The notes under the pieces are model-generated. The model was not told the DNA's origin. It saw only the letters and a list, made by a program, of their open reading frames with translations, and did not search any database. From positions 1 to 11,141 of IMG/VR virus record IMGVR_UViG_2563366948_000006: a stretch of DNA of 11,141 nucleotides; one strand, 5' to 3'. Position numbers and translations under genes: made by a program. The stretch comes from a virus. Lineage: Duplodnaviria > Heunggongvirae > Uroviricota > Caudoviricetes. Positions 1 through 11,141 of the stretch are shown in pieces; within the stretch, counting starts at the first letter, position 1, and each line of letters begins with the position of its first letter.

Positions 1-303
1 TTCTCCCAAACCAAGGTTTTCGAGAGCCGTTTTCACTGTGCCATCCGATTTGATATCGCCAAACGGATTCTTGCGGCTTAACAGCAGCGCACGAAGCGCG
101 GTAAGCAACTGGTCGTGCCGCGCCTTCTCCAGACTGGCACCGGATGTCTCCACCACGCTGCAAAGCTCTTCCTGCAACATGTCAAAGTAGTCATCATCCA
201 GATCGGTGGCAGGCGTGCCTGTCTGGGGGTTACCACGGGTAAAACCGTTTTTACCCGCGCCGAACTTATCCTTCTGCGCGGTTTTCGTGTCTATACGATG
301 CAT
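1..303 (-). CDS. Phage tail fibre protein, N-terminal fragment (gene runs off the window at position 1)
   Basis: Reverse-strand ORF with ATG at 303-301 and GGAG 7 nt upstream; translates [101 protein letters not shown]. The GNPxTGTPAT...QEEL stretch matches, from recall, the conserved N-terminal region of enterobacterial phage tail fibres. Absent from the ORF track because it is incomplete. Confidence 0.5.
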
Positions 304-306
304 GGA

Positions 307-1362
307 TTACTCCGGATATTTAAAAATTACGTAGGTATGCGACGGGCAGAGTTTGTTAAGCACGCACTCGACAACGGTGTCGCCCCAGATAAACAAGCGA
401 CGGTTAAGCTCCTGCTCCCAGTTCGTCACCCACGGCATCATCGTGTAGCGGACAAACTGAATCGCCTGCGCAGAAATATTGGAGAAGGTGGCTTTTTCGA
501 GGTCATTAATCATGTGCGCAGGAATATTGAAAATACCGGCAATCATTGAACGGTTCAGTTTCATCATGTCAATGATCTGAGCGTCAACTGGCGACACAGT
601 CAGTGCCTTGTAATCCAGATCGGCTGGCAGCAGCATGGTTTTGTTTTCCTGGCTGCGTAACGCCTGCGATGCCTTCTGCCACTGATCTTTAAGCCAGCCC
701 CAGCTGTCCTTATTGAGTCCGCTTTTAACGGATACTATCCCCGCCGGACGGGCATTACCGCTGAAGAAGCTTTCTGTGTATTTCTGACCGCTCATCCCCA
801 TGCCTATTGTTTCGGCATGTTGCATAATCGGACTCAGCCCCATCTTCTGATTATTACCCAGCGCACGGATGTGGATCATATCGTCGGGGCTGATCGCAAA
901 CGCCCCATATTCGTTGTACAAACCGTAGGTGTATCGACCACCAGTATTCATCAGCGTCGTTTCCCACGGCATACAGCAATCCAGGGATATGACTTCACCG
1001 CGACGATTACGTTTCACCCAGGTATACCCATTCCCCCAGCCAAGGATGTGACGTTGCTTCAGTTCGCGCCATTTGTAACTGGTTTGCCAGGTATTGGGCT
1101 CATCATGAACCAGATAAAACGCCGGATGATCGCGTGCGGGCTCAACCTTCCCATTGTGCCTGCGCATAACATGCAACGGCATCTGGGCAAGGCTGGAAGA
1201 CAGGACATAGATACAGGAATACACCGCAGCCAGTTTCATCGAAGTTTCAGGACTGACATAAACGTCTGCCCGGAACAGCCCATCAGTATCAACGGCATCC
1301 CCGGTTATCGGGGTGGAAGGATTCTCCAGTGATTTACTTCTGAACAGAGCATCAAGCAGCAC
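307..1362 (-). CDS. Phage portal protein, HK97 family; probably C-terminally truncated
   Basis: Translation contains portal-like blocks [62 protein letters not shown] and [16 protein letters not shown], and sits just downstream of TerL. Start placed at GTG 1362 (AAGGGGG-type SD upstream); the longest ORF starts at GTG 1392 and an in-frame ATG is at 1239. The protein ends about 25 aa after the [10 protein letters not shown] block, whereas HK97-family portals as I recall them continue well beyond it. Confidence 0.65.
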
Positions 1363-1513
1363 GCGTCCCCCTTCTGGCCATAGCCAGTGCACCCACCAGC
1401 AGTAAACCGCCGGACAGCATCAGAGCCGGAGCCATACCAAACTGCAGGTAAAACCCGCACGTAAGCAGGCCAAAACCAGCCAGCCCGATAACATCAGCAA
1501 TTAGTGATTTCAT
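1352..1513 (-). CDS. Small hydrophobic protein (53 aa, two predicted TM helices), function unknown
   Basis: Not in the ORF track. ATG at 1513-1511 overlaps the TerL stop (ATGA overlap); translates [53 protein letters not shown], stop at 1354-1352. Overlaps the portal start by about 11 nt. Confidence 0.4.
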
Positions 1514-3243
1514 AGAATTAAGAGAGCATCGTCCGGATCAAGAGATGAGAGGAAATCGTCGGGTTCTTTGAGCATTGCCCGACCGATCGCCATAATCAGT
1601 GCAACCGCACCATCGATTTTGTTTTCCGCCTGCTCCTTGACAGGCTTCACCACATCATCGTTACCCGGAATGGTTTTGCCGACCACGTTGCCGATACACC
1701 AGGTCATGATGGGATTGCCATCATGATGAAAGCGCCCCGATTCAATTGCCGCTTCCAGCTCTTTCATCGGGTCGGACATGTTGGTGTAGTTCTGAATGAT
1801 GGTGACGGGGTTCAGGTCTTCATCAGCAAGGTCATGTGACAGCCCGGTCGCCCCGAAGGGGTCGATGGGTGACTCGCTGACCGGGCTGATTTTGTTCGCC
1901 GCTTTGGCCTCCTCGAGGATGTAGCGATAATCCACCTCCGCACCATCGGTAACGGTCAGAACCCCCATCTCCACCCATTTCTGAAAGCGTTCGGCTGTCC
2001 GGCGATCTTCATTTTTCTCGACGCTGTACACCGTGTCATACGGTACCCAGAAGCGCGGAGCCACACTGTAGTAATGCGTTTTACCGTCAATCTCGCGGGT
2101 ATAAAGTCGCGCCATACTGTTCATATCCAGCTTACGCGCCAGGTCAAAGGCCAGGATGCACGGTTGCCCCTCGAACTGCTCAAGGGACAGTGATTTATCC
2201 TCGCAGCTCTGCCAGCTCACCAGGTTGAAATACGCCGAACGTGCCGACACCCAGATATTGAGGTGTTTTGTTTTAAAGACGTTTGCCAGACGGGCGTTAT
2301 TTTTCGCACGCTGCTGCTGACTTAACAAAAATTCGCGATAAACCGACACGCCAATATTTGGATTGGCTTTTTCCAGCACCTGCGGGTCGATCCAGTCGTC
2401 ACCTTCATCAACGGTATAGATGATCCCGAACAGTTCATCGTTAGGCACCGAGCCGTTGAGCATCTCGATGACTTCCCGCCGCTTGTCGTAGCACGGCCCC
2501 TCAATGTTGTACCCGGCGGTGGTGATGGCCCACATCAGTGGCTGACGTCGCGCCCCCATCCCGGTAAGCATTGTGGTATAAAGCGCATCGGTGGCATGCT
2601 CGTGATATTCATCAACCACGGCACAGTGGGGTGATGAACCATCACCGGGGTTGCCGATCAGCGGTTCAAACCGCGCGCCATCCTCCGGACGGTTCATGTT
2701 TGAGGCGTTAACCTCAATCCCGAACGCTTCCGTCAGCATGGGTGTGCGTTTACACATCAGTCGCGCCGGACGAAAAACTTCCCACGCCTGTTTCTCTGTC
2801 GTGGCACCGGAATACACTTCCGCGCCAAACTCGTTATCACAGGCAAAACAATACAGGGCAACACCGGCAGAGATTGCCGATTTGCCGTTCTTACGGGGGA
2901 TTTCGGTATACACCTCCCGGAAGCGGCGCAGCCGGGAGCCTTTATTGACCCAGCCAAACGCACAGCAGATCACAAAGAGCTGCCACGGCTCCAGCGTGAT
3001 GGGCATCCGTTTGAATGCCCACTCCCCCTTGGTGTGTGGCAACAGCTGAATAAATTTCGCGGCCCGTTCAGCCAGGTCCTTGTCGAAGCGGTAACGAAAC
3101 GACTTACTTTTTTCCGCCATCAGGTCATCAAGATGGCGCTGGCAGGCCTGAATCACAAACTGGCAGGCCACAATCTTTCCGCGCACGACATCACGGGCAT
3201 ACTGATTAGCAGCATTTACGTTGGGGTAAGATTTCCGGCTCAT
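1510..3243 (-). CDS. terL: Phage terminase large subunit (TerL, Terminase_1-type ATPase plus nuclease)
   Basis: 577-aa ORF, ATG at 3243 overlapping the TerS stop (ATGA). N-terminus [30 protein letters not shown] and overall length and content are typical of HK97-like large terminases; followed by the portal. Confidence 0.88.
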
Positions 3244-3734
3244 GACTCGATGATTTTCAGAAACGGGTTAGTGGCTTTCTTCTGCCCCGCCAGGCCAATC
3301 AGACGCTGGCGGCTGCTGGGGTCGAGTCCGAGCATTGCACCCGTGCTGCTCATCTCGGACTCCTGTTCTTTTTTGGCGGTCAGCTCCGGATTTTTGACCA
3401 TGCCGCCCATTGCACCGGTGATGGTGTTGCCCTGTCTGGCAATATTTTTCACGGCACGTCGCCAGAACTCATAGGCCACGCACCACCGCTCAAGTACCGC
3501 CAGGTCAGTCACGCACAGCAGGCCCTGACCGCAGAGTTCTTTGGTTGTCAGTTGCCACATGATCGTGGCGAGAGGGAGCTCTTCTTCTGTGAACCACTCC
3601 GGTGGCTCAACACCTTTGATGGGCGTAAAAACAGGTTCATCTTTATTCAGGGCTCGCTTGCCGGGGTTTCCGGCCAGCGCCTTGCGCGCCGTTGGCTTGG
3701 GGCGACGCCCGGAACGCCCCGCCGTTCCAGCCAT
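3240..3734 (-). CDS. terS: Phage terminase small subunit, P27 family
   Basis: Translation from ATG 3734 (AGGAG 8 nt upstream) begins [34 protein letters not shown], the characteristic P27-family TerS N-terminus (GRPxKPT...L.GNPGKR.LN). The track ORF begins 3 codons earlier at a GTG (3743). Confidence 0.8.
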
Positions 3735-3743
3735 ATGCGGCAC

Positions 3744-3860
3744 TCCTGGTTAAATTTCATTTTTCGCGGGTATAAAAAAACGATGGGGCGGGCAGTCCGG
3801 AAGGCGCGCGGTCGCAGAGATTTGACCTCCCCCTCCCCAGTCTGATGATGACATTAATTA
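3744..3860. other. HNH-TerS intergenic region; candidate cos (cohesive end) site
   Basis: 117-bp non-coding gap between HNH and TerS containing a GC-rich block (plus strand GGGGCGGGCAGTCCGGAAGGCGCGCGGTCGCAG, then GACCTCCCCCTCCCCAG). In HK97-type phages cos lies between the HNH gene and terS. Exact cut sites cannot be read from sequence. Confidence 0.3.
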
Positions 3861-4211
3861 TCACTTGAGCCGCTCACGCGCGGTCTTCGCTGCGTGACAC
3901 GACCAGCACAGGCTTTCAAGGTTGCTGTCTTCATCAGTACCGCCGTGGGCCTTCGCCTTGATGTGGTCCACGCAGGACGCCTGCTTCACTATCGCCTGCC
4001 GTAGATGGTTCTGACACAGCCCTTTGTCGCGCTTAAGTATCCGCTCCCGGATGACTTCCCACTTTGTTCCGTATCCTCGCTGCTGCCGTGATTGACCAGG
4101 CTTGTAGGACTTCCAGCCTTCACCTTTGTGATTTTCACAGTAGCCAGATGGGTCTGTTGTGGTGTTGCGACAGCCGCGAACACGGCAAGCCTTTGGTGTG
4201 CGCGGTGGCAT
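3861..4211 (-). CDS. HNH endonuclease (packaging-associated)
   Basis: ATG at 4211 with GGGGAG upstream; 116 aa; cysteine-rich N-terminus (CRVRGCRN...CENH) and HNH core CQNH...VDHIKAKAHGGTDEDSNLESLCWSCHAAKT; located immediately upstream of TerS. The track ORF starts 13 codons earlier at a GTG. Confidence 0.82.
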   Translation of the reverse strand: MPPRTPKACRVRGCRNTTTDPSGYCENHKGEGWKSYKPGQSRQQRGYGTKWEVIRERILKRDKGLCQNHLRQAIVKQASCVDHIKAKAHGGTDEDSNLESLCWSCHAAKTARERLK

Positions 4212-4274
4212 ATTCACTCCCCAAAAAACGTATAGCATTATCGCAGACACTTAATGAATGCCTGCTGAATGCCA

Positions 4275-4472
4275 CTAATCGTCGAGTTGCAATACACCGT
4301 GCTCAAGTGACTCTGAGTAAGCGATCAGCCCTGTGTATTCAGGGATAATCTCGCCATCATCCGCTTCGAATTCCGGGATTGTACCAGTGGTGATGGTGTA
4401 TTGGGGCTGACCATCTTCTTTCGCGAATGCTGCTAGGTCTTCAATCTGCTTAGCTGTAAGAACTACTGTCAT
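4275..4472 (-). CDS. Small highly acidic protein (65 aa), function unknown
   Basis: ATG at 4472 with GAGGT 7 nt upstream (the track start at 4478 is an ATG two codons earlier). Translation MTVVLTAKQIEDLAAFAKEDGQPQYTITTGTIPEFEADDGEIIPEYTGLIAYSESLEHGVLQLDD has about 14 D/E versus 2 K and no R. Confidence 0.55.
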   Translation of the reverse strand: MTVVLTAKQIEDLAAFAKEDGQPQYTITTGTIPEFEADDGEIIPEYTGLIAYSESLEHGVLQLDD

Positions 4473-4490
4473 GCTCATACCTCAGTTGTT

Positions 4491-4513
4491 AAAAAGCCCC
4501 GCTATTGCGAGGC
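4491..4513 (-). terminator. Rho-independent terminator downstream of the moron membrane-protein gene
   Basis: Minus-strand RNA would read GCCUCGC-AAUA-GCGGGGC followed by UUUUU (7-bp stem with one G-U pair, 4-nt loop, U-tract), 24 nt after the stop of ORF 4537..4812. Confidence 0.55.
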
Positions 4514-4536
4514 TATGATTGACTAAAGTGATGCTG

Positions 4537-4812
4537 TCAGGTGTGGGTCCAAATGAATTTAACAATCCCAATAATGCTAGCCAGAACGCCAAAACCAAAA
4601 ATAAATTGACCACATACCCCTATGATTCCCGATGCAATGGCACCGGCATTTGTCTGAGCATTTTCGTTTATGCTCGCCCCCACTAGATACATAATCAAAC
4701 CAACTATGAGAGATGCGATAATCCAATGTTCCACTGCTAATACAATTACAATGCTCAAAATATCTGCTAAACCATCACTATGACCACTCACTGCATATCC
4801 TTGCTTTGACAT
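4537..4812 (-). CDS. Small integral membrane protein (91 aa, glycine-rich TM segments) carried on an AT-rich moron
   Basis: Translation MSKQGYAVSGHSDGLADILSIVIVLAVEHWIIASLIVGLIMYLVGASINENAQTNAGAIASGIIGVCGQFIFGFGVLASIIGIVKFIWTHT is hydrophobic with GxxxG-like spacing. The surrounding roughly 4480-4880 is visibly more AT-rich than the flanking phage genes; in-frame stops lie just upstream of the ATG; a TATAAT sits about 20 nt upstream and a terminator downstream. Confidence 0.6.
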   Translation of the reverse strand: MSKQGYAVSGHSDGLADILSIVIVLAVEHWIIASLIVGLIMYLVGASINENAQTNAGAIASGIIGVCGQFIFGFGVLASIIGIVKFIWTHT

Positions 4813-4878
4813 TTGAAAAATTCATCACTGGATTATAATTGTTTACACCCTTCATAGTCGTTCGAATATGATAAAAAA

Positions 4879-5415
4879 TCAATTGTGGGGGATAGCGTTA
4901 TTTGACTCTCTCAACGAGTCGTAAATACGTTCACACGTCATCCCGGCGGTGTAGCGTTCGTCAGCGATTCCAGCATAACGTTTAGCTTCTGCTGCAATAT
5001 CTCCGAGCATGTCGGCGAACATTCCGGCGTCGGCGTCGGTTGTTTTGCTTCGGACGGCAGCGGCAAGATCAGCGGTGTGCTTTGCGGCGTCCAGGCGTGC
5101 GGCAAGCTTTGTTGCTTCGGTACGCAACTGGCTAACAGTGGCAGACAGGCCAGCAGCAGTGGCAGCAGATTTAGCGGCTTGTGCTTGTGCATCTTTTACA
5201 GCCTCATCACGGGCAATTATGCGCCCTTGTTCAATCCAGCGTGCGGCAGTCTGCGCGTTCGCTTCCTGTGAAGATTCCATGCTATTGTGGTCAGCCCACT
5301 TCTTTTGCCAGCCCCGCTCACTCCAGATGTTCCCGGCAAGAAATGCACCAGCCAACATCAGCAAAACAATGATTGTTTTCCACCGCGCCTGAACAAAAGC
5401 AAAGACCGCTGTCAT
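4879..5415 (-). CDS. Rz: Rz-like i-spanin (inner-membrane spanin subunit)
   Basis: ATG at 5415 overlaps the endolysin stop (ATGA). N-terminal TM helix ([19 protein letters not shown]) followed by an Ala/Gln/Lys-rich coiled-coil-like periplasmic domain; position right after the endolysin; contains an embedded lipoprotein ORF. Confidence 0.72.
4938..5192 (-). CDS. Rz1: Rz1-like o-spanin (outer-membrane lipoprotein), embedded in Rz in another frame
   Basis: ATG at 5192; [23 protein letters not shown] carries a signal peptide with lipobox (LLAS-C), followed by a proline-rich mature region; wholly inside the Rz coding region, the classical embedded arrangement. Confidence 0.65.
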
Positions 5416-6029
5416 ACCAGCAACGCCGCCCGCGCTTTGTTATAACGACTATTTCTGTCAGCCAGTCCATTCTGGCCACCGTTGATGATCTGCGTTACAC
5501 GGACAACATCACCTGAATACATCAGACAACCACGTAATGTGAAATACCATGCAGCAGAACGGGCTGCATGTTTCTCCTGTGTCAGCAACTCTGGTGTGCT
5601 GATCAGATCCAACTTCAGCGCCGCACCGCATTTGGCGTAGTTCTCGCGGCCGGTGATTTGAAGCAGGCCACGACCGCGATATTTCCAGCCGTCACCCTGG
5701 CTGTTATTCCCCATGCGGTCACCATAAACCAGATTGGCTATTTGCGGCTGGTGGGCTACCTGCTTACCATCGACACGCCCCAGCATTTCACACTGATAAG
5801 GCGTCAGGCGTTTACTAAAGGTTTTCTTCAGCCCGTCTACCGAGTAGTTGAAGCTTTCCACCAGCGAGGTAAAACCAGCAGATTCATGCCCAACTTGTGC
5901 AATGAACATGGCCTGATCGTTAACTGCTGTGATTCCAAACTCTTTCATTGCAGCATCAATGTGCGGAAACCAGCGCGCAGCCAGCCCGGCGCTAATACCA
6001 GCCGCCTTTTGAAATAATTGTTGGTTCAT
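5412..6029 (-). CDS. Endolysin, glycoside hydrolase family 19 (chitinase-like lysozyme)
   Basis: 205 aa with GH19-type blocks [35 protein letters not shown] and AAWYFTL; start ATG overlaps the upstream holin stop (TAATG); followed by Rz/Rz1. Confidence 0.85.
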
Positions 6030-6310
6030 TAGTGCCTCAGATGATCAACCAGACGTGCAACGTTGCCTCTGACGGCCACCAGCACGGAAAGAAAAATAGT
6101 GTTCGCCACGATAATGGGCCATGAGGAATGGGGATAAATCCCACAGAGATAGGCCAACGGAACAGCACTGTATGTAACAGTAATCAGCCAGGCTAAACGT
6201 GAAACCCAAGGACGATGCCGCGAATAACCACGACGATAAAACATCAGAGTAATAACAACACAAGCACATAACAGCGCATTTATAGTTGCTGTCGGGTCAT
6301 TTAGCTCCAC
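6029..6310 (-). CDS. Putative holin (93 aa, three predicted TM helices)
   Basis: GTG start at 6310 with GGAGG 5 nt upstream; hydrophobic segments INALLCACVVITLMFY, LAWLITVTYSAVPLAYLCGIY and WPIIVANTIFLSVLVAV; charged C-terminus; immediately upstream of, and coupled to, the endolysin gene. Confidence 0.55.
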   Translation of the reverse strand: MELNDPTATINALLCACVVITLMFYRRGYSRHRPWVSRLAWLITVTYSAVPLAYLCGIYPHSSWPIIVANTIFLSVLVAVRGNVARLVDHLRH

Positions 6311-6626
6311 CTGAACCTCCCCGGCGCGTTATGAGCGCCACCAGCGAGCCGATATCCTGATTATTCAGGAACGTCAGGATTTTAACGGCTAAAGCAGAGA
6401 CGATTACGGCACCAATAGCATCCAGAGGTTTATCACTGTATCCGGTCAAGTGCGCCAGCTTGGAGCCAACCAACCCAGAGCAAAGGATCCCGGCAATATA
6501 TGACACGATAAAATATGCCAGTCGGCGCGATGCACTCAGATCTGCTGCTGTTGCTATGTAGAATACCGTCCTTTTTACAAAACAGAGAAGAGCATCACCG
6601 GACGACGGGCTCATAACCCAATCCAT
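6297..6626 (-). CDS. Holin-like membrane protein (start uncertain: GTG 6641, ATG 6626 or ATG 6614)
   Basis: At least two TM segments (LAYFIVSYIAGILCSGLVG, LDAIGAVIVSALAVKILTFL) and a charged C-terminal tail QDIGSLVALITRRGGSGGAK that resembles, from recall, the C-terminus of lambda S; two closely spaced in-frame Met codons (MDWVMSPSS) could allow a dual-start arrangement. No strong SD at any candidate start. Confidence 0.5.
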   Translation of the reverse strand: MDWVMSPSSGDALLCFVKRTVFYIATAADLSASRRLAYFIVSYIAGILCSGLVGSKLAHLTGYSDKPLDAIGAVIVSALAVKILTFLNNQDIGSLVALITRRGGSGGAK

Positions 6627-6665
6627 CCGGGCGGCTGCCACCGCAGGTGTTCTTCTCTGTTTTGT
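6577..6665. repeat. 18-bp inverted repeat (17/18 match) separated by 53 bp at the lysis / early-operon junction
   Basis: Plus strand 6577-6594 ACAAAACAGAGAAGAGCA; the reverse complement of 6648-6665 is ACAAAACAGAGAAGAACA (15 bp perfect core). Left arm lies in the 5' end of the holin-like ORF, right arm in the divergent intergenic region upstream of yfdP. Confidence 0.7.
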
Positions 6666-6713
6666 GGAGAAACTAATCGGCCTTGCAGGGTCGATATGAT
6701 GAGGAGCAGCAAA

Positions 6714-7076
6714 ATGGCTAGCGAACGCAGTACTGATGTGCAGGCATTTATCGGGGAGCTGGACGGCGGCGTATTTGAAACCAAAATCGGCGCAGTTCTC
6801 AGTGAAGTCGCTTCCGGTGTGATGAACACGAAAACCAAAGGTAAGGTCTCACTCAACCTGGAAATCGAACCATTTGATGAGAACCGTGTGAAAATCAAAC
6901 ACAAACTCTCATATGTTCGCCCGACTAACCGCGGGAAAATTTCCGAAGAAGACACCACCGAAACGCCGATGTATGTCAATCGCGGTGGTCGCCTGACTAT
7001 TCTGCAGGAAGACCAGGGACAGTTACTGACTCTTGCCGGTGAACCTGACGGAAAACTCCGCGCAGCAGGTCGTTAA
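6714..7076 (+). CDS. yfdP: YfdP-like conserved prophage early protein (120 aa), function unknown
   Basis: ATG at 6714 with GAGGAG upstream gives 120 aa (MASERSTDVQAFIGELDGG...); first gene of a same-strand operon whose sizes (120, 274, 178, 120 aa) and order match E. coli K-12 KplE1 yfdP-yfdQ-yfdR-yfdS as I recall them. Confidence 0.55.
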   Translation: MASERSTDVQAFIGELDGGVFETKIGAVLSEVASGVMNTKTKGKVSLNLEIEPFDENRVKIKHKLSYVRPTNRGKISEEDTTETPMYVNRGGRLTILQEDQGQLLTLAGEPDGKLRAAGR

Positions 7077-7141
7077 TATCGTTTTTAATTAACTGATTAT
7101 TTATCTCATCACTGAATATCTTTATATAGTGAGGACTTATT

Positions 7142-7966
7142 ATGTCTCAGAACTTAGACGCAACCGCAATTAATCAAATCCATGCCCTTATTTCTGCTCA
7201 GGGTGTTAATGAAATTATCAGTAAGATTGGTGCCGATGCTGTGGCATTGCCTGAGAATTTCCGCATTCATGATCTGGAAAAATTTAATTTAAATCGCTTC
7301 CGTTTCCGTGGTGCGCTTTCCACTGCCAGCATCGATGACTTTACCCGTTATTCTAAAGATCTTGCAGATGAAGGCACCCGCTGCTTTATCGATGCTGATA
7401 ATATGCGTGCCGTCAGTGTGCTTAACCTGGGTACTATTGATGAACCAGGTCACGCAGATAACACCGCCACACTCAAACTGAAAAAGACAGCACCGTTCTC
7501 TGCTCTGTTGTCTGTTAACGGCGAGCGTAACTCCCAGAAGTCACTGGCAGAATGGATTGAAGACTGGGCCGACTATCTTGTGGGCTTTGATGCTAATGGT
7601 GACGCTATTCAGGCAACAAAAGCGGCTGCGGCTGTCCGTAAAATCACGATTGAAGCAAACCAGACCGCTGATTTTGAAGATAATGACTTCAGCGGCAAAC
7701 GCTCCCTGATGGAGTCTGTCGAAGCGAAGACCAAAGACATTATGCCAGTGGCATTTGAATTTAAATGCGTTCCGTTTGAAGGTCTGAAAGAACGTCCGTT
7801 TAAATTACGCCTCAGTATTATCACTGGCGATCGTCCTGTACTGGTTCTGCGCATTATTCAGCTGGAGGCGGTGCAGGAAGAAATGGCTAACGAATTTCGT
7901 GATCTGCTTGTTGAGAAATTCAAGGACAGCAAAGTAGAAACCTTTATTGGTACTTTCACCGCCTGA
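7142..7966 (+). CDS. yfdQ: YfdQ-like protein (DUF2303-type, 274 aa), function unknown
   Basis: ATG at 7142 with GAGGA 7 nt upstream; 274 aa beginning [20 protein letters not shown]; size and position match K-12 YfdQ from recall. Confidence 0.6.
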
Positions 7967-7978
7967 TTTCATTACTGC

Positions 7979-8000
7979 AAATGCCCCTGCGGGGGCATTT
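7979..8000 (+). terminator. Perfect 9-bp stem-loop between yfdQ and yfdR (possible partial terminator or attenuator)
   Basis: AAATGCCCC-TGCG-GGGGCATTT starts 13 nt after the yfdQ stop; GC core with an AU-rich 3' side (AUUUAU) but no long U-tract. Confidence 0.35.
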
Positions 8001-8093
8001 ATGGAAACGTAATTTACTCAATAATCGCCGGATGGTGAGGGATTCTTTTTACCAGAATTCAGCGCGGTGCAGCGCATATACGTGGAGAACAAA

Positions 8094-8630
8094 ATGTCAT
8101 TTATTAAAACTTTTTCCGGGAAGCATTTTTATTATGACAGGATAAATAAAGACGACATCGATATTAACGATATCGCGGTTTCCCTTTCAAATATCTGTCG
8201 CTTTGCCGGTCATCTTTCGCACTTCTACAGCGTCGCCCAACATGCGGTTCTTTGCAGCCAGCTGGTGCCGCAGGAATTTGCTTTTGAAGCGTTAATGCAT
8301 GATGCAACAGAAGCGTATTGCCAAGACATCCCCGCACCACTGAAACGACTTCTTCCTGACTATAAACGGATGGAAGAAAAAATAGACGCCGTAATCCGTG
8401 AGAAATACGGGTTACCTCCTGTTATGAGCACGCCAGTGAAATATGCCGATCTCATCATGCTGGCAACCGAACGCCGCGATCTCGGGCTTGATGATGGCTC
8501 TTTCTGGCCTGTGCTGGAAGGTATCCCGGCAACAGAGATGTTCAACGTGATTCCACTGGCTCCAGGCCATGCCTACGGGATGTTTATGGAACGCTTTAAC
8601 GAATTATCGGAGTTACGCAAATGCGCATGA
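8094..8630 (+). CDS. yfdR: HD-domain phosphohydrolase, YfdR-like (178 aa)
   Basis: ATG at 8094 with GGAGAA upstream gives 178 aa; HD-domain metal-binding signature visible (GHLSHFYSVAQH ... LMHDATEAY). The track ORF starts 9 codons earlier at 8067. Confidence 0.7.
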   Translation: MSFIKTFSGKHFYYDRINKDDIDINDIAVSLSNICRFAGHLSHFYSVAQHAVLCSQLVPQEFAFEALMHDATEAYCQDIPAPLKRLLPDYKRMEEKIDAVIREKYGLPPVMSTPVKYADLIMLATERRDLGLDDGSFWPVLEGIPATEMFNVIPLAPGHAYGMFMERFNELSELRKCA

Positions 8631-8983
8631 ATGTTTTCGAAATGGAAGGGTTTCTTCGCGGGAAATGTGTACCGCGAGATCTGAAAGTGAACGAAACAAA
8701 TGCTGAGTACCTGGTACGTAAATTCGACGCGCTTGAAGCTAAATGTGCGGCACTGGAAAGCAAAATAATACCAGTGTCAGCTGAACTGCCACCAGCAAAT
8801 GAAAGTGTTCTGTTATTTGATGCTAACGGAGAAGGCTGGCTGATTGGCTGGCGTTCTCTCTGGTACACCTGGGGACAAAAAGAAACCGGAGAATGGCAGT
8901 GGACATTTCAGGTCGGGGACCTTGAAAACGTCAATATCACTCACTGGGCAGTAATGCCGAAAGCACCAGAGACTAAGAAATGA
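8621..8983 (+). CDS. yfdS: YfdS-like protein (120 aa, Trp-rich C-terminal domain), function unknown
   Basis: Start overlaps the yfdR stop; 120 aa; C-terminus WLIGWRSLWYTWGQKETGEWQWTFQ...THWAVMP; stop overlaps the next ATG (ATGA). Confidence 0.55.
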   Translation: MRMNVFEMEGFLRGKCVPRDLKVNETNAEYLVRKFDALEAKCAALESKIIPVSAELPPANESVLLFDANGEGWLIGWRSLWYTWGQKETGEWQWTFQVGDLENVNITHWAVMPKAPETKK

Positions 8984-9195
8984 GCGTGATAAAAACTCAT
9001 ACAGGAATTGTTATCACCCGAGACGGTGAAAAGCGGATGAAATTACATTCCACTGAAACGTCCTGGGTTGCCGGACGTTGTGAATCCTACGACAAAAAGA
9101 CTGGTTACCGTTGGGGGGCACCTAACATGCGTCGCCGTCTGCTACTGGACAGCATCAGGCCAATAAAACAGGTAGCAACCAGGGAACAAAATTAA
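8980..9195 (+). CDS. Small basic protein (71 aa), function unknown
   Basis: ATG at 8980 translationally coupled to the yfdS stop; MSVIKTHTGIVITRDGEKRMKLHSTETSWVAGRCESYDKKTGYRWGAPNMRRRLLLDSIRPIKQVATREQN; lies between the yfd-like genes and xis. Confidence 0.5.
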   Translation: MSVIKTHTGIVITRDGEKRMKLHSTETSWVAGRCESYDKKTGYRWGAPNMRRRLLLDSIRPIKQVATREQN

Positions 9196-9254
9196 TTATC
9201 AGGACTGGAATTTGATATTACTGCCCGTGTGCAGCGGGCTAAGTGGAGAAACAT

Positions 9255-9461
9255 ATGCTGAACCTCGATTGTGTTCCAATCTCAACTTATTGCAAAGAAA
9301 CTGGCGAAACTCCTGAAGCAATAAACAAACGTGTACAGCGCGGTGTTTGGCGTGAAGGTGTTCAGGTTTTAAAGGTTGAAGGCGTTAAGGAGAGGTGGAT
9401 TGATCTTAGTGAGGTTGCAAAATGGGCCAGACAAAACTGCTCAAACTACCGCGCGGCGTAA
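9255..9461 (+). CDS. xis: Putative excisionase (Xis-like DNA-binding protein)
   Basis: ATG at 9255 with GGAG 6 nt upstream; 68 aa (MLNLDCVPISTYCKETGETPEAINKRVQRGVWREGVQ...); immediately upstream of the integrase and overlapping it by 40 nt, the canonical xis-int arrangement. The track ORF starts 4 codons earlier at a GTG. Confidence 0.55.
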   Translation: MLNLDCVPISTYCKETGETPEAINKRVQRGVWREGVQVLKVEGVKERWIDLSEVAKWARQNCSNYRAA

Positions 9462-10597
9462 CAATCAGGAAACACCGCCAGGGCGAAACGATCAATATAA
9501 CTTTCACCTACAAAGGAGTTAAATGTCGTGAGCCTCTTTCCAATCTGGAAGTAATACCAAAGAACATAAAATACGCCGAGCGCACACTCGGCGAAATTCA
9601 TAATAAGATCGAAAGGGGAACATTCATTTATGCGGAATATTTTCCCCGTTCTGCTCGTTTGAAAATTTTTGGTAATGCTGCTGCAGGCAAAACGGTAAAA
9701 ATGTACCTGGACGAATACCTTGAAATCTGCGAAACGAGAAAACTTTCACCCTCTACGATTGGTGGTTATAAAAAATGCCGTAGTGCGTTAGCCTCACTCC
9801 ACATTTGCCCTGCAAGTGAATTAACACCAGCAATCCTGAAAGCGTGGATTCAAAGCCAGAAAACGACCTCAAAAACAATTCGCAACCAGTTATCTTTCCT
9901 GCGGTCAGCACTTGATGAAGCCGTAACCGATGGGGTACTTCAAATTAACCCCGTATCGTTGGTAACTGCTTCGCGCTACCAAAGTGATAAGTCAGAAGCA
10001 GAAAGCAGCTACGTGGTTGATCCGCTATCACCAGCAGAAGTTGATGCATTACTAGCAGCAGCCGGAAACAAACAATGGGAAAATCTGTTCCGGTTCGCTA
10101 TACATACAGGCCTGCGTAGTTCTGAATTATGTGCCCTTCGATGGCGTGATATCGACTTTGTTGGAAAAACTGCCCATGTCCAGAGCGCAAGTGTTGTCGG
10201 TGTTATCAAAGGAACAAAGACAAAAGCCGGTACTCGTAAAGTTGAACTGACAGAAGAGGCAATGTTGGCGCTGATAAATCAGAAGCCATTTACATTCATG
10301 AAGGATGCTACTGTCTTTGAAGATCCAAAGACAAACAAACCGTGGGCCAGCGCCGATGCGATAAGGAAAAAAGCGTGGATACCAACCTTACGTAAAGCAG
10401 GTATCCGGTACCGTAACCCATATCAGACCAGGCATACATTCGCCACCAGCCATATCAGCCGTGGTGCGAACCTGTTCTGGCTTGCAGGCCAGATGGGCCA
10501 TAAGGGACCAGAAATGCTATTTCGTCACTATGGCAGTTACCTTGCTGCATATGACGGACATACCGCTAAAAATACTAATGATACAAAACAGGCTTGA
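9422..10597 (+). CDS. int: Tyrosine-type site-specific integrase with N-terminal arm-binding domain
   Basis: 391 aa; N-terminal LPRGVTIRKHRQGETINITFTYKGVKCREPL arm-binding-like region; C-terminal catalytic domain with the tyrosine-recombinase R...HxxR...Y pattern (LRSSELCALRWRDID, NPYQTRHTFATSHISRGANLFWLAGQMGH, RHYGSY); last gene before a GC shift. Confidence 0.9.
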   Translation: MGQTKLLKLPRGVTIRKHRQGETINITFTYKGVKCREPLSNLEVIPKNIKYAERTLGEIHNKIERGTFIYAEYFPRSARLKIFGNAAAGKTVKMYLDEYLEICETRKLSPSTIGGYKKCRSALASLHICPASELTPAILKAWIQSQKTTSKTIRNQLSFLRSALDEAVTDGVLQINPVSLVTASRYQSDKSEAESSYVVDPLSPAEVDALLAAAGNKQWENLFRFAIHTGLRSSELCALRWRDIDFVGKTAHVQSASVVGVIKGTKTKAGTRKVELTEEAMLALINQKPFTFMKDATVFEDPKTNKPWASADAIRKKAWIPTLRKAGIRYRNPYQTRHTFATSHISRGANLFWLAGQMGHKGPEMLFRHYGSYLAAYDGHTAKNTNDTKQA

Positions 10598-10641
10598 TGC
10601 TGCCCGAACAAATAGCCACTGAAACCTGATAAAAAGTTATT

Positions 10642-10676
10642 TGTGATGTGGTTATGTTCGTCATATCCACATCATA
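10642..10676. repeat. Imperfect 15-bp-arm palindrome (13/15) downstream of int
   Basis: TGTGATGTGGTTATG - ttcgt - CATATCCACATCATA, with a perfect GATGTGG / CCACATC core. Confidence 0.6.
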
Positions 10677-10763
10677 CATACTTAAACATAAGGCACTTTT
10701 TACCTTGCAAAAATTCGAACCAAGCATATATGTTATAGGTGAACTTGGTACTCAGGCAGCTGT

Positions 10764-10775
10764 CCTAGTACTAGG
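10764..10775. repeat. Perfect 12-bp palindrome CCTAGTACTAGG
   Basis: Self-complementary 12-mer in the int-distal non-coding region; possible operator or recombinase site. Confidence 0.5.
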
Positions 10776-10790
10776 AACACGCGGGAAATC

Positions 10791-10820
10791 TTGGAGCCAG
10801 TACGTAGATTATGGTAAAAT
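10791..10820 (+). promoter_or_regulatory. Putative sigma70 promoter (extended -10) for the downstream 82-aa gene
   Basis: TTGGAG (-35), 18-bp spacer, TGgTAAAAT extended -10; flanked by a 7-bp GC-rich dyad (CGCGGGA 10780-10786 / TCCCGCG 10820-10826) and followed by a CCCCG-N5-CGGGG hairpin in the predicted leader, then AAGGAGG and ATG. Confidence 0.4.
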
Positions 10821-10892
10821 CCCGCGCCCCGTTCTGCGGGGAGCAATAAATGCCTCAAAAGGATACATTGGGGGGACTGAAAGGAGGTCTTT

Positions 10893-11141
10893 ATGTCAGA
10901 ACTAGTCATGAAGATGTTTGGGCTGAATGATTTGGTCAAAGGCGGACAAGCCATGGCCGATCGTTTGAACAAATCTGGTGTTAAAAACATCAAGGTCGTA
11001 GGGCGTGGTGCAGTTATTGTAGACCCATCTACTGACCCAGAAAAAATCACTCAGCTTAGGAAAGCAGCTAGAAAATTCGTCGAGCAGGATGCAAAAGCTG
11101 TTGCAGCCGCTAAAGCTAACTCAATGGACAATGACGACTAA
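10893..11141 (+). CDS. Small hydrophilic protein (82 aa), function unknown
   Basis: ATG at 10893 preceded by a perfect AAGGAGG SD at optimal spacing; MSELVMKMFGLNDLVKGGQAMADRLNKSGVKNIKVVGRGAVIVDPSTDPEKITQLRKAARKFVEQDAKAVAAAKANSMDNDD; stop is the last codon of the window; region visibly lower in GC than the prophage genes. Confidence 0.6.
   Translation: MSELVMKMFGLNDLVKGGQAMADRLNKSGVKNIKVVGRGAVIVDPSTDPEKITQLRKAARKFVEQDAKAVAAAKANSMDNDD

Follow-up and report, generated by a model that had tools for sequence, protein, structure and literature searches.

Gene content of the window and the portal-like ORF

The window analysed here, a stretch of phage-derived DNA of 11,141 nucleotides, opens with the 5' part of a tail-fibre gene related to SfV orf21 and StfP (1..303, minus strand), of which 101 codons are present before the gene runs off the left window end. 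This 101-codon ORF matches the tail fiber protein family phrog_1396 (E=6.5e-53), in agreement with the earlier note on this DNA, which had called the gene tail-fibre-like, and at the DNA level it is 96-98% identical to annotated fibre genes. The GGAG ribosome-binding site of the fibre gene (310..313, minus strand; GGAGTAATCCATG) precedes the ATG by 6 nt and falls within the last codons of ymfQ, as in the native arrangement, and the stretch is conserved both in SfV and in an apparently complete prophage, hereafter L003, that resides at thrW in E. coli GZ2408P (NZ_CM172482).

Next to the fibre gene lies an ORF of 351 codons (1362..307, minus strand) that is read from a GTG at 1362, the start picked by the gene callers and, in relatives, by RefSeq; the longest version of this portal-like ORF begins at GTG 1392 and comprises 361 aa. 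The ORF terminates with TAA at 309-307, followed on the minus strand by TCC (306-304) and by the fibre ATG (303-301). The earlier note had described a portal ORF that loses its family-like sequence, stops at 307-309 and is followed, after a GGAG, by the fibre ATG at 303, and all these coordinates proved correct, on the minus strand. The 5' portion of the ORF (392..1362, minus strand) belongs to an HK97-family portal gene and, by PF04860, TIGR01537 and DNA identity, corresponds to residues 1-324 of 408. For PF04860, the match reaches 274.1 bits (cut-off, 39.1) and extends from profile position 2 to 290 of 321, and TIGR01537 (portal_HK97) scores 255.6 bits against a cut-off of 112.05, with a match that covers profile positions 1-290 of 343 and ends exactly at residue 324, whereas the intact 408-aa relative is matched over the entire profile (1-343 of 343). 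The family similarity accordingly ends where the earlier note had placed its loss, with both models stopping at profile position 290, and neither is covered end to end by the fusion protein.

What follows residue 324 is recognizable as the end of a different protein. Comparison of the 351-aa product with PHROGs assigns residues 2-324 to the portal family phrog_12 and residues 320-351 to the end of the baseplate wedge family phrog_203 (E=1.3e-9), and the C-terminus of L003 YmfQ, translated in its own frame, is identical to the tail of the fusion. The ORF thus joins portal residues 1-324 in frame to YmfQ residues 168-194; the ymfQ remnant (307..389, minus strand), derived from a Mu gp48-like baseplate wedge gene, consists of the last 27 codons and the native TAA in the native frame. 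Because the tail is the in-frame YmfQ C-terminus, the boundary between ymfQ and the fibre gene, with its stop at 307-309, its GGAG and its 3-nt spacer, is the native one. In the protein comparison, 84 of the 408 portal residues are gone, within the range of 80-100 missing C-terminal residues raised by the earlier note, and 27 YmfQ residues stand in their place. Upstream, the portal gene has the expected context of terL and a small ymfR-like ORF; downstream, it is followed by the fibre gene, without a prohead protease or capsid gene. The fusion product is a portal fragment and not a complete member of the HK97-family portals.

Portal proteins share a conserved fold whose C-terminal domain is the crown. 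The portal of HK97, gp3, belongs to the same family as the window portal (TIGR01537 above the cut-off), and the intact relative aligns with it (PDB 8CEZ) over HK97 residues 45-404 (E=1.3e-38), which maps the portal break to approximately HK97 residue 343. Residues 32-398 are ordered in the cryo-EM model of the HK97 portal (PMC10359639), a study that does not state at which residues the domains begin and end. Compared with gp3, the window protein lacks the remaining ordered C-terminal region past residue ~343 and instead has 27 foreign residues, so judging from the general portal fold the fragment is most likely missing the crown in its entirety as well as the end of the wing. Given the absence of the C-terminal part including the crown, the chimera is not expected to form a working portal.

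Beyond the portal start, the packaging genes follow on the same strand. A conserved 53-aa membrane-like ORF of the YmfR type (1352..1513, minus strand; full-length match to phrog_7105, E=9e-22) overlaps both terL and the portal gene; it is annotated in relatives, and ymfR of e14 is found at the same position. This hydrophobic ORF also shows a weak match to a membrane-protein moron family. The terminase large subunit (1510..3243, minus strand; 577 aa, the same length as in L003; PF03354 and PF20441), the P27-family small subunit (3240..3734, minus strand; 164 aa, PF05119) and the HNH endonuclease by the terminase genes (3861..4211, minus strand; 116 aa as in relatives, PF01844) are all full length. 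The retained lysis set consists of an intact second holin-family gene, a GH19 endolysin and Rz/Rz1. The Rz-like spanin gene (DUF2514, 178 aa) occupies window positions 4879-5415 on the minus strand, and an out-of-frame ORF embedded in it (4938-5192, minus strand) carries a lipoprotein-type signal (LLASC) typical of the Rz1 o-spanin. The first holin gene survives as a 3' remnant (6297..6563, minus strand) that keeps residues 38-128 of 128, by comparison with L003 and PF16931; its N-terminal 37 residues are replaced by unrelated sequence (called region 6297-6641). Only 143 nt separate the holin remnant from yfdP, the first of the int-proximal early-left genes (6714..10597, plus strand), which comprise yfdP, yfdQ, the 5'-deoxynucleotidase gene yfdR, three small ORFs including a xis-like one, and a tyrosine integrase (9422-10597, plus strand) that is annotated in relatives. 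The yfdP-region genes are 98% identical to SfV orf32-orf29 and to L003. The stretch from int to the fibre cassette is devoid of capsid, protease and tail genes and likewise of genes for a repressor or for replication.

The two junctions and the missing blocks

When 5,426 complete E. coli genomes and 50,697 phage records were searched with megablast, the left part of the window split into two segments. Positions 390-1600 correspond to portal and terL, with identities of up to 99.8% to annotated portal genes and 97.9% to SfV, and positions 1-391 to the end of ymfQ and the beginning of the fibre gene, with identities of 96-98%. The breakpoint is sharp: portal homology stops at 390, and ymfQ and fibre homology begins at 391. 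BLAST end points and three-way alignments place this junction (junction 1) at 390..391, where a 2-bp TA is common to both parental sequences; as the TA occupies the same codon phase in portal and ymfQ, the fusion is in frame. With DNA identities of 96-99.8% to known prophages, we regard the similarity as unambiguous homology that excludes a chance pattern.

In SfV (NC_003444) and in L003, the sequences that flank junction 1 are collinear and in the same orientation, and are separated by 13,172 and 13,169 bp, respectively, which are missing from the window. Because the flanks keep the order and orientation seen in the relatives, a deletion fits and an inversion is excluded. The block missing relative to these phages comprises 16 head and tail genes in full and two further genes in part. 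It begins with the 3' end of the portal gene and ends with the first 167 codons of ymfQ; the genes in between encode the prohead protease and major capsid protein, the head-tail connector, a head closure protein, a neck protein and the tail terminator, a DUF2635 protein, the sheath and tube, a tail assembly protein, the tape measure, the DNA-circularisation protein and baseplate proteins P, V, gp46 and gp47. The full portal-to-fibre block is present in SfV and in the E. coli prophages of NZ_CM172482 and NZ_CP087290, and the synteny of these three agrees with the expectation voiced in the earlier note that protease, capsid, connector and tail genes normally lie between portal and fibre. The converse scenario, in which the 13-kb block would be a recent insertion in the relatives, is contradicted by the fact that both broken genes belong to complete conserved families.

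If the window came from a functional phage whose portal is naturally short and whose genes are arranged in an atypical order, this would account for the intact reading frame, but for nothing else. Both sides of junction 1 occur together (coverage of at least 80%) in none of the 5,426 complete E. coli genomes and none of the 50,697 phage records, so relatives that place a fibre gene directly after the portal, which the earlier note had named as evidence against a deletion, were not found in either set; an exact-match scan with 44 nt of the junction against one genome per species (GTDB) also returned none. Moreover, the absence of capsid, protease, tail, repressor and replication genes between int and the fibre cassette is at odds with a functional phage, and the tail of the ORF is recognizable as the C-terminus of another gene. 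The probability of a natural gene order is vanishingly small, and we consider this reading refuted.

We favor, with high confidence, the view that the window is part of a cryptic SfV/e14-like prophage remnant in which an internal deletion of ~13 kb fused portal to ymfQ just before the fibre gene. Under this scenario, one illegitimate recombination event between sites sharing 2 bp would have removed ~13.2 kb inside the late operon, from portal codon 324 to ymfQ codon 167, and a join that falls in frame by chance (1 in 3) would have yielded a portal(1-324)::YmfQ(168-194) chimera that terminates with the stop codon native to ymfQ, 3 nt ahead of the native fibre start. A deletion that fused the portal to the region just upstream of the fibre gene is what the earlier note had proposed; this idea holds, with the refinement that the region in question is the in-frame C-terminus of ymfQ.

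The same arrangement could have arisen if two prophages, such as tandem lysogens at one site, recombined illegitimately, so that the int-to-portal and the ymfQ-to-pin parts would come from different parents. This phage group is highly mosaic, the identity to L003 is uneven (98.4% on the portal side and 96.2% on the fibre side), and the locus hosts several different phages with this integrase, all of which would be compatible with two parents. However, the order and orientation are exactly collinear with those of single intact relatives, and no att or int remnant is present at junction 1. A join of two prophages thus appears unlikely, and the exact collinearity with single relatives makes one internal deletion the simplest account; the outcome of such a join would be the same in any case, namely, a defective remnant without head and tail genes.

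A second discontinuity (junction 2) lies at 6564..6571: the homology to the lysis cassette of L003 ends at 6571, and the homology to the region upstream of yfdP begins at 6564, with either an exact TAC or, allowing one mismatch, TACnGTCC shared between the two sides. Compared with L003, approximately 9.13 kb are missing at this point, including the first 37 codons of holin 1, a hypothetical gene, Q, the DUF968, KilA-N and RusA genes, a LexA-family gene, PerC, the replication-region genes, ymfL, and the cro-like and cI-like genes. None of the complete E. coli genomes spans junction 2. A second deletion of ~9.1 kb would have removed the immunity, replication and antitermination region together with the 5' end of the first holin gene. 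As a consequence of this second deletion, the lysis genes are not all intact and most of the early genes are gone, so the claim of the earlier note that lysis and early genes are kept stands in part: the second holin, the GH19 endolysin, Rz/Rz1 and the int-proximal stretch from yfdP to int are retained, but the 5' end of the first holin gene is not, and cI, cro, the replication genes and Q are lost at 6564-6571. A scan for sigma-70-like promoters around junction 2 yielded no site, which is a weak negative. The remnant is without immunity, replication and antitermination genes and without an obvious late promoter, and with neither Q nor a late promoter, the late operon is probably orphaned transcriptionally.

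No undeleted ancestor with the same integrase, the same site and the same late region was found, and the best intact relative resides at thrW and encodes a different integrase; therefore, the deletion sizes and lists of lost genes hold relative to these relatives, within a mosaic phage group.

Spread of the fusion allele and its chromosomal setting

An exact-protein look-up, the only means by which the fusion allele was found, retrieved the 351-aa protein from 22 independently assembled contigs (NCBI, ENA and Logan samples), among them GCA_000408345.1 (scaffold KE137010.1), several Logan-assembled runs, ENA metagenome assemblies and one human-gut metagenome. The window is 100% identical to positions 11362..222 of the KE137010.1 locus (L005). 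Contigs from eight places differ from the window by 0-2 SNPs over each shared stretch, and five of the eight cover between 8.8 kb and the full 11.1 kb. These data bear on the possibility that the portal/fibre adjacency stems from a chimeric contig or a collapsed repeat, for which it could be said that the source is a scaffolded draft with a gap right at the left window edge and that the fibre N-terminus is repeated in many prophages, in up to three places per genome. Against this, junction 1 lies 390 nt inside contiguous sequence, and it is identical in the 22 contigs from different projects and sources, including human-gut metagenomes and contigs that cross both sides. The recurrence of the same junction in independent contigs rules out an assembly artefact, which we accordingly treat as refuted and extremely improbable. 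The 0-2 SNPs among the compared contigs point to one recent, clonally inherited event, and, given this near-identity of the copies, the persistence of the allele says nothing about selection.

In the metagenome scaffold L008, terL is called as two genes, which is due to a 10-N scaffold gap and not to ongoing decay. In ERR9716583 (L009 1-2568), the remnant is interrupted at window position ~8795, within the ORF that follows yfdR, and because the interrupting sequence encodes a Mu-type transposase (HTH_Tnp_Mu, DDE_2 and Mu-transpos_C), a Mu-like transposable phage has probably inserted into the remnant in this sample.

The left window edge adjoins a scaffold gap (a run of N at L005 11364-13118) located at the fibre/tfa inversion cassette. 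A further contig, L006 (11060-13455), fills this gap and contains a full fibre gene of 220 aa, two tfa genes and an alternative fibre C-terminus on the other strand, whereas the pin invertase/resolvase is left as a 42-aa fragment, so any fibre switching would need an invertase in trans. Several other contigs likewise end ~310 nt into the fibre gene, and among those that continue the fibre C-termini differ (207, 220 and 273 aa); these differences may come from repeats shared with other prophages.

The element is integrated in the E. coli chromosome between the ssrA/smpB side and the ypjA side, with tmRNA, smpB, bamE and recN-like genes nearby on KE137010.1. The tmRNA gene is located 6 kb past the left window end; ARAGORN detected no tRNA or tmRNA in the window. 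No tRNA gene, tmRNA gene or att-type repeat was found next to the integrase, and comparison of the int-side and ssrA-side flanks of L005 for att-type direct repeats revealed no exact repeat of at least 12 nt. Past the integrase (window 10600-11141; L013 21994-24570), there are two conserved hypothetical genes of 82 and 272 aa, beyond which lies, depending on the strain, ypjA or another integrase-bearing island. At the opposite end, the pin fragment is followed by a type IV methyl-directed restriction enzyme of the GmrSD type, with a full-length PADLOC match, and by AbiTii (L005 13424-15313 and 16207-17127), after which come the tmRNA gene and smpB. Because e14 carries mcrA at the same position, this arrangement suggests that SfV/e14-like prophages may have a slot for defence cargo at this end.

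The same integrase and flank are present at ~100% identity in 17 complete E. coli genomes, with other contents. E. coli TA8571 has, at the same integrase, a full lambdoid prophage with a different late region, and E. coli PCP06173 (NZ_CM129873, L004 3100-15100) harbors, at the same site and with the same integrase, a relative that has decayed independently, with different breakpoints. In the latter, a terL gene without its C-terminus abuts or is fused to a portal C-terminal fragment without the N-terminus, and the capsid gene is truncated; this remnant also contains an IS3 insertion and a methyltransferase/HD-hydrolase fusion junction.

The in-frame chimera might have been kept as useful, for example, as a dominant-negative portal subunit that would spoil procapsid assembly in incoming SfV/e14-like phages. 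The ORF is intact and in frame, its 324 portal residues are ~99% identical to circulating portals, the remnant sits beside the type IV restriction enzyme and AbiTii, and the allele occurs in many samples. Yet one in three random joins would be in frame, and recent clonal descent of copies that are 0-2 SNPs apart accounts for the persistence of the allele. Furthermore, Q has been deleted together with the late promoter region, and the scan detected nothing resembling a promoter. Other remnants keep different pieces of the portal, with the N-terminal 127 aa left in e14 but a C-terminal piece in PCP06173, and the chimera has no PADLOC match. We consider retention for such a use very unlikely. It is equally doubtful that a chimera made by read-through transcription co-assembles with the nearly identical portals of SfV/e14-like phages that superinfect the cell or reside in it, and poisons the dodecamer, which would make the remnant a decoy-type exclusion element next to the type IV restriction and AbiTii cargo. 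Under the favored reading of a twice-deleted prophage, the element appears to be an inert, recently formed remnant that is unable to make virions.

Comparison with SfV and e14

The SfV/e14-like phages, to which we assign the window, are lambdoid phages that combine an HK97-type head with a Mu-type contractile tail. SfV modules follow one another in the window in the SfV order, with identities of 97.7% (1-391), 97.6% (390-3801) and 98.1% (6564-8974). With both SfV and the GZ2408P prophage, the window shares the HNH endonuclease gene, terS, terL and portal codons 1-324 at 97.6-98.4% DNA identity, the ymfQ 3' end and fibre 5' end at 96-98%, and yfdP, yfdQ, yfdR and the adjoining downstream gene at 98%, in the same gene order, but, unlike the window, these two have the 13.2 kb of head and tail genes as well as a complete regulatory region. 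SfV further differs in its lysis cassette, whose endolysin is of the GH24 type, against GH19 in the window cassette with its two holin-family genes, in carrying gtr genes where the window element has the pin/fibre-inversion cassette, and in its integrase and att site. The element is a phage-derived block with an integrase in a bacterial chromosome; 16 head and tail genes and parts of portal and ymfQ are absent, it has neither cI and cro nor Q and the replication genes, and one of its holin genes is truncated, all of which identifies it as a cryptic prophage. We also considered a phage satellite of the PICI or cf-PICI type and rejected it: neither the window nor L005 or L006 contains a repressor, primase/replicase or capsid gene.

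Among described elements, e14 of E. coli K-12 comes closest, as it belongs to the same phage group and shows the same decay pattern; the comparison presented here is based on the RefSeq annotation and on our own alignments. Mehta, Casjens and Krishnaswamy reportedly described e14 in 2004 as a deleted SfV-like prophage. Its genes are ordered ymfN, ymfR, beeE, jayE (a pseudogene), ymfQ, stfP, tfaP, tfaE, stfE, pinE and mcrA. Like the window element, e14 has an N-terminal portal fragment immediately followed by baseplate remnants, ymfQ, a fibre gene, tfa genes and pin, with all head and tail genes missing. The break points are not the same. BeeE of e14 aligns to portal residues 1-127, so that the break lies near residue 130, and homology to SfV resumes inside gp47 (jayE), at SfV position 15305, leaving ymfQ whole, whereas in the window element the portal breaks at residue 324 and the sequence resumes, in frame, at a point 84 nt short of the ymfQ end. 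With the portal allele of e14, identity is only ~30%. In addition, e14 contains a second internal fusion, ymfN, which is a replication/terminase chimera. The two elements also differ in what else they have lost: e14 lacks the lysis genes and terS and keeps cI/cro, whereas the window element keeps lysis and packaging genes and lacks cI/cro/Q. The integration sites are icd for e14 and the ssrA-ypjA region for the window element, and the defence cargo beyond pin consists of mcrA in the former and of the type IV restriction enzyme and AbiTii in the latter. The deletions in e14 and in the window element, with their different breakpoints, are independent events.

For annotation, the 351-aa 'phage portal protein' of these assemblies should be read as a pseudogene in which portal and baseplate sequences are fused, and completeness scoring of the region should return an incomplete prophage. 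The two junctions provide a base-pair map of two apparently illegitimate deletions, with 2 and 3 bp shared, respectively, in an SfV/e14-like prophage, and these deletions are a parallel, independent counterpart to the beeE-jayE and ymfN fusions of K-12 e14. This phage group seems to decay repeatedly to remnants that keep int and xis, the fibre cassette and the defence cargo. Because the same block of head and tail genes is gone from e14, with breakpoints of its own, the element described here is a further instance of a well-known object, a defective prophage shaped by internal deletions in the course of routine decay.

Follow-up and report, generated by a model that had tools for sequence, protein, structure and literature searches.

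In classical DNA mimics such as Ocr, ArdA and gp5.9 of phage T7, arrays of carboxylates resemble the backbone of DNA and inhibit a DNA-binding defence protein, which may be a restriction enzyme, RecBCD or another. Two of them, Ocr and ArdA, are dimers. The genes for all three are early genes or lie in the leading regions of plasmids, and they are expressed when DNA enters the cell. Sliding clamps are a second group of proteins relevant to the gene described here. To our knowledge, they all have 4 or 6 units fused in one chain, and we know of none that exists as a free-standing half-domain. The E. coli beta-clamp dimer is extremely stable. Phage proteins that engage clamps include Gp168 of Twort, a small beta-clamp inhibitor whose target is the host sliding clamp (PMC8565349), and C of Mu, a further precedent for such contact (PMC12867686). 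The gene itself belongs to a family, phrog_9518, that is already catalogued and is unstudied; literature searches on its accessions, its phrog id and N15 gp56, and on the topics of clamp inhibitors and DNA mimics, turned up no publication on any member. What is new here is a predicted half-clamp-domain architecture and a role as the border of a cargo hotspot.

The window analysed is an 11,141 nt stretch of viral DNA (IMG/VR record IMGVR_UViG_2563366948_000006), and the gene lies on its minus strand at nt 4275–4472 (including the stop codon), as supported by ORF, charge, PGAP CDS, PHROG match and dN/dS. It encodes 65 residues (MTVVLTAKQIEDLAAFAKEDGQPQYTITTGTIPEFEADDGEIIPEYTGLIAYSESLEHGVLQLDD), beginning MTVVLTAKQ and ending VLQLDD, with a mass of 7.1 kDa, 14 D/E, 2 K/R and 1 H, a pI of 4.05 and a charge of about −12.4 at pH 7. 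The ORF is the extreme charge outlier of the window, with a net acidic fraction of 0.18 compared with 0.05 for the second-ranked ORF, and none of 5,927 ORFs (at least 60 aa) in 200 shuffled windows attained that value. Neither a signal peptide nor a transmembrane segment could be seen on direct reading of the protein sequence. The GC content of the gene (48%) is between that of the neighbouring moron (41%) and those of the core late genes (51–59%). A Shine–Dalgarno GAGG (nt 4480–4483, minus strand) stands 7 nt ahead of the ATG at nt 4472, and the motif (AACAACTGAGG) is kept in nearly all relatives. The initial annotation had described a strongly acidic protein with a good Shine–Dalgarno sequence, beside a moron and upstream of HNH and packaging genes, and this description is confirmed. 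In E. coli ECZP248, which carries identical prophage DNA, PGAP calls the same 65 aa CDS (WP_000219369.1, 'hypothetical protein'). An alternative upstream ATG (nt 4476–4478, minus strand), only 1 nt after GAGG, would give a 67 aa form (MSM...). In some relatives this codon has changed to ATA and then comes an in-frame TAA stop, while in 13 other loci the codon equivalent to that at 4472 is ATT or GTT, so that the upstream ATG must be the start there.

Selection on the gene was assessed with 54 distinct DNA alleles, which represent 79 full-length copies taken from IMG/VR loci. Among these alleles, every one of the 65 third codon positions was variable, as were 30 first and 16 second positions; mean dN was 0.044 and mean dS 0.84, a ratio of about 0.05. 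Since the ratio is this low and every third position varies, the ORF is counted as a real gene, and it is under strong purifying selection. Stops are present in the other five frames. The degree of conservation is strict for an accessory phage gene. That the gene is accessory is seen from its distribution: it is carried by 51 of 5,426 complete E. coli genomes (about 1%), always in single copy, the carriers including a lambdoid prophage of strain Nissle 1917.

The protein matches phrog_9518 ('unknown function') from end to end (E = 1.7e-40; residues 2–67 against profile positions 1–66 of 66). Relatives found by tBLASTn include gp53 of Enterobacteria phage mEp390 (YP_007112470, 95% identity) and gp56 of Escherichia phage N15 (NP_046952, 54% identity), and others occur in phage SaltyDalty and Klebsiella phage ST405-OXA48phi1.3. 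About 250–500 family clusters were recovered in three large protein searches. Those members that are named in their sources are annotated as 'hypothetical' or phage protein, and all come from Enterobacterales (Escherichia, Citrobacter, Klebsiella, Enterobacter, Kluyvera, Leclercia, Serratia, Pectobacterium, Brenneria, Morganella, Providencia and Salmonella). The family is confined to temperate phages of this order. Across 54 representatives at no more than 80% identity, the net charge ranges from −3 to −13, with a median of −8; at least 72% of the representatives have an acidic residue at each of five to six positions. The invariant residues are Y25, Y46, G48 and L49, together with a hydrophobic core. 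About one in three representatives, N15 gp56 among them, are without FEADDGE, the most acidic loop.

No Pfam, NCBIfam or PADLOC family matched the acidic protein, and no relative was found in the PDB by sequence or profile. The protein carries no enzymatic or structural-family signature. Several weak or composite matches were rejected. Four SprB-type giant proteins (2,600–5,000 aa, matching at up to 1e-20) are not relatives, and their scores are a spurious summation, because phmmer showed about 20 additive matches of 4–9 bits each to C-x-G-x-DG repeats. Single matches to Pfam Commissureless (E = 0.064), the yeast glutathione S-transferase Gtt2 (E = 0.1), cadherin-3 (E = 0.12) and, for one member, DUF7336 (E = 0.025) are below any threshold. 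The domain also occurs fused to N-terminal partners (phrog_18255, phrog_11851 and a conserved, unnamed 55 aa domain), and carries C-terminal extensions of 40–95 aa in Mu-like phages of Salmonella and relatives. The fused forms are P0124, P0126, P0137/P0140/P0159 and P0148/P0154/P0164, some of which may be gene-calling artefacts. Their use as Rosetta stones was rejected, the partners and C-terminal extensions being without a Pfam family or known function, and the C-terminal extension of the Mu-like 157 aa form was ruled out as being the neighbouring 82 aa ORF.

The genomic position was surveyed in 80 viral loci plus phage and prophage records, and the acidic gene is co-directional with the late operon in every locus examined. 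The HNH and membrane-protein genes that flank it in the window are likewise on the minus strand. Downstream are an HNH endonuclease gene (nt 3861–4211), which is not constant across relatives, terS, encoding a P27-family small terminase (nt 3240–3743), and terL, encoding the large terminase (nt 1510–3243), with the portal gene beyond. Upstream lies a gene for a 91 aa membrane protein (nt 4537–4812; phrog_28582, unknown function; GC 41%), which stands between the Rz gene and a hairpin described below, and is preceded by a DUF2514 Rz-type spanin gene, a GH19 endolysin gene and two holin genes. Only 8 of about 80 related loci have the phrog_28582 gene, which carries a perfect TATAAT about 35 nt before its start and fits the pattern of a moron; as such it would use the conserved hairpin as its terminator. 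An 84 aa ORF (nt 4938–5192, minus strand) is situated out of frame within the DUF2514 Rz gene. Its lipobox (LASC) and a mature part rich in proline give it the look of an Rz1-type o-spanin; PGAP leaves it unannotated in the near-identical ECZP248 record.

Among the related loci, the upstream neighbour is almost always the end of a lysis cassette, with a DUF2514 spanin in 32 loci and an endolysin in 17 or more, among them a GH19 endolysin in 17; the remaining upstream endolysins are lambda R-like, SAR, GH108 or M15. The downstream neighbour is hypervariable, and may be HNH, TerS, a cold-shock protein, DUF2513 or one of many orphans on either strand. Terminase type varies too: P27 with HNH in the window, a DUF1441 protein with a large-subunit family terminase in Nissle, and Terminase_2 in others. 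In Mu-like phages the gene lies between DUF1804 and TerL. Its position between lysis and packaging genes is thus kept in three unrelated architectures (lambdoid, N15-like and Mu-like), and it is independent of both lysis type and packaging type. Endolysin, spanin and terminase types vary, as do the downstream genes, which points to a partner that lies outside all of them. Between the lysis and terminase genes there is a cargo hotspot, and the gene forms its upstream border.

The cargo that follows the gene is often concerned with DNA modification. In mEp390 (L002, nt 725–3306) two glycosyltransferase genes, with HNH genes, come just after it; in N15 (L003, nt 4195–5503) it is followed by a DUF4406/deoxyribosyltransferase-like gene and Dcm; and in a further locus (L088, nt 3595–5239) by ParB_N and a TAGT/DpdA-like gene. 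Such cargo suggests a late-operon hotspot for genome-protection genes. Copies of the acidic gene were also found on plasmids. The intact ones are carried only by N15-like plasmid prophages of 38–47 kb. IncF-type plasmids of Klebsiella and Enterobacter hold 26 decayed, unannotated copies, which are start-less and stop-containing. They lie, as in L094 (nt 6990–7186; Klebsiella IncFIB/IncFII plasmid NZ_CP073792.1), between mazEF and a cluster of TonB-like, Exc2 lipoprotein and cloacin-immunity genes; the plasmids are large and conjugative. A link to plasmid anti-defence islands was rejected, as the IncF-type copies are pseudogenes; they stand outside the leading regions.

Immediately in front of the gene is a GC-rich hairpin (AGCCTCGC-AATA-GCGGGGCT, followed by T5; nt 4491–4514, minus strand) that resembles an intrinsic terminator, and it accompanies the gene in the majority of lambdoid and N15 loci. 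Whatever stands further upstream, it is retained in about 44 of the 49 distinct upstream sequences. The window hairpin has a predicted dG of −21.6 kcal/mol (z = −4.7), and 92% of the stem cells in the alignment are paired. Compensatory (double-sided) changes were absent, and covariation was no better than in shuffles, so that the hairpin is supported by conservation and energy. It was not called by a simple terminator scan, and Rfam gave no match in the region. In N15 the same stem and loop are annotated as a putative rho-independent terminator. The hairpin sequence (GCCTCGCAATAGCGGGGC; nt 4491–4514, minus strand) is identical there (L003, nt 3944–3967) despite a protein identity of 54%, so that the hairpin exceeds the gene in conservation; it may mark a recombination boundary, or its role may depend on sequence.

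No promoter-like site was found on the minus strand, and the 18 nt between the T run and the ATG leave no room for one. Expression would therefore need read-through of the antiterminated late transcript, which would class the gene as neither moron nor early. The hairpin is missing from three close relatives, so expression confined to the late phase is not a general rule, and some variants lose the T run. In the window only, the predicted RNA fold of nt 4473–4530 (minus strand) pairs ACUUUAGU, at the 3' end of the moron, with ACUGAGGU. This pairing would occlude the Shine–Dalgarno sequence of the acidic gene; its upstream arm is unconserved in other loci.

The prophage in the window is an e14-like deletion remnant. 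Compared with the intact ECZP248 prophage (L001), about 9 kb have been deleted at about nt 6566 (6564–6676), removing the Q antiterminator, DUF968, KilA-N, RusA, methylase, replication and immunity genes. The deletion also fuses the truncated (outer) holin gene to the yfdP side, with loss of the late promoter region. Its junction occurs in none of the 5,426 complete E. coli genomes searched. A second loss, left of about nt 391–1587, has taken the head and tail genes; the portal gene is truncated, and left of it the sequence joins an stfP/ymfQ-like segment (nt 1–391). Because Q and the late promoter region have been lost, the acidic gene, while intact, is probably silent in the window and carried as an unexpressed passenger. 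Just upstream of yfdR (nt 7958–8137, plus strand), a sub-threshold Rfam match to the sRNA STnc100 (19.8 bits, E = 0.82; the gathering score is 47) is probably due to chance.

The structure of the acidic protein was modelled with AlphaFold2, using shallow alignments (19–25 sequences; the alignment did not include N15 gp56). The predicted topology (monomer model pLDDT 81.8) is beta1 (residues 2–6), a helix (7–20), beta2 (25–32), an acidic hairpin loop (34–43), beta3 (46–52) and beta4 (60–63), of which beta1 forms in the tandem model only. The latter is based on P0166, which like P0167 (both 143 aa) is a natural tandem duplication of the domain at an unchanged genomic position. Five concordant models of P0166 (pLDDT 80, pTM 0.73) show the topology (b-a-b-b-b)x2, the pseudo-twofold domain that is characteristic of sliding clamps. 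Clamps were also enriched among the weak structural matches to the monomer model, making up 12 of the top 60. The models suggest that a pair of copies forms an alpha/beta domain of pseudo-twofold symmetry, built like one domain of a sliding clamp, and we infer that the 65 aa protein is a half-domain which would work as a homodimer. AlphaFold may, however, be assembling a b-a-b-b-b repeat the only way it knows.

The resemblance claimed is one of predicted fold, not of homology or membership in the clamp family. No Pfam clamp family (DNA_pol3_beta 1–3, PCNA_N/C) matched the protein sequence. When the family profile was compared with an alignment of enterobacterial DnaN proteins (hhalign), the probability was 0.09%, and homology to DnaN was rejected on this comparison. 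The clamp-binding motif QL[SD]LF is fitted neither by QIEDLAAF in the helix nor by the C-terminal LQLDD, as read directly from the sequence. The basic helices that line the channel of clamps are not reproduced: at five exposed helix sites, 39–93% of family residues are acidic, and a single position, at which the window protein has E11, is commonly basic (74% K/R). The helix of the window protein carries K8 and K18 as against E11, D12, E19 and D20.

The best explanation of these results, although a tentative one, is that the protein is a late-expressed, dimeric, protein-binding decoy or inhibitor, the class of its partner being guessed from charge and timing. The small cytoplasmic product of an accessory late gene, built as one beta-alpha-beta-beta-beta unit, would dimerise and act stoichiometrically, late in infection. 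The dimer would bind a conserved, positively charged, DNA-associated protein, possibly one that interacts with the clamp, belonging to the host or to a competing element. It would act while the DNA is being modified and packaged, with the clamp-like dimeric domain serving as scaffold. A stoichiometric, protein-binding role is favoured because the protein is small, soluble, acidic and folded, lacks a catalytic signature, and is encoded by an accessory, late and module-independent gene restricted to one host order. It is presumably not an enzyme or a virion part; nor is it likely to be a DNA-encircling clamp, because the exposed face of its helix is acidic.

The initial annotation had proposed a DNA mimic or anti-defence protein, to be judged by comparing a predicted structure with DNA-mimic folds and to be abandoned if homology searches placed it in a structural or assembly family. 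Those searches made no such assignment. The structure prediction returned no known-mimic fold and gave the clamp-like alpha/beta domain instead. The idea as a whole is neither supported nor refuted: the conserved charge and accessory status speak for it, while the late placement, the dispensable acidic loop and the lack of a match to known mimics speak against its classical form. As the specific proposal of a classical mimic like Ocr, ArdA or gp5.9, we consider it unlikely. It would account for a net charge of −12 in 65 aa, for an acidity conserved family-wide, for the accessory distribution and for the DNA-modifying nature of the adjoining cargo in N15, mEp390 and L088, and the dimer that the models make plausible would be shared with Ocr and ArdA. 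Nevertheless, the protein resembles no known mimic in sequence or fold: Pfam Ocr, ArdA and Acr families gave no match to the window protein (E ≤ 1) or to any of 25 family members (E ≤ 0.1), and no defence or anti-defence model matched the acidic protein. Anti-restriction is needed at DNA entry, yet the gene has a late-operon site, its start codon 18 nt behind a terminator-like hairpin, and not an early or leading-region one. The FEADDGE loop is deleted in many members, and the invariant residues are aromatic or hydrophobic rather than acidic.

A further alternative, a little less probable again, takes the predicted clamp-domain architecture at face value. The dimer would either use its free edge strands to pair with DnaN at an opened interface or sequester clamp-binding proteins. 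Clamp loading would thereby be stopped, or concatemeric DNA would be stripped of its clamps ahead of packaging. The strong conservation of the edge strand GVLQL and of the N-terminal strand would be explained, as would the late timing beside packaging genes, the phages concerned all relying on host Pol III for replication, and the Twort and Mu proteins provide phage precedents for engaging the clamp. The argument is a purely structural analogy, however, and there is no sequence similarity to DnaN. The C-terminus, QLDD, is without the L-F of the clamp-binding motif, and an opened interface is difficult to reconcile with how stable the beta dimer is.

The same architecture could also be read as a self-assembling ring, in which six dimers (twelve subunits) form a clamp-like toroid that tracks on or threads phage DNA and is a platform for terminase, HNH or DNA-modifying enzymes. 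A clamp ring has six domains, to one of which a predicted dimer would correspond; the edge strands are conserved and free; and the gene is positioned between DNA-modification cargo and terminase genes. We regard the ring as improbable, given that the surface of the helix is mostly acidic, the opposite of a basic clamp interior, that the types of terminase and cargo vary, and that no clamp-loader-like gene was found in the window or related loci. The broader statement that phrog_9518 is a free-standing, homodimerising half clamp domain of 55–65 residues (b-a-b-b-b), which either forms the 12-subunit ring from six dimers or as a domain mimic interferes late with the host beta-clamp, is doubtful. 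The least probable alternative, a lysis regulator encoded by the last gene of the lysis cassette and influencing, for example, the timing of endolysin or spanin, would suit the nearly constant lysis-cassette end upstream, but it is very hard to sustain for a cytoplasmic acidic protein that is found beside four or more unrelated cassette types (GH19, lambda R-like, SAR lysozyme, GH108, M15), is separated from Rz by a terminator-like hairpin, and in Mu-like phages has the DUF1804 gene and another ORF intervening.

As an acidic phage ORFan, the gene is ordinary. It is made noteworthy by its strict conservation (dN/dS 0.05 at a dS of about 0.8), its fixed position in three architectures and the half-clamp prediction. 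If the prediction is right, the family would be the smallest known clamp-fold unit, and could represent a new route for temperate phages to the replication or packaging machinery of the host, or a new scaffold for acidic inhibitors; if the ring were true, it would be an extant model of the presumed ancestral clamp. The hotspot edge is a useful landmark in the search for accessory, defence and anti-defence genes of enterobacterial prophages, that of the probiotic strain Nissle 1917 included.

Compared with known systems, the decoy or inhibitor proposed here is like Ocr (T7 gp0.3), ArdA and gp5.9 of T7 in being small, very acidic, accessory and encoded by a phage or mobile genetic element. They are early-expressed, whereas the acidic gene stands in a late operon behind a hairpin, and its product has no likeness to them in sequence or fold and does not conserve its most acidic loop. 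With Twort Gp168 it shares small size and a phage origin, and Gp168 is the precedent for the clamp-targeting alternative. Sliding clamps (E. coli beta/DnaN, PCNA, T4 gp45, 9-1-1 and herpesvirus UL44) have 4 or 6 motifs per chain and a basic inner surface, while the acidic protein is a single predicted half-domain of 65 aa whose exposed helix face is acidic. Lambdoid morons, the promoter-gene-terminator cassettes, are likewise accessory genes in the variable region between lysis and head genes. A moron has its own promoter upstream and its terminator downstream; the acidic gene has the terminator-like hairpin in front, no space for a promoter, and a position that is kept in three phage types. 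The closest counterparts remain the other members of phrog_9518, mEp390 gp53, N15 gp56 and WP_000219369.1. They do not differ from it in kind, the N15-type members being without the FEADDGE loop, and as full-length homologues they have the post-spanin position and the upstream hairpin in common.

Follow-up and report, generated by a model that had tools for sequence, protein, structure and literature searches.

The stretch of DNA analysed here, 11,141 nt long and referred to below as the window, carries part of an SfV/CPS-53-like E. coli prophage, in which a small cassette (4491-4878, minus strand) is located between the Rz/Rz1 genes and the packaging module. The cassette, lysis and packaging genes concerned all lie on the minus strand and, read 5' to 3' along it, the features of the region are as follows:

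6297-6641, minus strand: Phage_holin_8 gene, the first in this order
6029-6310, minus strand: Phage_holin_3_7 gene, following the Phage_holin_8 gene
5412-6029, minus strand: GH19 endolysin gene, following the Phage_holin_3_7 gene
4879-5415, minus strand: Rz, a DUF2514 i-spanin gene, upstream neighbour of ORF84, with its stop codon at 4879-4881
4938-5192, minus strand: embedded Rz1 lipoprotein ORF, inside Rz
4523-4878, minus strand: moron-specific DNA (AT-rich promoter region plus ORF), 356 bp, missing from related prophages
4792-4878, minus strand: intergenic region from the Rz stop codon to the GTG start of ORF84, 87 nt, 30% GC
4856-4861, minus strand: weak, tentative -35-like hexamer ACGACT, 18 nt upstream of the -10 hexamer
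4832-4837, minus strand: consensus -10 hexamer TATAAT, 40 nt upstream of GTG 4791
4798-4802, minus strand: Shine-Dalgarno AAGGA, 6 nt before GTG 4791, with GGA kept in all lineages
4537-4791, minus strand: ORF84, with a GTG start, encoding a predicted two-helix membrane protein of 84 aa (phrog_28582)
4491-4514, minus strand: terminator-like hairpin (8-bp stem, AATA loop) plus T5 tract, a shared mosaic joint
4275-4478, minus strand: orf67, a 67-aa acidic ORF (phrog_9518), downstream neighbour of ORF84 and outside the moron

The packaging module continues after orf67 with an HNH endonuclease, a P27-family TerS, TerL and part of the portal gene. Between positions 4200 and 5000 the window shares 99.6-100% identity with prophages found in 10 of the 5426 complete E. 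coli genomes. One of these, the prophage of strain ECZP248, adjoins a tRNA-Thr gene adjacent to proA and combines an HK97-type head with a contractile tail of the Mu type. Two observations concern the neighbours of ORF84. The Rz1-type o-spanin ORF, proline-rich and with the lipobox LLASC, is embedded in the DUF2514 Rz gene in its +1 frame, and goes unannotated in the RefSeq entry for the identical ECZP248 prophage. On the other side, orf67 encodes a very acidic product and probably begins, in agreement with RefSeq, at ATG 4472 (65 aa). It is always preceded by a GCCTCGC...GCGGGGC-T hairpin and the leader AACAACTGAGG, and at least 38 E. coli genomes, among them that of Nissle 1917, as well as phage mEp390 keep it behind the lysis cassette.

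The window represents what is left of a cryptic prophage after two internal deletions. At the junction 6566/6567 the late region is fused to DNA that in intact CPS-53/SfV-like prophages lies upstream of yfdP, in the early left arm. The first 39 codons of the holin_8 gene are gone, and the genes for the Q antiterminator, replication and immunity, together with the late promoter, are missing. This junction was not found in complete E. coli genomes, none of which covers more than 55% of the window. The second junction is placed around 390-404, as window positions 1-391 match ymfQ/tail-fibre DNA, the match to the portal gene runs from 390 onward, and the portal ORF (307-1392) ends in unrelated residues. 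The head genes and most tail genes appear to have been deleted at this point, supporting that the element is cryptic. As Q and the late promoter are missing, the late operon is left without an evident promoter, and the candidate promoter of ORF84 itself would be the only evident local route of expression in the remnant.

The segment occupied by ORF84 and its upstream region differs in composition from the DNA around it. The GC content of 4523-4878 is 38.2%, against 49.7% for the whole window, which places it among the lowest 0.3% of segments of equal size, and the GC3 of ORF84 is 0.34, against 0.49-0.67 in Rz, the endolysin gene, orf67, HNH, TerS and TerL. Both GC content and GC3 thus confirm the first-pass annotation, made from the sequence alone, which had described this segment as lower in GC than the flanking lysis and packaging genes. 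Homologues of ORF84 show 39-45% GC, in loci of 49-54% GC.

Both RefSeq and the first-pass annotation place the start of ORF84 at ATG 4812 (4537-4812), giving a 91-aa product. Comparison with related sequences points to a shorter protein. Among 21 database relatives, 17 are 84 aa long and two are 85 aa long; the gene at locus L019, which differs from that of the window by a single amino acid over 84 codons, has nevertheless ATT instead of the upstream ATG, and the in-frame upstream ATG is also missing in L006, L033, L034 and L035. A GTG or ATG at codon 8 is kept in all loci, with a GGA-containing Shine-Dalgarno sequence 6-8 nt upstream. From these lengths, the missing ATGs and the conserved start at codon 8 with its Shine-Dalgarno, ORF84 almost certainly starts at GTG 4791 and encodes 84 aa, and the RefSeq start codon is probably wrong.

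Pairwise dN/dS values of ORF84 against its homologues range from 0.02 to 0.39, and in the comparison with L019 dS is 0.29 and dN is 0.005. Judging from these comparisons, ORF84 is a real gene under purifying selection, and the possibility of a non-gene or an antisense ORF was ruled out by the dN/dS values and the conserved frame. Copies with frameshifts or truncations were also observed in some prophages (L020 of IMG/VR, and proteins P0018, P0020, P0021 and P0024), so that ORF84 is occasionally pseudogenised.

Downstream of ORF84, the hairpin AGCCTCGC-AATA-GCGGGGCT occupies 4514-4495 of the minus strand, and the run of T ends at 4491. In its 67-nt context the predicted folding energy is -21.1 kcal/mol, with a z score of -4.6 compared to shuffled controls. 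A simple terminator scan did not list this hairpin, because only 4 T are left after the maximal stem is formed, which falls under the T-count rule of the scan. No known RNA element or tRNA was found in the cassette region. The hairpin is present downstream of ORF84 in every locus of the close family, and two of its base pairs show compensatory changes. Of the terminator that had been assigned to this segment as its own, the hairpin and its T5 tract were confirmed as sequence features, but the hairpin does not belong to this segment exclusively: in prophages lacking ORF84 an identical hairpin ends the lysis cassette and, with an identical leader, precedes orf67. The hairpin of the Enterobacter subgroup lacks the U tract and is followed by TTGATAA. 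In CP55_Sichuan (L032), the identical hairpin sequence GAGCCTCGCAATAGCGGGGCTTTTTAACAACTGAGG overlaps the stop codon of Rz1/lysC. In our reading of these sequences, the hairpin would be the terminator at the end of the lysis cassette, doubling as a joint for the exchange of cassettes in this slot. A separate arrangement was observed in an Enterobacter bugandensis prophage (L006), in which the hairpin occurs twice, at 4630-4652 and around 6280-6305, once behind the lysis cassette and once behind ORF84. Between them, at 4670-5539, there is a gene for a 289-aa signal-peptide protein with its own terminator, a layout of tandem cassettes in the post-lysis slot.

Upstream of ORF84, TATAAT occurs a single time in the 11-kb window, where about 4 occurrences are expected, so that its presence is not above chance, and the weight of this hexamer comes from its conservation and not from its single occurrence. 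For this comparison, the close family was defined as the loci with protein identity of at least 64% (11 loci, with at least six different upstream contexts). All 11 carry TATAAT (TATACT in two of them) 33-40 nt upstream of the start, whereas the remaining intergenic DNA cannot be aligned between subgroups and synonymous sites between subgroups are saturated. The comparative evidence that TATAAT is a functional -10 element can thus be considered good. The first-pass annotation had located this hexamer about 20 nt upstream of the ORF; the element itself and its conservation were confirmed, but its distance to the start is 40 nt. With the start at GTG 4791, this distance would leave room for a leader of around 33 nt carrying the AAGGA sequence. 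TATAAT was not present in the two most distant relatives, L024 and L025, in which the gene begins 11-22 nt after the preceding one.

The -35 region is less clear. The hexamer of the window matches the consensus in 3 of 6 positions; its nnGACn core, shared within the E. coli-like subgroup, is present in the window, L019, L034 and L035, and L033 has TTGAAC. A consensus promoter scan of the window did not call the ORF84 promoter site, and for this reason the -35 assignment is tentative.

The distribution of ORF84 was analysed in complete genomes and in sequence collections. The gene is carried by 10 of the 5426 complete E. coli genomes, whereas 28 further genomes and phage mEp390 match only window positions ~4235-4522, that is, orf67 and the hairpin. 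The megablast matches of prophages without ORF84 stop at query position 322-323, equivalent to 4521-4522 of the window, and the annotation of L002, L003 and L032 supports that the moron-specific DNA is absent from them. CP55_Sichuan has the same two holin proteins as ECZP248, without any difference, and closely related packaging genes; there Rz1/lysC is followed by the hairpin and then by orf67, with no ORF84, and QEC11-421 shows the same Rz1-hairpin-orf67 order, also without it. In DA33137 the holins and the endolysin are again the same, and other small genes fill the slot. ORF84 is absent as well from Nissle 1917 (L003), which has a different filler of around 190 nt.

This Nissle 1917 filler (~4290-4450, minus strand) is GC-rich and contains an unannotated ORF of 45 codons with a hydrophobic beginning (MLLVFVLLSIWLC...); this slot, from Rz to the hairpin, seems to be a place where small membrane ORFs accumulate. 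There is a second variable slot between orf67 and HNH, with an opposite-strand ORF of 113-116 aa in L002 (3576-3926) and L032 (4165-4506, plus strand), which the window lacks.

TATAAT, ORF84 and the hairpin travel together through at least six flanking contexts, in prophages of E. coli and Enterobacter. ORF84 precedes different terminases and packaging modules, and follows three types of lysis cassette:

holin_8, holin_3_7 and GH19
holin_2 and GH24
an unclassified 104-aa protein (without Pfam match, presumed holin), GH24 and DUF2514

In 11 of 13 contexts a lysis cassette of the same orientation directly precedes ORF84. Among more distant relatives, P0022 (43% identical, locus L024) is located in a 2-kb island with 34-42% GC, inside a myovirus tail/baseplate module with 55-65% GC, and P0023 (50% identical) follows a small lipoprotein gene in a contig with 38.5% GC. 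The L024 island (5250-7250) encodes signal-peptide proteins of 112 and 124 aa, P0022 and a 185-aa membrane protein, and looks like a multi-gene cargo.

The family is small. A tblastn search against 50,697 GenBank phage records gave no match to ORF84, which is known only from prophages and metagenomes. An exhaustive phmmer search against 1.84 billion cluster representatives gave 5 matches, and a profile search of 5.8 billion proteins gave around 25 clusters, none of them annotated and all from E. coli, Enterobacter or metagenomes. The gene was detected in 2 of 185,579 species-representative genomes and in 12 loci of IMG/VR.

The structure of the protein was modelled with AlphaFold2 from an alignment of 18 sequences, giving helices at residues 5-44 and 48-83 with a mean pLDDT of 85, in agreement with the hydropathy profile. 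ORF84 is thus predicted to be a helical hairpin of two hydrophobic helices of ~30 residues, in line with the earlier description of the product as almost entirely transmembrane. The helices are joined by the polar loop N-E-N-A-Q-T-N-x-G-A, whose invariant form across the family is N-x-x-A-x-T-x-x-G-A-x-x-S-G. Further residues invariant in the family are (E/Q)-H-W-I-x-A-S-L, halfway along helix 1, and, within helix 2, F-G and K-F-x-W.

The same annotation had called the product a glycine-zipper protein with GxxxG-type spacing, and this part does not hold. No GxxxG was found in the helices of ORF84, and no GxxxGxxxG anywhere in the protein; the sole strict GxxxG is at residues 3-7, in the soluble N-terminus outside the membrane. 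The best small-residue motif is G50xxxS54xxxG58, accompanied by GxxG repeats, and the glycines after G55 (G58, G61 and G66) are not kept in the distant relatives P0022 and P0023. Comparison with the Gly-zipper Pfam families gave no match even at E = 10. As its helices lack GxxxG, ORF84 is not a glycine zipper.

With respect to its family, ORF84 matches phrog_28582 over the full length (residues 1-91 to positions 1-91 of the 91-position profile, E = 3.5e-54); this family has no annotation, and its profile includes the probably spurious N-terminal extension of 7 residues. Scans of ORF84 and 17 relatives with Pfam, NCBIfam and PADLOC gave nothing significant, and with the defence profiles of PADLOC-DB 2.0 none of the 18 family members gave a match at E <= 10. 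The matches to DUF4064 (best E = 0.025) and YiaAB (E = 0.18) were rejected as weak matches of hydrophobic composition. Foldseek searches against BFVD and the PDB returned only generic helical hairpins, with E >= 0.1. In a PDB profile search, fragments of the NAC region of alpha-synuclein matched residues 41-78 (E = 0.006-1), due to G/A/V-rich composition and not to homology. No homology was found between ORF84 and characterised pore, exclusion, abortive-infection, toxin or immunity proteins, and no paper was found in a literature search with its RefSeq accession, WP_000043167.

Morons were described as additions with respect to related phages, with deviant GC, whose own promoter and terminator permit expression from a repressed prophage (Cumby, Davidson and Maxwell, PMC3594210; after Juhala et al. 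2000). The segment studied here is extra DNA, missing at the same position in close relatives that include prophages with identical holins and near-identical terminase genes, and its GC deviates in the window and in the homologous loci as well. The presence/absence polymorphism, the deviant GC, the -10 conserved in 11 of 11 loci and the conserved hairpin with compensatory changes, taken together, strongly support at the sequence level that the segment is a phage moron encoding a small membrane protein, an ordinary example and not a new kind of system. This agrees with the initial proposal of a moron in the Rz-to-terminase slot, and an architecture composed of promoter, ORF84 and hairpin is considered highly probable.

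The closest known parallel is gene 15 of phage HK97, a moron whose product, gp15, acts in superinfection exclusion (Juhala et al. 2000; Cumby et al. 2012, reviewed in PMC3594210). Like ORF84, gene 15 is a small gene with its own promoter (a candidate one in the case of ORF84) and a downstream hairpin, is located between essential late genes in the orientation of the late operon, has deviant GC and is missing from close relatives; in the HK97 record the gene is at 8203-8391 and the terminator at 8398-8422. Furthermore, both products are small, and gp15 is made from the prophage and located in the inner membrane, as would be the case for ORF84 by prediction. The two proteins differ in that gp15 has 62 aa, one TM segment and a charged C-terminal tail, whereas ORF84 has 84 aa, two TM segments and almost no charged residues, and in that gene 15 belongs to the tail operon, whereas ORF84 follows the lysis cassette (P0022, a relative of it, is found in a tail module). 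Homology to gp15 was discarded, with an hhalign probability of 0.4%.

A second parallel is T4 Imm (83 aa), a protein of immunity to superinfection, which resembles ORF84 in size, in having two hydrophobic helices and in the inner-membrane architecture that is predicted for ORF84, and acts at the inner membrane at the point of DNA entry, the site proposed for ORF84. Nevertheless, Imm is encoded by an early gene of a virulent phage and has a charged C-terminal tail, in contrast to the prophage moron, and homology was also discarded in this case (hhalign probability of 0.8%, and no Pfam match of ORF84 to any family).

With regard to position, the lambda bor gene is a moron between Rz and cos/nu1 that is expressed from the prophage. 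As the first-pass annotation had pointed out, ORF84 occupies this same slot, which in lambdoid phages extends from the spanin genes to the packaging genes. However, bor is transcribed from the other strand and its product is an outer-membrane lipoprotein that serves in serum resistance, while ORF84 is co-oriented with the late operon and its product is predicted to be an inner-membrane hairpin that is not a lipoprotein.

The position of ORF84 right after the spanin gene or genes, co-oriented with them in E. coli and Enterobacter and behind three types of lysis cassette, and a size and two-TM architecture that resemble class II holins, could also be explained if the gene were the last one of the late lysis cassette and its product an accessory of lysis (for example an antiholin, a two-TM protein of holin type, or a factor modulating lysis timing or the spanins) expressed only from the Q-dependent late promoter, the TATAAT being incidental. 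However, prophages with identical holins (WP_000422366 and WP_001283167) and the GH19 endolysin lack ORF84, whose GC and GC3 are unlike those of the lysis genes, and the -10 is kept within non-coding DNA that has otherwise diverged. ORF84 has no holin match in Pfam or PHROG, whereas both neighbouring holins match strongly, and its C-terminus, KFIWTHT, has a single Lys and no charged tail of the type usual in holins. For its lack of a family match, this single C-terminal Lys and its dispensability beside the same holins and endolysin, membership in the class II holins was rejected. The varied lysis cassettes, the absence beside identical holins and the positions of P0022, in a tail-module island, and of P0023 argue for a mobile cargo rather than for a component of lysis, in such a way that a role in lysis, which is kept in consideration because of the post-lysis position, is regarded as quite unlikely.

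Other explanations share the moron architecture and differ in the role of the protein. ORF84 could be a host-fitness or lysogenic-conversion factor not directed against phages, such as an orphan bacteriocin or microcin immunity protein, or a protein that modulates an inner-membrane transporter of the host or its stress response, having in mind that microcin and colicin immunity proteins are typically small, with two TM segments and 70-110 aa. Lambda Bor and Lom are analogues in logic, although ORF84 would be located in the inner membrane, and in two loci, L006 and L024, its neighbours include further cargo genes for secreted or membrane proteins. On the other hand, there is no bacteriocin gene nearby, the sequence is unrelated to any named family, and the gene is very rare and restricted to phages (2 of 185,579 species representatives; around 25 clusters in 5.8 billion proteins), all of which makes this explanation unlikely. 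Alternatively, the protein could oligomerise through its small-residue face and the membrane-embedded Glu-His-Trp motif to form a gated pore, conducting ions or protons, that depolarises the cell on phage attack in the manner of abortive infection, or act as a small membrane toxin, a proposal consistent with the invariant (E/Q)-H-W in the middle of helix 1, the abundance of G, A and S in helix 2 and the two long, amphipathic-to-hydrophobic helices. Its top PDB fold matches are hairpins of alpha-pore-forming toxins, but these are not significant (E ~1) and correspond to generic helical hairpins. The cassette has no partner, antitoxin or sensor gene, a toxic pore would not be easily compatible with a constitutive consensus -10, the PADLOC scan gave no match, and most copies of ORF84 are intact and conserved, in spite of the existence of frameshifted ones; a pore or toxin is accordingly judged very unlikely.

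Our preferred explanation for the role of the moron is superinfection exclusion, in which ORF84 would block the entry of the genome of superinfecting phages at the inner membrane. This proposal is drawn by analogy with gp15 and T4 Imm and from the conserved polar loop and the mid-membrane E-H-W, two features which suggest a specific interaction rather than bulk effects on the membrane. Against it, neither the PADLOC, Pfam and NCBIfam scans, nor the fold searches, nor the hhalign comparisons with gp15 and Imm connected ORF84 with exclusion. It is put forward tentatively, as a possibility that we hold at somewhat below an even chance; for the architecture and this role taken together, the chances appear evenly balanced. 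In the lysogen, sigma-70 RNA polymerase would start near 4825 (minus strand) and produce a transcript of around 335 nt, stopping at the hairpin around 4491, and during lytic growth Q-modified polymerase would read through from the late promoter. The protein would then be inserted in the cytoplasmic membrane and would protect the lysogen at the step of genome entry. A more ambitious version, in which ORF84 represents a new class of prophage inner-membrane defence, with E-H-W and the small-residue face acting as a gated proton or ion pathway or as a clamp on an entry factor located in the host inner membrane to block DNA entry or cause abortive depolarisation, and with the GCCTCGC-N4-GCGGGGC-T hairpin as a joint for cassette shuffling, is considered improbable.

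The ORF84 family is tiny and strictly phage-borne, and these findings leave current understanding unchallenged. The locus offers a clean example of a promoter-ORF-hairpin unit that moves between phage backgrounds, with the terminator hairpin as the shared joint. If it is expressed from the prophage, ORF84 would add one more uncharacterised small membrane protein to the cargo of temperate phages, a class that has repeatedly been found to encode superinfection exclusion or other fitness traits.

Follow-up and report, generated by a model that had tools for sequence, protein, structure and literature searches.

A cryptic E. coli prophage remnant in which the lysis and early genes were probably joined by deletion of the control region

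The window, which is the whole stretch of 11,141 nucleotides analysed here, is best explained as a cryptic prophage remnant in which a deletion of about 9-10 kb placed the lysis genes next to the early operon, by ordinary prophage decay. From the sequence comparisons we give this reading a probability of about 0.93. An earlier note had described the lysis cassette as lying back to back with the early operon, and this adjacency was confirmed by the ORF listing and the Pfam assignments (Table 1). It had also reported that immunity, replication and Q genes are lacking between the two blocks. Repressor, cro, replication and Q genes were indeed found neither there nor elsewhere in the window with the ORF listing and Pfam. 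An integrase with an adjoining small putative directionality-factor ORF is present, and the chromosomal locus of the element is the ssrA-ypjA region, next to ypjA and smpB. The yfdP gene has its annotated start at 6714, and its longest ORF begins at 6696. The ORF nested in the Rz-like gene is a candidate Rz1-like gene, judged by an LLASC lipobox-like motif.

Table 1. Features of the window, with positions, strand and basis of the assignment
Feature	Position	Strand	Basis or remark
ymfQ/tail-fibre fragment, distal tail end of prophage	1..391	-	far side of first deletion
portal gene, 5' ~1,000 nt, 3' end truncated	390..1392	-	homology to intact portals
large terminase subunit, intact ORF, 577 aa	1510..3243	-	PF03354/PF20441
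small terminase subunit (P27 family / Terminase_4)	3240..3743	-	annotation
HNH endonuclease associated with terminase	3861..4250	-	PF01844
Rz-like spanin (DUF2514)	4879..5415	-	Pfam PF10721, E = 4e-42
84-aa ORF nested in Rz-like gene, other frame	4938-5192		ORF list
endolysin, glycoside hydrolase family 19 (GH19)	5412..6029	-	Pfam PF00182; GH19 annotation in relatives
second holin-family gene (Phage_holin_3_7), 93 aa, intact	6029..6310	-	PF05449, E = 2e-19
first holin (Phage_holin_8), 3' 270 nt only	6297..6566	-	protein and DNA alignment
Phage_holin_8 ORF as listed, 114 aa	6297-6641	-	ORF listing and Pfam
junction of deletion 2	6564..6571		three-way alignments and BLAST breakpoints
accidental antisense ORF head in yfdP leader, codons 1-24 of 114-aa ORF	6567..6641	-	
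structured element of early-left leader	6572..6672	+	fold and covariation
small second hairpin, then RBS and yfdP	6676-6695	+	
yfdP, first early-left operon gene	6714..7076	+	98% identical to K-12 YfdP; yfdP annotation in relatives
yfdQ (DUF2303)	7142-7966	+	Pfam; TA8571 prophage annotation
yfdR 5'-deoxynucleotidase	ends 8630	+	Pfam; TA8571 prophage annotation
yfdS-like DUF551 protein	8621-8983	+	Pfam; TA8571 prophage annotation
71-aa ORF	8980-9195	+	ORF list; TA8571 prophage annotation
small xis-like ORF (68-72 aa), overlaps integrase start	9243-9461	+	ORF list
tyrosine integrase	9422-10597	+	PF00589 and Arm-DNA-bind_2 on identical gene

The junctions of the two deletions

The left arm of the window, with the lysis, HNH, terminase and portal genes, is 98-99% identical to other prophages and to phages such as SKA5 up to 6566/6571. 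The right arm, from yfdP to the integrase, is 99.8% identical to the prophage of TA8571 and begins at 6564. The same breakpoints (left 6566/6571, right 6564) were obtained by BLAST across thousands of E. coli genomes, and among 5,426 complete genomes there was none that covered both arms contiguously. Base-level three-way alignments showed that the trinucleotide TAC (6564-6566) is common to both parental sequences and sits in an imperfect 8-bp microhomology, TAC[A/C]GTCC. A single illegitimate recombination accounts for the junction. It joined TAC[A]GTCC, located in codon 38 of the first holin gene, to TAC[C]GTCC, located immediately 5' of the leader hairpin, and the comparison with the relatives shows that 8.9-9.8 kb were removed between the arms. 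With its base 6-8 nt away from the breakpoint, the leader hairpin might have promoted the deletion. Microhomology at a cut gene is a mark of a remnant formed by internal deletion and was found here at the Phage_holin_8 gene, with the portal gene also cut at ~390. The window likewise shows the loss of essential modules between two flanks that are nearly identical to functional phages.

The breakpoint cuts the first holin gene at codon 38. Protein alignment with the intact 128-aa holin from three relatives showed that the native 5' 112 nt, comprising 38 codons, the start codon and the RBS, are gone. Of the hydrophobic stretches, the truncated holin lacks the first and most of the second. In the chimeric ORF, 24 antisense leader codons stand in for the 38 native N-terminal codons. 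The same 24 residues open a 64-aa antisense ORF in the intact TA8571 leader. The N-terminus of the 114-aa ORF is antisense leader because the deletion joined this antisense ORF in frame to the remainder of the holin. Other gene callers placed the start of the ORF at 105 or 109 aa, which explains that an exact-sequence look-up of the 114-aa version gave no match.

The earlier note had given about 70 bp for the gap from which the first lysis gene and yfdP diverge. The distance is correct, with 72 bp from GTG 6641 to ATG 6714, but the first lysis gene is the chimeric holin. Since the 5' end of the holin ORF is leader antisense, the gap does not represent an original control region between two genes but the 3' portion of the yfdP leader, which the deletion spared.

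The identical 44-nt junction was present in six more assemblies, of which three are NCBI isolates, two are Logan runs and one is a gut metagenome, and the junction-bearing copies showed one SNP over 2,901 bp. Because six other assemblies share the junction with a single SNP, it is one inherited event and no assembly artefact, and the copies show that the scar has been passed on clonally in a set of E. coli strains. The junction 44-mer had no match in the GTDB species-representative genomes, and in the metagenome collection only the contig of the window itself was matched.

At the other end of the left arm, homology to intact portal genes begins at 390, which puts the junction of the first deletion at ~390-391. 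The portal ORF continues to 307 within foreign sequence, and its product has 351-361 aa, compared with 408-413 aa in intact relatives. The segment 1..391 matches the ymfQ/stfP regions of about 1,400 E. coli genomes at 98% identity and is collinear with the stf/ymfQ boundary of SKA5, in the same orientation as the remaining late operon. In L017 the portal junction is not followed by capsid, protease, sheath or tube genes. These alignments show a deletion at ~390, separate from that at the holin gene, which fused portal to ymfQ and took the head and tail genes.

Intact relatives and alternative origins of the adjacency

The intact relatives carry 9-10 kb between the arms, with Q, DUF968, KilA-N, RusA, an O-like gene, cro, an S24 repressor and a repressor-controlled pL. 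In this canonical order cro leads leftward through Q to the lysis genes, and the S24 repressor leads rightward through the leader to yfdP. It was seen in SfIV, SKA5, ST64B, phiNP, Flotzy and the prophages of TA8571 and 2018-05-5CC, and for identical YfdP proteins in all 10 of 10 places among the matches listed. When early-type IMG/VR contigs were chosen by the leader motif alone, an S24 repressor lay upstream of the leader in 100 of 109 and a holin in 0 of 109. The identical TerL protein was found in the intact prophages L018 and L021, and L018 also carries the full control region.

Among the named phages, SfV is 97.6% identical to the window in terminase and portal and 100% in the leader, SKA5 is 94% identical in lysis and terminase genes, and SfIV is 98.6% identical in the leader plus the yfdP-yfdS region. 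SfV, SfIV, SKA5 and ST64B have the 9-10 kb immunity/replication/Q region and complete head and tail genes, whereas the window is without all of these. With the junction mapped to the base and the region present in intact relatives, the earlier note's suggestion of a second large deletion that took the control region is supported. The deleted regulatory genes are of the e14 type in intact relatives, namely YmfK (S24 repressor), YmfT (YdaS/Cro-like) and YmfL. The e14 element of K-12 kept its immunity region and lost most of its morphogenesis genes. The window, which lost the immunity region, is the opposite in this respect.

The ancestor was probably a lambdoid prophage of the SfV/e14/ST64B kind, in which the head was of HK97 type, the tail of Mu type and the regulatory layout of lambda type. 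Its rightward half would have read S24 repressor, terminator, pL with operators, a leader of ~0.5-1.2 kb and yfdP, ending in xis and int. Its leftward half, starting at cro beside the repressor, would have continued with ymfL, the O-like gene, PerC/yfdN, (Dam), RusA, KilA-N, DUF968, Q, a small ORF and the lysis genes. Judged by their absence, the start and first transmembrane segment of the holin would have been lost with the deleted segment, together with Q and the late promoter. The replication genes, cro and the repressor would have gone with it too, as would pL and the two sets of operators. No sequenced prophage was found in which both arms are >99.5% identical and the middle is intact. 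The direct ancestor was therefore reconstructed from mosaics. The best matches of the left arm are prophages with thrW-type integrases, and TA8571, the best relative of the right arm, has a different lysis cassette (essD/rrrD).

This distribution of the best matches over different prophages at different loci, and the lack of a sequenced intact prophage with both arms nearly identical, would also suit an illegitimate recombination between two prophages, one giving the GH19 lysis/terminase arm and the other the yfdP-int arm of the ssrA-ypjA region. We consider such an event unlikely. The arms have exactly the order and orientation expected within one lambdoid prophage, and the left end runs on collinearly into ymfQ and the tail fibre. 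Recombination between two prophages in such an orientation would also have deleted or inverted the chromosome between them. Mosaic exchange of the lysis cassette is common among these phages, and in 2018-05-5CC and SKA5 the GH19 cassette already occurs together with the same leader and yfdR/yfdP module in one phage or prophage. The probability that the junction is a chimera of two prophage regions made by an assembler is practically negligible. The window does come from the first 11 kb of a metagenome contig (OMDZ01000037.1), but the six assemblies with the identical junction come from various projects and assemblers and include a 3.1-Mb isolate scaffold, and assemblers do not collapse on a 3-bp overlap.

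The earlier note had offered, as the alternative to a deletion, a KplE1-like family with a different architecture, in which the adjacency would be the native, conserved layout and the control genes would lie elsewhere or be dispensable. In K-12 KplE1 no repressor lies next to yfdP either, and cM2a, PCP06173 and APEC 102026 are also without the control region. However, the breakpoints of these elements all differ (a Q fragment; a methyltransferase fragment joined to a yfdR fragment; an IS5 copy; a yfdO fragment), and they are therefore independent decay events and not a shared design; in the window the breakpoint moreover cuts a gene. Every intact relative examined, including functional phages with the same modules, has the canonical order, and KplE1 itself is a remnant. 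No intact, inducible phage with the adjacency of the window was found among the relatives compared, and the integrase and RDF are unrelated to IntS and TorI. A native family layout is thus extremely improbable. Somewhat less remote, yet still very unlikely, is a domesticated module in which the host uses the lysis cassette and terminase under a host promoter. The TerL, TerS, HNH, endolysin, second holin and spanin ORFs are intact and the same scar persists in several strains, but with one SNP in 2.9 kb and 98-99% identity to live phages there was no time for the ORFs to decay. Truncation affects the first holin and the portal, the scan gave no promoter-like site around the junction, and a Mu-like prophage has already interrupted the right arm in one strain (L023). 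The internal deletion in a single prophage remains our preferred explanation.

KplE1 (CPS-53) of K-12 is a 10.2-kb defective remnant without a repressor that is not SOS-inducible and still excises (PMC2951348). Like the window, it is a defective lambdoid element without a repressor that kept its recombination module, and both have the same yfdP-yfdQ-yfdR-yfdS block in the same order, with YfdP 98% identical. They differ in the integrase, which gave only a weak 39-aa local match to IntS at 31%, in the RDF, which gave no alignment with TorI, and in the locus (argW for KplE1, the ssrA-ypjA region for the window). In KplE1 the yfdO fragment is joined ~25 bp upstream of yfdP, and the leader hairpin is missing in K-12. 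KplE1 kept no lysis or terminase genes, whereas the window kept both. The comparison also shows that the immunity/replication/Q block was lost repeatedly and independently in relatives, by microhomology deletion, IS-associated loss and other junctions, which fits the general picture of prophages that are disarmed by loss of the control region.

Control signals and the surviving genes

In the TA8571 prophage, the repressor gene is directly followed by a terminator and then by a sigma-70 promoter with an 11/12 match (TTGACA-16-CATAAT). This promoter overlaps 19-bp operator-like repeats that are also present between cro and the repressor. When the 19-bp operator motif was searched with a pattern of N6 spacing, there were 0 matches in the window versus 6 in the intact relative, all at OR and OL. 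A sigma-70 scan, which is crude and counts as weak negative evidence only, showed no promoter-like site in 6200-7200 and 8 weak sites in the whole window versus 12.8 expected.

By these searches no recognisable repressor, operator, pL, Q or late promoter is left in the window. The lysis and packaging genes are most likely promoterless relics without a dedicated promoter or antiterminator, and yfdP-yfdT would have lost pL. We infer the silence of the late genes and of yfdP-yfdT from the missing signals and the crude promoter scan. The earlier note had asked how the late genes are kept silent. They are likely quiet since nothing is left to transcribe them; on this prediction their silence reflects a missing drive and not active repression. 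Transcription could still arise from read-through or from weak antisense promoters.

The endolysin, the second holin and the Rz-like genes are intact, and the first holin is without its 38 N-terminal codons and start. All surviving ORFs are intact except the first holin and the portal. The identity to the relatives is so high that the intactness of the ORFs is uninformative about selection; some retained use of the intact ORFs is possible and would be compatible with it. On the deletion reading, the odd adjacency needs no new regulatory logic and is a mapped scar in a decaying prophage. For annotation, the 105-114-aa 'holin' and the 351-361-aa 'portal' would become truncated pseudogenes and the element cryptic.

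The leader RNA beside the scar

A conserved, covarying leader RNA that is absent from Rfam has been kept beside the deletion scar. It is the sole lead of wider interest here, the deletion itself being ordinary. The predicted fold has a stem of ~25 bp that encloses a three-way junction, with an MFE of -64 kcal/mol and z = -4.9. In 53 unique variants, the 39 pairs were 95% canonical and 11 of them showed compensatory changes. The tip of hairpin A, CGGGCUCAUAACCC, matches the anticodon stem-loop of the initiator tRNA exactly, and the 14-mer is identical to metZ/W/V.

The element had no Rfam match, and no tRNA was found by ARAGORN or the Rfam tRNA model. A tRNA gene was rejected accordingly, as only the 14-nt tRNA-fMet anticodon stem-loop is in common. 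BLAST matches in Klebsiella phages that are annotated 'tRNA-Asn/Arg' do not cover a tRNA themselves; the real tRNA is just upstream of them. A boxA/nut site was considered and not adopted. TA8571 has CGCTCTTTTTACAA where the window has CGTCCTTTTT, and with ST64B and phiNP differing as well, the GCTCTT core lacks conservation. Moreover, the sequence is partly paired within the outer stem and occurs only once. A described sRNA at the leader position was sought in the Pas sRNA preprint, where yfdP, yfdQ and the repressor are all unmentioned, and likewise in the AgvB/AsxR papers.

The put RNAs of HK022 act in cis on RNA polymerase (PMC9378689). Like put, the leader element is a structured RNA downstream of a lambdoid early-left promoter, and the repressor of ST64B is HK022-cI-like. 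HK022 has putL plus putR copies, whereas the leader has one copy per genome; put has ~70 nt and two stem-loops, the leader ~100 nt and a three-way junction; and the leader element lies hundreds of nt from pL, unlike put. A homologue of put was rejected, with the core motif absent from HK022 even when 3 mismatches were allowed.

In SfV/ST64B-like, Stx2a-converting and Stx2c-converting phages, the element is found in the order repressor, pL, element, yfdP/yfdR. A version with a shorter stem lies in the late leader of Klebsiella and Pantoea phages, between the Q-side genes and the lysis genes. The early-left and the late leaders are the two sites where processive antitermination or RNA processing is established in lambdoid phages. 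We tentatively suggest that the leader may be an undescribed cis-acting RNA of lambdoid phages, although we hold this to be rather doubtful. It could modify the polymerase in the manner of put, serve as a processing signal for RNase III or RNase P, or act as a decoy or sensor for factors recognising the anticodon arm of the initiator tRNA.

The junction between the lysis and yfdP blocks

A gene map of the window from six-frame ORFs and Pfam showed two diverging blocks, minus-strand lysis and packaging genes and a plus-strand block from yfdP to the integrase. They are 72 bp apart (GTG 6641 to ATG 6714), and neither six-frame ORFs nor Pfam revealed repressor, cro, replication or Q genes in the window. 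The earlier note, which had the lysis genes back to back with the early operon across about 70 bp without control genes, was correct as a description.

Features of the window (window positions) and of retrieved loci (L-numbers)
Feature	Position	Strand	Basis
Portal ORF	307-1392	-	ORF and Pfam
53-aa ORF	between TerL and portal ORF	-	
TerL	1510-3243	-	ORF and Pfam
TerS	3240-3743	-	ORF and Pfam
HNH	3861-4250	-	ORF and Pfam
Two small ORFs, 67 and 91 aa	within 4275-4812, between spanin and HNH genes	-	
Rz-like DUF2514 protein, lipoprotein-like ORF embedded	4879-5415	-	ORF and Pfam
GH19 endolysin	5412-6029	-	ORF and Pfam
Phage_holin_3_7	6029-6310	-	ORF and Pfam
Phage_holin_8 ORF	6297-6641	-	ORF and Pfam
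yfdP	6714-7076	+	ORF and Pfam
yfdQ/DUF2303	7142-7966	+	ORF and Pfam
yfdR, then DUF551 protein, then 71-aa ORF	between yfdQ and xis-like ORF	+	
Small xis-like ORF	9243-9461	+	ORF list
Tyrosine integrase	9422-10597	+	ORF and Pfam
Independent control-block losses	L001 13705-14307; L003 12041-12553; L004 11391-13155; L007 8879-9605; IMG/VR L085, L103		
Leader-element copies elsewhere	L005 15005-15113; L011 2503-2611; L010 3001-3051; L014 2501-2554		

The two small ORFs between the spanin and HNH genes look moron-like. Their stretch is AT-rich (GC 0.41-0.44 versus about 0.52 in the surroundings), the 91-aa ORF is hydrophobic and both are kept in relatives as 'hypothetical' genes.

The interval 5412-7141 was compared by megablast with 5,426 complete E. 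coli genomes and matched in 2,876 of them. Only one genome had a single place covering at least 80% of the interval, and in that genome an additional 1 kb, with a Q fragment in it, stands between the halves. When the query was the whole window, the matches fell into two sets, one ending at 6566 or 6571 (lysis, terminase and portal; 98-99% identity) and one starting at 6564 and extending past yfdP as far as the end of the window (identity up to 99.8%); the two arms were contiguous in none of the complete E. coli genomes. The phage collection was likewise divided, SfV and SKA5 matching the left (lysis-to-portal) arm and SfIV, mEp460, Stx phages and others starting exactly at 6564. In a three-way alignment the window follows the holin gene of the prophage-bearing strain 2018-05-5CC up to ...GAATAC and thereafter the yfdP-upstream DNA of TA8571 (also prophage-bearing), SfIV and cM2a from TACCGTCC... 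At the junction both parents have the bases TAC (6564-6566), inside an imperfect 8-bp match TAC[A/C]GTCC, which is the signature of illegitimate, microhomology-mediated recombination. When the breakpoints were mapped onto SKA5 and 2018-05-5CC, the missing segment was 8.85 and 9.8 kb; with it went the repressor, the two operator sets, pL, pR, Q and the late promoter.

By protein alignment, the first holin ORF keeps residues 39-128 of the intact 128-aa holin_8, and the first 38 are replaced by the 24 residues MAAARMDWVMSPSSGDALLCFVKR. In a hydropathy scan the window ORF lacks the first hydrophobic stretch and keeps little of the second. In TA8571, whose leader (the DNA 5' of yfdP) is intact, these 24 residues open a meaningless antisense ORF of 64 aa, and the holin fusion is therefore fortuitous. 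Since the holin ORF is chimeric with antisense leader codons, the 72-bp 'gap' belongs to the 150 bp of yfdP leader that the deletion left and does not represent a divergent promoter region.

Contig OMDZ01000037.1 begins with a sequence identical to the window, and six other assemblies have the same 44-nt junction, of which three are NCBI isolates, two are Logan assemblies and one is a gut metagenome. Over 2,901 bp across the scar, the seven copies have one variable position, 6226 in codon 29 of the second holin. This codon is TAT (Tyr) in the window and three further copies, and GAT (Asp) in the remaining three. Since they differ only there, the scar is a single event, inherited or spread within one lineage, and is too recent for ORF intactness to inform on selection.

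Control genes in relatives and the comparison with KplE1

Upstream of the holin, 2018-05-5CC carries a hypothetical gene, Q (ydfT type), DUF968, KilA-N, RusA, a LexA-like gene and Dam, and the block continues with PerC/yfdN, an O-like HTH protein, DUF4222, ymfL and ymfT (cro-like); the opposite strand carries ymfK (S24 repressor), with the early-left genes after it. TA8571, 99.8% identical to the right (yfdP-to-integrase) arm, has the same control block upstream of yfdP, as have the phages SfIV and SKA5. A metagenome scaffold (L018), with TerL identical to that of the window and collinear gene coordinates from holin to TerL, carries the S24 repressor, cro, CP76, O-like, PerC, RusA, KilA-N, DUF968, Q, an 85-aa ORF and the full-length 128-aa holin, and complete head and tail genes follow. 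For the identical YfdP protein, the order Q ... cro / S24 repressor to yfdP was found in 10 of the 10 places shown. IMG/VR was then scanned for the leader core motif, which gives a sample not selected on the adjacency. A cI-like S24 repressor on the same strand was the nearest recognised upstream gene in 100 of 109 early-type contigs (median 801 nt), and a holin was nearest in none; five had too little upstream DNA, two no recognised gene and two an abutting Q gene. The last two are other deletion derivatives.

The earlier note had considered either loss of the control region by a second large deletion or membership in a KplE1-like family of different architecture. The deletion is supported, and could be mapped, by the two-parent junction and the control block in relatives of both arms. 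The K-12 cryptic prophage KplE1 has the yfdP module in common with the window (YfdP 98% identical), and on its map yfdO, an O-gene fragment, diverges from yfdP and a methyltransferase fragment lies beside tail-fibre fragments. However, the window integrase and RDF are not those of KplE1, and the similarity of the KplE1 sequence to all other leaders ends about 25 bp 5' of yfdP. KplE1 is described as a 10.2-kb defective prophage without a repressor, not SOS-inducible but still excisable (PMC2951348). With the canonical order in relatives and KplE1 itself decayed, a different native architecture is refuted; KplE1 is a parallel case of decay, not a template.

The immunity/replication/Q block has been lost independently in relatives, with breakpoints differing each time, including the yfdO fragment next to yfdP. 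In cM2a a Q fragment is joined to the leader, in PCP06173 a methyltransferase fragment is joined to a yfdR fragment, and in APEC 102026 an IS5 copy separates holin from yfdQ. Such losses at differing breakpoints amount to a recurrent disarming of the SfV/e14-like prophage type, and the adjacency caused by the second deletion is an ordinary cryptic-prophage scar.

The portal end and the chromosomal setting

Positions 1-391 are ymfQ/tail-fibre DNA, in the same order and orientation as at the stf/ymfQ boundary of SKA5. Portal homology starts at 390, and the portal, cut about 240 nt before its 3' end, is joined to this DNA with an overlap of only about 2 bp. Since the tail-fibre DNA abuts the portal homology, a first deletion removed the portal 3' end together with the protease and capsid genes and almost all tail genes. 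On the isolate scaffold GCA_000408345.1 (L017 15081-20235) the order beyond the portal fragment is a 101-aa ORF, a resolvase fragment, GmrSD, AbiTii and smpB, and a ypjA-like autotransporter faces the integrase end. From these smpB and ypjA-like flanks, the remnant sits in the ssrA-ypjA island region, adjoining defence genes. In one strain (GCA_054811845.1, L023 205-4151) a Mu-like transposable prophage with MuA-, MuB- and Ner-like genes has taken the place of the right arm beyond yfdR, which is further decay of the same remnant.

Promoters, operators and the leader element

In TA8571 a terminator-like hairpin directly 3' of the repressor gene is followed by TTGACA-16-CATAAT, which matches at 11/12 positions and lies about 480 bp upstream of the breakpoint. 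The 34.6-kb TA8571 locus contains six exact or near copies of the 19-bp motif ATGTACC-N6-ATACAT versus 0.9 expected, all in the cro-repressor interval or over this promoter (L005 13723-13774 and 14528-14566). These repeats are likely OR and OL/pL of the phage group. The window contains no copy of the motif, no promoter-like site in 6200-7200 and, over its whole length, eight weak promoter-like sites versus 12.8 expected. A mis-spaced N7 operator pattern has a one-mismatch match inside the integrase gene (window 9701-9720, L005 18138-18157), probably by chance, with about 0.26 expected in the window. As to how the lysis and packaging genes are transcribed and kept silent, the simplest answer from the sequence is that nothing would transcribe them, since the repressor, operators, pL, pR, Q and the late promoter are gone; the yfdP-yfdT promoter would also have been lost.

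The leader RNA beside the scar is one modest lead. This conserved element of the early-left leader, at window 6572-6672 (+), has a predicted fold in which a stem of some 25 bp closes a three-way junction (-64 kcal/mol, z = -4.9), and seven diverse early-left leaders showed four compensatory pairs. Among 53 unique IMG/VR variants, the 39 pairs of the window MFE structure were 95% canonical, with double compensatory changes at 11 pairs; shifted controls gave 43-53% and 0-5 pairs. The loop region GACGGGCTCATAAYCCAATCCA is almost invariant among leader variants, and the 14-mer CGGGCTCATAACCC within it exactly matches the anticodon stem-loop of the initiator tRNA genes metZ/W/V. The element as a tRNA was rejected, as no tRNA matched, and no Rfam family matched. 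Neither HK022 nor the region upstream of yfdP in K-12 contains the element. Where present, it is single-copy per genome and sits before yfdP or yfdR. Klebsiella and Pantoea phages have a short-stemmed version, whose hairpin A shows additional compensatory changes. It is located in their late region, flanked by Q-side genes and by the lysis genes, in one case directly after tRNA-Asn. The position of the element suggests that it may act in antitermination or leader processing.

Follow-up and report, generated by a model that had tools for sequence, protein, structure and literature searches.

A long inverted repeat upstream of yfdP is probably the closing helix of a conserved structured RNA in the early-left leader of SfV/ST64B/e14-type phages

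A long inverted repeat lies between the lysis genes and yfdP in an 11,141-nucleotide stretch of a Caudoviricetes record (IMGVR_UViG_2563366948_000006), which in its entirety is referred to here as the window. The original prediction placed this repeat exactly at the boundary between the lysis module and the early operon and offered three readings of it: a pair of operator half-sites, an RNA stem hiding the beginning of the lysis transcript, or a recombination scar that brought the two modules together. We therefore asked what the repeat is, to which of the two modules it belongs, and on which strand, if any, it is read.

The geometry of the repeat was as predicted. Direct inspection of the sequence gave 18-nt arms (6577–6594 and 6648–6665) matched at 17 of 18 positions and separated by a 53-nt spacer, with a perfect 15-mer, ACAAAACAGAGAAGA, as the core of the arm. 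The repeat finder extended the arms to 25 nt (6577–6601 and 6641–6665) at 84% complementarity. The 15-mer is the longest perfect inverted repeat in the window when spacers of up to 100 nt are allowed. In 300 dinucleotide-preserving shuffles the maximum was 14, reached once, and 15 was never reached, which bears out the expectation that the repeat is improbable by chance. In the comparative model the two arms form a closing helix of 20 contiguous pairs, 18 of them Watson-Crick and two G.U, with a predicted extension to about 25 bp. When the repeat region was folded as minus-strand RNA, as had been proposed, the structure was indeed stable (-51.9 kcal/mol, z = -3.5 versus shuffles), but the plus strand folded far better (-61.6 kcal/mol, z = -7.2). 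The features of the locus are collected in the table.

Table. Features of the repeat locus, in window coordinates, with the evidence used to place each one.
Feature	Position	Strand	Basis
Chimeric 5'-truncated first holin ORF	6297..6614	-	Pfam, homologue alignment
Deletion junction with microhomology TAC (imperfectly TACnGTCC, 6564–6571); breakpoint 6563/6564	6564..6566	.	Ends of homology, alignments
Remnant of upstream hairpin (last 5 nt of 3' arm, TACCG) and T-run	6564..6576	+	Native left flanks, ~120 loci
Left arm of repeat, 5' strand of closing helix	6577..6596	+	Repeat finder, fold, covariation (alignment A4 columns 13–32)
Hairpin 1, conserved core	6598..6630	+	Fold, comparison of lineages, covariation
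Hairpin 2 (GCGG/CCGC)	6631..6644	+	Fold, covariation
Right arm of repeat, 3' strand of closing helix	6646..6665	+	Repeat finder, fold, covariation
GGAGAAA, nearly invariant in early-type copies	6666..6672	+	Alignment
Hairpin 3 (AUCGGCC-UUGCAG-GGUCGAU)	6676..6695	+	Fold, conservation
yfdP, first early-left gene (RBS GAGGAG, 6701–6706)	6714..7076	+	Homology

Two familiar kinds of inverted repeat do not fit the locus. An intrinsic terminator would be a G+C-rich, short-looped hairpin running straight into a U-run, and here the right arm is followed by GGAGAAAC on the plus strand and by UAAAAAGG on the minus strand; a terminator scan of 6200–7200 found none at the repeat, and the T-run hairpin upstream is a separate feature. 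Transposon terminal inverted repeats were also rejected: only 49–53 nt, without an ORF, separate the arms, and the flanks are continuous in ~130 native loci.

To which module the repeat belongs was determined by homology. When positions 6200–7100 were compared with phages by megablast, 51 records aligned, among them SfIV, SfV, mEp460, Stx2 phages and Ayreon. All of these alignments begin at 6564 and all span both arms rightwards into yfdP. Comparison of the whole window with 5,426 complete E. coli genomes showed that homology to the terminase/lysis module stops at 6566–6571, and the junction itself was present in none of these genomes. With lysis homology ending at 6566–6571 and yfdP homology beginning at 6564, the two arms fall in the yfdP module. 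Alignments to an intact late module (strain GZ2408P) and to intact early modules (SfIV, mEp460 and HS13-1) put the crossover within the shared TAC or the longer imperfect match around it. These alignments locate the scar at 6563|6564. The boundary is thus not at the repeat, as had been claimed, but 13 nt to its left, and both arms lie wholly inside the early-left module.

The repeat is common in relatives. It was found upstream of yfdP/sb37-like genes in 2,816 of the 5,426 complete E. coli genomes (about half), and it also occurs in SfV, SfIV, mEp460, Stx phages (including Stx2) and the Salmonella phage ST64B. Citrobacter phiNP and Klebsiella Kp4866-6 also carry it, as does the e14 prophage of K-12, whose annotated CDS ymfH takes in the element as its 3' half. 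Viral contigs with the element number more than 240; the E. coli type was seen in at least 120, other early types likewise in at least 120, and a late type, described below, in 94. A covariance model built from the alignment hit the window at 6565–6672 with 122 bits (E = 3e-29) on the plus strand, a strand preference that is partly circular because the model was trained on plus-strand sequences. In the complete SfV genome the same model placed a single copy, located between cI and orf32 (yfdP), and it also recovered late-type copies in Klebsiella and Pantoea phages. A pattern scan of genome contigs returned mostly chance matches in unrelated MAGs; of 12 matches in a metagenome scan, 10 fitted the 20-mer anchor by chance and one more came from an adaptor. 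A search of window positions 6000–7300 against Rfam 15 gave no match on the element at E ≤ 10, nor did Rfam 15 match a late-type copy (contig L164), and the searchable literature yielded no description of the element. The RNA svsR/co293 was considered and rejected, being located at the 3' end of cI and a different RNA. The element appears to represent an undescribed family of structured, probably processed phage RNA.

In intact phages the element sits between cI and the first early-left gene. Ayreon has an intrinsic terminator after cI and then a TTGACA-16-CATAAT promoter, which we take to be pL, and the element starts ~460 nt downstream; in another lineage the end of cI is only 135 nt before the element. 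In every lineage a small hairpin and a T-run stand immediately upstream. The stems of this hairpin differ in sequence between lineages (CGGTACCAG/CTGGTACCG, GGCGGTTATCCA/TGGATAACCGCC, TCGGCGTC/GACGCCGA and GCCCA/TGGGC) and are followed by T5–7. The region of which the window keeps a remnant reads CGGTACCAG-N19-CTGGTACCG-CTCTTTTT in its intact form. Downstream of the element come GGAGAAA and the third hairpin, before the first gene begins with its ribosome-binding site. As context for transcription, the element is downstream of pL in Ayreon and adjoins tRNA genes in Klebsiella phages. A terminator-like hairpin directly precedes the element and may limit how often it is transcribed, which counts against a leader RNA.

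Whether the arms are kept for their pairing was judged from 93 distinct early-type sequences, of which 38 non-redundant ones were aligned. Across these 38 variants the outer helix was 94.3% paired, and the whole structure (outer helix, hairpin 1 and hairpin 2) was paired in 94.8% of cells, compared with 38–53% in both cases when the partner columns were slid. Both sides had changed at 10 of 33 pairs overall and at 6 of 20 in the outer helix, for example from GC to CG in 15 sequences and from AU to GC in 11. One outer-helix position is G-C, A-U or C-G depending on the lineage. The covariation score was 0.187 versus 0.094 for shuffles and was attained by none of 500 shuffles, although template switching can homogenise the arms of an inverted repeat and so mimic part of this signal. 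The pairing is imperfect in places: one outer-helix column (23–116) is mismatched in 30 of 38 variants, and two lineages have two symmetric mismatches. We found 58 G.U cells in the outer helix versus 11 A.C cells. This excess suggests that pairing is selected on the plus strand, in the direction from pL to yfdP, with the caveat that a single-stranded DNA hairpin would tolerate G.T pairs too. Judged by the compensatory substitutions in its diverged homologues, the element is probably a conserved structured RNA.

The element does not behave as a coding sequence. Its lengths (108, 109, 110, 111, 112, 127, 130, 131, 134 and 135 nt) include all residues modulo 3. The minus-strand ORF ranges from 21 to 168 aa in relatives, with frame-shifted, non-homologous C-termini, and is not hydrophobic. 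The plus-strand frame in phase with yfdP contains a stop codon in one diverged variant. Because the lengths fall in all modulo-3 classes and the C-termini of the minus-strand ORF are unrelated, we conclude that the element encodes no protein and that ymfH, SfIV_34 and mEp460_036 are probably misannotations. The pairing is conserved and strand-specific, and the element is non-coding and present in a single copy per phage.

Inside the closing helix are two hairpins. Hairpin 1 has a lower stem of 7 bp, then the internal loop AC/AAUC, an upper stem in which GGG pairs with CCC, and at its tip the loop CUCAUAA (6610–6616). Its top (6604–6622, CGACGGGCUCAUAACCCAA) is identical at 17 of 19 positions to the anticodon arm of E. 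coli tRNA-fMet (CGUCGGGCUCAUAACCCGA), whose sequence was checked at 100% identity in all 5,426 genomes. The two share the three G-C pairs and the CUCAUAA loop, so that GGG-CUCAUAA-CCC (6607–6619) is identical to tRNA-fMet and has the 7-nt loop, U33 and purine 37 of an anticodon stem-loop. The likeness ends there. Where tRNA-fMet has the remaining tRNA, the stem of the element runs via the AC/AAUC internal loop into the 7-bp lower stem. Hairpin 2 ranges from 14 to 41 nt in length among relatives, and three of its four pairs change on both sides. Other lineages keep hairpin 3, which lies downstream of the closing helix, and its loop there reads (U/G)GCAG.

A second form of the element occurs in the late region. 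It was found in Klebsiella phages GZ7 and Chronis as well as in 94 viral contigs, where it stands directly after tRNA-Asn and tRNA-Arg, with the same hairpin 1 as the early type and a hairpin 2 that covaries. Its outer stem is only 6 bp (GGCCUG/CAGGCC) and is followed by (A/G)CCA. In Pantoea phage PA-1 the late-region copy is long-stemmed, and the early and late forms were found together in one contig. Neither form was recognised as a tRNA gene with D, anticodon and T arms. ARAGORN called no tRNA or tmRNA genes in the window and passed over the late-type copy; in the late-type contig L164, only the two true tRNAs were matched by the Rfam tRNA model.

The first holin ORF of the window is chimeric. 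It encodes holin residues from ~6563 downward, whereas its first ~17 codons (6614–6564) come from the RNA element read in reverse complement, the ATG (6614–6612) being the complement of the CAU "anticodon" in the hairpin-1 loop. Pfam Phage_holin_8 aligns to it at profile positions 29–121 of 121 only. The intact homologue in strain GZ2408P (L003, 8916–9302) is 128 aa long, and the window copy lacks ~37 of its codons. These alignments indicate that the ORF is open into the reverse complement of the element by chance and that its start at 6614 is an artefact of a deletion. Strain HS13-1 has the native counterpart of the right half of the window, 99.9% identical over int, with the order cI, yfdP ... 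int, glaH. From the junction alignments, the truncated holin and the native order in HS13-1, we read the window as a prophage with an internal deletion. As reconstructed from these comparisons, the deletion ran from 6563|6564 into the holin gene and cost the prophage pL, cI, cro and Q, its replication genes and the 5' end of the holin gene. A promoter scan of 6200–7200 found no promoter-like site, which leaves the element and the lysis genes without a recognisable promoter, and the element in the window is probably a silent relic stranded without pL. We also considered a mobile island inserted into the holin gene and rejected it: HS13-1 has the same int end beside glaH, and the 5' part of the holin gene was not found to the right of int. 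In the window yfdP is followed by yfdQ (DUF2303), yfdR (HD domain), a DUF551 gene and the integrase (9422–10597). In ST64B-type phages yfdP, yfdQ and yfbR-like genes belong to the early left operon (PMC12315714).

The deletion breakpoint is shared by other prophages. It falls inside the 3' arm of the small upstream hairpin, at CTGG|TACCG, and at least six independent rearrangements elsewhere break at the same phosphodiester. In E. coli EC21Z-063 (L128) tail gene L is joined to TACCG at about codon 4, and in viral contigs L050 and L131 the partner is again gene L, cut at a different interior position in each. Contig L130 has an unidentified gene at the breakpoint, with the same junction in metagenome contig L183. 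Contig L142 is of the reciprocal type, its native left side up to CTGG being joined to the interior of yfdR. In L134 and L143 an 11-bp tandem duplication (CTTCCGGCTGG) ends exactly at the breakpoint. Compared with the parental sequences, the junctions have 0–4 nt of microhomology (TACC, TAC, TAC, TA and none). Left flanks of at least 400 nt were available for 138 loci; 133 of these were native for at least 204 nt, and all five that were not native break here. Three of the events were found by patterns anchored at this site, which may bias the spectrum of endpoints; two scans for junctions at any of 22–25 positions left of the repeat, each with a sensitivity of ~42%, found one junction at the hot spot and none elsewhere.

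An Int-specific secondary site at the breakpoint is unlikely, since the affected prophages carry different integrases, and a pseudo-cos was rejected because neither the late region of the window nor that of L003 contains a similar sequence. Such junctions would be expected if a DNA end defined at ^TACCG were joined to other sequence through microhomology-mediated repair. That end could come from a break made specifically at this site, from a polymerase running off at a nick, or from arrest, whether at RNA polymerase stalled on the terminator-like hairpin or at the folded repeat. Being common to independent deletions down to the nucleotide, the breakpoint offers a way to study how prophages shed the regions for immunity, replication and lysis control and turn cryptic.

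With these results the competing explanations of the repeat can be weighed. One is that the rearrangement joining the lysis and early modules created it, and the repeat is indeed only 13 nt from the junction. The recombination scar of the original prediction does exist at that distance, but the repeat is not its product, because both arms occur together and with the same spacing in the intact cI-pL-yfdP phages SfV, SfIV, mEp460, Ayreon and HS13-1. We regard this explanation as refuted. The proposed search for the 15-mer at module junctions in relatives led to the same place: the repeat is a native part of one module. Operator half-sites are not supported. In the 38 variants the arms change jointly in ways that keep the pairing, and G.U is tolerated on one strand only, which argues for an RNA helix rather than protein half-sites; the arm positions vary yet stay complementary, with G.U exceeding A.C by 58 to 11. 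More generally, the arms could be a site at the level of DNA, bound by a regulator, a recombinase or a replication barrier whose complex would explain the breakpoint 13 nt away. The arms are 71 bp apart centre to centre, and the ending of at least six rearrangements at one phosphodiester beside the repeat suggests action on DNA. We nevertheless think such a site unlikely. Arm sequences differ by lineage while complementarity is kept, and G.U-type changes are five times commoner than A.C-type changes, which a duplex-binding protein would not select. Moreover, late-type copies have an unrelated 6-bp stem in place of the long arms, and no candidate binding protein was found.

An RNA stem on the minus strand would hide the start of a small minus-strand gene, perhaps type I toxin-like, or in the window that of the lysis transcript. 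The ATG at 6614–6612 does sit in a triloop inside a long minus-strand stem, and mEp460_036 is annotated there. This reading has been largely refuted and its chance of being correct is very small: the ORF varies between 21 and 168 aa, its C-termini are non-homologous and it lacks the hydrophobicity of a type I toxin, the G.U excess favours the plus strand, no promoter-like site was found in 6200–7200, and the holin start seen in the window was produced by the deletion. Of the predicted stem sequestering the lysis transcript, the RNA stem survives, but its strand and its target were wrong; the start at the first lysis gene comes from the deletion and the minus-strand ORF is not conserved. Equally hard to sustain is a protein-coding origin, in which the repeat is incidental to the C-terminus of YmfH or to an N-terminal extension of YfdP (SfIV_34). 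In K-12 e14 ymfH is annotated across the element (L127, 2828–3139), and SfIV_34 is annotated as 226 aa. Against this, indels of every modulo-3 length class occur inside the element, the YmfH frame in SfIV and mEp460 is only 49 aa with a TTG start, the extended YfdP frame meets a stop in a diverged variant, and no Pfam family was matched. Finally, the element could be a functionless, decaying tRNA-derived pseudogene whose arms are kept complementary by intramolecular gene conversion (quasi-palindrome correction). The tRNA-fMet-like arm, the tRNA genes adjoining late-type copies, and the rejection of the element as a tRNA by ARAGORN and the Rfam tRNA model are in keeping with such decay. We consider it improbable, since hairpin 1 is almost invariant in phages of Escherichia, Salmonella, Klebsiella, Citrobacter and Pantoea whose flanks are unalignable, hairpin 2 and the lower stem of hairpin 1 covary beyond what conversion of the arms would give, and the element keeps a constant position before the first early-left gene.

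Our data thus favour a structured RNA: the repeat is probably the 20-bp closing helix of a conserved non-coding three-way-junction RNA of ~108 nt in the early-left (pL) leader of SfV/ST64B/e14-type phages. In intact phages the order is cI, terminator, pL, a leader of up to ~460 nt, the U-run hairpin, the element, GGAGAAA, hairpin 3 and the yfdP ribosome-binding site. Read on the plus strand, the closing helix would enclose hairpin 1, with its initiator-tRNA-like top, and the variable hairpin 2. The long helix of the early type may be a substrate of RNase III, having the ~20 bp or more expected of one, and the RCCA-ended, short-stemmed late form may be matured by RNase P. RNase III cleavage uncouples leader from mRNA in the lambda N leader. 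Cleavage here would likewise split the leader from the yfdP mRNA, and would free a small tRNA-like RNA displaying the initiator-tRNA-like arm. We infer from sequence and predicted structure that the element may function as a processed tRNA-like leader RNA.

What a released RNA might do is more speculative. It could serve as a decoy for factors directed at initiator tRNA. The VapC toxins of Shigella and Salmonella, for example, cleave tRNA-fMet at the A38-C39 bond (PMC4105405). If the element is such a mimic, its targets could include VapC, initiation factors and the 30S P site. A joint reading combines an initiator-tRNA-arm mimic, released by RNase III or RNase P and acting in trans as a decoy or competitor, with a breakpoint that marks a site-specific break or polymerase run-off driving prophage decay. 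We hold this combination to be a long shot; if it were true, a break tied to the locus would turn such prophages into defective remnants. The likeness to tRNA-fMet does raise the testable idea that phages make a mimic of the initiator-tRNA anticodon arm. The structured-RNA reading also matters for annotation. In well-studied phages and prophages the element is unannotated or annotated as protein (ymfH, SfIV_34 and mEp460_036), and these annotations would be corrected. For the early-left operon of N-less lambdoid phages, which is poorly understood, it also supplies a candidate signal for regulation or processing.

Several known systems resemble the element in part. Phage early leader hairpins processed by RNase III include the rIII site of the lambda N leader, lambda sib and T7 R1.1. 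Like these, the element has a long, near-perfect helix, about two turns in length, that follows pL and comes shortly before the ribosome-binding site of the first early-left gene. Unlike them, its helix closes a three-way junction with a conserved inner hairpin, and there is no sequence similarity. Phage tRNA-like RNAs matured by RNase P include the precursor of the P1/P7 C4 antisense RNA and the tRNA clusters downstream of Q. The late-type copies are like these in following tRNA-Asn and tRNA-Arg and in having a 6-bp acceptor-like stem and (A/G)CCA, and their two arms could stack into an L shape as in tRNA-like RNAs. In contrast to such RNAs, the element has no D arm and no T-loop consensus and is not called by the Rfam tRNA or C4 models, and the early type has a 20–25-bp stem and no CCA. 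For the breakpoint only, there is a parallel in the deletion hot spots at arrested replication forks (terB). There too one end is fixed to the nucleotide while the other varies, with 0–4 nt of microhomology, but no arrest site or bound protein is known at the breakpoint described here.

The HK022 put RNAs are two-hairpin structured RNAs in the pL leader of phages without an annotated N gene (PMC9378689). They lack a closing helix, are found immediately after pL as well as pR, and are positioned ahead of the terminators that they suppress (PMC9378689). The element is likewise a structured two-hairpin RNA in the pL leader of phages without an annotated N. It differs from put in having a closing helix, in occurring once per genome (as in SfV) and in coming after a terminator-like hairpin. 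The 27.6–30.1 kb early region of HK022 had no similarity to the element by blastn-short or by the covariance model. On the grounds of the single SfV copy, the position after the terminator-like hairpin and the lack of similarity to putL or putR, we rejected an HK022-type put. By analogy, the element would appear to be nearest in its working to the RNase III-processed leader hairpins and to the tRNA-like substrates of RNase P.

We found a breakpoint, CTGG|TACCG, that is common to at least six rearrangements of independent origin; it is identical in them to the nucleotide and located 13 nt left of the inverted repeat. In five of these the deletion extends into late genes, and in one it extends into yfdR. 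Microhomology at the junctions amounts to 0-4 nt, and the far ends of three of the rearrangements fall within ~400 bp of the tail gene L. An 11-bp tandem duplication (CTTCCGGCTGG x2) was also observed on two contigs with differing left flanks, and it ends at exactly this breakpoint.

In the window an in-frame fusion joins the 5'-truncated first holin gene to the RNA element's reverse complement. The lysis and terminase genes on its left no longer have Q and pR', and the second holin gene (Phage_holin_3_7) is intact. In a related defective prophage of E. coli APEC 102026, ISKpn26 (IS5-like) is another route of loss for the same region. One copy sits there between a lambda-family holin and yfdQ; the second copy interrupts yfdT. 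In strain HS13-1 the integrase (Arm-DNA-bind_2 and Phage_integrase) and two small ORFs adjoin glaH (csiD), which points to where the prophage in the window may have its attachment region.

Coordinates of breakpoints and associated features
Feature	Sequence	Position	Strand or state
CTGG|TACCG breakpoint	window	6563|6564	
CTGG|TACCG breakpoint	L128 (E. coli EC21Z-063)	~3007	
CTGG|TACCG breakpoint	L050 (viral contig)	~12075	
CTGG|TACCG breakpoint	L131 (viral contig)	~9707	
CTGG|TACCG breakpoint	L142 (reciprocal-type junction)	~2762	
CTGG|TACCG breakpoint	L130 and L183 (metagenome contig, same junction)		
11-bp tandem duplication	L134	~11850	
11-bp tandem duplication	L143	~4935	
First holin gene	window	6297-6641	-, 5'-truncated
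Second holin gene	window	6029-6310	intact
ISKpn26 copies	L004 (APEC 102026)	7513-8493; 10715-11695	
Integrase and two small ORFs	window	9422-11141	
Integrase and two small ORFs	L171 (HS13-1)	9123-11664	
GGAGAAA; third hairpin	window	within 6666-6695	
ymfH	L127 (E. coli K-12 e14)	2828-3139	annotated protein-coding
SfIV_34	L001 (SfIV)	3833-4513	annotated protein-coding
mEp460_036	L002 (mEp460)	3935-4078	annotated protein-coding
Short-stemmed form	L164	2508-2580	
Short-stemmed form	L170	2509-2574	
Short-stemmed form	L210	14615-14681	

Just 3' of the helix GGAGAAA is nearly invariant. Between the RNA element and the yfdP ribosome-binding site there is a third hairpin, and (U/G)GCAG is retained in its loop in different lineages. 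Within the helix, columns 23/116 of the alignment of 38 distinct early-type sequences (A4; window 6587/6655) pair as G-C in the E. coli type and are mismatched in 30 of the 38 variants; the mismatch is usually C.C and is often accompanied by a G.G four pairs away. This mismatch may be a conserved irregularity of the helix. Three annotated coding sequences, ymfH, SfIV_34 and mEp460_036, overlap the element on one or the other strand; they are probably annotation artefacts, since neither frame nor length is conserved.

In Klebsiella phages the short-stemmed sister form of the element is found downstream of Q, immediately behind the phage genes for tRNA-Asn and tRNA-Arg. The early and late forms occur together on one contig (L210). 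The short-stemmed form resembles a tRNA in its (A/G)CCA end but, unlike a tRNA, is without D and T arms.

Follow-up and report, generated by a model that had tools for sequence, protein, structure and literature searches.

Mosaic organization of the yfdPQRS–orf71 cluster in a rearranged lambdoid prophage

The window analyzed here, the whole stretch of 11,141 nucleotides from a Caudoviricetes virus record, carries yfdP, yfdQ, yfdR, yfdS, and orf71 in tandem, followed by xis and int, and raises the question of whether these five genes constitute one machine, as supposed in a preliminary description, or a composite of units with separate roles. The yfdPQRS cluster of E. coli lambda-like prophages is already known, and because it belongs to the textbook content of the K-12 prophage, the first observation of the locus as written is not new; only the yfdP–yfdQ pair is left as a question. 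On balance, we slightly favor the view that the cluster makes up the distal portion of the early-left (pL) operon in a lambdoid prophage without a canonical recombination (Rec) module, and that it comprises three mosaic units with proposed roles of their own.

Gene layout and rearrangement joint

All five ORFs are present on the plus strand as first described (Table 1), and each is preceded by a Shine–Dalgarno-like purine run. Stop and start codons overlap at two of the four junctions only, namely yfdR/yfdS (10 nt, or an ATGA with the alternative yfdS start at 8627) and yfdS/orf71 (ATGA), both of which had been read correctly. The other two junctions are a 65-nt gap between yfdP and yfdQ and a 127-nt gap, containing a conserved hairpin, between yfdQ and yfdR; the description of five translationally coupled genes, which demands an overlap or a gap of only a few nucleotides at every junction, therefore does not hold. 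Further downstream, the 3′ end of xis overlaps the start of int, the final gene of the operon. The domains anticipated for three of the products were recovered by HMM search, with an E-value of 2e-92 for DUF2303 in YfdQ, a weak HD/YfbR-like match in YfdR, and a match of YfdS just at the cut-off for DUF551.

Table 1. Features of the cluster and its surroundings, in window coordinates
Feature	Position	Strand	Description
Rearrangement joint	6564–6571		blastn start and ends of late-region matches
yfdP	6714–7076	+	120 aa; PF27127 / phrog_204
yfdQ	7142–7966	+	274 aa; DUF2303 (PF10065) / phrog_210
Conserved RNA hairpin	7979–8000	+	between yfdQ and yfdR
yfdR	8094–8630	+	178 aa; HD-domain 5′-deoxynucleotidase (predicted); phrog_318, 2e-110
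yfdS	8621–8983	+	120 aa; DUF551 C-terminal; phrog_583, 1e-81
orf71	8980–9195	+	71 aa; pI 10.4 (basic); phrog_1226, 6e-34
xis (excisionase)	9255–9461	+	phrog_2917, 8e-44; excisionase is the name in public records
int (tyrosine integrase)	9422–10597	+	Arm-DNA-bind_2, Phage_int_SAM_5, and Phage_integrase domains

The hairpin, AAAUGCCCC-UGCG-GGGGCAUUU, lies 13 nt past the yfdQ stop and was found in 68 of 72 distinct sequences. Across 40 enterobacterial species, 99.4% of cells are paired, and compensatory changes occur at five of the nine pairs, giving a covariation score of 0.406 versus 0.144 in shuffles (0/500). Its U–G pairs are compatible with the plus-strand RNA only. Five of the nine pairs are G–C, and the stem is not followed by a U-tract: the three U residues after the G–C core are all inside the stem, and a terminator scan made no call. 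The hairpin is probably an attenuator, a weak terminator, or a 3′ stabilizer that separates yfdPQ from yfdR; in K-12, yfdPQ has been given as a separate operon (PMC9181523). A search of the window against Rfam at gathering thresholds gave no matches. A sub-threshold candidate, STnc100 at 7958–8137 (19.8 vs 47 bits), was rejected on account of its poor alignment and its extension into the yfdR coding sequence.

Upstream of the cluster, a minus-strand late region (portal, terminase, HNH, and lysis genes) from another prophage type meets the early-left part of a lambdoid prophage of the TA8571 type. In blastn, homology of the window to an intact relative (L001) starts at 6564, i.e., ~150 nt upstream of yfdP, and the late-region matches in other genomes stop at 6566–6571; the same joint occurs in no complete E. 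coli genome of the collection. Late genes on the opposite strand adjoin the cluster at this joint, bearing out the earlier view of a degraded prophage. The intact relative has the order cI-like repressor, terminator, TTGACA-16-CATAAT promoter, 600-nt leader, and yfdP…xis–int, and its pL-like promoter (L001 19486–19513) is located upstream of the part kept in the window. Because homology to the intact prophage begins only ~150 nt upstream of yfdP, the pL promoter is missing in the window, and a scan of the plus strand from 6000 to 11141 found no sigma-70-like promoter. The assignment to an int-proximal early operon accordingly applies to the intact relatives, which have the repressor, the pL-like promoter, and the leader in front of yfdP, and not to the window itself, where the promoter is missing. 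With repressor and pL promoter both lost by the rearrangement, expression of the cluster is probably weak or absent.

The closest known counterpart is the cluster of K-12 prophage CPS-53 (KpLE1), in which gene order, spacing, and the yfdR/yfdS overlap are equal and the four shared proteins are 98% (YfdP, YfdR, and YfdS) or 99% (YfdQ) identical to those of the window, so that published results on the K-12 proteins can be transferred. The two loci differ in the fifth gene (yfdT in K-12, orf71 in the window), in the excisionase, which is not TorI in the window, and in the upstream neighbor, a yfdO remnant in K-12 and minus-strand lysis genes in the window. The SrsR boxes of K-12 are also missing from the window: the motif from the yfdO/yfdP spacer of K-12 shows no enrichment there and does not occur upstream of yfdP. 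As had been supposed, the cluster is retained in degraded prophages, namely K-12 CPS-53, the window, and APEC 102026, each degraded independently.

The YfdP–YfdQ pair and its changing neighbors

Genomes were scanned for loci with an enterobacterial YfdQ alignment, as the diverse alignment was too divergent; all loci recovered in the first scan of viral contigs are 99–100% identical and serve the analysis of mosaicism rather than diversity. YfdP and YfdQ are an obligate gene pair, with YfdP directly upstream of YfdQ in 77 of 80 species-level loci, in all 80 E. coli-type viral contigs, and in all 31 distant phage loci (188/191 overall). The pair is known from Stx-converting phages, from some 1800 sequence clusters across the world, and from more than half of the complete E. 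coli genomes, 56% of which carry the cluster. YfdR follows next after the pair in 57/80, 76/80, and 0/31 of the same three sets, respectively, and this arrangement is limited to Enterobacterales. The slot farther downstream alternates among yfdS, orf71, yfdT, and a PAPS reductase gene, yfdS being present in part of the loci only. Conservation of the gene neighborhood stands for yfdP–yfdQ and not for the five-gene set, whose members are associated only in part across genomes.

YfdS barely passes the DUF551 cut-off (PF04448; 22.1 bits, cut-off 22.0) over residues 50–117, and its N-terminal 49 residues, a segment common to other phage proteins, match phrog_614 and phrog_14548 as well. The domain of orf71 corresponds to the C-terminus of longer phage proteins (phrog_1226); it has no match in Pfam, NCBIfam, or PADLOC, and its exact sequence is found on at least 1000 contigs, labeled ‘hypothetical’ in each. 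K-12 has no counterpart of orf71, whose position is occupied by the unrelated yfdT.

YfdQ matches DUF2303 (PF10065) with 309.7 bits (cut-off 26.6) over residues 7–272 of 274, and YfdP matches phrog_204 at 1e-49, with homologs bearing PF27127. The predicted model of YfdP consists of one long helix and a three-stranded sheet. Both proteins are acidic (pI 5.9 for YfdP and 5.0 for YfdQ), which is unusual in DNA-binding proteins, and neither model shows a convincing resemblance to recombination, repair, or DNA-binding folds. Neither fold nor profile places YfdQ among the single-strand annealing proteins (Rad52, RecT/Red-beta, and ERF), and the idea of a Rad52-like annealing core in its C-terminal β-β-β-α segment was not borne out. 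One phage record names both proteins DUF2303; by hhalign, YfdP and YfdQ are unrelated. PDB entry 9o7m contains 36 chains of a YfdQ with ~95% identity to its equivalent in Xanthomonas phage Tabio, and our literature search found no paper on this entry. As the YfdP-like protein of Tabio and its downstream proteins have no PDB relatives, the entry seems to be of YfdQ alone. The JC1 virion association could be explained by true packaging, as opposed to co-sedimentation of a large oligomer.

The genomic context of the distant pairs is new here: in phages of Vibrio, Xanthomonas, and other hosts, YfdPQ is located within recombination modules comprising ERF, RecT, or Rad52 with exonuclease and SSB. 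The arrangements include ERF–YqaJ–(RNase T exonuclease)–YfdP–YfdQ–SSB in Vibrio podophages, YfdP–YfdQ–DUF1351–ERF–Exo–SSB in Xanthomonas phages, Rad52–DUF1351–RNase T–YfdP–YfdQ in one further locus (L102), and Gam–RecT–Exo–SSB–YfdP–YfdQ in ArgO145. A recombination-type gene lies within 6 kb of YfdPQ in 26 of the 31 distant loci, as against 4 of the 80 species loci. In comparison with known Rec modules (annealing protein, exonuclease, and SSB, with accessories such as DUF1351), YfdPQ is found inside or beside them in Vibrio, Xanthomonas, Burkholderia, and Stx phages; however, YfdP and YfdQ are dissimilar to every known component, and the window and most enterobacterial prophages have no nearby Rec gene.

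YfdR and the DnaA connection

What is said here of the enzymology and DnaA binding of YfdR comes from the literature on the K-12 protein, from which that of the window differs at 3 of 178 residues. YfdR aligns with Atu1052 (2gz4) at an E-value of 3e-14, with His50, His69–Asp70, Glu73, Asp78, and Asp119 at conserved positions and the H...HD...D motif present. Like the YfbR-type 5′-deoxynucleotidases (E. coli YfbR and Atu1052), it belongs to the HD fold family and has the H..HD..D/E pattern of ligands. Unlike these enzymes, it scores below the curated thresholds (Pfam YfbR-like, 24.3 vs 25.9; Pfam HD_3, 17 vs 22.5; NCBIfam equivalog PRK03826, 19.9 vs 122), its affinity for nucleotides is reportedly far below that of YfbR (PMC4776307), and it has an additional DnaA-binding activity. 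Judged by sequence, YfdR belongs to a distinct subfamily, phrog_318 (‘dNMP phosphatase’; 2e-110). Its RefSeq name is 5′-deoxynucleotidase, in agreement with the initial likening of the HD protein to 5′-nucleotidases or phosphohydrolases, and this name, the K-12 identity, and Zimmerman 2008 (via PMC4776307) predict that it is a dNMP phosphatase (EC 3.1.3.89).

K-12 YfdR binds domain I of DnaA at Phe46, where DnaB and DiaA bind (Noguchi and Katayama 2016, PMC4776307), and the YfdR of the window is presumed, by extension from that protein, to be a Phe46-dependent DnaA binder. Multicopy yfdQ and yfdR with either yfdS or yfdT block initiation at oriC, yfdP being dispensable (PMC4776307). The report to which the preliminary description referred exists, and it accords with a reading of host-replication takeover. 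The authors themselves caution that the over-expression effect on initiation might be an artefact; deletion of yfdQRST has neither a replication nor a hydroxyurea phenotype, and in pull-downs YfdQ, YfdS, and YfdT were without strong affinity to YfdR or DnaA (PMC4776307). Lambda P and B. subtilis SirA are likewise small proteins that bind the host initiator and stop oriC firing, and SirA uses the same Phe46/Phe49 patch of domain I as YfdR. Neither is related in sequence to YfdR, which, in contrast to both, has enzymatic activity and in vivo depends on YfdQ together with YfdS or YfdT; lambda P, moreover, contacts DnaA at domain III and doubles as the helicase loader.

Candidate roles of the cluster

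It is improbable, in our judgment, that all five genes form one co-adapted stoichiometric module acting on host replication or the nucleotide pool. Such a module would agree with the common strand, the two overlapping junctions, the joint genetic requirement of yfdQ, yfdR, and one of yfdS/yfdT for the DnaA phenotype, and the fact that yfdPQRS is the commonest arrangement among E. coli-type loci. The cluster is nevertheless divided by the hairpin and its 127-nt gap, yfdP is not needed for the phenotype, the unrelated yfdT can replace yfdS, the partners show no strong affinity in pull-downs, many loci lack or have exchanged yfdS and orf71, and the distant yfdPQ loci are all without yfdR; the proposal of a single stoichiometrically coupled unit is not supported on these grounds. 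We consider it very unlikely that the cluster or part of it serves anti-defense or superinfection exclusion, e.g., with the HD enzyme destroying nucleotide signals or depleting dNMPs and so starving incoming phages. An early operon is a location where counter-defense genes are common, the cluster has been kept in three independently degraded prophages and in more than half of the complete E. coli genomes, as counted above, and HD genes of the YfdR type occur widely among phages (333 records). However, none of the seven proteins matched any family in PADLOC-DB (5027 models, E up to 0.01), the literature searched holds no link of these genes to defense or anti-defense, and the activity of YfdR was measured on dNMPs, with low affinity; the suggested anti-defense or superinfection-defense role is therefore unsupported.

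Domestication, in which the host would retain the cluster for stress tolerance rather than a phage function, also seems unlikely. The K-12 yfdS deletion is sensitive to H2O2 (PMC3105296), a yfdQ deletion is weakly MMS-sensitive according to a report cited in PMC4776307, the strongest target of the host regulator SrsR is the K-12 yfdO/yfdP spacer (PMC9181523), and the cluster persists in degraded prophages. Against these observations, identical genes occur in intact, inducible, and Stx-converting phages, the window lacks both the SrsR boxes and the promoter, and the yfdQRST deletion mentioned above is without phenotype in replication or hydroxyurea. Another doubtful possibility is that YfdP–YfdQ is itself an unrecognized recombinase, i.e., a new annealing protein with its partner, and takes the place of the Rec module in those lambdoid phages that have none. 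The early-left operon of the intact relative TA8571 contains no exo, bet, gam, or erf, and in TA8571-type prophages YfdPQ occupies the repressor–xis slot usual for exo/bet/gam; a recognizable Rec module is missing in 22% of enterobacterial lambdoid phages; the pair adjoins exonuclease and SSB genes elsewhere; and 9o7m, with its 36 chains, is reminiscent of the rings and filaments that annealing proteins form. The fold and profile comparisons with annealing proteins described above have to be set beside these points.

In the favored reading of three mosaic units, the first, yfdP and yfdQ closed by the hairpin, would supply an accessory factor that is made in quantity, assembles into oligomers, and assists phage DNA recombination, replication, or end handling, a role in DNA metabolism that we infer from gene context. 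The acidic pI values, the want of a convincing fold resemblance, and possible true packaging in JC1 speak against this role. The second, yfdR, would encode a 5′-deoxynucleotidase that acts on dNMPs and also binds DnaA domain I, and would block oriC initiation when over-supplied together with YfdQ and YfdS or YfdT. In a live phage, YfdR would likely damp initiation on the host chromosome during early lytic growth, and perhaps free DnaB or drain dNMPs. The third unit, yfdS and orf71, would consist of swappable small accessory ORFs whose translation is coupled to yfdR.

A more specific and tentative proposal is that YfdPQ is a two-protein, high-copy oligomeric DNA-handling system, mediating recombination or protecting DNA ends or single-stranded DNA, that stands in the Rec slot and is tied to the YfdR block. 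The obligate pairing, the embedding in recombination modules, the conserved hairpin at the end of the pair, and the 36-chain homolog structure make it a testable lead. If it is true, YfdPQ travels with ERF, RecT, or Rad52 modules across phages of Gammaproteobacteria and Betaproteobacteria, fills the Rec slot of about one-fifth of lambdoid phages classed as having ‘no Rec module’, and, through its link to YfdR, couples recombination-dependent phage replication to oriC shut-off; it would thus bear on how lambdoid phages without a recognizable recombination module achieve recombination-dependent growth. Such ‘no Rec module’ phages (LLS, ST64B, and phiNP; PMC12315714) have the same yfdP–yfdQ–HD-phosphatase trio between repressor and xis–int, and are complete, with the pL and immunity regions that the window has lost by rearrangement.

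Gene content and sequence relationships

The five ORFs named in the preliminary description are all present on the plus strand, and are followed by excisionase and integrase genes (table). The cluster is already known and is near-identical to K-12 genes that have a paper of their own; YfdP, YfdQ, YfdR, and YfdS share 98.3, 99.3, 98.3, and 98.3% identity, respectively, with their counterparts in the K-12 prophage CPS-53, and orf71 has no K-12 counterpart, its position there being occupied by the unrelated yfdT. The six exact protein sequences from YfdP to the excisionase are public on at least 1000 contigs each, under the names YfdP, YfdQ family/DUF2303, 5'-deoxynucleotidase (YfdR), DUF551/hypothetical (YfdS), hypothetical (orf71), and excisionase, and the DNA of positions 6600–9300 is matched in 3033 of 5426 complete E. 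coli genomes.

Features of the yfdP–int end of the window
Feature	Position	Strand	Remarks
yfdP	6714–7076	+	ORF; Shine-Dalgarno-like purine run upstream
yfdQ	7142–7966	+	ORF; Shine-Dalgarno-like purine run upstream
Hairpin	7979–8000	+	13 nt past the yfdQ stop
yfdR	8094–8630	+	ORF; Shine-Dalgarno-like purine run upstream
yfdS	8621–8983	+	ORF; Shine-Dalgarno-like purine run upstream
orf71	8980–9195	+	ORF; Shine-Dalgarno-like purine run upstream
Excisionase gene	9255–9461		Downstream of orf71; phrog_2917
Tyrosine integrase gene (int)	9422–10597		Downstream of excisionase gene
82-aa ORF	10893–11141	+	3' of int; labelled hypothetical in TA8571

YfdQ is a DUF2303 protein over its full length (E = 2e-92), and YfdP is a member of PF27127/phrog_204. 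For YfdR, the Pfam matches to YfbR-like and HD_3 are weak and below threshold, the match to phrog_318 ("deoxyribonucleoside 5' monophosphate phosphatase") is strong, and comparison with the HD protein Atu1052 (PDB ID: 2gz4) gives an E-value of 3e-14 with the H..HD..D ligand positions kept. The C-terminal part of YfdS corresponds to DUF551 with a score that just equals the Pfam cut-off, and the first 49 residues of the protein recur in other phage proteins. The basic orf71 product (pI 10.4) matches solely PHROGs of unknown function. No product of the cluster matches any PADLOC defence model, and the earlier suggestion of a defence or anti-defence module finds no support.

Prophage setting and loss of the early promoter

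The intact relative prophage of strain TA8571 is 99.8% identical to the window over 6564–11141. From a cI-like S24 repressor gene it runs through a terminator, a near-consensus promoter (TTGACA-16-CATAAT), and a 600-nt leader to yfdP and onward to int; the repressor–yfdP region (terminator, promoter, and ~600-nt leader) lies at 19446–20115 of the TA8571 locus. Neither a convincing ORF nor an N-like gene is present in the leader, and Rfam returned nothing significant in this region; the leader might carry an antitermination or regulatory element that acts as RNA. The genes exo, bet, gam, and erf are all absent from the TA8571 prophage.

At 6564–6571 of the window, the early-left region of this TA8571-type prophage (6564–11141) meets the late genes of another prophage type on the minus strand (390–6566), comprising holin-like ORFs, a GH19 endolysin, DUF2514, HNH, a P27-type small terminase, the large terminase, and the portal. 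A 114-aa minus-strand ORF (6297–6641) crosses this joint and is therefore chimeric; the joint itself occurs in none of the complete E. coli genomes of the collection. The window lacks the immunity, replication, and Q regions and the early-left promoter pL. Because only the last ~150 nt of the TA8571 repressor–yfdP region are kept upstream of yfdP (6564–6713), the sequence switches at 6564–6571, and no plus-strand site resembling a promoter came out of the scan, the cluster is orphaned from pL, and it may be silent, having no evident promoter. Persistence of these genes in degraded prophages, as proposed earlier, fits the independent rearrangements just upstream of, or within, yfdP in K-12 CPS-53 and E. 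coli APEC 102026.

The degraded APEC 102026 prophage (8391–10952 of its locus) has an overall layout like that of the window with a separate origin; an IS5-family element lies between a minus-strand lambda-type holin gene and a 5'-truncated yfdQ, and a second IS5 copy lies within yfdT. At the left end of the window, positions 1–241 match the yfdL/yfdM joint of K-12 CPS-53 at 94% identity and the portal ORF (307–1392, 361 aa) appears truncated, which together suggest a second deletion joint near 241–390. At the right end, Pfam and PADLOC gave no match for the 82-aa ORF, whose TA8571 counterpart precedes a further hypothetical gene and then genes for a second integrase and a serine recombinase, indicating that the prophage adjoins another island.

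A mosaic of three units and a conserved hairpin

The comparison covered 194 loci, among them 80 E. coli-type viral contigs, 80 genome loci at species level, and 31 loci from distant phages (phages of Vibrio, Xanthomonas, Halomonas, Acinetobacter, and others, 25–45% identity). YfdP lies directly upstream of YfdQ in 80/80, 77/80, and 31/31 of these, respectively, and YfdR follows YfdQ in 76/80, 57/80, and 0/31. The downstream slot alternates among yfdS, orf71, yfdT, and a PAPS reductase gene, and stand-alone YfdR-type HD genes occur in 333 phage records, large virulent phages included. The single five-gene module of the preliminary description therefore gives way to a three-unit mosaic, made up of an obligate YfdP–YfdQ pair, an independently mobile HD phosphatase that in Enterobacterales usually adjoins the pair, and swappable small ORFs. 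Translational coupling likewise holds only in part, being consistent with the yfdR/yfdS overlap (10 nt, or ATGA if the second ATG is used) and the yfdS/orf71 overlap (ATGA), but not with the gaps of 65 nt between yfdP and yfdQ and 127 nt between yfdQ and yfdR.

The latter gap contains an RNA hairpin, AAAUGCCCC-UGCG-GGGGCAUUU, and a perfect hairpin of ≤−8 kcal/mol is found at the same place in 68 of 72 distinct enterobacterial sequences. Across an alignment of 40 enterobacterial species, its nine pairs are formed in 99.4% of cells, with compensatory double changes at five of the nine and a covariation score of 0.406, compared with 0.144 in shuffles (0 of 500 reaching 0.406) and ≤0.09 with the partners slid. 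Since many pairs are U–G, the structure holds only in the plus-strand RNA. The hairpin has no U-tract and was not called by the terminator scan; we read it as an attenuator, a weak terminator, or a 3' stabiliser that marks the end of a yfdPQ unit, splits the supposed operon into yfdPQ and yfdR–orf71, and probably makes yfdPQ more strongly expressed than the downstream genes. A stable hairpin past yfdQ is also present in most distant phages, a figure that has no null model. In K-12, yfdPQ is given as an operon, and the yfdO/yfdP spacer is bound by the host regulator SrsR (PMC9181523). A match to the sRNA family STnc100 at 7958–8137 (plus strand), covering the yfdQ–yfdR spacer and the start of yfdR, scored 19.8 bits, where the gathering score is 47, and was dismissed as chance.

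Possible roles of YfdR and of the YfdP–YfdQ pair

Beside the observed gene structure, mosaic distribution, hairpin, and genomic context, a mechanism can be pictured in which the enzymology and DnaA binding of YfdR are taken from the K-12 literature and the remainder we infer. In early lytic growth, transcription from pL would first yield abundant YfdP and YfdQ, which may act as an oligomeric aid to the recombination, replication, or end handling of phage DNA, and transcription reading through the hairpin would next yield YfdR, with YfdS and orf71. YfdR would dephosphorylate dNMPs and bind DnaA domain I and, assisted by YfdQ and YfdS, would reduce initiation at the host oriC, to the advantage of phage replication. 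The YfdR–DnaA report mentioned in the preliminary description proved to be real (Noguchi and Katayama, PMC4776307): yfdQRST was isolated as a multicopy suppressor of hda-185, deletion of these genes gave no replication phenotype, and the authors cautioned that the DnaA-related effect is possibly an over-expression artefact. The same paper gives yfdQ and yfdS deletions as H2O2-sensitive, citing Wang 2010, whereas the Wang paper (PMC3105296), in which yfdS deletion confers H2O2 sensitivity in K-12, names yfdK, yfdO, and yfdS and not yfdQ. A kin-recognition assay reportedly showed an effect of YfdQ production on a resident phage (bioRxiv 10.1101/413146).

In distant phages the YfdP–YfdQ pair is embedded in recombination modules, 26 of the 31 distant loci having a recombination-module gene within 6 kb. 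The orders include ERF-YqaJ-(RNase T exonuclease)-YfdP-YfdQ-SSB in Vibrio podophages, YfdP-YfdQ-DUF1351-ERF-Exo-SSB in Xanthomonas phages, Rad52-DUF1351-RNase T-YfdP-YfdQ in one marine contig, and Gam-RecT-Exo-SSB-YfdP-YfdQ in ArgO145; the same surroundings appear in the published tables of Vibrio phage VvAW1 and Burkholderia phage JC1. The DUF2303 protein of JC1 was found in virions purified on CsCl, and the authors of that work proposed an association with DNA ends. Three points count against a direct DNA role: both proteins are acidic, their AlphaFold models (pLDDT 74 and 70) show no likeness to known recombination or DNA-binding folds, and the co-occurrence with bona fide annealing proteins makes an accessory more likely than a recombinase. 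One paper describes yfdP and yfdQ as without known function and, given their presence in ArgO145 beside a full Rec module, regards them as improbable candidates for hidden recombination genes (PMC12315714). That YfdPQ is a new two-protein DNA-handling system filling the Rec slot of "Rec-less" lambdoid phages seems to us less likely than not. The YfdQ family is uniform in length (265–285 aa), with ~1800 clusters at 50% identity and no fusions, and PDB entry 9o7m, "YfdQ Protein", for which our literature search found no describing paper, contains 36 chains with ~95% identity to YfdQ of Xanthomonas phage Tabio. The obligate pairing, its embedding in recombination modules, and the conserved hairpin are new and of modest interest.

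A DUF1351 gene also recurs beside YfdP–YfdQ in Xanthomonas and Vibrio phages, directly 3' of yfdQ in three phage loci (L004, 5905–7320; L111, 5345–6478; L113, 6805–7920) and upstream of yfdP in the marine contig and a further phage locus (L102 and L104). Next to ERF or Rad52 genes, DUF1351 and YfdP–YfdQ may make up a conserved unit larger than the pair.
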